Notes: a model not told the origin generated them from the sequence alone. 64,000 nt of DNA from Octopus bimaculoides (GCF_001194135.2 NC_068985.1:49126110-49190109); one strand, 5' to 3'; shown: positions 1 through 64,000, numbered from the stretch's first letter. Numbers and translations are program-made.

Positions 1-92
1 TGCTGGTGGTGGTGGTGGTGATGGTGGGTGTGGTGGTGCTGGTGGTGGTGGTCGTCGTCGTCGTCGTCCTATTGTTGATGATTTGTAATTGT

Positions 93-160
<68 letters not shown>

Positions 161-280
161 TTTTTGTTGGTGATGTTGCTATTATTGTGTCCTTGTTATT
201 TTCTCTTAGCGTTAATAACGCTGCAGTGCCTGTCGTCGTTGGTGCAATTGTGTCATTACTTGTTGTTGTTGTTGTTGTTG
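1..280. repeat. Compound trinucleotide microsatellite block (GGT/GTC/GAT/GTT)n
   Basis: Visible (GGT)n, (GTC)n, (GAT)n at ~90-160 and (GTT)n. It explains the spurious poly-Met ORF 89..385. Confidence 0.95.
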
Positions 281-525
281 TACAGACCCCTGGACAGCAT
301 TGACCTCTGTCGGCCTACAACACGTAAGATAATCCGCCAAATGAACGACTGGATACCGTACGCCCATAAATCCACCGAGAACTAAATACTACACATTGCA
401 ACACTAAGCAGCGGAACGTTGCATTATTTGTACGACCCGAAGTGTAGAAGTACTGCAAGTATATGCTCTTCTAGCGTGTAGTCCCTACCATATAGTCACT
501 ATATACGGACGTGTAGTCTCTAGGT

Positions 526-1082
526 GTGGAGGTTGTGGAGGTGCAATGGCCCAGTGGTTAGGGCAGCGGACTCACAGTCATAAATAAATAAGATAGCAGC
601 TGCTGAAACATCTTTGATCTGCTTGGTTAGTGCAGACCTTAAGTAACACAATAACAAACTAATGGTAGTTTGTGTTTATATACTAACAATGTTAGTGGAG
701 GTGCAATGGCCCAGTGGTTAGGGTAACAGACTTGCGGTCATAGGACTGCGGTTTCGATTCCCAGACCGGGTGTTGTGAGTGTTTATTGAGCGAAAACACC
801 TAAAGCTCCACGAGGTTCCGGCGGGGGATGGTGGCGAACCCTGCTGTACTCTTTCACCACAACTTTCTCTCACTCTTACTTCTTGTTTCTGTTGTGCCTG
901 TAATTCAAAGGGTCAGCCTTGTCACACTGTGTCACGCTGAATATCCCCGAGAACTACGTTAAGGGTACACGTGTCTGTGGAGTGCTCAGCCACTTGCACG
1001 TTAATTTCACGAGCAGGCTGTTCCGTTGATCGGATCAACTGGAACCCTCTACCGTCGTAAGCGACGGAGTGCCAACAACAAC
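526..1082 (+). mobile_element. Composite SINE-A insertion: 5' stutter + truncated head (536-582) + 114-bp captured segment (581-694) + full SINE-A (696-1082)
   Basis: The 11-bp direct repeat agtctctaggt at 515-525 and 1083-1093 brackets the whole unit. tRNA-like head TGGAGG(C/T)GCAATGGCCCAGTGGTTAG with GGTTTCGATTCC B-box; (AAC)n tail. Confidence 0.85.
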
Positions 1083-2779
1083 AGTCTCTAGGTTTTCGTA
1101 ATAGCGACAAATATGACAGATAAGACGTGTAATGTAGAGCGATCGGTACACGCGACTTGTTATTCTGTAGCTGTAACTGCTGTGGCTTAGTCCCAAGTCG
1201 ACCCAGATTGAATAAGCCTATGATCAAAAATTGTTTCAGCGATGACCATTCTTTTATTTTACGTAATCTAGTTTATCTTTCTTTTACGTAACCCAGTGCA
1301 TCTTTCTTATACGTAATCCAGTATATCTTTCTTCGTTTAAAGTAATAGGACAAAGACTCCAAACGGTACATGGTGCTGCACTAAAGTGTCACAAAGGGTA
1401 TCTAAAAGTATGGCAGATTTTTTTCTGAATATAATTAAAGACTTTAGGAAAATTCACACTAATTCCTGAGTACCTTGAAAAAATACATTATTGGTAATTT
1501 TGTTATACGCAAGTATGATTGCTAATACATGGTTAGCAATAGTTTTCTATATTTTTTATTAACTTTAAATAATTTTGGTTCAATATGAAGTAATTACAAA
1601 ATGGAAGACTAATTTTCGAAAACACAGAAATGTTAACTTCACTCAATAATGTATTAGTTGGTGTTGAAATTTTCGTCACACTATCTGCAACCTGGTCCAC
1701 TGTTGGCCAGTTTATACAGGTCTCCAGATCAGTTGCAGTGGGACTGCAACTGGTCAGTGACTGTGTCAGTAACAAAGCCGTTGATAGTGCCACGAAAATT
1801 TTGATACCAAGTCGTAAATAATTAAGGAAAGTTAACAGTTCCTATGTGTTTTATAATGGTTAGAATGTGTCTTCCACGCAGTAATTGTTTTAGTTTCAAC
1901 ACAGTCTCAGATCAAATTACTTGCCAAATAAATACAATCCCGAATTTCTATATAAAGAGTACCAGTCATGTTTTTTTGTTTTTCTTTTTGCTCTCTAGTT
2001 TGGCGGGAAGTCAAAAACATTGAGAACCCCTACTGTAAGGCTGTGGCCTAACTCTAGACAGTGTTTGGGACTAATAGTGAGGCTGTTACCTAGTTTTTTT
2101 TTTCCTATCCTTAGACCGGTGTTCTTGCGATATTGGAGTTAACTGTTGTTGTTGTTGTTCTTGTTGCTATCTGATGTTATTGCTGTTGTTGCTCTTCTTG
2201 CTACCGTTGTGTGTTTCGTTTTGTTGTTTATATTGCTTTTATTGGTGCTGCCGCTGCTGCTGCTGCTGCTGCTGCTGTTACTGCTGCCGTTACTGCTGCT
2301 GTCATTGTTGTTGTTGTTGGTGGTGGTGATGGTGGTGGTGATGGTGGTAGCGGCGGCAGCGGCGGTGGTGGTGGTGGTGGGGNNNNNNNNNNNNNNNNNN
2401 NNNNNNNNNNNNNNNNNNNNNNNNNNNNNNNNNNNNNNNNNNNNNNNNNNNNNNNNNNNNNNNNNNNNNNNNNNNNNNNNNNNNNNNNNNNNNNNNNNNN
2501 NNNNNNNNNNNNNNNNNNNNNNNNNNNNNNNNNNNNNNNNNNNNNNNNNNNNNNNNNNNNNNNNNNNNNNNNNNNNNNNNNNNNNNNNNNNNNNNNNNNN
2601 NNNNNNNNNNNNNNNNNNNNNNNNNNNNNNNNNNNNNNNNNNNNNNNNNNNNNNNNNNNNNNNNNNNNNNNNNNNNNNNNNNNNNNNNNNNNNNNNNNNN
2701 NNNNNNNNNNNNNNNNNNNNNNNNNNNNNNNNNNNNNNNNNNNNNNNNNNNNNNTTCTTTCTTTTGTTGTCCTTTCTAT

Positions 2780-2823
<44 letters not shown>

Positions 2824-4185
2824 GGATAAGATCGATATTTAAAATATTGATTTTATCAAGTGGCCAGCATGGGAATAAAAACCATCAAAGGTAATAATTA
2901 TTTAAAATTATAATATATATATAATGTCAACGACCACTCCTTATATCCAAGATCCATGGTCCACATTACAAATGAATATTGCTGCATGATAAAGGGTTAC
3001 AGTATCGTAAGGGGTACCCATTTCTCCGTATCATTATCGTCACTGTGAAGAGAGAACGTTCCAGCGGCAAAGGTAACGGATCCACATTCCCGCTTCTTTC
3101 TCTCAGTAAGACTGGACAGATGAAAATCATAACTCTCAGAAACTGAAACCACCTAAAAGCTGACCACTACAGTTGTTTGTTTGTTTGGTGTGTGTATGAG
3201 TTTATATGTGTATGCGCGCACGCGTCCGTGTGCGTGTGTGTTATATGTGCGTGTGTACGTGTTTGTTTATGTGTGTGTGTACGTGTGTGTGTGTGTGTGT
3301 GTGTGTAAGTGTGTACATGTGTATGTACTCCTCAAGCATTTGCTCTTCCTGGATTCCTTCAGAACACTGCTGACGGTGAAAACAGATTGGAGTCCTGTCG
3401 ACTCCTACCTTAGACTGATGTTCGAACAAGAACTTGTTTGCCCTCACTCACATGATGAGGGCGCAGAAGTGAAAGAAAAGGGAGAAAAGAGGGGAGGAGA
3501 AGGCGAAGGTGACTTGAGGTAATTGATGCTGATTTTTTTATACATAGTAGCACAAAGATAATCAATTGCGGGAAATTAAGAGAGAGTATATTGATTAAAT
3601 CAAAGATTTTATCGACCATCGGAACACCGGTTTGGGAATTACATTGAAGGGTTCAACATCCTTAAAGGTGTAATGTACAATAAATCAAAAATTTATACAT
3701 AACGCATCAAAATAATCAATGTAAAGATTCTGCAACAAATAATAAATTCTTTCTGTCAGCTACGATATTTTAACAGCGCGAACTTCATTATCGAGAAAAA
3801 TTTTTAAGGGAAATAATTCTGGAATAAAGGATGAGAGTTACTTCCCTTGGATGTGCAGGTGAGCATTATTCAATCTAAAAATATACCGCCTATCCACTAC
3901 CAACACACAGCTCGCGCTCGCACACACTGTTGTTTTCGCACACACCTATGTATTCGTACACACATACTCGCGCGCCTACTCACACCAAGATAATCTAAGT
4001 TACTAAGAATTTATAAGATTAAGTTTATCTTTTCTAGCAAACGTATATCTGTTATAATATACATATAAACACACTTTTATATATTATCTTGCGTATATCT
4101 CTTTCCTCTATTTGCAAAAGTATAATATATGTACGTATGTATGTATGTATGTATGTATGTATGTATGTATGTATGTATGTATGTG

Positions 4186-4547
4186 TGGAGGCGCAATGGC
4201 CCAGTGGTTAGGGCAGCGGACTCGCAGTCATAGGATCGCGGTTTCGATTACCAGACCGGGCGTTGTGAGTGTCTATTGAGCGAAAACACCTAAAGCTCCA
4301 CGAGGCTCCAGCAGTGGATTGTGGCGAACCCTGATGTACCCTTTCACCACAACTTTCTCTCACTCTTACTTCCTGTTTCTGTTGTGCCTGTAATTCAAAG
4401 GGTCAGCCTTGTCACACTGTGTCACACTGAATATCCCCGAGAACTACGTTAAGGGTACACGTGTCTGTGGAGTGCTCAGCCACTTGCACGTTAATTTCAC
4501 GAGCAGGCTGTTCTGGTGATCGGATCAAGCGACGGAGTGCCAACAAC
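4186..4547 (+). mobile_element. SINE-A (tRNA-derived, (AAC)n tail) within (TATG)n
   Basis: Aligns end to end with the copies at 696, 6552, 19911 and 44102. Small deletion near the tail. Confidence 0.95.
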
Positions 4548-4559
4548 ATGTATGTATGT

Positions 4560-6510
4560 ATGTTCTTTTTCTCTTTTTAATTTAGTATATATTTTGACCA
4601 GCGATCTACTTGGTAGCAAATTTGTGAACGAAAGCATCTTGTTTTAACCGTCATCGTTTAAATCTTAAGAAGGTACTGCAGCTCGGATATTGTGATCATT
4701 TGTAGCATATGAATTAAGAATTTGCATTCTCTCCCCAAGATACCAAATTCAGCCATACTTTTCCCCAGACGGGTTGGTATGCATCTGCTGCTCCAATAAT
4801 AATAGGTATGAAACTGAAAGGCTATTCTGAGTACTGGATTTGCAAACACCTTATCAATGGTCCATAGATGTCCTTTTTCTCTTGCATTTTTCTAAGACCA
4901 TTCATGCCCAGAGAGCAACTGATTTCCACAACGGAACACATCTTTTCTTTGTGGCCCCACACATAGATATCTGGCAGGCTGTGTTTTAACTTGGTGGCTG
5001 TTTCAATTTTCGAGTTCCACCAATATTTTTTGACCAATCGGTCTCAATATTGTCGCTTTGTCTGTAAGTGTTTTCTTTTTTTGTTATCCTGTTCCAGGCC
5101 GTTATGGCTACGGTATCATACCTCCTGGGAAGATAATACAATATCTAGAAGACATTCTCTCACAGCTGGCAATAATATGGTTGGTGTCTTCAGTCTTAGT
5201 CTTGCACAGCCTACATTTATTTTCTGTCAACGTTTCCTGCATTTTATATAAGTACTTGCCGGGGATCTCTTGTTATTGAATTGCACGGACGTAGCCTTCA
5301 AAGCGGGATGTCATAAACTTATCGGTATTCTATGTATGTATTTATGTATGTATGTATGTATGTGTGGAGGCGCAATGGCCCAGTGGTTAGGGCAGCGGAC
5401 TCGCAGTCATAGGATCGCGGTTTCGATTACCAGACCGGGCGTTGTGAGTGTTTCTTGAGCGAAAACACCTAAAGCTCCACGAGGCTCCAGCAGGGGATTG
5501 TGGCGAACCCTGATGTACCCTTTCACCACAACTTTCTCTCACTCTTACTTCCTGTTTCTGTTGTGCCTGTAATTCAAAGGGTCAGCCTTGTCACACTGTG
5601 TCACACTGAATATCCCCGAGAACTACGTTAAGGGTACATGATCAATCCTTTTTTCGGTTTGAATTTTACCTTCTATGTACTTGGTACTCAGTCCATTTAT
5701 TTTATTTTACTGTTCTGATAAATAGATTTTACCAATGTTCTTTAGGGAGAGATCTGTATCAGCACTTTTTTCATACCACTCCTCAAGTTCATAAGCTATC
5801 CTAATTATGTTGTTGATTTTATGGTCACAAAGTCGCATGAGCAGCTTGCGAGTTCGAACGTCTATCCCACTGAGCTCTTGTAGTGACCAGTTCAGAAGGC
5901 CAAACGTGGGCGTCAGGACAGGCACTGCAAAGGTGTTGGGGGTAATATGCTAATTGTAAGCTGAGAGTTCTGATGACTGTATTCCCTTTACTCTCCTGAG
6001 GTATTCATTCCAATCCCCCTCCTTATTTCTTTATTGTCAAGCCGTTCATTTTTAGAGTTTCAGAAGAGGGCACATTTTTTTCTACGTTTTATTGTCAGAA
6101 ACGCACATTTGAACTCACAAAATTTCATCCCAATGTCTGTAGAAAATTGGATAATGAGGTCCAATTGCTTTTTTATATGGTTGATATTTCGCTCACACAG
6201 TCTCAGGTCGTCGGCAAGGAAAAATTGAGAGATACTTCTGGATCCATTTGTATGGTCACTATGTTTTCTGATTAGGTATGATAGTGAGTTTAATGAGAGG
6301 GTGAATGGTAGCACCGACAGACTATCACTCTGAAAGATGTCTTTTTTGATAGTGAATGCTATCCAACTCAATTTTCTGCTTATCACTCCTAAGGAACAAA
6401 GTGGTGTACCAAGTCTTGGTTAGGCTTTTGGTAGTACTCACAAGTAGTTGTGGGACTTTGGTTAACTGTAAAAGCTTCATAATCCATCCATGTGGTATAT
6501 CAAAAGCTTT
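4560..6510 (-). mobile_element. Decayed 5'-truncated non-LTR retrotransposon, RLE type (R4/Dong-like): RT, CCHC knuckle, restriction-like endonuclease
   Basis: Minus-strand translations: KAFDIPHGWI (RT), DIFQSDSLSVLPF and FFLADDLRL (degenerate GIFQGDSLSP and YxDD), DIGMKF..KC, VPVLTPTFG..W...EL..IDVRTRKLL, KCRLCKTKTEDTNHIIASC (CCHC), LPDIYVW..VVEISC..EKKDIY (PD..D/E endonuclease). Multiple stops and frameshifts. Confidence 0.85.
5365..5638 (+). mobile_element. 3'-truncated SINE-A copy with upstream (TATG)n, interrupting the LINE
   Basis: Nearly identical to 4186-4459 including private variants. Ends at gggtaca with no tail and no TSD. Confidence 0.9.
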
Positions 6511-6551
6511 CTGTCTGTCTGTCTGATGGATGGATGGATGGATGGATGTAT

Positions 6552-7193
6552 TGGAGGCGCAATGGCCCAGTGGTTAGGGCAGCGGACTCGCGGGCATAGG
6601 ATCGCGGTTTCGATTACCAGACCGGGCGTTGTGAGTGTTTATTGAGCGAAAACACCTAAAGCCCCACGAGGCTCCGGCAGGGGATGGTGGCGAACCCTGC
6701 TGTACTCTTTCACCACAACTTTCTCTCACTCTTACTTCTTGTTTCTGTTGTGCCTGTAATTCAAAGAGTCAGCCTTGTCACACTGTGTCACGCTGAATAT
6801 CCCCAAGAACTNNNNNNNNNNNNNNNNNNNNNNNNNNNNNNNNNNNNNNNNNNNNNNNNNNNNNNNNNNNNNNNNNNNNNNNNNNNNNNNNNNNNNNNNN
6901 NNNNNNNNNNNNNNNNNNNNNNNNNNNNNNNNNNNNNNNNNNNNNNNNNNNNNNNNNNNNNNNNNNNNNNNNNNNNNNNNNNNNNNNNNNNNNNNNNNNN
7001 NNNNNNNNNNNNNNNNNNNNNNNNNNNNNNNNNNNNNNNNNNNNNNNNNNNNNNNNNNNNNNNNNNNNNNNNNNNNNNNNTGTCTGTGGAGTGCTCAGCC
7101 ACTTGCACGTTAATTTCACGAGCAGGCTGTACCGTTGATCGGATTGACTGGAACCCTCGACGTCGTAAGCGACGGAGTGCCAACAACAACAAC
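6552..7193 (+). mobile_element. SINE-A spanning an assembly gap
   Basis: Head at 6552, body to 6811, resumes at 7081 and runs to the (AAC)n tail. Confidence 0.9.
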
Positions 7194-7345
7194 ATGTATG
7201 TATTACGTATGTATGTATTACGTATGTATGTATTATGTATGTATGTATTACGTATGTATGTATTACGTATGTATGTATTACGTATGTATGTATTATGTAT
7301 GTATGTATTACGTATGTATGTATTACGTATGTATGTATGTATGTC
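7194..7345. repeat. 15-bp minisatellite ATGTATGTATTA(C/T)GT x ~9
   Basis: Direct tandem units. They produce the MYVLR repeats in the ORF track. Confidence 0.95.
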
Positions 7346-7888
7346 ATTGTACGGTTTTATTTCAAGATTTCTTGCCAATAGAGAAAGAGCTGGTTTCTAA
7401 CCTGGATCCAAGTTCCTTCATTGGCATTTCAACAACAATATGTATGTATGTATATAAAATGATGGAGTTATTCGATACTCCCGACCCACATTTCATCTTA
7501 GTTGATCTCTAAGTGAGATTAGCGACACTGATAGTCACCTCATTACAAAGTTTGCCTCCTTAAACGTCTAGACAAAAACATATCCTGAGTACATTAACTG
7601 AACTTTCAGTCCTATTACAAACGTTAGCTAGAATTAGCTTCTCATTCAGGCACTAACTTGCGTGTACAACGACTACTCCTAGCTAATGCATGAATTTATT
7701 ACTATCCTGGACAGACCATTGTTACCTAGAGATCTTGACATTTTTAAAACAACGCTGACACAATATCATATAAATTCCAATGAACCGGTGAAGAGCCAAA
7801 GCTTGCATTCTTAAATGCTAGTTTGTTTGATTTTTTTTTTTTTTTGATTTTTTTGTTTTGTTTTGTTTCTTTTTGTATTTTGTTTTTT

Positions 7889-7959
<71 letters not shown>

Positions 7960-8610
7960 TAATTCGAGAGTGAATCATGTTTCCAGAACTCCATACCCAG
8001 CATCTGATTATGCCGCAGTGACAAGAGAGAAATGAAAGACTGGAAATTACGTAGAGGTTGTATTATCAGAAACCCCAAAGTTGCCTTACGCAATCGTGGT
8101 CCTACCGCCTCAAGGAGGAGAATCCTCTTATATTTATGGTAACCATTTAAAATAGACATTTACTGTTACATTCACTAACCGGTGAGGTGACTTGTGAAGA
8201 TTTCAAGAATTTAGGTGTGAATGAATTTACCCTATAGTTACCACTAGGTCCACTGTGGCCCAGAGTTGTAGTACTTGTCAAGGGACCCAGTTTACGGATC
8301 CAATGCCAGATGTTCCTGTAGCTAAATCATGCTGGATTAGAAAGAGGACTGCTTCCTAGATATGTCACAGACCCCCGTTACTGATGAGTGGGCATGTGAA
8401 CAGTTCCACTTGGCTAGGGGTTAAATGGGTCCAGTGTCTGAGGTGTAAGCTTTGGTGGGCAGGAGACTATCAGAGTAAAGTCTAAACAAATCAACAGGAT
8501 GGAACCTGAAACTACTGCTGTATCTTTCCCCCAATGAATCCATAATTCGCCAACGCCTATAGGTAAAGTTCCTGAAAAAAGATTATTCTTTATAAAGTGT
8601 AAAAAGTAAC

Positions 8611-8812
8611 GGTTTCAAATTTTGGTACAAGACCAACATATTCGAGGAAAGGGCTAAGTCGATAACATCGGCCCCAGTGATCAACTGGTACTTATTTCAT
8701 CGACCTCGAAAGGGGTTAAAGATAAAGTCGACCTCTGAAGAATTTGAACGCTGAGCGGCGAACGAAATGCTGCAAAGCCCGGCGTGCTAACGATTCTGCT
8801 AGCTCACCGCCT
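8611..8812 (-). mobile_element. SINE-B (tRNA-like head AAGGCGGCGAGCTGGCAGAA, core CTTTCATCCTTTCGGGGTCGATAAAATAAGTACCAG, (ATT)n-type tail)
   Basis: Aligns to more than ten other copies in the window. Confidence 0.85.
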
Positions 8813-10779
8813 AATTAAATGCTAAAATATTACATCGGAGACCTACAATCACGTCACTGCCTCTGTTGGAAGTACTCGGTCTATATATACAGTCCGTGGA
8901 TAATTGAGTATTTTCATGCTTCTCTCCTTTCACCCTACAAGTCTCAGATACAGTGAAACTGATGCAAGACAAACATTTTGACACATTTATGGCATCAATG
9001 TAAAAATACTAGCCTGCGGGAAAATTTTCGTTTACACTTGTATTTGAAGTCTCTGAAAAAGTACACGAAAAAATGATGGTTTAAGACTTTAGAACTAAAA
9101 CAGTAATTTAATATAAGTGACATATCTATTATTTTTTTTAGTAAAGATGGCTTCCACAAGTTCTTATATACTTGTAATTCACCTCTGGTAATGAGAAGTT
9201 TTCCTGCCTTTTCTTCATAGTAAACAATACTTTTAGAAAATTAATCAAAGTGAATATAACGATAAATGTTGAGTGTCGTAAATAATTATTATAACGTTTC
9301 TACATTGTAGTTGTATTACTTTCGGCCCAAGATCGCAAGTCAAATCATTTACCAATCAAGTATATCTTCGATAGAAAAATGTAATCTAAAATATTCAACA
9401 AAACGTAATAAAATGTTTGGAAAAAGAACCGCGGAAAAACAATTGATTGATTGATCAAACAATTAATCAAGACATCTATTAGTTCATCGGTTAATCAGTT
9501 TACTAGTAGATTAATGATAATAACAATCAAAAATAATAACAAGAAATTAAATACAATCAATGCGTATGCTTTTATCGGTAAAGACCCAGCAGAAATACAA
9601 GAATAAGTAGCTAAATAGCTTCGAAAGAAAGTAAGGGGTATAACTCTGATCCTTTGATGCAGAAGTTAGTTTCCTTCTAATACTGCGTATAGCTAACTAT
9701 TTTGAATGGTTAAAACGTAAATTATATTACTTCTCTAGACCTCCCTGTAAAATATTACCTGTTCAAGGTACAGAATTGTGGGAAGAGGATGTCGCAATCA
9801 ACGGAATACCGACACTAGGCATACTCACTCTGTAGTAAAGCTATGGTGAACTCACTTGTGATTCGGAAGGACACCGTTATGTTGGAAACTACCAAAATTA
9901 TCATCTTATCATCTAGGCAGACCTACTGAGAATGATAAAGAATGCGTCACTACTTTACCAACCACAAGATCAGCGCAGACACACTTAACACTTTATATTC
10001 TGATTGCAGGTGTTTGGCTATACATAAAATGATAGAATCAGGGTATATGGAAGAGCAAAGAAGATATCTGAGAGTATCTTAAAAATGATGTGGATGAAGT
10101 ATGCCCTCTATACCACAATAAGTTCTGGAATAGAATAAGTAGAGATATTCATAAGGTAACCTAAATAAAAATGTGGTATGACAGCAAGAAATTTAATGGT
10201 CTGTTTGTAGATTCGGCACTGAATAGAGAAATTAGGTAGTACAGTTCGAGACTTCCGAGCAATTAACTTCAACATCAAGTTCATCAATAAATAAGGTAGA
10301 TTTGTTAAATCTGTTCTATCTAATCTTATTCCTTTGACAATGACGCCTGTCTGCATATGCTACAAACCCGCATATCAACAGCAAAGTTAGAAATACTGTG
10401 GCTTTTCTAATGCCTCTACAAAGGTTTCTGTCCGTCTCGCTCGTCTCATATACTTCCTCACGGACACTTTCGTCTCTCTCCCTCTTCTACCACACATGTT
10501 GTGTCCAAACTCAGATGCGACATTCACCACCACTATTCCAAGTCCTTCCCCCAAGAATTTCCATCTTGCACTCGTCTTTCCTGCAATCGTCGACAAACGA
10601 TATTATTGTCACCAATCTGGAAGAGCATGAGACTCGGCTATTAAAACTTATAAGTATGAATATATAAGTATATATGTTATATAACGTATGTATATATACT
10701 AAATACATTCATTTATACATGCACATATAGATGCATACATACATACATATATGTATGTGCGTGTATGTGTGTGTATGTA

Positions 10780-10828
<49 letters not shown>

Positions 10829-12058
10829 AAATAGTAAATGAGTATATGCATATATACGTACAGGTATGTGCATACCGACATCCACCTGTATGTATAGGTG
10901 CATATCTGGGTACAGGACATTGCAAACAAACGTAGACGAGAACNNNNNNNNNNNNNNNNNNNNNNNNNNNNNNNNNNNNNNNNNNNNNNNNNNNNNNNNN
11001 NNNNNNNNNNNNNNNNNNNNNNNNNNNNNNNNNNNNNNNNNNNNNNNNNNNNNNNNNNNNNNNNNNNNNNNNNNNNNNNNNNNNNNNNNNNNNNNNNNNN
11101 NNNNNNNNNNNNNNNNNNNNNNNNNNNNNNNNNNNNNNNNNNNNNNNNNNNNNNNNNNNNNNNNNNNNNNNNNNNNNNNNNNNNNNNNNNNNNNNNNNNN
11201 NNNNNNNNNNNNNNNNNNNNNNNNNNNNNNNNNNNNNNNNNNNNNNNNNNNNNNNNNNNNNNNNNNNNNNNNNNNNNNNNNNNNNNNNNNNNNNNNNNNN
11301 NNNNNNNNNNNNTATATATATATATATATATATATGCGTATATGTATTTACATGCATTTATACATGTATGTGCATATATCTATTTATATCTATAGGTATG
11401 CATATGTAGAGAGAAAAGGAAGAGATGCATACTGACAGATACAGACATATACGTATGTATGTATGTATGCATGTATGTACACATATAGCGGTTTCTCCAG
11501 TCGGTCTCAATGTATAGGGTCCAACAGTTGGCTGTTAGAGCATCCTCACAGATTAATTGTTTCGGTTGTGTAAGCTTATATAGGACCAGCCACACATTTT
11601 GAAAGCGCTAAGAGCAGAAATTTGGTGCAAATGTTTGGCACAAACGCAACGAACAACATGTCTCGGGTTTTTCCATTAAGCTATTCCAACTCCTGAGTTA
11701 GTTCCCTTCGCTTGTTGTCTCACTCACCATGTTAGGATAACTGTTCACCTAGGCACCAAGCCAGAAATTTCTAAATCCTCGCGCATGCATACATATATAT
11801 CATGTAATTGGATGGCCGATGACGCTTCTTAGTTCATCTGCCCTTCGACGGGTCTTGTTTTTCATAATGCTGCATGTCCAAAAACCATCCTACTCTCCAA
11901 GCATGCTTGGTACTGTTTCTGGTTTAATCATCGATGGCCCGACCATGCAACAGAATGTTACTTGTTAGTGTTGTAACCATTTTTTCATTGTATGCATATC
12001 ATATAAACTTAATATATATATATATATCCAATGTAAAAATTATTGTTCACTGTATATT

Positions 12059-12273
12059 GATTTCAAATTTTTGGCACAAGGCCAGCAATTTTGAGGGAAG
12101 GGGATAAGTTGATTAGATCGACCGCAGTGTTCAAGTGGTACTTATTTTATCGACCCGTTGGGGTGAAAGGTAAAATCGACCTCGGCGGAATTTGAACTCG
12201 GAACGTGAAGACGGACGAAATTTCGGTAAGTATTTTGCCCGGCATACTAACGATCCTGCCAGCTCGCCGCCTT
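12059..12273 (-). mobile_element. SINE-B
   Basis: Full-length match to the family; CpGs largely retained. Confidence 0.9.
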
Positions 12274-13439
12274 ACACTGTGCACTTTATATTATATACAA
12301 CATGAAGCTCCTCTATATATGTAAAAATTAACACTTCCTTCTCCAAGCCTAGATTCGAAACCGAATCTAAGAATTCTCGGTCGTCCAAACCATCACGATT
12401 AACAGGCGCGAAAACAGGTTTTCTTTGTCCTGTCAAAAAGTGATTGATCATCTCCCTTTAACTGATGACCTCAGCCATGTCAGGCGAAGTTCAAATGGAC
12501 AGGAGCTGGACTATTTAGGTACAAACTCTGCTGCAGTATGTCTGTCCTTCTAGCTGCTACGATTATTATAAATACGGTGGTCAACAGACAGACGAGGAGG
12601 TGAAGGGCCTAGCAGGCAAACGAGAAAGGTCAACAACACAACAGGTTTTGGCGACCGCAGAGACCAGAGCAATGGCCGAAGTTTCACGGTAGACTACTGT
12701 CTCAGATGAACTACGTACACACACACACACAAACATATATTCATTTCTGACATATCATTTCCACAGATGTACCCTGTTTCTATTTCTAGCAACTCGTAGC
12801 AGTTGTCAACATTTTGCATGTAGTGAAGAATTATGTGTACCAACAACAAATTAAGTCCAGTGAATAAATTATTATAACTATGAATCGATTCACTCATTTG
12901 TTTACTTCAAAGGCATACACATTCCTTCTGCATCTGTTTACCATGATACACATATAACCACTACATATACAATATGACTATCATATACGTTAGAACTATT
13001 ATACAAAATATACGCAACTTTGCAACAAATAAACAAAGTAGGAAGTATTACACACAATTTCCGGGCTATTATGAACAGATATGAACAGACAAATTTTATA
13101 CATAATATATAAATAGATATTATAAAAGCAGGCATTTGTGACATTTTTGTAGCCTTATATATTGTTATTTAAAGAGAATAGTGAATAAATATATCAGAGA
13201 ATAATAGAGACTAGATACAGACACGGTTGTATAGTTAAATAGTTCACTTCACAACCACATACCGAGTGCAACGAGTGCACGGTCACAACTAAGGACAAAC
13301 ACGCGCGCACGCGCGCACACATACATACATACGTGCATACATACGGTGAGATTCCACGCAGTTTCCAACAACCAAATTCATTAAAAAGGCATCGGTCGGC
13401 TCGGGGCTATAAAAGGTTCCTTCTCGAGTCTTACCGACT

Positions 13440-13658
13440 CACAAGAGCTTCCGGACTTCAATGGCGTATATATTCCCCACCTGGACGGGACACCGGTCCG
13501 TCGCAGAATTACTCATTTTTGCCAACTGGGTGGACTGGGCCAACTTGAAATGAAGTGTTTTGCTCAAGAGCACAACGCTTTGCCCGGTCTGGGAATCGAG
13601 ACCACAATCTTAACACCATGAGTTCAATACCCTAACCGGTAAGTCACGCGGCTCCACA
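13440..13658 (-). mobile_element. SINE-C-related element
   Basis: Reverse complement has a tRNA-like head, GGTCTCGATTCCC, and the TTGTGCTCTTGAGCAAAACACTT motif shared with 20290-20392 and 27112. Confidence 0.7.
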
Positions 13659-13940
13659 GCCCGGATTTATAGTAGAAGACACTTTGCCCAAGACGCCACG
13701 CAGAGATGTAGTTCAAAGCGAGCTTCTTAACTTCACGGTGTGTGTGTTTGCGTGTGTGCGTGTGCGCGCGTACGTGTGTGTGTGTTTGCGTGTGTATGTG
13801 TGTGCGCGCGTACACATGCATCATAAGTGCGTATTAACAAACGTTCAACCCGTAAACTCACCAGTTTACTGTGTATAATGAGACAATATAGTGTAGTCAT
13901 TTCGATACTTCAGTAATTAAGCTAATATTTTAGAAACGCT

Positions 13941-14320
13941 GAGTGGCTGCATTGTAAGAAGCTAGATCCCCAACCGCAGGATTTCAGGTTCAGTTCCACT
14001 GCGTGGCACCTTAGGCAAGTATCTTCTACTATATCCTCGAGTGGATTTGGTAAACAGAAACTGAAAGAAGCCCGTCGTATATGCATATGTTTATGTATCT
14101 ATGTGTATGCGTCTTTGTTCCTGTGTTTGTCCCCTATTACAGCTTGACAACAGGTGTAGGTGTGTTTACGTATCCGTAACGCAGAGGTTCGACAAAACAG
14201 ACCGATAGAATACGCACTAGGCTAAATACAAAAAAAAAGGAGTCGAATTATTCGACTAAAAATTCTTCAAGGTGGTGCCCCAGCACGACCGCAGTCTAAT
14301 AACTGAGACAAGCAAAAGAT
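13941..14320 (+). mobile_element. SINE-D (CCTT(A/G)GGCAAGT(A/G)TCTTCTACTATA ... GGAAACTGAAAGAAGCCCGTCG, internal TA/TG microsatellite, GTC-AAATGACTGA-type tail)
   Basis: Same organisation as the copies at 34628 and 61938 and the minus-strand copies. Confidence 0.85.
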
Positions 14321-14781
14321 AAGCGATAAAAGATATTAAAAACATTAAGGTGTGGCCTGGTTCTATTTGTCAGTTATATATGACAAATCAGACTTCCTGT
14401 TTTATTATTTCTTTGTTCTAAGTCAAGCTTACAGCATTGTTGTAAAGATTTACACCAGTGAACTTAAACATCTTAGATAACTTAGATATGTTTCGACCAT
14501 ATATGTGTGTGTGTGTAAATGAGTAAGCACATAAATGTGAAACAAGGTGGAAAAAAGAGTACTCAAATACCAGAGGTAGAGTAATATTCTTTATTTAAAA
14601 GCAGCAGAAATATAACAAACGTTGAACCCGTAAACTCACACGCACGCACACACATACACACACACACACGAATACAAACACAAACACATACTACCTTTAT
14701 GAAGTGTGTGAATTTTATAAATGTGAGAAGTAGTTTATCAAAGTTGCCGAAGTTTTTCAATAGAAAACTTTCAATTTGAAT

Positions 14782-17062
14782 TGTAGTAACGCCGTGCGCA
14801 TGCGTAGTCACACGCATGCGTGGAATTAAACAAGCAAGCGTTCCCGCTCAATTCATTCTCTTTCTTGCTGGCCAGCAATAGAGCATGGACGTGTTTTTGC
14901 TGTCTCTCTACATCTTTCGGACTTACGCTCGACAGCTCGCTTACAACTACATAACAACGTCCCAACAACCATGCTCATACACACAGAAGCTGTAACAACA
15001 AGAGCTAAAGATGTATATATTTACCACCTGAATAAATGTTGATAGTCTGGAGTTCAGCGTTCCGTTATATTCTTTAATTTTATATAGGAAAGTCAGGTAT
15101 ACATCTAATGATGTATAACCAACTTTCCTATACTGGTGACCCCNNNNNNNNNNNNNNNNNNNNNNNNNNNNNNNNNNNNNNNNNNNNNNNNNNNNNNNNN
15201 NNNNNNNNNNNNNNNNNNNNNNNNNNNNNNNNNNNNNNNNNNNNNNNNNNNNNNNNNNNNNNNNNNNNNNNNNNNNNNNNNNNNNNNNNNNNNNNNNNNN
15301 NNNNNNNNNNNNNNNNNNNNNNNNNNNNNNNNNNNNNNNNNNNNNNNNNNNNNNNNNNNNNNNNNNNNNNNNNNNNNNNNNNNNNNNNNNNNNNNNNNNN
15401 NNNNNNNNNNNNNNNNNNNNNNNNNNNNNNNNNNNNNNNNNNNNNNNNNNNNNNNNNNNNNNNNNNNNNNNNNNNNNNNNNNNNNNNNNNNNNNNNNNNN
15501 NNNNNNNNNNNNNNNNNNNNNNNNNNNNNNNNNNNNNNNNNNNNNNNNNNNNNNNNNNNNNNNNNNNNNNNNNNNNNNNNNNNNNNNNNNNNNNNNNNNN
15601 NNNNNNNNNNNNNNNNNNNNNNNNNNNNNNNNNNNNNNNNNNNNNNNNNNNNNNNNNNNNNNNNNNNNNNNNNNNNNNNNNNNNNNNNNNNNNNNNNNNN
15701 NNNNNNNNNNNNNNNNNNNNNNNNNNNNNNNNNNNNNNNNNNNNNNNNNNNNNNNNNNNNNNNNNNNNNNNNNNNNNNNNNNNNNNNNNNNNNNNNNNNN
15801 NNNNNNNNNNNNNNNNNNNNNNNNNNNNNNNNNNNNNNNNNNNNNNNNNNNNNNNNNNNNNNNNNNNNNNNNNNNNNNNNNNNNNNNNNNNNNNNNNNNN
15901 NNNNNNNNNNNNNNNNNNNNNNNNNNNNNNNNNNNNNNNNNNNNNNNNNNNNNNNNNNNNNNNNNNNNNNNNNNNNNNNNNNNNNNNNNNNNNNNNNNNN
16001 NNNNNNNNNNNNNNNNNNNNNNNNNNNNNNNNNNNNNNNNNNNNNNNNNNNNNNNNNNNNNNNNNNNNNNNNNNNNNNNNNNNNNNNNNNNNNNNNNNNN
16101 NNNNNNNNNNNNNNNNNNNNNNNNNNNNNNNNNNNNNNNNNNCCACCACCAGGGACACACCATATCAACACACTCGGTTTTGTCGACTCTGTTAGAGTGG
16201 ATGTTTTCCACTCACGATCAACAGACCAAATTTTCCTTGTGTAACTTTCATTGAATATTCCGTACCGGGTAACCGGTCACAACTAGCATTCCGACGCTCA
16301 ACTATAGCTCTGCTCCTTGACCACAACTTCCTGAGTACGGACATTCAAAATCAACTTGTGTAACTCTTATACGAACTGGATTTTTTGTCTCTACAGACAC
16401 TTTTACTATGTTCTGTGTTTTTTCTCACACACACACTTGTGCACTCATACATTTTCTTTCCTTTCAGTAATAACAAACACTCAGACTTTCACATTCCGTG
16501 ATTCCAGTTCCTGGACAGTTGTCATCACGGTTGTTTTGTCATTATCATTTCATTTGTACATTGCATGCATGTATCACACGAGTGTACATTTCATTTCTTT
16601 AATTTTTCTTTGTGTGCTACATCTTGTGGGTGGTTTTCAGTGGCCATCCTGCCTCAGGCGTTCTAACAGATTTAATATTATCGTGCGTTTCTCGCACTGG
16701 CAAGGGAGCCCTGTAGTAACGCCGTGCGCATGCGTAGTCTCACGCATGCGTGGAATTAAACAAGCAAGCGTTCCCGCTCAATTCATTCTCTTTCTTGCTA
16801 GCCAGCAATAGAGCATGGACGTGTTTTTGCTGTCTCTCTACATCTTTCGGACTTATGCTCGACAGCTCGCTTGCAACTACATAACAACTATGCTTATACA
16901 CACAGAAGCTGTAACAACAAGAACTAAAGATGTATATATTTACCACCTGAATAAATGTTGTTTAAGTTGATAGTCTGGAGTTCAGCGTTCCGTTATATAG
17001 TCTATAATTTTATATAGGAAAGTCAGGTATACATCTAATGATGTATAACCAACTTTCCTATA
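14782..17062 (+). mobile_element. Apparently non-autonomous LTR retroelement (LTRs 14782-15132 and 16712-17062)
   Basis: Two ~351-bp direct repeats starting TGTAG and ending CTATA. PBS-like TGGTGACCCC at 15134-15143; purine-rich CAAGGGAGCC just before the 3' LTR. The visible interior has no ORF, but 1 kb of it is N. Confidence 0.85.
15134..15143 (+). promoter_or_regulatory. Primer-binding site of the LTR element
   Basis: TGG start complementary to tRNA CCA, 1 nt after the 5' LTR; truncated by the gap. Confidence 0.75.
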
Positions 17063-17404
17063 AATTTTTAAAATCTACGTAAAAAAACGCAAACCAAACC
17101 CCAATAATTTACGTCCCAGGGTTGAGTAATTATGTAAATGTAAACATATCTTATTCACTTGACTGAGGAGCACTTAGAAATAGTGGAGATCCATTAGTTT
17201 ATATCACATTTACTTTCGTGAAACCCTTAGATTTTAATATTTATTTTGTATTAAGGCCTGATAACTATGGGGTGTTTCTTTGGTGGGGGTGGATTTTTAC
17301 TTGTCAGACCACGTATTAACTTTCGATTTTGTCTATTTTAAAAACCTTTATTTCGCATTTTGTGCCATATCTGTTTGTTTCCTTAATAAAAATGTTCTCG
17401 CTGA

Positions 17405-17847
17405 AAGGTGGTGAGCTGGCAGAATCGTTAGCACACCGGGAAAAATGCTTAGTGGCATTTCATCCATATTTACGTTTTGAATTCAAGTTCCGCCGAGGTC
17501 GACTTTACCTTTCATCCCTACGGGGTCGAACAAATAAGTGTCAGTTGAGTACTGGAGTTGAGGAAATCGACTTGCCTCCTTTTCTGAAATTTCTGGCCTT
17601 GTGCCACAATTTGAAGCCAATATTTTCTCAATGTAATGCGGCGAGTTGGCAAAACCGTTATCATGCCAGGCAAAATACTTAGCTGTATTTTGTCCGTCTT
17701 TATGTTCTGAGTTCAAATTCCACCAAAGTCAACTTTACCTTTCATCCTTTCGGAGTCGATAAAATAAGTACCAGTTGAGCACTGGGGTCGATGTTGTCGA
17801 CATATTCCTTCCTTTTAAAATTGCTGGCCGTTTGCCAAAGTCTATAG
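17405..17847 (+). mobile_element. Head-to-tail pair of SINE-B copies
   Basis: Heads at ~17405 and ~17638; both carry the family core. Confidence 0.85.
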
Positions 17848-18108
17848 ACATTTCGATATTTCAGTAAATAAGGGTTTTTTTTTTTTTTCATATATGCTTT
17901 CTTCTTCATGTTTACTTTAAGCATTAACAATTCTAAATCCATTAGATCATTAGTATATTTCAAGACCTTCTCAGCCATATCATCCGAACGAAATAGTGGT
18001 TATGTGGATTTGGTAAGCTGGGGAGCTGTATGCTTTGAAGTGACTGTGTGTTGTTCCCAAATAAAACCTACCACGATATCTAAATTTTATTGACATGCTT
18101 TTTGTTGT

Positions 18109-18156
<48 letters not shown>

Positions 18157-18627
18157 ATTGATGTTACAATTGCTACTTTACATAAGTTGATATGCCGAAT
18201 ACCAGTTGCTAGTGTGAAGATGTAAGATTGGCGAGAGATGAGAATATATGCCTGATAAGAAAACTTTTAACACGAGGTCAGAGCAGCAAGGCTGCCGGTT
18301 AATCAAGAAAACCTCTGCAGTTTTTATATCCGCGCATTTCAATTTATAAGCATGATTTGGCGCAGAAACTGCATGGAATTTTTCATTGGATTATGCCACC
18401 ATACAAATGCACCCGAACAACAACTGACTGAAATGGGCCAAGATCACGTGATAAGTCGTGGCCTTTGTTACTGGACTGACAAAGCAGAGCAACAATTACC
18501 CTCCTGCCAGTGAGTTTGTTGAGAGACAAGCGAACAAAAACAATAAATAAAAAATTGTGTGAAGAATGCATGCATGTTTGAAGCAAAAAGTTCAGAAAAA
18601 TTTGAATGCTCTTTAAGGGAAATATTA

Positions 18628-18825
18628 ATTTCAAATTTTGGCACAAATCGAGGGAGGGCGCCGTTTACTTCGACCCCGGTGCGCAATTCTTACTTAATGT
18701 ATTGACCCCGAAAGGATGAAAGGCAAAGTCAACCTCGGAGGAATTTGAAATCAGAACGTAAAGACAGATGAAAAACCTCTAAGCATTTTGTTCGGCGTGA
18801 TAACGATTCTGTTGGTTCGCCGCCT
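18628..18825 (-). mobile_element. SINE-B
   Basis: Family core GACCCCGAAAGGATGAAAGGCAAAGTC on the + strand. Confidence 0.85.
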
Positions 18826-19685
18826 AATTGAATGGAAATATTCACACCAAAAATGAATCTCGAAAACCATTAGAAGGCAAAAGAACAATACGTGATATGC
18901 GCATAATAGTGAGAAAAGACATCATAGAAAGTATGTATAGAGATCGAACGCAGGATTAGAATGAGGTGTCATGCAGAAAGTTATCTGATGTGTGCATAAT
19001 GGTATGAAAAGATACCGTAGAAAGTATGCAAAGAAATCGAACACAGAGCAAGAGGTACTGCAAAACATTGCTCGTAGGTTTTAAAACGGGGTGCCATAAT
19101 CGACAATGAAATTGCTGGGTGAAAATACTGTCAACATAAATATATATATATATTTGTGTGTGTGTGTCTGGGTGTCTGTGTTTGTCTCCCCAACATCCCT
19201 TGTCAACCGATGCTGTGTGTTTACGTCCCCGTAACTTAGCGGTTCGGCATAGAGAACGATAGAATAAGTACTTGGGGTCGATTTGTTTGAGTAAAATTAA
19301 TTAAATTTAGTTTCATACCAGACTCGATTTCGGTACGAAATAATTTTTTTTCTGCGTATTTTTGGGCTGGGGTGGGGGTAGTCGTCTTAGTTGACCTCGT
19401 AAGCTGTCGGAAATGCACTCCTTCTGCGGAAAACGGAGGGAGTGGGGTGGACCCTCGGAAATTCCCCTTCCCAACCTCGTCTCCCGCGTTTTTTTTTGTT
19501 TTTTGTTTTTCGTTGCAATCGTCTTAATTGACCTCATACGTACAATCAGTTAATTCCATTTACAGATTGTATATTCTAATTAAAATGTTTATGTTTGGTT
19601 GTTCGCTGGAATGGAACGGATTAGCAAACGTCGCTTTGTTGTTCCTCTGACTGTTCAGAAGCGTGACAAAGCGACATTGCTTCTG

Positions 19686-20392
19686 GAGGAGGAGACCCCC
19701 TTCGGTCATGAATAACCATAGGATTGCACTTAGAAAGTTGCCCTCCGAGGCACAAATCCGGGCAAGGTTGTTTGTGGATGGCCAGCAGTCGCCCATGCAT
19801 ACCAGCCTTCCCTCTCCACGCCACTGATGTTATCCAAGGGAAATCAAAGGGGCCGATACAGCTTGGCTGCCAGTGATGTCGCAACTCATTTCTACAGCTG
19901 AGTTAACTGGTTGTTGTTGGCACTCCGTCGCTTACGACGTCGAGGGTTTCAGTTGATCCGATCAACGGAACAGCCTGCTCGTGAAATTAACGTGCAAGTG
20001 GCTACAGACACGTGTACCCTTAACGTAGTTCTCGGGGATATTCAGCGTAACACAGTGTGACAAGGCTGACCCTTTGAATTACAGGCACAACAGAAACAGG
20101 AATTAAGAGTGAGAGAAAGTTGTGGTGAAAGAGTACAGCAGGGTTCGCCACCATACCCTGCCGGAACCTCGTGGAGCTTTAGGTGTTTTCGCTCAATAAA
20201 CACTTACAATGCCCAGTCTGGGAATCGAAATCGCGAGTCCGCTGCCCTAACCACTGGGCCATTGCGCCTCCACTGAGTTAACTGGAGCAACGTGAAATAA
20301 AGTGTCTTGCTCAAGAACACAACACGCAGCCCGGTCCGGGAATCGAACTCACAACTTCACGATCGTAAGCTCGACGCTCTAACCACTGAGCC
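19686..20392 (-). mobile_element. SINE-C inserted in the Merlin transposase, itself split by SINE-A
   Basis: Joining 19686-19910 and 20286-20392 reconstructs the intact copy at 27112-27441. Confidence 0.9.
19911..20272 (-). mobile_element. SINE-A with 13-bp TSD
   Basis: ctgagttaactgg at 19898-19910 and 20273-20285. Confidence 0.95.
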
Positions 20393-21199
20393 TTACATCA
20401 AACCTGGCTCAGTTATCTACAGTGATTCTTGGGCAGCTTACAAAGATATACAAACATTGTGTTATCAGCATTACATGATAAATCACAAAGAAAAATTTTG
20501 TTGACACTATACATGCATACATACACACAAAAAACATCGAACGTTTTTGGCGAGATTTAAAAGAATGAGTGAAAAAACCGGGTAAACTATTTATACTAGT
20601 ACCTGGCCAGGTATTTATTTATCTCTGCTACAGAAAACGAAACAAATGCTGCACCAACGTTTTATTGAAGCAGCAAAATTATATACACCCCGTCCCAGAT
20701 CGCCAGTAAAGGATCGATTCCAAAACAAGTCCGGAGACAAAAGATATACAGGACTGCTCTAGGTTCCGCCCCACCCCATCCCTCCGTTTTCCACGGACAA
20801 AATGCATTTCCTACACATTATGAGGTCAATTAAGACAACTGCAACGAAAATAAAAAAAAAAAACGCATGAGAGGTGGTCGGAAAGGGGATTTCCTAGATT
20901 CCGCCCCTCCTCCGTTTTCCATGGAAAAAATGCATTTCCGACAGCTTACGAGGCCAACTAAGACGATTGCACCCCACCCCACCAAAAAAAAACCGCGGGG
21001 AAAAAAAATTATTTAGTACCGAAATCGAGTCTAGCGTGAAACTATAAATTTACCTAAAATTCTTCAAAGCGGTGCTCCAGTATGACCGCAGTCAAATGAC
21101 TGAAATAAACAGATAAATAAATATATACATAAATGATATGTCGTTGACAATATGTCAGTAATTTCCGACTTCTTATTACGTTTTATCACCTTTATTTAT

Positions 21200-21582
21200 T
21201 CAGTCCTTTATTTTCTTTTTTACTTCCCCCTAACAGGCTGGTCGGTCAGCTAAAGTTTACCTGTATTAAAAGCCTCAAGAGAAGATACAACAAAAGCCGT
21301 ACACAACGCTAGTAATAGTAGTAGTAGCAGCAGCAGCAGTAGAAGTAGTCTTTATTTTTATTTTTTTTCTTGTGTAGTCGTCATAGCCATACTTATCACC
21401 TGTCCCTATTTCACAGCGAAGTTTATTTTTAACCTGGAAACCTTGGCGACGAGCTTTTTAATCTATTGCCTGTTGAGTTTCATTATTTATCCGCTGCCTC
21501 GTCCAAGGAGAGGTCTTTATTACACGTAACATTATTTCTTGGTGTATTCAGTCTGTTTATATATTGTTTATTTATGTCACAG
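21200..21582 (+). promoter_or_regulatory. Candidate promoter / non-coding first exon of the lectin-domain (contactin-like) gene
   Basis: Repeat-free, CpG-retaining DNA. Inr-like TCAGTC at 21200; perfect donor CAG|GTGAGT at 21582/21583. The start-codon exon begins with an acceptor, so an upstream exon must exist. The link between the two is inferred. Confidence 0.35.
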
Positions 21583-21987
21583 GTGAGTCATTTCAACTAT
21601 TCCACTTATTAAAATATTGCCGTTTGTTTATACACACGCGCGTGCACACACATACACTAATTAACAAGGAATTATTCTTTTTTCGTATGTTGGTCACGTG
21701 GCGGGGCTTTGGAATAGCTGTCAAGCTGTCCTTCGACGTCTCATACTCCATGGAAAAGGGAAAATGATGTGAAAGTGATGGTGATGATGGATGATGGTGG
21801 ATATAAGAAAATAACTGGAGTTTTGAAAGATTTTTTTTTTTTTCCAGAACGATGATTTTTATTGTATGAAACACAGGGACATAGAAATACTTGAAAATGA
21901 TGAGCGGCGAGATCCCTTTTTCCTTTCTCCATGAGGTTCGGAACTTCGAAGGACAGCTATTCCAAAACTGCGCCTAAATTGGTTATA

Positions 21988-22217
21988 TTGGGTTGTCCGG
22001 AAAGTTCGTGCCGATTTATAGTAGCTTACCTTTCGACTTATTTGCCATGAAACTACCTCAATTCTAGGAAAAGGGTATTTTCGAGTTAGAGGAAAGATAG
22101 AGACGCATTGTGCAACAAAGTGGTTCATATTTTGTTGATTTAAAAATGTAATGGCAAGTATTTATTGACCATTTTTCTTTCCTTTAAAAATCGGCACGAA
22201 CTTTCCGGACAACTTAA
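21988..22217. mobile_element. Mariner-type MITE, TA TSD
   Basis: TIR TTGGGTTGTCCGGAAAGTTCGTGCCGATTT versus AAATCGGCACGAACTTTCCGGACAACTTAA; TA at 21986-87 and 22218-19. Confidence 0.9.
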
Positions 22218-23740
22218 TATTAACTGACATAAAGGACGGCGGAATTTAAAAAAAAAAAAAGGGTTGGGGTGCTTACACTTTACCCCTACCGGAAGGACTG
22301 ATAAAGAATTATGAAAAATCATTAATAAAATAATATGCCCCAAACTAGGTATCACAAACACACACTTACATATCAAGGCGGATATTGTTACACCCCCGTC
22401 CATATCTATATACACACATATCTGTGTATGTACTTTTCAATTACTCTGCTTTTTAACTTCCCCATAAGGTGTGTGTCACTGCGTGTATTCTCTCTCTTAC
22501 TCACCTGTTTTCCTGCTCCGAAGGATTATAAAAGAAAAGAACTAAGTATTTATTTCATCCTTTTTATATTACCTTTGTTCGTAGAAGATTATTTATAATT
22601 GATGATATTGTTTTATGGGTTTAAATTTTTTTTTTACGTTTTACTATTTCAGTACGTTACTCTTTCATTAAGGTTCACCGTCATATTAGTTTCTCCTTCC
22701 CCCACTTATTTCATCTTTAATTTTATAGGTGTTGAAGTTTAAGAAACTAATACCATGTATATCGGTAATATAAACCGCCCGAGTAATGCTTTACATTGAA
22801 AGAAAAGAAAAGTAGATATTTGATATTTCACGGACTATTATTTGGTATAATATGTGGATATTGTGTTATACGTATAAACTTCTCGATTCAACAGGTTTCT
22901 GAGTTAACTGTTAAATATTTTATCTCTAACGGTACCTGTTAAGTCGTTCCCACAACATTGTACCGAGCACACCTGTGGTGAAACGCTTTTTTTTTGAAGA
23001 TAATTATTGTTAATTTTGTTTTTATTTAATTAACTAAAAACTAGTTATACTGCGCCGCACTCTGTAAAACTGAGAGAAATTAGTTTTCCTCCCTCGACGC
23101 TCCATGTTCAAAATTCTTTTACAATGGAAAGTTCTAATTAATTTTTCTTTTCACTTTTTGATTTTTGACTTTCATATTTCTTAAGTTAAATTCTGAAATA
23201 CATTATGAATGTGTGCGTGTGTTAACCATTTCATAAAGCCTGTCGTTTGGGCTGTAAGAAACAGTAGTCAAACTCTCCCTCAAATCAGAAAATATTTTGA
23301 AAATGATCGACAATTTTGAAGGTTTAGTAAATTAACTAACTTTTCCGTTATTAAGCCAGCATTTGGAAAACATTTTAAACATTTTCAATTATAATTTAAA
23401 ACGAACATTCAGAAATTGGTCTTTTTTTAATATCTAACTTAGGTGTGTGGATGAAGTAGTTGAGCTAATACCGAAAAAATATCTCTGATAACATTTGTTA
23501 AAACAAGATAAATTATTTCAACAAAACTTTTAAACTAATGGAAAGCTATTATCGAGAAAATATCTGATAACATTTGTTAAAAATTTATTTCAAAAATTTA
23601 TTTCAAAAATTTTTAACTAAGGAAGTTTCTGAAGTTAACCTGAGTATTTATTAATTTAGTTTAATTTCTCAAATCAACCAACTAGCTTACAAAAAAATTA
23701 TTTCAAGGGAAATACACACACGCACGTGTGTGTGTGTGTG

Positions 23741-23799
<59 letters not shown>

Positions 23800-24954
23800 C
23801 GCACGCGCGCACCCATTTTAAACTATGATCGTATCCCAGCCGAGTAGAGAAAAGAGAGTGTGTTAAGCATTACTAATCGCTGCAGAAATATTTAAGTATT
23901 TTTTGTAACTGAGTTAGATACTCTCAGTTTAACTTTTTTTGTTAAAAAAAGAACCTATAAACTTCAGGCTCTATTTAACAACATTTTAATTGCTTTTCTA
24001 ACGGCCAATTTTCGATCTTAGGTAGTAACTGAACACTCAGATAAAACTGCCCATTATGGAGTTTTCACTCTAAATTATTTCTATTCTATTTTACTGGTTT
24101 CAACCAGAGGCCGAGACTATGCTTCGACACTGCCTTTAATATAAGAAATCTTTTAGTATGTTCCACACACTGATTTAGAAATGGAAATGTTAGGTTTCAC
24201 TAAACTTTCCAAATTATTTTCTAAATAGTTGAAACGCGCAAGTAATGCATTTTATGAGAAATAATGGTGGCGAAGAGCTTAAAAAGGTAGCTGGTTACCT
24301 TTTTAGTTCGTGTGAACCAATCAACTTATATAGCATTCGTGTACCGGAGAAGATTAAGATTTAATATTGTTTTAAGGTCTAGAACGTAAATGTAATTAAC
24401 ATAAACTAAGACCTAGTATTCCAGCCCCGCCTGTAAAAAGATATTTGGAATTGTGCTCTGTCCAAATATTAGGAGGGCGGAAGAATGACAAAATTGTTAA
24501 AACGTCGGACTAAATGGCTTATGATGGATAGTGGTGGTTATTTATGTTCTGAGTTCAAATTTCGTCGAGGTCAACTTCTTCCTTAAATCTTCCCTCTTCC
24601 CAGGGTCAATCAAGTACAAGGTCGATAAAATTGACCAACTCTTCTAAAATATTTCAGGTATGAAGCATACGATACCTCACTCCTCCAAAAAAAAAAAAAA
24701 CCTTAGCAAGACTGATATGGAGTACCCAGTAGTTCTTGTATACTACCGTTACCTTCTGAGTTCAAATCCCACCGAAGTCAATTTTGCATTTCATTTTGCA
24801 TATAACTACTATATACAAATGAGCGACTAATCAAGTTAACCAGCGTCGATATAATCGATTGTTCATCTTCTATCTCCAAATGTTTGGCCTTGTGTCAGTG
24901 TTAGAAATCTTTGTCTTCCATTATTATTCTATTAATATCAACTATACATTATAT

Positions 24955-25235
24955 CAGTGGTTTCCAAAGTGGGCAGTACTTACCCCTTGGGTACAGTGGA
25001 AAGATGGGGGGGGGTCGTTGAAGAAAGTGTGGGACGATAATGGGGTAGCTAAAAGGGTGCGACGGCTATAAAAACAACAACAAAATAATGGGTTAATTAG
25101 GTTAAGTTTTATTTGTGAAATACAGTTGTCTTGAATTTGCTGCAGAAAGTGATGTATGTTTGTGGTAGAAGGGGCGCTAAGAATGTGACCTGAGTACCAA
25201 GAGGGCGGCTGCCTGAAATAGTTTGTGAACCACTG
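24955..25235. mobile_element. hAT-type MITE
   Basis: TIR CAGTGGTTTCCAAA / TTTGTGAACCACTG; degenerate 8-bp TSD cattatat / cactgtat. Confidence 0.75.
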
Positions 25236-25781
25236 CACTGTATGAATGGAAGTCAGCCCTAGTACTTTATTTTATCGATTTCGGTGGATGAAAGGAAAGT
25301 TGATTTCTACTGGGTTTGAACACAGTACGTGAAAGAGCCGTAACTAAATACCGTTAGTCATTATTTTGTCAGACTTAACAATTCGACCAATCTCACACTG
25401 CGATGTGTGTGAGAAATAGTCAAATGAGGTCAATATGCTAATGCTTATCGTCATTCTAATAAAACCTTTTATCTTTCGGCAATCTTTAGTTTTGATTTAA
25501 AAGGAATAGTCTTCTCACACACTGTCATGCTGTTTCTTTGAGAATTACACATGACTGTAGAATGCTCAACCATTTACACGTTAATTCAGGAGCGGTAATT
25601 CAGTTAATCGATCTACTGAATCCTAATTATCAAGCGACGGAAATAAAGTGCTCTAAACAGATTTTCCTCTTCTCATAGCAATCTAGCCATTAGGTTTTCT
25701 AGCTCTGTTAATTTGGGATACCCACGCAACGGATTACATAGGAATTTATTGTGAAAATTTTTTTCGACGGCGGGCAAAGAG

Positions 25782-26333
25782 TTTCGAATAATTCACACGA
25801 GTCGACTTTATTTCTAAATAACTTTCAGAAAAATGGATATTTTCTGATGAAATTTTCTACGAACATCTTTCGGATGGTGTAGATTATCATTATATTGGAT
25901 TTTAAAGGGAAAAGGCGGACGTCAGGGATAGGTCGCCCACAAAATCGACCAAAGTTGGTCTGTGGAGGTGTGTGTGGGAAAATTGTTTTTAAATCGTCTT
26001 TTGAAGATTTTTTTTAAATAAAAAGATGTCCCCCGTCATTTCCATGGGCACCGTGAAAAACACATCTGAAACCTCCCCATCAAAACAGAGAAATTCCAAC
26101 TTATGTGGGCAACCTATCTCTGACATCTGGCAAAAAAATTGTGAAGTACATACTTGACACATATCACATATCTACGTAATGGAACTTGAAATTCTCAAAA
26201 AATTGTGATTTGTGTCAGTATATCCGTGTGCGTGTCCATTTCTTTTTTCTTGCATTAAATTCCGTTATGTAATCTACACTTTTTCTGAAAGTTATGAGGA
26301 ATCAAAAGTTGACTCATGTGAATTATCCGAAAC
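25782..26333. mobile_element. Old inverted-repeat element (MITE-like)
   Basis: 25782-25832 is the inverted copy of 26280-26333. Confidence 0.55.
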
Positions 26334-27111
26334 TTCTTCCCACCCACTTTAAAAAATGTTTCACAGCAAATTCTGATATAATCGGAATGAACACTATCTC
26401 AAAAGTTTTTTTGTAGAAAATTTCATCAAAAAAATTATTATTTTTCTGAAAGCTATAAGGAAACATTTCTGAGGGCACACATATGAACAGTTGTTTGTAG
26501 GCTTGACAGTAGCAAGGTAAATCATTCCTTTCTTAAAGTAATATACAGCTTTTGTGCACACCTAGTATCCACAGGTGTTTCAATTCTCTAGTTGCCAGGT
26601 CTCTGCGAGAAGGATTGTATCCAACCATAGATTACTTTGTTTTAACTAAATACTGCTATTAGTTGATGTTCGTGAAATTAAATGGCTCTCTATATTAGTT
26701 GTGAAGTTATATGTTGTCTCTCTGTTTAGTTAAGAAGTTATATGTCTCTCTAGTTGTTTAATTCCACAAAGATTTTTTTAAAAATTTGTCTGCAAGGGTT
26801 AATTTTAAGAAGTAAAGCTAAAAATATTGCAATCCCAAGGAGTCTTTACCTTGCCATGCAGGTCATTACCAGAAGCTCAGTGGTCATGTGACATACCTAT
26901 CTTAACATTCTCAAATCACAAAAAAAAAAAGAAAACAAATGGTGACAGTGTACCCCAATCCTTATTTTCCATAATTTTTCAATTCTGACTTGCTTTTGAA
27001 ATCTTTTTTTTTTCTTCCTGATTTATATTTTAAACATCTGAAGATTTTTAAACAAATATCTGAAGAATTTTTCAAAAGTTTTAAAATGTTGGAATATCCC
27101 TGTTAAGTGAA

Positions 27112-27441
27112 GGCACATAGCTCAGAGGTTAGAGCATCAAACTCACAATCATGAGGTAGTGAGTTTGATTCCTGGACCTTGCTGTTAGTTGTGTTCTTGA
27201 GCAAGACACTTTGTTTCATCTTGCTCCAATTCACTGAGCTTTAGAAATGAGCTGCAACGTCACTGGTGCCAAGCTGTATTGGCCTCTGCCTTTCTCTTGG
27301 ATAACATCGGTGGCGTGGAGAAGGGAGGCTGGTATGCATGGGTGACTGGTCTTCCATAAACAGCCTTTCCCAAACTTGTGCCTTGGAGAGGAACTTTCTA
27401 GGTGTGATCCCATAGTCATTCATGACCAAAGGAGGTCTTTA
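27112..27441 (+). mobile_element. SINE-C, intact but CpG-decayed
   Basis: Collinear with the split copy at 19686-20392; many CG->TG/CA changes. Confidence 0.9.
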
Positions 27442-27850
27442 CCATGTTCAATTTACCATCCCAGTTAAATTTTCAAAATGATAGAATGTTACATTGGCAA
27501 GGAATCCTAACTTTGCCATTGTGCAAAACAGATATAAACTAACAAACCTACTCAAGCCATAGCTCGTTCCAAGATTAGCAATGCATGCTTTTACTGGCAG
27601 TCCAGTGGCTGTGTAATGTACCTCACATTGTAATAACATTCTTAAATCACAAGTAAGCAAGTATTATAGTTTACACATTTTGCTTATTTCTGGATTACAG
27701 GATTAAAAATAACATCAAAATTTTTGGTTTATGAGATAATCTCTGACTATTCTTTAGGGACACCTATGATATCTATAATTTTAAAAGTTGTCCTGGTTTG
27801 ATATATTTTGAAGGTTATACTTTGAGCCTATAATATTATGGTAAGGATCT

Positions 27851-28100
27851 CATCATCATCATCATTTAATGTCTGTTGTCTATGCTGGCATGGGTTGGAT
27901 GGTTTGACCAGAGCTGGGGAGCTGCACCTGACTTCAGTCTGATTTGACATGGTTTCTATGGCCAGATGCCCTTTCTAATGCTGCCAAGCAGAAGCACAAC
28001 TGAGGCTACATTCCTGGTTAGACAACTGCAGGAGAAATACCTAGCCAAAAATAAACCTCTGTACCTGGCTTTAGTAGTCATGGAGAAAGCCTTTGACAAA
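27851..28100. mobile_element. RTE LINE debris: minus-strand 3' tail (27851-27990) plus a + strand RT fragment (28000-28100)
   Basis: (CAT)n tail with GCTGGCATGGGTTGGATGGTTTGAC; peptide FLVRQLQEKYLAKNKPLYLALVVMEKAFD. Confidence 0.75.
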
Positions 28101-28460
28101 TAGAGAAAGTTAGATGTTAAATTATCACATGGTATCATTACTTTGAACAAAATTAAAACATCCATTACAATGTAGGTATGAAATGCATTAGAAAAATATA
28201 CGCTGCAACGGTTAACTTGTGTGTGTATGTATGTATGTATTTTATTTTACTTGTTTCAGTTATTTGACTAGGCCATACTGGAGTACCATCTTAATGGGTT
28301 TTTAGTTGAATAAACCAACCCCCCAGGACTTATTTCTTAAACCTAGTACTTATTCTATCAGACATTTTTGCTGAACCACTAAATTGTGGAGATGTAAACA
28401 CACCAACACTGGTTGTTAAACAGTGATGGGGGCACAAACACACATGCACACATATATACA

Positions 28461-28830
28461 CAGGGTGGCCACAAAGTCATGCACCATGGGAGATGTCAAG
28501 CATGGTTTATTAGCAATGAAGTAGATAATCCATTACAAATGTTGCAGGTTATAAGGATGAAATAGTTCCGATTTGAGGATTTTCTGCATTGCTGAACAAG
28601 GAACATTAAGTTCTTGAGATGACCTACAGACTTTGTTGGACTGGCTACCACTTTTGCTAAAACAACTTCTCTCACATCATCAGTTATGGCAGGCTGCCCT
28701 GAATGATTATCATCCATAACACTGCTTGTTCTTTTAAACATATTCAGGAGTCTGATGACAGAATGACTTAATCGAGAACTGGGATGCCATCTGCTGAATT
28801 TTTCTACTACTTGTTGCATAGACCATTTTT
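28461..28830 (-). mobile_element. Tc1/mariner-superfamily transposase remnant (N-terminal HTH region) with one terminus
   Basis: CAGGGTGGCC terminus; peptide VIRLLNMFKRTSSVMDDNHSGQP..V..SPTKS resembles the KF..TGSV.D..RSGRP motif. Confidence 0.65.
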
Positions 28831-28836
28831 CTCTTC

Positions 28837-28870
<34 letters not shown>

Positions 28871-29964
28871 NNNNNNNNNNNNNNNNNNNNNNNNNNNNNN
28901 NNNNNNNNNNNNNNNNNNNNNNNNNNNNNNNNNNNNNNNNNNNNNNNNNNNNNNNNNNNNNNNNNNNNNNNNNNNNNNNNNNNNNNNNNNNNNNNNNNNN
29001 NNNNNNNNNNNNNNNNNNNNNNNNNNNNNNNNNNNNNNNNNNNNNNNNNNNNNNNNNNNNNNNNNNNNNNNNNNNNNNNNNNNNNNNNNNNNNNNNNNNN
29101 NNNNNNNNNNNNNNNNNNNNNNNNNNNNNNNNNNNNNNNNNNNNNNNNNNNNNNNNNNNNNNNNNNNNNNNNNNNNNNNNNNNNNNNNNNNNNNNNNNNN
29201 NNNNNNNNNNNNNNNNNNNNNNNNNNNNNNNNNNNNNNNNNNNNNNNNNNNNNNNNNNNNNNNNNNNNNNNNNNNNNNNNNTATACACGAAGATGAAGTG
29301 AAAGAACAGCAAATAATGTGTATTAGTTTAATGCTCTGGGAAAATGGGGCAAGTCTTTGAATGTTTTGAGACTTCTACAGATAAGGATAGATGAGGAGAG
29401 AGAGAGAGAGGGAAAAGAACGTGTCTGAATTAACAGTTACTGTATGTTGAACTGACTGGAGGAGGGAGGAATTGGCTGAAGGCATGGATGGCAGGCGAGA
29501 TAACAGTTGTCTGACAAAGATGTGGTGGGGGGGGGCAAGTACAGGTGTGAGTATGAAGCTTGCCCTGTATGATTGAACCTCTTCCTCTTTTGAACTCTCA
29601 TCTCCTTTCCGACCTATGTCTTGGACTATTGCCATCTCCCAAGGAGTGACTATCTTATCACGGAATTCCACCAGGATTACCACTGGAACTTTAGAATTCT
29701 TGGATTACCACTTTCATGGATGTTACTGTGTACTGTTGTTGACTGCAAGTGCCACATAAAAAGCACTCAACCCATTCTGTGAAGTGGTTGGTATTAGGAA
29801 GGGCATCCAGCCATAAAAATCATGCCAAAACGGACACAGAAGCATGGTGCAGGCTCCAGCCTTGCCAGCCCCTGACAAACTATCCAATCTATACCAGCAT
29901 GGAATGAGGACATTACAATTCTTTATTCTTGGAAGGAGGATGGACGTTATGTTCTTTTACTCCT

Positions 29965-30158
29965 TGACTTATTTCAGTCATTTGATTGCAGGCATGCTGG
30001 AGCACTGAAAATTGACCCCCCAGAACTTATTCTTCGTAAGCCTTGTGCTTATTCTGTCCCTTTTGCCAAACCGCTAAGTTACAGGGATGTAAACACCAAC
30101 TCAGTTGTCAAGCAGTAGTGGAGGGACAAACACAGACACACAAATACATACATATATA

Positions 30159-30194
<36 letters not shown>

Positions 30195-30280
30195 ACACAC
30201 CAGACTTCTTTCAGTTTCCATCTACCAAATCCACTCAGAAGGCTTTGATTAGTCTGAGGTTATAGAAAGCACTTGCTCAN
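29965..30280 (-). mobile_element. SINE-D
   Basis: Reverse-complement family motifs (CTTCTTTCAGTTTCCATCTACCAAATCCACTCA). Confidence 0.8.
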
Positions 30281-31005
30281 NNNNNNNNNATCCGGTTTCA
30301 CCAGTCCTCAGTCAAATCGTCCAACCCATGCTAGCATGGAAAGCGGACGTTAAACGATGATGATGATGATGATGATGATACATATATAATATAAACACAC
30401 ACACATATGTATAATGTGCACACACTGTCTCTTAGATCTTAAAGTGACTTTGTAGCAAATCAAATTTAATTTCTACTTTTAATATTTATGTTGATATGAG
30501 ATAAACTAGACATGGGTCAGGAAAAAAAAAAAAAAAATTGATCTTGTCATCACATGTGAACATTGATTATTAATATGTCACTCTAGTTAGAGAAAGAACT
30601 TGCAATCCTCCTCTGTCAATTTATTAAAAATAACTGCTATGCTTTTACATGAATACAGACAGTAATCAATATAATGTGATATTGACAGAAATGACTTAAG
30701 TGTTTTACAGTGACAATTTAATGTTGTCTTAAACCTGTGTGTGTGGCACATCCTCTACTTCAGTGTCTGAAATAAGAAGTTTTTGAAATGCAAAATGTAT
30801 CTGATTCATTTGTGTGCTGACATGAAAATATGTTTTTTACTGTATATTATTGTTCCAGTCATTCGATTACGACCATGCTGGAACACTGCCTTGAAGTGTT
30901 TAGTCAGTGAAATTGACCCCAGTATTAATTTTATATTGTGTATTTTCTGTCAGTCTCATTTTGTCCAGCCTCCAAGTTATGAGGATGTGAATAAACTTGT
31001 CAAAC

Positions 31006-31050
<45 letters not shown>

Positions 31051-32201
31051 CTCTTATATAATATAATGCACATATATATCTGCACAGTTAACATCTATCA
31101 AATTCATTCGCAAGGCATTTGTCAGCCCAGGGCTATAATAGAAAGCATTTACTCAAGGTGCCTTGCAATGAGACTGAACTTGAAACCACAATATTGAGAG
31201 ACCAACTTCTTAACCACACGGCCATTCTCCTCTTTTTTTTTTTTTAACATTCCATCATGTCTGCCTCTTCTTCTTTTGAAAGCATTTCATCTGGGACCAT
31301 CCAGTCTTTGTTAGAGCATTTTGAATGTAACCATCCCATCTTCCTTTTAAACCAAATGTCTGTCATGTTACCCTTCTGTTTGTTTTATAAATATACAAGA
31401 GTACCCAATCCATCAATAATGATAAGAGTTATTGTTGAAGAATTACCCAATGAAAATTAATAATTACAAGATGGGGAAATAAATAAAAATGCTAAAATAA
31501 CAGGAAAATAAGAAAATTGTATTTATCACTCCCAAAATACTATACAGGTATTCACTGTATTTGTCTTTGCTATTAATTAACATATCTTATGGAGGCATGA
31601 CGAGGCACAAACACACCTTGGCCTTCTGAATTTCCGATCTGTAATATCAGTGTTCCTAACCCTAACCCAGATCAGGTCATTTCACAGTGTAGACTACAGA
31701 TACTGCAGAAGACCGCATGCTAAAATAGCATTGAAATTTCTTATGACTGTTGTGATGCCAGGCAAATCATTTGAATTTATGAACATTAAAACATCTGCGA
31801 GACAATGAAGGTAGCAGAATTATCTTCCGAGTACAAAAAGAAACAACTCCAGCAAGTAAGTGGAGATTTAGAAAGAGAGATTTTTATTGGTCTACATGGA
31901 AAAAAAAATATCAATTCAAACTTAAGTGCCATTGTTCTATAGTATGGCAGCAGCTTACATCAACAAAAGAACTGTTTGGGCTACAATAATGATGAAGAAA
32001 TCTCTTATAAATGTTGTGATACACTGCTAATTGTCAAGATTTATAAATATTAAAATATTAGTTAAGCAGAATGAACTTTAGTCTATGAAAGACAAACAGA
32101 ACAACTAAGTAGAGATGCTTTGCAGTAAGAAAAGTAGAAATACTGTTGGTTGAGAAGTGAATTTCTTTAACTTCACAGCTGTGCCTTCACATACATATGT
32201 A

Positions 32202-33119
32202 TTGGGTCATACCATAAATAATGCAGTTTTTTCAATTACATGAACTAAAAGTTGGAGGGGAATGATATAAACTACCCACATCAACTTGCTCTATAAGCAA
32301 GTAGTACTTTTTACCTTGTACTTATTCTTAGTGCAAATTTTGAAGAGTGCAGTTTGATTTTAACAGTTATTTTTTCAAAGCTACAATGGAAGTGACAAAG
32401 GAGCATTTTCAGCATATTATGCTTTATGAGTTCAATAAAGGCAACAATGCAGCGGAAAGTGTAAGGAATATTAATGCAGTATATGGGGATTGGACAATAA
32501 GCGTAAGCCAGTGTCAATGGTGGCTCTAGAAATTCTGAGCTGGAAACTACAGCCTAGAAGATGAACCTCATCCTGGAAGATCTGTAGAGCTCAATGAGAA
32601 CATCCTGCAAACTCTGGTAGAACAAAATCCTATCGTAACTGTTGAGGAACTAGTAGAGAAGCTTAGATTTGGTCATTTGGCCAGTCATTCAAGTCAGCAC
32701 TAGAAGAAAAAGAACCATCTTTGGCTTCAAGACAAAAGGTGTTCTTCCATCAGTATAATGCTCAGCCACATACAACAAGGATGACATTCCAAAGGCTGGA
32801 GCAGTTTGAATGGGAAACGATGCCCCACCCACCATAATTGCCAGACATTATCCCCATCTGATCATTTATTCCGCAGTCTTCAAAATCATTTGGATGGAAA
32901 AATATGAATTCTGTAGACGAGGTCAGAACAGTATTAAAAGAGTATTTTTTGTCAAGGACAAGTGAATTTTGGAAGAGGAGCCTTGCAAGTCTACCAGATA
33001 GATGGAAAGGCATTGTAGAAAATGGAGAGTATATTTTAGATTAAAAAAGAACTTTATCTTAATTCTGAAAAATGATAGAAGTATAAAAAAAAAAAAACAT
33101 TATATATGGAATGGCCCAA
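32202..33119 (+). mobile_element. Internally deleted mariner (DD34D) element with both TIRs
   Basis: TIR TTGGGTCATACCATAAATAATG / CATTATATATGGAATGGCCCAA with TA flanks. Peptides HIMLYEFNKGNNAAES..INAVYGD, LEDEPHPGRS, HQYNAQPH, WETMPHPP*LPDI (HPPYSPDL). Stops present. Confidence 0.92.
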
Positions 33120-33139
33120 TATATATATACTCTTACATA

Positions 33140-33803
33140 TATCCTCCTCCATGTTTAACAGTTGGAAGAAGGCAGTCTAGATCAAATGCTTCTTTTGGCT
33201 GTCCCTACATGTATACTTGGCACGTGATCGGAAATATGGTAAAGATGACTCGTCTGAGAAAACAACATTCTTCCACTGCTCTAGGGACCAATTCTGTAGG
33301 TTTTTACTCCAGTCTAGACGCTTTGCAATGTTTGTTTTTGAAAGCAGTGGTTTTCTGATTGCAGCCCTCCTGTGAAAGCCGGCTTTGTGCAGCTCCCTGT
33401 GAACAGTTTTTGTGGAAACTGAGTTCTCAAAGTGGTCATTAAGCTCTGCAGTAATTTTTGGAGCTGTACTTTTGGGATCCTTTCTAACAATTCGCATAAA
33501 AGTCCGACAGTCCCTATCTGAAAGTTTTGGTTCCTAACATTTCGGCTGTTTTCATTATGCTAGCACCTGCCATGTGAGCACCAACAATTTGACCTCTTTG
33601 AAAGTCCAATAGATTTGTCATTTTAAGGAATTTTAATTACCTTTTTTCTGATGATATCTGAAAAGAAACAGCAATTTTAGCAAAACATATTAAGCAACAC
33701 AAGTAATTAATCAAAAATCATAAAAATAAACAAGCTTTTGATGGTTTTATAGACATTTCAAAATTATGATGCTAGGTGTTTCCATTATTTTGTCCAACCC
33801 CTA
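33140..33803 (-). mobile_element. Tc1-like transposon, 5' half
   Basis: ORF 33177..33497 (TAPKITAEL..VSTKTVHREL..G..RKPLL..RL.W..W..VVFSDES); TIR GGTGTTTCCATTATTTTGTCCAACCCCT at ~33776-33802. Confidence 0.9.
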
Positions 33804-34627
33804 TATATCATCATCTTTTAATGTCTGTTTTCCATGCTGGCATTGGTTGGGCATACACACACACATCTATGTGCAAACATAGCTGTGTGGTTAAGAAGTT
33901 TGCTTCCCAATCATATGATCTTGAGTTCAGCCTCACTGCACAGCACCTTGGGCAAGTGAGATAGCTGACCAAAGCCTTGTGAGTAGATTTGGTAAATGGG
34001 AATGAAAGAAGCTATGTGTGTGTGTGTGTGCATTTATGTCATATCCTTGATTTGTACCCTTGTTGACCTGATGGTTGTAAATAAACATCATCACCATACA
34101 AGTGAGGTTGCTTGTTTCAAATATTCTGTGAAAGTCATGTCTTGCAATTGGAAAATATTATCTTGCTTGGAAACAGTTGAGAGCTGGTAACAGGAAGGAC
34201 ATCCAACTATAGAAAATCTGCCTGAATGAATTCTCTCTACTCCATGCATGCGTAGGAAAGTTGACATTAAATTATTAAAATGTATATGTTTGTTCATTTA
34301 ACATACATTTTCCCATGCTGGTATGGGTTGAATGCTAACTTATTTGAGGTTGCATTTTACAGTGAAATGTTGTTCCTGTTGTCATCCCTAAAGTTGCGGA
34401 ATGTAATTTCAACATTCATGCACATATGTTCAACCATACTTATATCATCATCATTTAATATCTATCTTCCATGCTGGCATGGCTTGAGCTGCTTGACAGG
34501 ATCCACGAAGTTGGAGTACTGCTTCACACTTTGATGTCTATTTTGGCATGGTTCCACAGCAGGATATCCTTCCTAATACCAACTACTTTATAGAATCTAT
34601 ACCCATCCATTATATTACATATGTATA

Positions 34628-34990
34628 CGTGGCTGTGTGGTAAGAAGCTTGCTTCCCAACCACATGCTTCCAGGTTCAGTTCTACTGTGTGGTACCTTAG
34701 GCAAAAGTCTTCTATTATAGCCTTGGGCTGACCAAAGCCATGTGAGTGGATTTGGTAGATGGAAACTAAAAGAAGCCTGTCGTATATATGTGTGTCTTTG
34801 TGTCTGTCCCCCATCATTGCTTGACAACCAGTGTTGGTGTGTTTACATCCCTGTAACTTAGCAGTTCAGCAAGGAAACCAATAAAATATGAGTTAGGACT
34901 TAAAAGTAAGTCCTGAGGTTGTATTGTTCGACAGAAACACTTCAGAGCAGTGCTCCAGCATAGCCACAGTCAATTGACTTTAACAAATAA
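34628..34990 (+). mobile_element. SINE-D, CpG-decayed
   Basis: Full family organisation. Confidence 0.85.
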
Positions 34991-37900
34991 AAGAAAAAAA
35001 AATATACTGATTAGACTTGTTGACATACACAAATAAAAATACACACATAAATATACACAACTATCAAGTGTGTATAAGTTATTTTTGGTTTCCTGTTTTA
35101 GTTACTGACTTCGCTTTTTTTTTTTTTTTACTTGCTCTTCCATAAAATGTTTTGTGTTGACTTCTCATTCTTATCTGTGAATAGTAATTTATCAATATCC
35201 TATATATTCATACATAGGTAGACAAAACTATGCAGTATTATATCTAGTCACACACCATATAAGCAGACACATACTATTGTATTCCTATTCAGACCTATAC
35301 ACACGAATACATATAATCTATACAAGTTTATAAAGCTGTAAATAACATTGTCTACTTTATTATGAGAAGGTAATTCACACATATATATTTCTGTTTTCTT
35401 TATTTTCTTCCTCTTCAGTTCTTATACAAACACATGACTAAACTCTGTGTTCAACACCAATTCAGGAGGTGGGGTGGAGGAATCTTCTTAAAGTTTTTTA
35501 TATATATTTCACCCCTTCCTATCCAGATTTTTGTTATTATTTAAGTGAGCTCTATGATCAGTGGCATTCCAGTTGTAACTAGACTTAATAAATTTCCCAG
35601 TTCTACACCATCACCAGGCTTTTAAGTTCTGTTAGTGGAGTCCACTTTGATGCCGGTAGTCAGACCCAGTTCCTTGTCAAAGGATAACTTTCCACCTGTT
35701 TTGGAGGCCCTGCAAAAGGGACAGGAGGACTTCCCCTCCACTAGAGTTAAACATTTAAAAAAAATTTGCTGAGTTGCTAAGAAATTTATTTTGCAATCAC
35801 AAGATCCCTGATTCAGTCTCACTGTGTGACGTCTTAGACAAATGCCTTATCTTAGCTTTGGGTTGAACCAAGCCCTTTGAATGAATTTGCATAGATAAAA
35901 ACTGTGTTGAAGCACACTGGATGAATTGTACCTGTAAAATAAAAGTCCAGCCTTGTCATACACTACATCATATTGATTTTGCTTCAAAGCCACCATATTT
36001 GCTTGTGTATAAGTTACTCTATTTTGTACTTGATTTTTAACGGACAAAACTGAGGTGTGACTTATACACAGAGCAAAGCTAAAGCTATGAAAGAAAAATA
36101 TTGTACCAAGATTTAACATTAAATTAGGTATGTGGCTTATACATGATTAAATACTGTATGTTGGGTACATGTATTTGAAATACTCAGACACACATTCATT
36201 CAATGAGTAGGTAATTCATTTGATCGACCATTGAGGCATTGTTCTTCATAGAAGAGCTCACCACATGAGTCTTTAATCTGAGTTTGGTGTTGATAAATGT
36301 TGAAGAAAAGAAGCGGCATGACAAAATGTAACTAAACACATTTGTAAATATATCAATAGATCGTCATTCTGCTTTCGTTCAATCATTTGAATAATCAGCA
36401 GTATGAAAGTCAGAGTAACAATTCAAGAAGCTTCAGGTTCAAACGTAAAATACACACTATATGTATTGAGCACTTTTCCCTTCATTTCTAAGCACGTTGA
36501 ATGTTGTGTGTGTGTATATGTATTTGAGTAAGAGATGTAAATCTTGGAAAGAAAAGCCAAAAGAAAAAAAGCAAGAAAATAATAATAATAATAATAATAA
36601 ATCAGTACTTTTTGAGTGATATGTTATGAAACGACAAAGATCTGTTTGGATTTTTGATAACAAAATTTTTATTCTTCCCTTAAACAAAAAGCAAACGTCA
36701 TTACAACGAATGACATGTTGAGTAAGTTTGAATGTTATTATTCTTGGTGTAATTGTAATAGTAATCAGAAAGTTAGCTGCTGGTTGTTGTGTTGCTGTCG
36801 CAGATCATTATTGTTTAGCTGCTGTGTGACATCTCTTTTGGCTGTCTCCTTTGGTGTCTTCTTAATGCTCTCTGTCAAGTAGTTAAGAAGTACTGAATAT
36901 AAACTGATGGATAGGCTGAGAGAGAAAGGCATTAAAAAATTTGAGTTATTATTGTAGCCAGTTCTAGATGTAGTCATGATTGGCCAGATTTTGTTGATCA
37001 TGTGGGTAATAGTCTAGTGAGTTGCAACATAAATATAGTGATCGGACTGCTGAATATTCCTACTACAGATATATATATATATATAAAAAGTTAAATATCA
37101 GCCATCACCTCTTTGTTCATTTGTTTGTTTACATGCATTTTTTCTTTGCTAACATGTATATTATTGAGGTATTGTTTTACATCCAGATACTTTTTCTGTC
37201 ATTAACCCTTAACTTTTTTCAAATAAGGGATTTCTTATTCCCAACATCTTTCAATATGTAAAGCTAGTGGATGATGTGTTGACAAGGAAGTGAAAGTAAT
37301 GTCACTGCTTCTAGGCTACCAATTTTTGGAGAAGCGTGTCTATATATAGACATTCATACACACATATATTTATATATACATACATTGACACACGCATGTA
37401 TATACTAACACAAACACAGCAAGTTTCTCCGTTTCCATCTACCAAATTTATTTACTTTGTTTGGTCAACCCCAGGCTAGAATAGAAGATACACGCCTAAA
37501 CTGCCACACATGGGACTAGGTCCAAAACTACATATAGAAAAGTGAATTTCTTAACCACACAACTCTGTCTGTGCTTGTAATTGCAGCTGACTTTTGTTAA
37601 TTTGTCAGCACAATACAGAATTTGCTGAACTGTTAGCTGTCTATTTACTAAACAGTAGTAATATCTGTTGTAAATTGAACACTTTCACTTGTTCCTAATT
37701 GATACTTTACTCCTTGTCACTGTTAAGGTTGAAATGTCACCACCTCCACCTCATGTTAAATGTGGACAGGTAGCAATTAGTTAAGTAATACTTATATTTG
37801 ATTATAGGAATTGTCTTTTAATGGCATTTAGTTGTGTGATTATGAAATTTGCTTAAAAATGGTTTTGGGCTCAGTTCCACTGAGTGATAATACCTAGGGT

Positions 37901-38414
37901 AAGTATCTTCTATCATAACTTGAGAATAACTAAAGGTTTGTGAGTGTAAATTGATTGATGGAAACTACATTTCAGATGGACTGTTCCTGTTCTTCGCTTG
38001 CAGGCAATCTGTCACCCAGCTTAACACTGTTACCTGGTCCATTGGGCGTCATTAATGCCATCCACGTTATTGCAAGCATTCAATTCAGCTCTGTGGTCTG
38101 AGGATAACTTCCACCTTTCCATCTGCCTTAGAGACACTGAAAAGGGTCATTGGCTTCTGCCCTTTTCTAACAAAGCAGTAAAAAAATATATTGATAAAAA
38201 TACCTGGTTATTCTTGACAGAAGGCTCCTATAATCAAAGGTATTTGCAGTTATGACCTGACCATCCCATTTTCTTTTTTCTTTTCTTTTATATACAGTAT
38301 ATCTAGGGCACGACATTACCAAACTGTTCTCTTTTTTATAAACATTAGGAAGTGATTTGAGAGAAACTTGGCTGCTGTTTCTAGTAGGGCAAGCAACCAC
38401 ATAGTGAACTTTTT

Positions 38415-38790
38415 CTGTTACTTGTTTCAGTCATTAGACTGTATCCATACTGGGGCACTGTGTTGAAGAATTTTTAGTCAAATTGACCAATCTCAGTATT
38501 TATTTTTATTTTAAGCCTGGAACTTATTCTATTGGTTTCTTTTGCTGAACTGCTTAGTTACAAGGTTGTCAAACAGTGGTGGAGTCAAACATACACATAA
38601 AGACATACACACATGCATGCATATATATTTATGATGGACTTCTTTCAGTTTCTGTCTACCAAATCCACTCGCAAGGCTTTGGTCTGCCCAAGGCTATAGT
38701 AGAGGACACTTGGCCAAGGTACCACGCAGAAGGACTGAACCCAGAACCATGTGGTAGAGAAGCAAACTTCTACCACACAACGACACCTGT
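38415..38790 (-). mobile_element. SINE-D, CpG-decayed
   Basis: Full family organisation on the minus strand. Confidence 0.85.
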
Positions 38791-40014
38791 TCCTATATCT
38801 CATTTTTAAAAAAAATTTTCTGGTAGAAAATTGTGAATTGACTGAAATAAATCTGAAGTACTTTAGATCAAACATATTTCAGTATTTAATGTTGATCTCT
38901 TTACATTTTGAATTAACATTGTGGTGGATGTTAAAGACGCAGGCACTTAATTCTAGCTGACCTCTGTCTATCTAACTGTAGCTACAACTTGTCTCTGTAC
39001 GTAAAAGGAAGTAGTTTAGTGCAGTTAATGCGTGTTTCACTGATTACAGTACTTTGTTCAAGTTTCCACCTCAACCTAGAAACCTAGAGATTGTAGTTCA
39101 AGACTATGAGCGTATTAGGAGGCCTCATGAATCACACCACTCAGAACTCTATTTTCCTTTCTTTGATAAAGGGCTCAAGCTCAAAACATTACACAACTTA
39201 TTTTCCTCACTCTAACTACATTTTATTTAAATTATGACACTTTATCATTATTTGTTGCTGACATATTCTTGCTGTTTCTGTTGGATTTTGAATTTTTACC
39301 TTAAATTCCATCTTGGAAAGTAGGGGTAAAACCATCTTATAACAATTCTACTTGTTCCTCTGTTACTTAGCACAACCATAACGCTTCCATGTGATTAGTT
39401 GAAAGGGTAGCGGGCAGGTGGATTGAAAGGTGAGGGGGGATGGGGGAGGGGTGAATGAAATGTGTAATTTTTTTTTCTCCATTACTTAGCCCATCTGTAA
39501 TGCTTTCACGTGATTAGTTGAAAGGAAAGGCAAAGAGCAAAAGAAAAAAAGAGAGAGAAAAGTGGATAAGGCAAAGAGTGAGGGAGAAAGAGAGGGAGTG
39601 CTGTGTATTAAGTCTATAAAATTGTGCATAAAGTATATAAAGTGCATTAAGTATTCATGGTATTCCAATTAACTTCACTTTTCAATGACTAGCAGATGAA
39701 CAACTATCTTTTGACACAGACACAACACAGGCTACGCCTTCAGGTTTTTTGGATAAAATTTTTAGAAATAACCCAATAAGTTTACTGTTAATTCCATGAA
39801 ATATTTACAGGTCCTGCTAGTTAGGGCATTAATGCCTCATGGTATTTGTTCCCTCCTGAATAAAATGTCTAAAAAAATCTAGTCACATATTTGGATCTAT
39901 TTCATAGATAATTGTGTCTGTACCCCAACTCTTTTGAGCATTCTCATTCCTGTCCTGAACAGTTTTATTTTAACTTGCCCCATTTCTCACATGAAATACA
40001 TATGTATGGTATTT

Positions 40015-40385
40015 TTTTATTTGTTTCAGTCATTTTGACTGTGGCCATGCTGGAGCACCACCTTGAATAGTTTTAGTTGAATAAATCAATTCCAGGACTT
40101 TTTTTAAGCCTAATACTTATTCTATCAGTCTTTTTTGCTGAAATGCTAAGTTACGGAGACATAAACATACCAACACCAGTTGTGAAGCAGTAATAGGGAG
40201 ACAAACACCCCCACCACACACACGCACACATACACACACATATATATATGTGACAGTCTTTTAGTTTCCATCTACCAAGTCCACTGACAAGGCTTTGGTC
40301 AGCCCAAGGCTATAGTAGAAGACATTTGCCCAAAGTGCCATGCAGTGAGACTGAACCTGGAACCATGCAGTTGGGAAGCACCACA
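40015..40385 (-). mobile_element. SINE-D, CpG-decayed
   Basis: Full family organisation on the minus strand. Confidence 0.85.
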
Positions 40386-40579
40386 TGGGTGCTTCCTTCC
40401 AATACAAAGTCAGCAAAATAATTTGACACATCTGCACTCAATTATAAATCCTTTGTCAGTTTTTGTCAAATATTCCAGGTGTTTGATGAACTGAACTACC
40501 TGTGCATTGAATTGGAGCATAAGTGACTAAGTATTTCACAAACATGTGTTTCCTTAATATAATTATTTTTACTCTAAGC

Positions 40580-40782
40580 ACAAGGCCTTGAAAATTTTTT
40601 GGGGAAGTGGGCTAGTTGATTACATCGACCCCCAGTGTGTAACTGGTACTTATTTTATTGACCCCGAAAGGATGAAAGGCTAAGTCAACCTCAGCAGAAT
40701 TTGAACTCTGAACGTAGCGGCAGACAAAATACCACTAAGCATTTCGCCCAGTGTGCTAATGATTCTGGCAGCTTGCCATCTT
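40580..40782 (-). mobile_element. SINE-B
   Basis: Family core present. Confidence 0.85.
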
Positions 40783-43700
40783 GCTGTATCCTTAATATAA
40801 TACTTAGGCAGAACCAGCCCGATATTGTGTGTGTGTGACAAAGCTTGTTCTTACAAATGTACTTACAGTCCATGAAGAAGGCTTCCATACAGTTTCTCTT
40901 AACTGAATTCCACTAACAGGTCTTAGGTTAACCTGACACTGCCATTCAATGCAATCAAACACATGGCCTGAACCATTTACATTGAAAGAATTATGTAATT
41001 TTGCATACACTTACACGTACATATTTAACACANNNNNNNNNNACATATTTAACACACATTTTTAATACGCTATTTTTGTTCCCCCCCCCCCACCGCTCTT
41101 CTTTCTCTCTTTTTCTGATTCTCTCTCTCCTTCCCTCTATTTGTTTCTCTCTCGCTCTCTCTCTCTCCCAACCTTTGACTTTCTACCTAACATCATTATT
41201 TGCATGACCTTTTTATCTGAATGATATCCAACAGCTTCTCCACTTGACTTCATGTCTCTTTATATCACTTGAGATATTCCAAGATTGTGGTGGGACAGGA
41301 TAGACAGAACAGTGGAGGAAGTCTATACCCTGACTGAAAGTTACTTATATCACTACTACCAGTTTGAAAAAAAACTATGCAGAGTGGTACTGATACCTTT
41401 AAAAATGATTGTGCTACTCTCTTATCCAGCTTCCTCCTCCTTTTACTTTCTAGCCTACTTTTGCAGCAAGAAAACTGTTGTTTTCATATTTTCCTTGTCT
41501 TTTTAATACTTGCAGAGTTCAAATCCTACTGAAGTTAGCTTTCTATTCTTTCAGGGTTAATAAAATTAACGTACCAGTTAAGTACTGTGGTCAATATAAT
41601 AGACTATACTTTTTTACCTCAAATCTAAGATTTATGTCGTCTAAAAAAAAAAAAAATCATTATTTGTCAGGGTTTTGTTGCTGTTCAGCTCCAAATCATC
41701 AATGACTCTCAGCTAGTTGATCATTTTTTAATGAAAGTTGTCTGTTTTTTTTCCTACATGGTGATCTTTCACCGAGGCCTATGAGAAGCGGTTGTTGAGG
41801 GGTATATTGTATCCAGGGCTTTCAGTCTTTCTGTGATCTTGAAAAAATATTTGCATATATTGAAAAATAACACTCACAGAAAGGACAAGCACTTTCTTTC
41901 TTCTCCAAAATAAACTTTAAATCCTCTGATAAAATTCATTTCAGAGTCCTCAACTTTAAACTTTTAGAAACCAACCAAGAATCCCCTCACTCTAGTTACT
42001 AATCTTGTCAGCTAGTTCTACAGTTACCAATTTTATTCCCTTTATTCTTAGAATATGTGTAANNNNNNNNNNGCTTCAGAATACTGAACATTTTAAACAA
42101 CTTTGTGAAATACTGAATTAAAATTTTTTTTGATCTTCCAGAAATAATTACTCCTGAAATCAAATTTTTCAATTTCCTTTCTCAACTTCATTTTTAATCC
42201 AAAATATTTACCAAAAAACAGTTTTAGATACATAAAGAGTTTGAGTTCATATTGATTTCAGATATTTTCAATATTGATTTCAAATTTTGGCACAAGACCA
42301 GCAATTTTGTGAGAGCGGATAAGTCAATGACATTGACCCCAGTGTTTAACTGGTACTTAATTTATCACCCTGCAAGGGATGAAAGCAAAGTTGACCTCTG
42401 GAATTTGAACTCAGAGCATAAAGTTCATTCTAATATTAAAGTAGTAAACATCAACTTAATGAAATCATTGAATGAAATTCCATGAACTCCACTCTGGTGA
42501 AGTTATAATCCCAACTTTACACTGCAATATACATCTATCAAAACAAACCTTTGATCTTTAAAAATCACATAAAAAGATATAAATACTTAAGGCATCCTTC
42601 AAAGCTTTCTATATAGCTGCATCAGAGGACAATGCTTGTTGTTCTGCAGCAACTAAATAAGATTGGGGTACCTCTGTGCATCCATCTTTCCAGTAATTGC
42701 TCAATTTGTACAACTGAAACCAAGACAATACTTTTAAATTCCCACACATGCACGTGCACACACATGCAGAACCAAGTGAAACTAGCCATTTTTCTCAAAA
42801 ATTGAAAGTAATTCAAAGCTTGAAATCACATCACCCTTATATCTTGAGGTTTATTATAAAACAAGTTTTCTATAGTTTTCATACTCAGGGGCCACAGTAT
42901 AGTATGTAGTTGGTTAAAATAGCTAATTGGCTGAGTTATTTGAGCATCAGGTAGATTGCATTAAAATGTTTGTTCCAGCTCCCTGTGCTCTATGTTCAAA
43001 CCATGCTGAGCTTAGGATTAGGGTTAGGGGTCAAAAAAATACTGATCCTATACTGGGTCAATTCCTCTCTCTCAATCTGTTGTGGCCAAACCTTTAGAGG
43101 GATGGGCTCCACTAGATCTAAACATTCGCAAGCCATGCCATGTGTCACTCCTGCAACTTCTTAAGTTGAGGACCCAAGGCATGGTGTGTTGCTGTTACCA
43201 ACATTCTAGATGTGAAAAAAAACCAATTGAATAGCTAGAAAAACTTTACAAACAAACAAACTGTGTCAATATCCTATAAGATTTTAAAAGTCATATAAAC
43301 AGAAGGTCCTAAGTGAGATGAGATATAAAAGTGTATTACTAATTTCGTGGAGTCCATCATTCTATTAATGACATAATCTCTCATCATTGTAAAGCTGTTT
43401 GTAACCATCTCCATATTGGATGTTGCTGGATGTTAGCTATCAAACAGTGAACTGCCATCAGATATTCTTTTACAGGTTTCAGTCATTGGACTCTGGTCAT
43501 GTGGAGGCACTGCCTTCATAGTTTTTGCTTCAAAACCGCTTGGTTTTGAGTTCCATCTCACTGTGTGGCACCTTCAACAAATGTCTTGTATTACAGCCTT
43601 AGACTGACAAATGCCTCGTAAATGAAATTGGTAGGTTAAAACTATGGAAGCCCACTGTGTATGTGTGTGTGTGTGTGTTGATACTCTGCATGTCCTCACA

Positions 43701-43964
43701 TGACACAACTTGAACAGAATAATGATGTCATACTTTTCTTTCTGTTTAAATAATGTCTTGTAGCTCTGTGTGCTTGAGAAGACCAGTGAAATAAAGAAAA
43801 ATCCCTTACTTTAACAAGCAGGTGAAGTTTGGTGGCAAGAATAAAATGCAGGTATAAAACACTGTTCAAATGTCTCCATCCAACCTATTGAAAAGCATAG
43901 ATAAAAATGAATGAGTGAGTAAAAATATTAACATGAGTTAAGAAACTGGCCCCTCAAACTTTAA

Positions 43965-44586
43965 CCCTTTAACATTCAAATGACTCAGTCAAGTGTGAAG
44001 CTTATTTAATCACATGGTTTTGAATTAATCATGCTTTGTCTCATAACTTAAAGATTTTGATAATGTGATTGTTTATTCTTAGAGGGATATTGTTAGGTAA
44101 GTGGAGGCGCAATGGCCCAGTGGTTAGGGCAGCGGACTCGCGGTCACAGGATCGCAGTTTCGATTCCCAGACCGGGCGTTGTGAGTGTTTATTGAGCGAA
44201 AACACCTAAAGCTCCACGAGGCTCCGGCAGGGGATGGTGGCGAACCCTGCTGTACTCTTTCACCACAACTTTCTCTCACTCTTTCTTCCTGTTTCTGTTG
44301 TGCCTGTAATTCAAAGGGTCAGCCTTGTCACACTGTGTCACGCTGAATATCCCCGAGAACTACGTTAAAGGTACATGTGTCTGTGGAGTGCTCAGCCATT
44401 TGCACGTTAATTTCACGAGCAGGCTGTTCCGTTGATTGGATCAACTGGAACCCTCGACGTCGTAAGCAACGGAGTGCCAACAACAACAACATTGTTGGGT
44501 AAGTGTGAGAGGCTGGATCTGGTCAGTTTGAACGTAAAGCAGGTAGAATATTTGGAGCAGGTATGGCCAGTTTAAGCGCTAATGGG
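43965..44586. mobile_element. piggyBac-type MITE (TTAA TSD) hosting a SINE-A
   Basis: TTAA|CCCTTTAACATT ... GCGCTAATGGG|TTAA; TTAA at 43961-64 and 44587-90. Confidence 0.8.
44102..44490 (+). mobile_element. Full-length young SINE-A with 13-15-bp TSD
   Basis: attgttaggtaag (44089-44101) / attgttgggtaag (44491-44503). Confidence 0.95.
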
Positions 44587-45944
44587 TTAAACAAAACATA
44601 CTTCAACCATGCCATATTGGTGGGAAAATTCCATGTATGACAAGAAACACTAATTAACTGAGTGGAGTGGTGGTGGGAGTCATTCAAGAAGTGTAGCTTC
44701 TTAAACAGTGACACATTTATAGACAATTTCTTTGTGGAATAATAAAAAGTAATAAGAAAATAATAATGCTACTGGTGGCAATGGCTGTTGGTGTTGTTGT
44801 TTAAATATTAAGTTTTTCATCATAATTAACTCCATTAGTTCTCTAGATTCCCAGGCTAACTTATTTGAATTCCTAAACTTCATAATGAATAATAAAAGCA
44901 AGTATATGAACGTAGGTGGGGTATGAAAATTCAAATGAACAGGCTTTTATTGTTCACTCTTGCTTTCATGCTTTCTTTTTCTTTTTTCTCTCTTTTTCTC
45001 AATTCCTTTCTGTCTTATTCTAAATCTTGTTTTCTAAAGTTATCTAGTGTCATTGAATTTCTTGTCCTGTGTCCTGTATGCACATTAATATTTAGGGGGT
45101 GATATGTTCAGGTTTCTTGTTCCACCATTTAAGCTATTTATAACTGGGTGAAGTGAGCCAATGAGAACTGCTTTGCTTTTGAGTATCAGCACAGTACCAG
45201 TGATAAAATGTATAGTATGGGTACTTTAATAATAAATCTGAATCTATATGACACTACATGGCAAATTTGCTTACAAGTTTATCTTAAATTATATATATGT
45301 GTGTGTGTGTGTGTGTGTCCTCTCTCTCTCTCTCTCTATGTATGTATAAGATTGAAAAAAATTTGGAGTCAACAAGGAGTACAGTTGGACATTTATTTTC
45401 AATCACTACAATCGTTTCTACAAAATGTAGTTCTCCAGGCTTGTAGGTACTTGATTATGCAACTATTTTCTTGCATTATGAGATTTAGTTGTTTCCTCAG
45501 GCGATATGTAAATATTGTCTCTATAAGTTCAAATTCTTTGCTTTAAGAACATGCTCTCTGTCTGTCATGGCCTGAAGTTGGTAATAGCCACTGAATTTGT
45601 TATTGCTGAAGAACCATTGGTATAACTAAATATATATATATATATATATATATACAAAGTATGGGGGTTTAGTTCACAGGTGATCTAAATGATTAGGTAT
45701 ACTACATAAGTGCTGTAATGGATTACTAGGGCTCCAGGGCTGTAGCCAAGATGGTAGTTATGGAGCCATTGCAGATTTCTGATATAGCGGATATATAATT
45801 GTTAAAGAGATCAACAAATGTTAAGGCAAGCCAAACGTCTCAAGTCATATACATTATTTTTATTGGAAAAAATTCAAAGTCTTACAGCTGTTTCTGGGAT
45901 ATCCCAGAGTATGGGATATTACATCATCAGGGATATCTCAGAAA

Positions 45945-47228
45945 CAAGCCATGTACAGGGATGCTGTCTGTTAGGTGGGGCTTGGCAACGAGTATAACAA
46001 AGAATTCAGTGGTTTGCCGAGGATCAGTCCTTAGCCTCCACTTGTTCATCATAGTCCTCCAGGCAATAACAGAGGAATTCAAGACAGGCTAATCCTAGGA
46101 GACCCACTATGCAGACGACCTTACTCTAATAGCTGAGTCACTGCCAGAGCTAGAGAAGTTTCAGGTGTGGAAGCAAGGTCTAGAATTGAAGGGCCTTAGA
46201 GTTAACTTCGCAAAAGCCAAAGTCTTAGTAAGTAGGAAGGCAAACAAATCACAAATCCCTTCAGATAGATAGCCCTGCTTGATCTGTAGAAAAGGTGTAG
46301 GTAGTAACTCCATAAGATGTACCTGGCGTAAGCTATAGACACATAAGAAGTGCAACAATATCAAAGGAAGGTTAACTGGGAAGATAGTTTTTGTGTGTGG
46401 CAGATGCACAGGAGCAATAAACACTGACGATGTACAAAAAATAGATTCCATCACATGCCAGGAGAAAAAACTAGTAGTTGATAGCTTCTGTTACCTAGGT
46501 GACCAAGTCAGTAGCTGGGGTGGCTGCTCTGAGAGAATAGCTGCTAGAATGATAGCCTGGGCAAAGGTCAGAGAGCTCCTGCTGGTCACTTTAGACTGTA
46601 TGATGCCTGTGTGTGAACAGCCATGCTACACAGCAGTGAAACATGAGCTGTGACTGCTGAGGACATGCATAGGTTTGAAAGAAATGAAGTTAGTATGCTC
46701 CACTGGATGTCTACTGTCAGTGTGCATACACAACAGTGTGTAAGTGCCCTGAGAGGGAAGTAGGACATAAGAAACGTCAGTTATGGTGTGCAAGAGAGAC
46801 AACTGTGCTGGTATGGTCATGTGATGCACATGGATGAGGACAGTTGTGTGAAGAAGTGGAGGGAACCTGTGGCCCGTTTAAAAGCACCCTTTAATTGTTG
46901 AGCAATATGCTGTGCTTGTGAAGACCTGTTGAACCGAGTGACATTATAGTTATGGTTGATGCCAGTGCCACCTAACTGGCACCTGTGCTGGTGGTACATA
47001 AAAAGCACCATTCGAGCTTAGCCAATACCAGTGCTGCCTGATCGGCTCCCATGCTGGTGGCACATACTACACTCTTGGAGTGGTGGGCATTAAGAAGGGC
47101 ATCTACCTGTAGAAACTTTGCCAAATCAGATTGGGGCCTGGTGCAGCCTTCTGGCTCACCAGTTCTCTGTCAACCCTCCAACTTATGTCAGCATGGAAAG
47201 CAGACGTTAAACAGCGATGATGATGATG
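45945..47228 (+). mobile_element. 5'-truncated, decayed RTE-clade LINE
   Basis: QAMYRDAV, GSVLSLHLFIIVLQAITEEFKTG, HYADDL, FQVWKQGLELKGLRVN, a Cys-rich insert, FCYLG, and a 3' UTR ending in (GAT)n. Confidence 0.9.
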
Positions 47229-47689
47229 CATGTATTGCAAGAAACATTTTACATAGTTCAACTTACACAAGTTAATGTGTGAAAAAAAAAAAAAGAATTT
47301 TGGAAGAAGTTTCTCTAAAACTAGTTTTTAAACATCGAATGACTATGGGAGTCCCAGGATAAAATAATAATCAGAGGAGTCTAAAGATAAAAAATGGTTG
47401 AGAACTCCTGAACAAGACAAATACTGACCAGGAATAAATGTATTACATGGAGTGGAGGTACAGCTCAGTAATTTTAATGCTTTTGACCTCATAACCTTGT
47501 CTTGTAAAGCTCAGTAAACATAACAACTTTTGAGATAAAATTATGGTATTGGATTATTTATCATGCAGTCTAGGGTTCATATTCTGCTAGAGCCATTGTT
47601 TTTTTTTTATCATAAGATAAAGTTAATTTCTCTACTAAATACATTTCTTGCTTTCCTAGGTTTCTTTTTTTTTTTGCTTTGGTTGTTGT

Positions 47690-47853
47690 TGGACTTGCAA
47701 ATTTGTTCCAATTCATTACATTCTGAATTCAAATCTGCTGAGGTCAGCTTTGCATTTCATTCTTTCAGGATCAGTAATATAAAGTACCAGTCACTGTTGG
47801 GACCAATACAATTAACTATCCCTTCTTGACCTTGTGCCTAAATTATTAGAAAC

Positions 47854-47886
<33 letters not shown>

Positions 47887-48550
47887 GGTGGTGGTGATCT
47901 GGCAGAATCATTAGCACGCTGGGCAAAATGCTTAGTATTTCGCCTGTTGCTATGTTCTGAGTTGAAATTCCGCCGAGGTCAACTTTGCTTTTCATCTTTT
48001 CGGGGTCGATAAAATAAGTACCAGTTGAATACTGGGGATGATGTAATTGGCTGGTCCCCTCCCCCAAATTGCTGCCCTTGTGGCAAAATTTGAAGCCATT
48101 ATTATTATTATCAATATTATGAAGAAGATGGTGAGCTGGCAGAATTGTTGGCATGCTGGATGAAGTGCTTAGCAGTATTTTCGCCCATCGCTATGTTCTG
48201 AGTTTAAATTTTACCATGGTTGATTTTGCCTTTCATCCTTTTGGTGGTGGTGGGGGGGGGGGCAATAAATTAAGTACCAGTTGTGTACTGGGTCGACCTG
48301 GTCAACTAACCCCTTCCCCCAAATTTCAGGCCTTGTGCCTTTAGCAGAAAGGATTATTATTACTGAGGTGGTCAGCTGGCAGAATCATTAGCACACTGGT
48401 GAAAATGCTTAGTGGTATTTTTTCCATCTTTGTTCTGAGTTCAAATTCCACTGAAATCGACTTTGCTTTTCATCCTTTTAGGATCAATAAATTAAGTACC
48501 AGTGAAATGTAATCCCCTCTCCTGAAATTTCAGGCCTTGTGCCATGTGTA
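47690..48550 (+). mobile_element. Head-to-tail array of four SINE-B copies
   Basis: Copies at ~47690 (partial), 47886, 48128 and 48365, each following the previous (ATT)n tail. Confidence 0.85.
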
Positions 48551-50637
48551 GAAATAGAGTATAGGGGTCACTGTTGGTCAACATTGACTGACCCTCTGTG
48601 TAGAAAGCTGGACTAAGTACCACAAGGTATTCTATCCAATATTCAAATAACTCTGTCAGTTCACTACCTTAAACCTTCTGTCTTCATAAATGAAAAATTT
48701 AGATAATGTAGTCCTACATATTCCTCAAAAAATGAGATGGTCATGCATTTTATTATAGATATACTAGATCAGAACTTACTTGGGGCTAACAAACATACAG
48801 CAACACAGACCACTAACAGAAATTTTACACTGGTGCCCAACTAGTTCAGTGTAGAGGAGAAATCTCTGACAAAAAACATTGGAAACTCTTGTGAATGAAA
48901 TTATTCTAAACTTTAGGACATGTGAAAACATGTGGCTTACAGGTTAGGGTGTTGCACTCATGATCATATGATTGTGGTTTCAATCCCTTGATTGGGTGTT
49001 TTTTTTTGTTTTTTTTGTTTTTTTTTTGTTATAGTAAAATACTTCATTTCACGTTGCTCCAGTCCACTCAGCTGGCAAAAGTAAGCAATCCTAGAAACCA
49101 ACCTTATGAGCTTATGTCTTGAGAAGGACCTTTGTATTTCGTGTCATCTGTTTTTTAAGGCTCTGCAGTTAAGATGAGTGTAGGCACGCCAGTGTGGTTA
49201 AGAAATTTTGCGACTATGTAATTTAAGTTTCAATCCCACTGGTTTCATAGCTGACTTATACTGCAGTTAAGGCATCTAAATCAAATGCATACTGCAAAGT
49301 TAAAAAAAAAACAAAAAAACTGTGATTTGGTAGCAAGAGGTACTTAACAGCTGTCATTATAGGACCTTTGTCAGTCAAGATTGCATCTGCACATATATGT
49401 GTAGGATTGAACAAGATTTTTGAAGAAGACCAGCATCTGGCCATACATACAAGTCTCCCCCTTCCCACATCAATGTTTATCCAAGGGAAAGGCCACTGGC
49501 CCACATCAGTAGCCTTTTCCTTGCTATAGCACAATACTATCACAGGTGTTGCTGTCAAAATGCAAAGATCTACAATAGATATTGCAAGGCATCTTTCCTA
49601 ACTTTTTAACAGTTCTACCAAATCCACTCTCCAGATTGTTATTGTTTTATTCATGTCACCAAGATAAAGGGCAGTGTTGATCTTGATGGGATTTGATCTC
49701 AAAAGAGTTAAGAGAGTGGGAATAAAATACCACAATGCATTCTATCTATGATTCGAACATACCTGGGAATAATATTGGTACCACATGGAATGTTATGAAT
49801 TGTAGGCTTCTCCAGTACATAGCAATTATCATTGTTTTTTATGTCTGCCTTTTAATACTAGTGGGAGTTGGGCAAGAGAACTTTTTAAGACATTGTTTTA
49901 ACAGTAATAAGCCCTTTCTTATGCCAACCCTTTTACAACATAGGAATGTTGTATACCTATTCTAAAAGCAGAGATATACATAATATACCAAAGATGTAAA
50001 ATGTATGTTAAACCAATGATAATGATATTAAGTTAGATTTCATCAACAGTAAAATCTTTATATTTACTTTTGTGTTCAAGTGGGAATAAATCAATATTTA
50101 TATTGTAAACCTGTTTTAACAAATTATCTACACCTATTGTGGTTTAGAAACAGGTTTTTATCATCACAGTGTTACCAAATGACTGTTTTGCTGTGTTCAT
50201 AGTGGCTCAATGATTCTTTATTATAAAATTGTCTCTTTTGTCTTTAGTTGAGTTTTTTAAAACATTGTTCAACAATGTTTACCTCAGTCTCAATGCAGGG
50301 ATAACCTTGATTAATCCTTTTAGTGTCGTATGTTGTCTTTGTTCGCATGATCCTCTGTGCAGAACTTTTCCTACCAAAATCTTTACAGTTAAATTTTTCT
50401 CCATCATTTCATCCATTACCTCTTTCTGTGAATCCAGTTATCTCCCCCACCTTTTCTCTGAACTACGTCTTAAGACTGCCATATCTAATTTTTAACACCC
50501 TCTCATATATCTTGTCGATGACCACCACTTTTATATTTGTCCTCTATTCACTATAGCCACTCCCATATGCATCACTCTATTTCCTTCTCTTCCCCCTTCC
50601 CATCCACACATCATCTTATCTTCTGATCTGTCTACTG

Positions 50638-50954
50638 CAAGAGTTTTCAACCAGGGTCTATATGGCCCCTGAGAGCCCATATAAGATTTTGCAGGGTCAC
50701 ACAACAAAATCCTAAATTAGTTATCCACAACAGTATTGTAAGGGCCCCTGAAAAAATTTTGCTTGAGATGTATTGCTAGAAACAGCTAGGCTTCTTTCTC
50801 TAACATTTTACATAGTTCAACTTAGACAAGTTTAACGAATTTTGAAAGAAGTTTCTGTAAAACTAGTTTTTAAACAGTGGATGGCTATTGGGGTCCACCA
50901 GAATGAAATAGTAATCCAAGGGGTCCATAGATAAAAAATGGTTGAGAACCTTTG
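50638..50954. mobile_element. hAT-type MITE
   Basis: TIR CAAGAGTTTTCAACC / GGTTGAGAACCTTTG. A partial second copy lies at 47235-47410. Confidence 0.75.
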
Positions 50955-51244
50955 GTTTATAGGTTTATTATACTACTGTTCTTCACTTTTTTTTCTTTCA
51001 CCTTCTTTGTCCTAATATCTACTATTCATTTCACTTCCACCCTTATTACACATACTATATTTACTTGTACTCCCATTTGTCATTCTCCTCTCACAATCTA
51101 ATGAACTTATCCATCCACCTTTCTCATTTATTGGGCCATATTCTCTCTTACATTCTTGTGTCATTTCTGGATCAATCTCCAAAGGTCAAATTCTCTATTT
51201 AATGAGTTATTTTACTAATATCAGTTTATATATATATATACTAT

Positions 51245-51430
51245 GATTGACCGCTGACTGAACACTATTCAATTTTTTTTCTCCGTGTTTTTCTCCTTGT
51301 CTCCGTATTCTTTCTGTTGAAGAGCGTAGCTCAAAACGTTAAAGACTTTCCGTATTCCTGAGCGTCATACTAATACACCCTTTTGTTGTTTACACCACCT
51401 GTCCTCGTCTGTTGTTGTTTTTTTCGTACA
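51245..51430 (+). mobile_element. Penelope-like terminal (pLTR) fragment
   Basis: GATTGACCGCT and TTCTGTTGAAGAGCGTAG..AAAGACTTT match the end of the Penelope element at 58230-58420. Confidence 0.7.
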
Positions 51431-51435
51431 TTCTC

Positions 51436-51480
<45 letters not shown>

Positions 51481-51527
51481 NNNNNNNNNNNNNNNNNNNN
51501 NNNNNNNNNNNNNNNNNNNNNNNNNNN

Positions 51528-51571
<44 letters not shown>

Positions 51572-51626
51572 AAACTTTAGTATTCTATCTTTTATATTTT
51601 CAGAAGTAACTATTAGTAATTTCAAA

Positions 51627-51693
51627 ATGCCGTCTTTGGCAATGCCACTGATATTGGTCTTCCTAGCCTGCTTTTCATTGCAGACACTTGCTG
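51627..51693 (+). CDS. Cont: Contactin-like cell-adhesion protein, coding exon 1 (signal peptide)
   Basis: Acceptor tttcag| at 51603, caaaATG context, MPSLAMPLILVFLACFSLQTLA (hydrophobic core, T-L-A cleavage site), donor G|gtaagt, phase 1. Confidence 0.85.
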
Positions 51694-51948
51694 GTAAGTA
51701 TCTTTTACACTGTATTTTTAGGATTATAAGATTTTGGTTGTAATGTTTCGATACCAATAGAATATTCTTGAACACTTCTCCAATATATTCATTACAAAGT
51801 GGGTGCACAGAGCTGGTCTTCATCAAAGAGTAACAGAGTAACTAAAAAAAAAAAAAGAAAAGAGACAACCATGGATTGAATGTCTTTTATTAGCGCTGCC
51901 TAGTCCTCTTCTTGTTTTGCTTTTTTTTTTATATGGTTAGGTTTAGTA

Positions 51949-52329
51949 CAGTGCATCTTTTCCATCTCAAGCACAGATTTTTTAATAAATTTTTTTTAAT
52001 TAAACACTTTAAAATTTCAGATACTGGTCAAATGTGTCACGTAGAACAGGGTTTACTCTTAACATTTTTGACAAAATTTCGTATTTTAGAAGCGGTATTT
52101 CATGTTAAAGTTGTCATATTTGGATAATTTTAACCAATCAGTGACATGGATTCAGCTGAAGAAAGTTACTGCTGCAGTTTGCGACCAATAACTTCCAGGT
52201 CCGTTGACAAAATGATGAATCTTCAACAACAGAAAGATTTAAACTGAAAATCTCCTCTAACAAAATCTTTCTTTAATAACCAGAGATGTTTTTATAGCAA
52301 CATATATATATATATATATATATATAATG

Positions 52330-52360
<31 letters not shown>

Positions 52361-53831
52361 TAATAATAGGCAGAAGTCACAGAGTGACAATGGCCAAATT
52401 TGTATTTGATAAGTGCCAATACACAAAACTCTCAGCTTTTGACTTACTCTCTAACTTCTGCTGATGATATATATACATACATATATGTATAAAAAAATCT
52501 CATCACGCAATTGAACCAATGAAAGAGCCTCTACCTGGTCACTTGATACACTAAAAATAGCAGCCAAAGTATCCCCATACTTAAATCACATGCCTATTGT
52601 ATGTAATGTCCTAGATTATCCCTAAAAAGATGGTTTGCTGAAGGCTGGAATGTCTGTGACAATAGGTTTGCTGTATCAGGGTTGACTTGAGTCTAAATAA
52701 CAACAAAATTATTGAGATTGAACAACGACAGCCTGTATGTGGTTGCATGACCTGCTAGAAAAAGTAGCCAAACTTTTTTATATACACAGTAGAAAAACCT
52801 CTCTCCTGTGATTTACACGTAGAGTCCATTATGTCTGGGAAGAAAGACGGAATGGTCACAGTTGGGATGTCTTTGATCATATTTGTTCAATCAGATCCAA
52901 CTCAGGACTAAACAACAGGTGACAAATGGAACGAGATGAGGCAACGAGAGAGCCTTTACCTGGTCGTTCGAATTGCTAGAAAGAGCAACCAAATCTTCCT
53001 GACAAAAAGAAAAATGAAATTTCCGTCTTCAAGAAAAAAAAAATAAAGCAAGTTTACATTATTTTATGTTCACTTAGGAATTCATTACTTCTAGAAAAGA
53101 ATAAGACAAAATGGTCATGGCTGGAACACCTTTTCTCACAGATCCATTACAATCAGAGCTATCCTGTGGTTAAAACAATATTCTTCACTGAATGATGAAG
53201 CCGCTAAAGTTAAAGAAAAGTTGAAAGAATAAAAGATAGCAAGTATCCATATTCCAAATATTGGGATTCTCTTGACTAGCGTAATTTATTCAAATTTCCG
53301 TATGAAATAAATAGAAAATGTTATGGGAACTCGGTACATATTATGGCTAATATCCAGTGTTGTACGAGAGTAGTTTCACAGATCTTGTCAATCTCAGTCA
53401 CAGATTTTTTAAATTAATTTTTTTTAACTGAATCAGTTTGAAACTTCAGATACTGGTTGAATGTGTCAGAGGTTTTTCTATTCTGTATATAAAATGTTTG
53501 GCTACTTTTTCTAGCAGGTCATGCAACCACATATAGGCTCTGTCATTGGTCTGTCTCAGTAATAATTTTCTAAAAATAATGAGCCGGAAGTTGTTGTTCG
53601 CAAACAGTAGCAGTAACTTTCTTCAGCTAAATAAACATTGATTGGTTAAAATTACCCAAATATGACAACTTTAACATGAAATAACTTCTAAAATACAAAA
53701 TTTTGTCAAAAACTTTAAGAGTAAACCCTCTTTCTACATGACACATTCGACCAGTATCTGAAGTTTCAAAGTGTTTAATTTTTTAAAAATTCATTAAAAA
53801 ATCTGTGCTTGAGATGGAAAAGATCCAGTAC
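51949..53831. mobile_element. Fold-back element with ~260-bp inverted arms; interior holds several SINE-tail repeats
   Basis: 51949-52205 is the inverted copy of ~53580-53831 (CTTTCCATCTCAAGCACAG..TACTGGTC..TAACCAATC..GAAGAAAGTTACTGCT..AACTTCC). Confidence 0.85.
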
Positions 53832-54221
53832 AGTCATGGCAAACTATAGCCTGCAGTACTTTCTGAATGGCATGCCACTTTAAAATTATCTTGAATTTTT
53901 TAGTAGCGCAGTCCATCTGATTGATTAACCATGTCTCATGTAGCCTGCTTCTTGAAGCAAGTTACCTATGCCTGATTTGGAGGAGCAGGCAGTTTTGCAA
54001 TACAAGTAGAATCTTTGACTGGTCACCTACCCATGTTATCACAGATCAATCCATGGCAAGCGTAATGTGGTTCACAATATTGAATGTATTGTCCCAGATC
54101 AGTGATGAATGAACCATTGATGAACAAGGCTACTTGTATTTATATTTTATTGCTGACAATTTCTAGTTATATTCATGTTGTGGTGATTCTTTAAATAAAT
54201 TCATTATTTTCTCTCTTCTAG

Positions 54222-54316
54222 ATTGTCCTAATCAATGGCTGAAATATGGTGAATCCTGTTACAATTTCATCATGAATTCACCGAAAACCATTGACATGGC
54301 TAAAGAAGAATGTAGT
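54222..54316 (+). CDS. Cont: Contactin-like, coding exon 2 (C-type lectin domain start)
   Basis: ctctcttctag| ... |gtaagt; (D)CPNQWLKYGESCYNFIMNSPKTIDMAKEECS is a classic CP..W....SCY......C start; phases 1->0. Confidence 0.93.
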
Positions 54317-54343
54317 GTAAGTAGTAATAATCCTTTCTACTAA

Positions 54344-54547
54344 AGGCACAAGGCCTGAAAGTTTATGGGGATGGAACTAGTAGATTACATCAACCCCTAG
54401 TGTTTCGCTGGTACTTATTTCATCAACCCCAAAAAGATGAAAGGCAAAGTCGCCCTTAGCAAAATTTAAACTCAGAACTCAAGGACAGACGAAATGCCTC
54501 TAAACATTTTGCCTAGCATGCTAACAATTCTGCCAGCTCACTGCTTT
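54344..54547 (-). mobile_element. SINE-B, strongly CpG-decayed, 27 bp after exon 2
   Basis: tcgacc->tcaacc, ggcgtg->agcatg, aacgatt->aacaatt, ctcgccgc->ctcactgc. Confidence 0.85.
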
Positions 54548-55369
54548 AATGTAAGTAGTAATAATGATCATAAGGTGGTCATTAGTGTCAGATGATTACA
54601 TTGCAACATTTGTTTGAGTTTTCTTTACTCAGAGTTCAAAATCCATCAAAATCTACTTTGCCTTTTCATCTTTTAAGGATCTGTGAAATAATATGCCACC
54701 CAGTGTTGGTATGGTTCTCTGTCTTCCCCTCCCTAGGTGAAGTGGTAAAGCATCATGAATGATATACTGGGTCAAGGTTGGGAGGGTTCAGAAGTAGCTT
54801 ATGTCAGTGGGAACCTAAAACCACAAACTAAAGTGTGGTTTATACTAATACCAATTCATCCTCAATTATGAGAGATGGCTGTAGATTTTTAATGCATTGT
54901 CTTCTTAAGCCTGTCATTTGTAGCATGTAAAAAAGTTGGACTGTTGTCCTGTTTGTTTAATGTACATTTTGTTACGCTACAGGCTAGAAGGGGAGTTATT
55001 TGAGGTAGGATTTTACAACTGGGTGCTATTCCATTTGCCAATTCTTATCTGTCTTTCAAGTAAGAGATTTTTTTTTTTATTCCACAGATTTTCAAAAGTG
55101 CAAAGCAACCAGTGATGTGTCAACATCATTCTGTTTTGCTCAAGTAGTGACAATCCTGAAATGTTGCTAAGACGTGTCAAGCTAAGTAAAAGCGTGGTTG
55201 TCCTTGATTACAGGCATGTCTCCTGCATCCTTCTCCGGCTGAGCATTCCTAATCCTGTTAAAACAAGCTTTCATATTATGATGTTGCTGCTTAAACAAGT
55301 TGACAAATTGAAGATGACATCTAGGTTTACCAAGAATGGTCCTGGGAGCTGGTGCCACATTAACACTCT

Positions 55370-55550
55370 CATGCCGGTGCTGCATAAAAGTACCCAGAAT
55401 ACTCTGTAAAGTGGTTGGCAATAGGAAGGGCATCCAGCCATAGAAAGCATACCAAAATAGACATGGAGCCTAGGCAGCTCTTCAGCTTGTCAGCTCCTGT
55501 CAAACTGTCCAACCCATACCAGCATGGAGAACAGATGTTGATGTTGATGC
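55370..55550 (+). mobile_element. RTE LINE 3' tail
   Basis: GGTTGGCAATAGGAAGGGCATCCAGCC ... CAGCATGGAGAACAGATGTT(GAT)n. Confidence 0.8.
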
Positions 55551-56350
55551 ACATTCATGTGGATGTGATGGCTTCCTTGCTGTCAGACTGAACCCAAAAC
55601 CACATGGTTGCAAAACAAGCTTCACCTAACTATGAACAGCATTGTGCATGCCAGCTGATAGTGGTTTTATTGTATGGGTAACAATATGACACTTTGGGCA
55701 TATTGCATTTTCTTCCACTCTTCAGCCTGTTCCTGGAAAGTGACTGTGATATTGGTTGTCTCTGAGGTTGTATTCATGTTTTATGGGTATCTGAAAGTGA
55801 AGGCCACAGTCCCTTCCCCCATGACCAAGAGCTTAAAAAATAATAAAATGCCTCAGCAGAGTGGGATATAGATATCAAATTATAGTTTCAGTTTTTCATA
55901 TACTGATTCTCAATGATGTTTTACTGTACCCTAGCTGAAGTTCCTTAACATGCAGTGTTCTACTTGTCTGCCTGTTCCTTCACAGTAGTATTTATCTTTG
56001 GTTTCTGTAGCTTCCAATCGACAGAAGACAAATCTTTCCTTCTTGAAGTAACTACCAATGAACAGTTACAAGTTGTTGGCTGTTGGAAAAGAATTGGCTG
56101 GAGTGGGAATTCCAGTTCTGACATCCTGGGAAAAAAGACTGCGGAAAAGTGGTTACTGGTAGTCCTGGGGTAGATACAATATGGTGGGTGGGAGAAAGAA
56201 GGAGAGGTAGTTGAGTTGAGAGAGTTTATTTGTGTTTGTTTTCTCTGTCTCTTTACCTTTGCTGGTTTTTTTTGTACACGTCTATGCGAGTATATATATA
56301 TACATGCATGCGTGTGTATATGCTAAGTATTCATTTGTTTCTAATTACAG

Positions 56351-56436
56351 AAATATGGTGCTACACTTGTCAATGTCAATTCAGGAGGAGAAAACAATTT
56401 CCTGACCTCCTACTTCGGTCAGAATAAACTAACTGG
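56351..56436 (+). CDS. Cont: Contactin-like, coding exon 3
   Basis: tttctaattacag| KYGATLVNVNSGGENNFLTSYFGQNKLT(G), matching A.LV.I....E..FL. The only frame-compatible strong donor is GG|gcaagt (GC), phase 2. Confidence 0.88.
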
Positions 56437-56765
56437 GCAAGTCAAGATTTATTTCCCTTAAAAATATTAGTGTCTTATTTTATATTGCTATTGGTGAACA
56501 ATTGTGTCATTGGCTACAGCTGTTTAATTAACTAATTTCTGATTCACAGCATTTCTGATGGTTACAGCAATAAGGGTTTGTTTAGGATTTAAATGTGAGC
56601 TAATTTAAGTTTCTTGCTTTGATAGTACAAATTTGAGCAAGCTTGTATAGCATGCTGTGTACTATTGGGAAGATCCTATGTTTATTAAATGATATTTATT
56701 TTTCACATGGATGGGGTGCTTTTTTTGTTGATCCCACCAATAATAGAATACTACACTATATAAAT

Positions 56766-58420
56766 ATAGGCTCGAAATGTAAAAGACTTTTTCATTTTTC
56801 CCAAGCGCCAAACTAATACACTTGCTTGTTGTTCTTACACCTGTCTTCATCTTTTGTTTTGCTATAAATTTCAACTATTTATATATATATGTATATATAT
56901 ATATATAAAAAATTACTTCTCCCAACATAATCATATTTTGTATATGTTTTCTACTCAATTTACTAGTACTTTAATGTTTTGCAGTAACAATCTTCAGGTG
57001 AACAACATTTATCGTAGCATCGGTAAAAAGAAATAGCTGTTGCAGCTCCTCCTCCCACCCTACCCACATCAAGCTCTCCATCCCCTACTCCCAATTCCTC
57101 TGTCTGTGCAGGCTCTGCAGTGACAACAATGACTTTGAGATTCAACTCGTGCCTTGCCACTTCATCCTTCGTGGATATCCCTTCACCACTATCTACACCG
57201 CCCTTGCCAGAGCACGTTCCATATACTGTGCCTTTGCTCTCTCTCCCTGCACCTGCCTACCATTACCCGTCTCCCGTTTCCCTTCACCTACCACTCCTCC
57301 ACCCCGCCAATGCACCATTCCTCAAGCCTTCTGTCGACTCCAGTCTGACCCCTCCACTTTGCACATCTTCCCCAACTTACCCCTTCCCTCCTTCAAACAA
57401 GCCCACAACCTACGTGACCTCCTGGTCCACAGTTTCTTCCCTAACCCCACCTCCCAACCTGGCTCGTTCCCCTGCTTCTGCCCATGCTGCTGCACTTGCC
57501 CCTACCTCTCCAACACCACCATCCTCAGGCACCTATCATTGTCCTTATCATATCACTGACTCCTTTACCTACTCTTCTAGCAACGTCATTTACTGCATCT
57601 CCTGCTCTTTCTGTTCTGTGTACATCAGTCAAACAAGACGCTGCTTGGCTGACTGGTTCGCGGAGCACCTCCGAGACATTAGATTCAGCAATGACACCCC
57701 AGTCTCACACCATTTCCACCCTACTGGTCATTCATTACAACACCTGTCTGTGTTCGGATTGTCTTTGCATGGAGGTCATCCGGACTCCTGCCTTTGCCAT
57801 GAACAGGAATTAATCTTCTTTCTTTGTTTCTTTGCACCATATGGACTCAACTCCCCTCCCCTCTTCATCTGACTCCCCTCATCTCCTCTCTTCATCTGTC
57901 ATCTACTTCTTCTCTTCACTCCTACCCACCTTCTCCCTTCATCAATACCCCCTCCATCCACATCTCATTCCTACATACCCCAACCCTACCCCCACATCCT
58001 CACCCCCAACCCACACCCACACCCTCACATCTCCACACCCCAACACCACCATACCACCCCGCATAAATTAGCACTGACCACTTCTCAGCACCCACACCGT
58101 TACCTACACATTACAGACTTACGTACACATCTACAAATGCACACGCGCCTTCGTTCTGGGATCTCCAACACTTTATTATCTCCCCTTCCTAGCTCTCCTG
58201 TATAACTACCTTTGTCCAGCCAGTCACCATGATTGACCGCTAGCTCCAAAAGTTTTTTATTCTCTCTCTGTTTATTTCCTCTTGTTCATTTCTGTTGAAG
58301 AGCGTAGACTCGAAAAAAGACTTTCTCATCTTCCCGAGCATCAAATTAAAACACCTGCTTGTTGTTTATACACCTGTCTTCATCTTTTGTTTTTCTGTAA
58401 ATTTCAACTAATATATATAT
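56766..58420 (+). mobile_element. Penelope-like element: upstream pLTR fragment, RT C-terminus, GIY-YIG endonuclease, 3' UTR/pLTR
   Basis: HPTHIKLSIPYSQFL.L.RLCS (RT end); ITDSFTYSSSNVIYCISCSFCSVYISQTRRCLADWFAEHLRDI..PVSHHF..GHS..E.ELIF.L..FAPYGLN (GIY-YIG). 56766-56880 repeats 58305-58420. Confidence 0.9.
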
Positions 58421-58495
58421 ATACAAATATATTAAAACACTACACTCATTATTATATTAGGAGATTGCTATTTATATTATCTTTCTTCTGTTTAG

Positions 58496-58644
58496 ATTTA
58501 CCTGGTACACAAGTGGTGAATACCTAGGAAACAATAAATTCCGTTGGATCGGAGATGGACAAGATATAAACAACAAAGAAATGTTTTGGGTAAATGATGC
58601 TGTGAAAAACAGTACAGGAAGATTTATTACTTATATTTATCATG
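58496..58644 (+). CDS. Cont: Contactin-like, coding exon 4
   Basis: ctttcttctgtttag| (G)FTWYTSGEYLGNNKFRWIGDGQDINNKEMFWVNDAVKNSTGRFITYIYH G|gtgagt; phases 2->1; WxG- and F.W.DG-like lectin motifs. Confidence 0.9.
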
Positions 58645-59537
58645 GTGAGTATTAAACATTTATTGTGTGTGTGTTAATGAATTCATTTATTGGACTACAT
58701 CCATGCTGGGACACCACTTTTAGTCAGTCATATTATCTGCTGTCTTTATTCTTACTGGAACATATTTTAGTAAATTCTATTTCATTAAGTTTCATATTTA
58801 ACATAAAAGACACAAAGGTTTACATTGGTAAAGGTAAACACACATGCAATACACTCAGAAACACATACATCCCCGCACTCCATCATTATCATCGTAATGA
58901 CATCTTGAGCAAGTGTCTTCCACTGTAGATCCAAGCCTGTCCATGCTTTATGAGTGGATCTGGCAGATGGAAACTGAAAGAAGCCTGTTGTACATATTTG
59001 TATGTATATATGTATGTGTGTGAGTGTATGCATTTGTGTGTACCCTTGTCTAGACACCACATGATGTTTGTAACTAAGCATTATCATCATACAATTGAGG
59101 TTGTTCGTTTCCAGTCTTTCACTTAAAAAATGCCTGGGCATCAGGAAAAATTACCTACCTTGCTTGGAGACAAGTGAGGGTTGGTGACAGAAAGGGTACC
59201 TGGTTCTAGAAAATTTACTTCAAATTCTATCTAAACCAGGCAACTAATGAAAAGTTGATGTTAAATGATGGTGATGTTATGTATAAAATTACTGTCTCTA
59301 TTAATACGATTAAATGACCCTTTAAACATTCTAGACTTTACAGGAAGTCTGAAAAATCACAGCTGGAAATATAAATGTTATGGAAGATATTTTTATGGCA
59401 TTCTTTTGCATTTTGTTAACATTGTTGGTATATAAACACAAACTACCATTAGTTTGTTATTGTGTAACTCAAGGTCTGCACTAACCAAGCAGATCAAAAA
59501 TGCTTCAGCAGCTGCTATCTTATTCATTTATTTTTAA

Positions 59538-60300
59538 CTAGCTGAATTACCCGGCGTTGCCCAGGTTACTGCTGTTTTTATTCAGATTAGTAAACAATAA
59601 ATATGAAGATATATTTGTTTTCTCATTATTATTTCAAAATCTCTATATTTATTAAAAAATATCCAAATTGTAGTGATAATAGAATTTAGAACTGCAAATC
59701 TGTCATTCTTGAGGCACCTCAGGGTAAATGATATTCATTGTGTAATTTTTTTGTTGGTGTCCAAATGAATAAATTGTTGCTGCTTCTAACTTGTGAGCAA
59801 TCAGCATAGAATTGGCCATGGGAGAGGCATGTAGTAGAGAGATGATGTCCAACTACCTTGAAGGATTGACTGGAAACTGAAGCATCTTAAAATTCAAATG
59901 GAAAATCTGTAGGTATGAGAGGAAATTTTAGAATAAAGACATTTTCTTCTTTGTGACTACCTGTTATGATTGTTGCCTGTAGGACATAAGGTTTCATATA
60001 AGTAACAATTAAGCCTGTTCCATTACATAGGTGAGATTAGTCAAGATTCCTAATCAACATAATGGGAGCATCCAGCTTTAGTGTCAAGTTATGTGGTAGC
60101 ATCCCAGTGGGTTTAAGTGTGTTCAGAAATTCAACAGGGTATTGAACTGCCTGATCTTGATCAACTATTGTGTGAATTGATGGAAAGGTCTTTTCTGATG
60201 TGTCTGTTAACTTTTGAAGAAGTTCATGATTGAGTTTATCAACCATTTCATTAGTTGGAGCCAGTATAGCTCTTTCACATAGCCAGTTTACATCAGTCTA
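59538..60300 (-). mobile_element. Helitron 3' fragment (PIF1 helicase C-terminus)
   Basis: WLCERAILAPTN, YPVEFLNTLKPTGMLPHNLTLKLDAPIMLIRNLD, LCNGT, FIPRIPLIP.DFPFEFK..QFPV, SHGQFY. The 3' end reads CTGGGCAACGCCGGG (hairpin)..CTAG|T on the minus strand. Confidence 0.9.
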
Positions 60301-61416
60301 ATTGACAATCACATACACTCACACACTCATGCACTCCTATACACTCACACACACACACACACACGCACTCACATACACTCACACACACATTAACTCTCAC
60401 ATACATATACTAAGACAGACACACACACTCACAGACACATACACACTTATATACAAAATTTCATAGTCATGGTGTTATAAAATGTCTGTTATAAAATTAC
60501 TATGTTGCATGTATTGAATGCGCAGACGCACACACACTCAAAGACGCACACACTCATATACAAAATGTGTTAAAGAGATGGCCTTCTCCAAAGAATTGGT
60601 AGTCGCTGTGTGTGTGTGTGTTTGTTTCCTTGTCTTGACATTACTTGGCTGTCATGAGTGAGTGACATCATTGTATGAGCAGTGTGATTTATTTTCAGTC
60701 TTTTGTGAAAATATGCCTGGCCAAGGGGAAATATCTTACTTGGAAACAGTTGTGGGTTGCCCACAGGAAGGGCAACTGGGTGTACAAAATCACTCTCAGT
60801 GAGTTCCATCTGATCCATTCAAGTATAAAAAAGTAGACATTAAAACAATGATTTTATATATATATATATAAAATGAGAGAGAGAGATTATGAATGATAAG
60901 GATACACATCATTGAATAGAATGGACTAAGCGAAGCAAGAAGATGGANNNNNNNNNNNNNNNNNNNNNNNNNNNNNNNNNNNNNNNNNNNNNNNNNNNNN
61001 NNNNNNNNNNNNNNNNNNNNNNNNNNNNNNNNNNNNNNNNNNNNNNNNNNNNNNNNNNNNNNNNNNNNNNNNNNNNNNNNNNNNNNNNNNNNNNNNNNNN
61101 NNNNNNNNNNNNNNNNNNNNNNNNNNNNNNNNNNNNNNNNNNNNNNNNNNNNNNNNNNNNNNNNNNNNNNNNNNNNNNNNNNNNNNNNNNNNNNNNNNNN
61201 NNNNNNNNNNNNNNNNNNNNNNNNNNNNNNNNNNNNNNNNNNNNNNNNNNNNNNNNNNNNNNNNNNNNNNNNNNNNNNNNNNNNNNNNNNNNNNNNNNNN
61301 NNNNNNNNNNNNNNNNNNNNNNNNNNNNNNNNNNNNNNNNNNNNNNNNNNNNNNNNNNNNNNNNNNNNNNNNNNNNNNNNNNNNNNNNNNNNNNNNNNNN
61401 NNNNNNNNNNNNNNNN

Positions 61417-61599
61417 TATAATTTAACACACTCACTGGTAAAATTTCCACTTATTTCTTATTTTTATTTTCCTAAAATTTTCATTGTGTCTTCCAACCTT
61501 TTCAATAGTCAGGACTATTGAAAAGGTTGCAAGACACAAAGAAAATTTTAGGAAAATAAAAATAAGTGGGAATTTTACTGGTGAGTGTGTTAAATTATA
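61417..61599. repeat. Near-perfect ~183-bp palindrome (hairpin MITE-like)
   Basis: Arms 61417-61510 and 61513-61599, 2-nt spacer, 5 mismatches plus one 7-nt indel, TATA ends. Confidence 0.9.
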
Positions 61600-61937
61600 A
61601 GGCACAAAAAGAAAATGACTCTCCCCAGACACAACAGAATATGCTTCAACACACAAACTCACATAAAGAATCTTGCAAACCAAATCCAAAAACGAAATCT
61701 ATTTATATATATATATATAAAATGAGAGAGAGAGATTATGAATGATAAGGATACACATCATTGAATAGAATGGACTAAGCGAAGCAAGAAGATGGAAAGT
61801 GTTGCTGAAGAGGTCACATATGTGAGATAAAATATTTCCAGACAATGGACATGAGTTAGAATAAGAACAGTAATATACGAATGAAGAACGAATGTATAGT
61901 GTGTGTGTTTATTTTGCAAAAAGAAAAAAAATGACCA

Positions 61938-62974
61938 GGTGTAGGAGCGGCTGTGTGGTAAGTAGCTTGCTTACCAACCACATGGCTCTGGGTTCAGTCA
62001 CACTGCATGGTACCTTGGGCAAGTGTCTTCTACTATAGCCTCGGGCTGACCAAAGCCTTGTGAGTGGATTTGGTAGACGGAAACTGAAAGAAGCCCGTCA
62101 TATATATATAAGTCAGTAAATGGTGGGGTTGTGTTAACCGCACATGGAGAAATAATAGGAAAATGAAAAATAATAATAAGGCAGAATGCTAAACTGAAAG
62201 CATATTTTAATATAGATGTGTAAAAAGGATTTCTAACCGGCTTCTATTGCATGGCAAATTTTCAAGAAGAGGGAGAATGANNNNNNNNNNNNNNNNNNNN
62301 NNNNNNNNNNNNNNNNNNNNNNNNNNNNNNNNNNNNNNNNNNNNNNNNNNNNNNNNNNNNNNNNNNNNNNNNNNNNNNNNNNNNNNNNNNNNNNNNNNNN
62401 NNNNNNNNNNNNNNNNNNNNNNNNNNNNNNNNNNNNNNNNNNNNNNNNNNNNNNNNNNNNNNNNNNNNNNNNNNNNNNNNNNNNNNNNNNNNNNNNNNNN
62501 NNNNNNNNNNNNNNNNNNNNNNNNNNNNNNNNNNNNNNNNNNNNNNNNNNNNNNNNNNNNNNNNNNNNNNNNNNNNNNNNNNNNNNNNNNNNNNNNNNNN
62601 NNNNNNNNNNNNNNNNNNNNNNNNNNNNNNNNNNNNNNNNNNNNNNNNNNNNNNNNNNNNNNNNNNNNNNNNNNNNNNNNNNNNNNNNNNNNNNNNNNNN
62701 NNNNNNNNNNNNNNNNNNNNNNNNNNNNNNNNNNNNNNNNNNNNNNNNNNNNNNNNNNNNNNNNNNNNNNNNNNNNNNNNNNNNNNNNNNNNNNNNNNNN
62801 TGGTATATTTATTTTTTTATATATTATTTTTTACTTTTTTGTAAAAAACATTTTCATTCTCCCTCTTCTTGAAAATTTGCCATGCAATGAAAGCCGGTTA
62901 GAAATCCTTTTTACACATCTATATTAAAATATGCTTTCAGTTTAGCATTCTGCCTTATTATTATTTTTCATTTT

Positions 62975-63015
<41 letters not shown>

Positions 63016-63228
63016 ATGTTTGTGTGTCTGTGTTTGTCCCCCCCAACATAACTTGACAACCGATGCTGGTGTGTTTACGTCCCCGTAACTTAGCGGTTCG
63101 GCAAAAGAGAGCGATAGAATAAGTACTAATCTTACAAAGAATAAGTTCTGGGGCTGATTTGCTCGACTAAAGGTGGTGCTCCAGCATGACCACAGTCAAA
63201 TGACTGAAACAAGTAAAAGAGAAAAAGA
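61938..63228 (+). mobile_element. SINE-D split at its internal (TA)n by a TIR element
   Basis: Head 61938-62110, tail ~62980-63228. Confidence 0.85.
62155..62979. mobile_element. Young DNA element with at least 126-bp inverted arms (interior in gap)
   Basis: 62155-62280 versus 62854-62979: 124/126 identical, inverted; sits in (TA)n. Confidence 0.85.
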
Positions 63229-63281
63229 GAGCATCCCAAAATACAATAGATTATAAATTTTTTTCCATTTATGTTTTCAAG

Positions 63282-63389
63282 ATGGCAAATACAGTTGGAT
63301 CCGGGATGATGGGCAGACACTACGTTCTAGTATCTGTGAAATTCCTGAAAAAGAAAGCTACAGAATTTATAATCAACACAGAAACTTTG
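63282..63389 (+). CDS. Cont: Contactin-like, coding exon 5 (end of lectin domain and linker); gene continues beyond the window
   Basis: ttttcaag| (D)GKYSWIRDDGQTLRSSICEIPEKESYRIYNQHRNF G|gtaagt. The ICE motif closes the domain, and the R.F ending recalls the R.(F/Y).YG linker before the Ig domains of protostome contactins. Confidence 0.88.
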
Positions 63390-64000
63390 GTAAGTTGTAA
63401 TGACAATTGTATTATTGTTAGTTTGACTATGTTATTGTTTAGGTCTAGGTCTGCCCTTATCCAGCTGACTTTATGATCAAAGACCTAGGTGTATATTTAA
63501 GACTACATTATTCTATGTTACTTTCTTTAAGTCGGTACCTTGTATTCAGAGTTCCAATCCTGCAGAGAATAATTTTGTCTTTTGGGGGCCAAATGGACTG
63601 ACAGAAATGTTTGTATCTGAAGATATGCCTTGCAGGATTTATTACAGCTCTTTACATTCTGAGTTCAAATTCCTTTGTTGTCTGCATATGTTACAGATAT
63701 AGTCCATCACTCACCACCAAGCCCTTGAGTGCTTTTATCACTCCAGCCTGTTGCAAACATTTATGACAAGTCTACGGCTTGAGAGTACCATTCTCTTTCT
63801 CCCTCCTATCTATCTTAGAACTCCTGTAAAAGAGTTACTGGCAAATCCTTTCCTTCTTGACTGAAAGTTGAAAAATAAAAATCTATGATTTGCAACAGAT
63901 TTTAGCTGCTGTTTCTGTGAAGTTGCATGCTCTAATGTTTTGAGTGTTTGGTCATGATCCTGAACCATATAATAAGGGACATTGCCCTTAATCATATCTC

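What the first reader, a model, noticed from the sequence alone, without database searches (positions are those of the whole stretch)
515..1093. Composite SINE carries a 114-bp inverted copy of contactin-intron DNA from 59 kb away
Seen: one 11-bp TSD (agtctctaggt) brackets gtggaggtt + a truncated SINE-A head + 114 bp + a full SINE-A. The 114 bp (581-694) is the ungapped reverse complement of 59417-59530 with 6 mismatches (108/114). The head/insert junction has a 2-nt TA microhomology. Part of the segment resembles an old SINE tail, but its private deletion and unique flank are shared only by these two sites in the window. The donor strand has a T5 run (a Pol III terminator) that reads TCTTT in the copy. 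Inference: either the reverse transcriptase jumped templates repeatedly during insertion (SINE -> nearby antisense RNA or DNA of the same locus -> SINE head), or a Pol III read-through chimera was mobilised. Either would be SINE-mediated shuffling of host intron DNA, possibly reflecting physical proximity of the upstream region and the gene body.
Basis: partly seen in the sequence, partly recalled or inferred. Interest (0 to 1): 0.78.

Follow-up and report, generated by a model that had tools for sequence, protein, structure and literature searches.

The report
Chimeric SINE insertion with captured 115-bp filler
One retrotransposition event inserted a full SINE with an extra SINE head and a 115-bp foreign piece on its front; this is a known by-product of reverse transcriptase jumping between templates, and I could not test whether the piece came from the matching site 59 kb away.

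Summary
Window 580-694 is the ungapped reverse complement of 59417-59531 (109/115 including the shared A at 580; 108/114 as reported). It is flanked by a 48-nt SINE-A head (535-582) and a full SINE-A (695-1082). One exact 11-bp target-site duplication (515-525, 1083-1093) encloses everything.

Three segments (526, 535, 695) begin exactly at SINE nucleotide 1. That is the mark of reverse transcriptase running off the 5' end of an RNA and jumping to a new template.

The claim of host intron DNA shuffled by physical proximity is not shown. The decisive test is the genome-wide copy number of the 115-mer, and I could not run it. The 115-mer may therefore be a low- or mid-copy repeat whose nearness is chance.

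The matching site lies 6 nt beyond a Helitron 3' end, in an intron between two lectin-like exons. The gene's identity as contactin was not verified. Interest is modest: a new member of a known kind.

The parts
515..525 (+). 5' copy of the target-site duplication AGTCTCTAGGT
   Evidence: Exact 11-mer, present only here and at 1083-1093 in the window. Two other SINE-A copies have duplications of about 11-13 bp.
526..534 (+). gtggaggtt: SINE-A nt 1-8 plus one T. Equivalently, the first unit of an exact 9-bp tandem repeat TGTGGAGGT (525-533 and 534-542).
   Evidence: Read directly. It is either a last short template jump with one untemplated base, or a later slippage duplication; the sequence cannot tell these apart.
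535..582 (+). SINE-A head fragment, nt 1-48, with no B box and no tail
   Evidence: blastn 87.5% to the head of the full copy and alignment A1. It differs from the five-copy consensus at nt 8 and nt 40 only. It ends in the AUAG loop of an 8-bp hairpin in the predicted fold of the head.
580..694 (+). 115-nt foreign segment, the inverted copy of 59417-59531. Bases 580-582 (ATA) are shared with the SINE head as microhomology.
   Evidence: 108/114 ungapped, 115 nt at 95%. It contains the hairpin ACAAACTA-ATGG-TAGTTTGT.
695..1082 (+). Full-length SINE-A from nt 1 to the (AAC)n tail
   Evidence: Aligns end to end with the copies at 44101-44488, 4185-4548 and 20273-19910. It is 3.1% from the consensus (12/386, 11 transitions).
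1083..1093 (+). 3' copy of the target-site duplication AGTCTCTAGGT, followed by TTT so that it ends in a T4 run
59417..59531 (-). The only other copy of the 115-mer in the window; candidate source or sibling copy
   Evidence: It lies in the intron between the exon-like segments 58496-58644 and 63282-63389.
59538..60297 (-). 3' terminal remnant of a Helitron. The helicase C-terminus spans 60297 down to about 59722. The 3' end reads hairpin CCTGGG..CCGGG, 12 nt, CTAG at 59538-59541, then host T at 59537.
   Evidence: Pfam Pif1_2B_dom, E 5e-9, on 60040-60297 on the minus strand. The helicase-like frames continue to about 59722, and the hairpin folds at -13.3 kcal/mol. The terminus was read by eye against the canonical Helitron end (own knowledge). 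The 115-mer begins 6 nt beyond this end.
63429..63467 (+). Marginal older relative of the middle of the 115-mer (30/39 identical)
   Evidence: blastn E 4e-4 with 1/-1 scoring and nhmmer E 0.23. Local alignment score 21, reached by 7 of 400 dinucleotide shuffles.

Best explanation
A chimeric SINE retrocopy made in one LINE-driven, target-primed reverse transcription event.

**Order of events.**
1. The reverse transcriptase copied a SINE-A RNA from its (AAC)n tail to its very 5' end.
2. It jumped, without microhomology, onto a second template carrying the 115-nt sequence and copied it.
3. It jumped again, using a 3-nt ATA match in an exposed hairpin loop, onto a SINE-A RNA at nt 48 and ran off that RNA's 5' end.
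4. The cDNA was then joined to the upstream target end, leaving one 11-bp target-site duplication around the whole product.
5. The extra gtggaggtt is either one more short jump or a later 9-bp slippage duplication.

**Shown:** the anatomy, the single target-site duplication, the three starts at nt 1, and the direction of copying (into the composite).

**Inferred:** that the middle template was an RNA, and that it was an ordinary dispersed sequence. Under this reading the copy 59 kb away is a sibling rather than the necessary donor. The nearness is then chance, helped by the fact that a reader of 64-kb windows can only notice pairs that fall within one window.
For: - **One event.** A single exact 11-bp target-site duplication, found only at the two ends, matches in length those of other SINE-A copies.
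- **Starts at nt 1.** Three segments start exactly at SINE nt 1 (526, 535, 695), and the insert/SINE junction is blunt at nt 1. A DNA-level breakpoint would hit that base in about 1 of 400 positions; run-off at an RNA 5' end predicts it.
- **The head cannot stand alone.** It is a 5' fragment without tail or B box, so it cannot be an independent insertion.
- **The second jump.** It lands in the loop of a predicted 8-bp hairpin with ATA microhomology.
- **Ages agree.** The full SINE is 3.1% from its consensus. The insert is 5.3% from the other copy, mostly transitions, about twice the one-lineage value. The 115-mer was therefore copied at about the time of the SINE insertion.
- **Direction of copying.** The homology ends exactly at the two SINE junctions. 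That is automatic if the composite is the copy and a double coincidence if it were the source.
- **Precedent.** Tripartite chimeras flanked by one target-site duplication and explained by double template jumps are documented (PMC2104539). Template switching is the accepted route of module exchange in mollusc SINEs (PMC4758252).
- **For the sibling reading.** A unique donor would fall within 59 kb by chance with probability of about 5e-5 in a genome of gigabase size (inference). The other copy lies 6 nt from a Helitron end in repeat-rich DNA. A marginal third relative lies in the same intron.
Against: - No other good copy of the 115-mer is in the 64-kb window, so any family must be far rarer than SINE-A (6 copies) or the second SINE family (more than 15 hits).
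- The 115-mer matches no Rfam family, no tRNA and no SINE-B profile.
- There is no direct evidence that it is transcribed, or that it is repeated elsewhere.
- The insert does not end in a poly(A) or U tract, so the jump did not go to the 3' end of a finished Pol II or Pol III transcript.
Confidence: 0.5

Rival explanations
1. One reading: the same one-event chimera, but the middle template really was the locus 59 kb away. It would be either a nascent antisense transcript (antisense to the lectin-exon gene, same sense as the Helitron remnant) or exposed single-stranded DNA of that locus. The retrotransposition complex would have reached it because the two sites are close in the nucleus.
For: - It is the only other copy in the window, and it lies in cis at 59 kb.
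- The 5.3% divergence is what a direct donor-copy pair of the age of this SINE would show.
- The flanks of the other copy have no further matches in the window.
- All the evidence for a one-event chimera applies here as well.
Against: - Uniqueness was never tested genome-wide.
- The scan can only see pairs inside one window, which strongly favours chance pairs of repeats.
- No such proximity coupling is documented for LINE or SINE template jumps in the papers I read.
- There is an AATAAA right at the start of the 115-mer on that strand. A Helitron-sense Pol II transcript using it would end before most of the segment.
Confidence: 0.22
2. A rearrangement at DNA level after an ordinary SINE-A insertion. 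Replication template switching (FoSTeS/MMBIR) or break repair with templated filler would have duplicated the first 48 nt of the SINE and copied 115 nt from the nearby locus in inverted orientation.
For: - The template is nearby, in cis and inverted, and one junction has 3-nt microhomology. These are typical of replication-based template switching (own knowledge).
- The exact 9-bp tandem duplication at 525-542 shows that DNA-level slippage may have acted here.
Against: - The return junction is blunt and falls exactly at SINE nt 1, and the duplicated head also starts at nt 1. A DNA-level event has no reason to do either.
- The two heads differ at 6 of 48 positions, against 5.3% for the insert pair. 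That is somewhat more than a tandem duplication of the same age predicts, although the head is rich in CpG.
Confidence: 0.1
3. Retrotransposition of an RNA that was already chimeric. It could be a read-through or Pol III transcript of a master locus with the head-insert-SINE order, or RNA fragments joined by an RNA ligase before reverse transcription, as shown for U6/L1 chimeras.
For: - The composite has no T4 run between 535 and 1082, so it could be transcribed as one unit.
- All three SINE starts share T at nt 8, where six other copies have C. That fits one source or subfamily.
- The head ends in a hairpin loop, a plausible RNase cut site.
- RNA ligation before retrotransposition is documented for U6/L1 (PMC6789731, abstract).
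Against: - The head fragment lacks the B box, so Pol III initiation 160 nt upstream of the full SINE is unlikely.
- A master locus only moves the question of how the chimera arose.
- No second head-insert-SINE copy is in the window.
- Ligation of three RNAs in the right order is less economical than jumps by one enzyme.
Confidence: 0.1
4. An assembly artefact in a gapped short-read assembly.
For: - The window has 11 runs of N, totalling 3,486 N.
- SINE-A is highly repeated, and repeats are where assemblers misjoin.
Against: - The 11-bp target-site duplication ties the far-left flank to the far-right flank.
- The insert differs from the other copy at 6 positions, so the same reads were not used twice.
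- Both junction sequences are unique and must exist in reads.
Confidence: 0.04

Closest known systems
Bipartite and tripartite chimeric retrocopies made by LINE reverse-transcriptase template switching (Buzdin and co-workers; Gogvadze et al. 2007, PMC2104539)
   Same: Copies of different templates are fused head to tail in one orientation. The 3' part carries the retroelement tail, and one target-site duplication of 11-16 bp surrounds the whole. More than one jump occurs in a single event.
   Different: The 3' part here is a complete SINE, so the first jump came after run-off, not in mid-template. A SINE is used twice. The middle part is not a known small RNA, SINE or LINE, and it is not a full copy ending at its own 3' end.
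End-to-end template jumping by the R2 reverse transcriptase in vitro (Bibillo and Eickbush; from my own knowledge, not read here)
   Same: The jump occurs when the enzyme reaches the 5' end of the RNA, needs no homology, and sometimes adds an untemplated base. This fits the blunt junction at nt 1 and the extra T at 534.
   Different: That is an in vitro property of one LINE clade. The LINE partner of this SINE was not identified here.
U6/L1 chimeras formed by RNA ligation before retrotransposition (Moldovan et al. 2019, PMC6789731), and the L1 chimera census of Law and Burns 2025 (PMC11838501)
   Same: A foreign RNA is joined to the 5' side of a retroelement inside one target-site duplication.
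   Different: Those partners are abundant small RNAs or mRNAs. Nothing here points to a ligase rather than jumps.
Module exchange in mollusc SINEs ('jigsaw' SINEs; Matetovici et al. 2016, PMC4758252)
   Same: Same phylum, and the same proposed mechanism for adding new 5' modules to SINEs.
   Different: That work concerns families that went on to amplify. This is a single copy with no sign of descendants in the window.
Replication-based template switching (FoSTeS/MMBIR) and templated insertions at repaired breaks (own knowledge)
   Same: A short inverted copy of a nearby in-cis sequence, with microhomology at one junction.
   Different: Both SINE-side breakpoints sit exactly at SINE nt 1, and the whole lies within a retrotransposition target-site duplication.

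Membership tests
LINE-mediated chimeric retrocopy (template-switch type) | The whole chimera is flanked by one target-site duplication of the length usual for the element | tested here: met
   Exact 11-bp AGTCTCTAGGT at 515-525 and 1083-1093 only. Other SINE-A copies have 11-13 bp.
LINE-mediated chimeric retrocopy (template-switch type) | The 3' part ends in the retroelement's own tail | tested here: met
   The full SINE-A ends in GCCAACAACAAC, like the copies at 44488 and 19910.
LINE-mediated chimeric retrocopy (template-switch type) | The parts are fused directly in the same orientation, with breakpoints that make sense for RNA templates (5' run-off or a mid-template switch) | tested here: met
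   Three segments start at SINE nt 1. One junction is blunt and one has ATA microhomology.
LINE-mediated chimeric retrocopy (template-switch type) | Every part is a copy of a cellular or retroelement transcript | not testable with these tools
   The SINE parts qualify. It matches no Rfam family or tRNA.
   Within the window only two copies exist. Genome-wide searches were impossible or blind: with failed positive controls.
   No orthologous locus could be fetched.
Replication-based template switching (FoSTeS/MMBIR) | Microhomology at each switch, with breakpoints unrelated to element ends | tested here: not met
   One junction is blunt, and both SINE-side breakpoints are at nt 1.
Helitron gene capture or 3' end bypass | The captured DNA is carried between Helitron termini | tested here: not met
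   The other copy lies 6 nt outside a Helitron 3' end. The composite holds no Helitron sequence.
tRNA-derived SINE (for the element called SINE-A) | A tRNA-like head with A and B boxes, a body and a LINE-type tail; dispersed copies with target-site duplications | tested here: inconclusive
   Six dispersed copies, target-site duplications and the (AAC)n tail are shown. An A box TGGCCCAGTGG and a B-box-like GGTTTCGATTCC can be read by eye. However, ARAGORN and Rfam give no tRNA match.

The most novel reading that the evidence does not exclude
The 115 nt were copied from the locus 59 kb away itself, as nascent antisense RNA or exposed single-stranded DNA, because the retrotransposition complex samples templates that are physically close to its integration site. 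Fillers at SINE 5' junctions would then record three-dimensional genome contacts in the germ line, and would be a route for moving intron DNA over short range.
Probability: 0.2. Interest if true: 0.65.

Novelty: new member of a known kind. Interest (0 to 1): 0.3.

Why it matters
As it stands this is a clean invertebrate example of a multi-jump chimeric retrocopy. It shows that the LINE machinery that moves this cephalopod-type SINE runs off RNA 5' ends and re-primes on other templates. That process is thought to build new SINE modules. The finding would matter more only if the 115-mer proved to be single-copy. A donor 59 kb away in cis would then be very unlikely by chance, and would point to template choice governed by nuclear proximity. 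That idea could be tested genome-wide with thousands of SINE 5' junctions.

Tried and rejected
1. **Read depth and junction support.** No run ids were guessed.
2. **Copy number through the protein collection.** The open frames of the 115-mer gave no hit. The control with the SINE-A 3' ORF plus flank also gave none. A SINE-A ORF found only 6 representative clusters, at most 67% identical to the query. Four come from Logan contigs and one is an Octopus vulgaris hypothetical protein; the sixth was not looked up. The collection barely detects even the commonest SINE of this window, so the negative result says nothing.
3. **Metagenome scans.** The 115-mer hairpin gave 0 matches and the SINE-A head control gave 0. 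The collection holds no such DNA.
4. **Orthologous loci.**
   - The lectin-like exons found no protein.
   - Three window ORFs near either site are not on record.
5. **Is the 115-mer a decayed copy of the window's second SINE family?** By eye there are short shared strings, but a nine-copy profile HMM does not reach either copy. Rejected.
6. **Is it a tRNA or a known RNA?** ARAGORN and Rfam are negative.
7. **Is the composite the source and the 59-kb copy derived from it?** Rejected, because the homology would then have to stop at both SINE junctions by coincidence.
8. **Did the Helitron carry the segment?** Rejected. There is no Helitron sequence in the composite, and the Helitron-end motif occurs once in the window.
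9. **Gene identity as contactin.** Only weak C-type-lectin-like signals were found. Left unverified.

Full report
**What is in the sequence**

Window 581-694 is the ungapped reverse complement of 59417-59530 with 6 mismatches, five of them transitions. The match extends one base further, to 580/59531, giving 115 nt at 95%. No other good copy exists in the 64 kb by blastn at word size 7, by blastn with 1/-1 scoring, or by nhmmer --max.

It starts GTGGAGGCGCAATGGCCC and ends in (AAC)n. It has six copies in the window: 695-1082, 44101-44488, 4185-4548, 5364-5638, 6552-7191 (across a gap) and 20273-19910.

The composite reads, from left to right:
- AGTCTCTAGGT (515-525)
- gtggaggtt (526-534)
- SINE-A nt 1-48 (535-582)
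- the 115-mer (580-694, sharing ATA with the head)
- the full SINE-A (695-1082)
- AGTCTCTAGGT (1083-1093)

The 11-mer occurs exactly only at these two places. Its length matches the target-site duplications of the copies at 44101 and 20273.

**Corrections to the finding**
- The microhomology is ATA (3 nt), not TA.
- The 3' target-site duplication is at 1083-1093.
- The 9-mer, together with the last T of the duplication, forms an exact tandem repeat of TGTGGAGGT (525-533 and 534-542).
- The stated resemblance to an old SINE tail is not borne out. A profile of nine copies of the window's second SINE family finds more than 20 places in the window but neither copy of the 115-mer.
- The only other possible relative is a 30/39 match at 63429-63467, which 7 of 400 dinucleotide shuffles equal.

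**What the anatomy says about mechanism**

Three separate segments begin exactly at SINE nucleotide 1 (526, 535, 695). The junction between the 115-mer and the full SINE is blunt at that base. A 5' fragment of a SINE has no tail, so it cannot have inserted by itself. The full SINE has no target-site duplication of its own. One duplication encloses everything, so the whole was inserted at once.

Run-off of the reverse transcriptase at the 5' end of an RNA, followed by a jump to a new template, predicts junctions at nt 1. A DNA-level breakpoint would land on that base only about once in 400 positions.

The second jump landed at nt 48. In the predicted fold of the head, this lies in the AUAG loop of an 8-bp hairpin, where the ATA microhomology could pair.

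The homology with 59417-59531 stops exactly at the two SINE junctions. The composite is therefore the copy and not the source.

The full SINE is 3.1% from the five-copy consensus (12/386, 11 transitions). The 115-mer pair differs by 5.3%, about twice the one-lineage value. The 115 nt were therefore copied at about the time the SINE inserted.

All three SINE starts carry T at nt 8, where the six other copies have C. This fits SINE RNAs from one source or subfamily. Independent CpG decay cannot be excluded.

**Comparison with what is known**

This is the architecture of chimeric retrocopies ascribed to template switching by LINE reverse transcriptases. These include tripartite ones flanked by one 14-16 bp direct repeat in a fungus and in the mouse (Gogvadze et al. 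2007, PMC2104539). Template switching is also the accepted explanation for module exchange among mollusc SINEs (PMC4758252). An alternative route, RNA ligation before reverse transcription, is documented for U6/L1 chimeras (PMC6789731). A recent census found L1 chimeras with small RNAs, Alu and mRNA fragments (PMC11838501). The composite is thus a new example of a known kind.

It differs in three details. The 3' part is a complete SINE. The SINE is used twice. The middle part is not a recognisable small RNA or retroelement.

**Where the 115 nt came from**

This is the part of the claim that would be interesting, and I could not test it.
- The protein collection gave no hit for the open frames of the 115-mer. 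It also gave none for a SINE-A ORF with its flank. Only six representative clusters were found for another SINE-A ORF, one of them an Octopus vulgaris hypothetical protein. The negative result therefore carries no weight.
- The metagenome collection holds neither the 115-mer nor the SINE-A head.
- No orthologous locus could be fetched.

What remains is argument. A unique donor would lie within 59 kb of a random insertion with probability of about 5e-5 in a gigabase genome. So either the choice of template was guided by proximity, or the 115-mer has many copies and one happens to be near. The second option is favoured by the scan design, because a reader of 64-kb windows can only notice pairs that fall inside one window.

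The second option is also favoured by the surroundings of the other copy. On the minus strand, 60297-60040 encodes a Pif1 2B helicase domain (Pfam E 5e-9). The helicase-like frames continue to about 59722. About 180 bp further on, the sequence reads as a short GC hairpin, 12 nt, CTAG, then T. This is the canonical Helitron 3' end (read by eye). The 115-mer begins 6 nt beyond it. The other copy therefore sits in transposon-rich intron DNA, not in evidently unique sequence.

Against a large family, the window holds no further good copy. Any family must therefore be much rarer than the two SINE families here.

I put the sibling-repeat reading at about 0.5 and the true local donor at about 0.2. 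The remainder is divided among a later DNA-level rearrangement, a pre-formed chimeric RNA and an assembly error.

**Gene context**

Three exon-like segments on the + strand have AG/GT borders: 54222-54316, 58496-58644 and 63282-63389. The second and third join in frame. Their translation has C-type-lectin-like motifs. It scores only weakly: Pfam UL45 lectin-like E 6e-4 and 0.03, and PDB CLEC4D E 0.005. The other copy of the 115-mer lies in the intron between the second and third segments. 'Intron' is supported; 'contactin' is not verified.

**Verdict**

The claim that host intron DNA was shuffled through physical proximity is untested, and on present evidence it is the less likely reading. Interest is modest (0.3). 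A single genome-wide BLAST of the 115-mer would settle the matter.

Noticed in passing
window 59538-60297 (minus strand): 3' terminal remnant of a Helitron. It has a Pif1 2B helicase domain (Pfam E 5e-9), a decayed helicase C-terminus reaching about 59722, then a GC hairpin, 12 nt and CTAG|T. Upstream of 60297 it is cut off by CA-rich simple sequence and an N gap.
   Followed up: partly
window 4152-4459 and 5331-5638: Two SINE-A copies are 98.7% identical over 308 bp, including 33 bp of the upstream (ATGT)n. This looks like a local segmental duplication rather than two insertions. A third copy at 6512-6811 is 92-94% identical over the same span.
   Followed up: partly
window 7194-7353: A 15-bp minisatellite (ATGTATGTATTACGT)n follows directly on the (AAC)n tail of a SINE-A copy. 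Several SINE-A copies are embedded in (ATGT)n, so SINE ends appear to be associated with microsatellites.
   Followed up: no
window 54222-54316, 58496-58644, 63282-63389 (+): Three exon-like segments with AG/GT borders and C-type-lectin-like motifs. The second and third join in frame; the first and second do not, so an exon in between is probably missing. No protein in the large collection shares words with the first two, which were the ones searched.
   Followed up: partly
window 57120-57872 (+): A 250-aa open frame rich in Pro, Ser and Thr. By eye its C-terminal part resembles a GIY-YIG nuclease of Penelope-like elements. Pfam gave no match at E<=0.1.
   Followed up: partly
window 33177-33497 (-) and 28496-28819 (-): Tc1/mariner transposase fragments. 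The first matches Pfam HTH_Tnp_Tc3_2 (E 2e-19); the second has no Pfam match.
   Followed up: partly
window 6060-6386 (-): A weak reverse-transcriptase fragment (RVT_1, E 0.017, below the cut-off) lies between SINE-A copies. It may be a LINE remnant. Its 3' end abuts the truncated SINE-A at 5638 and shows no (AAC)n tail.
   Followed up: no
window 62155-62280 and 62854-62979: A 126-nt inverted repeat, 98% complementary, flanks the N gap 62281-62800. It could be a real hairpin-forming repeat or an assembly artefact at the gap.
   Followed up: no
window 20245-20273 / 19910-20240 (-): This SINE-A copy has internal deletions: about 14 nt after nt 41, and 9 nt near nt 300. It keeps a clean 11-12 bp target-site duplication, CAGTTAACTCA(G).
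   Followed up: no
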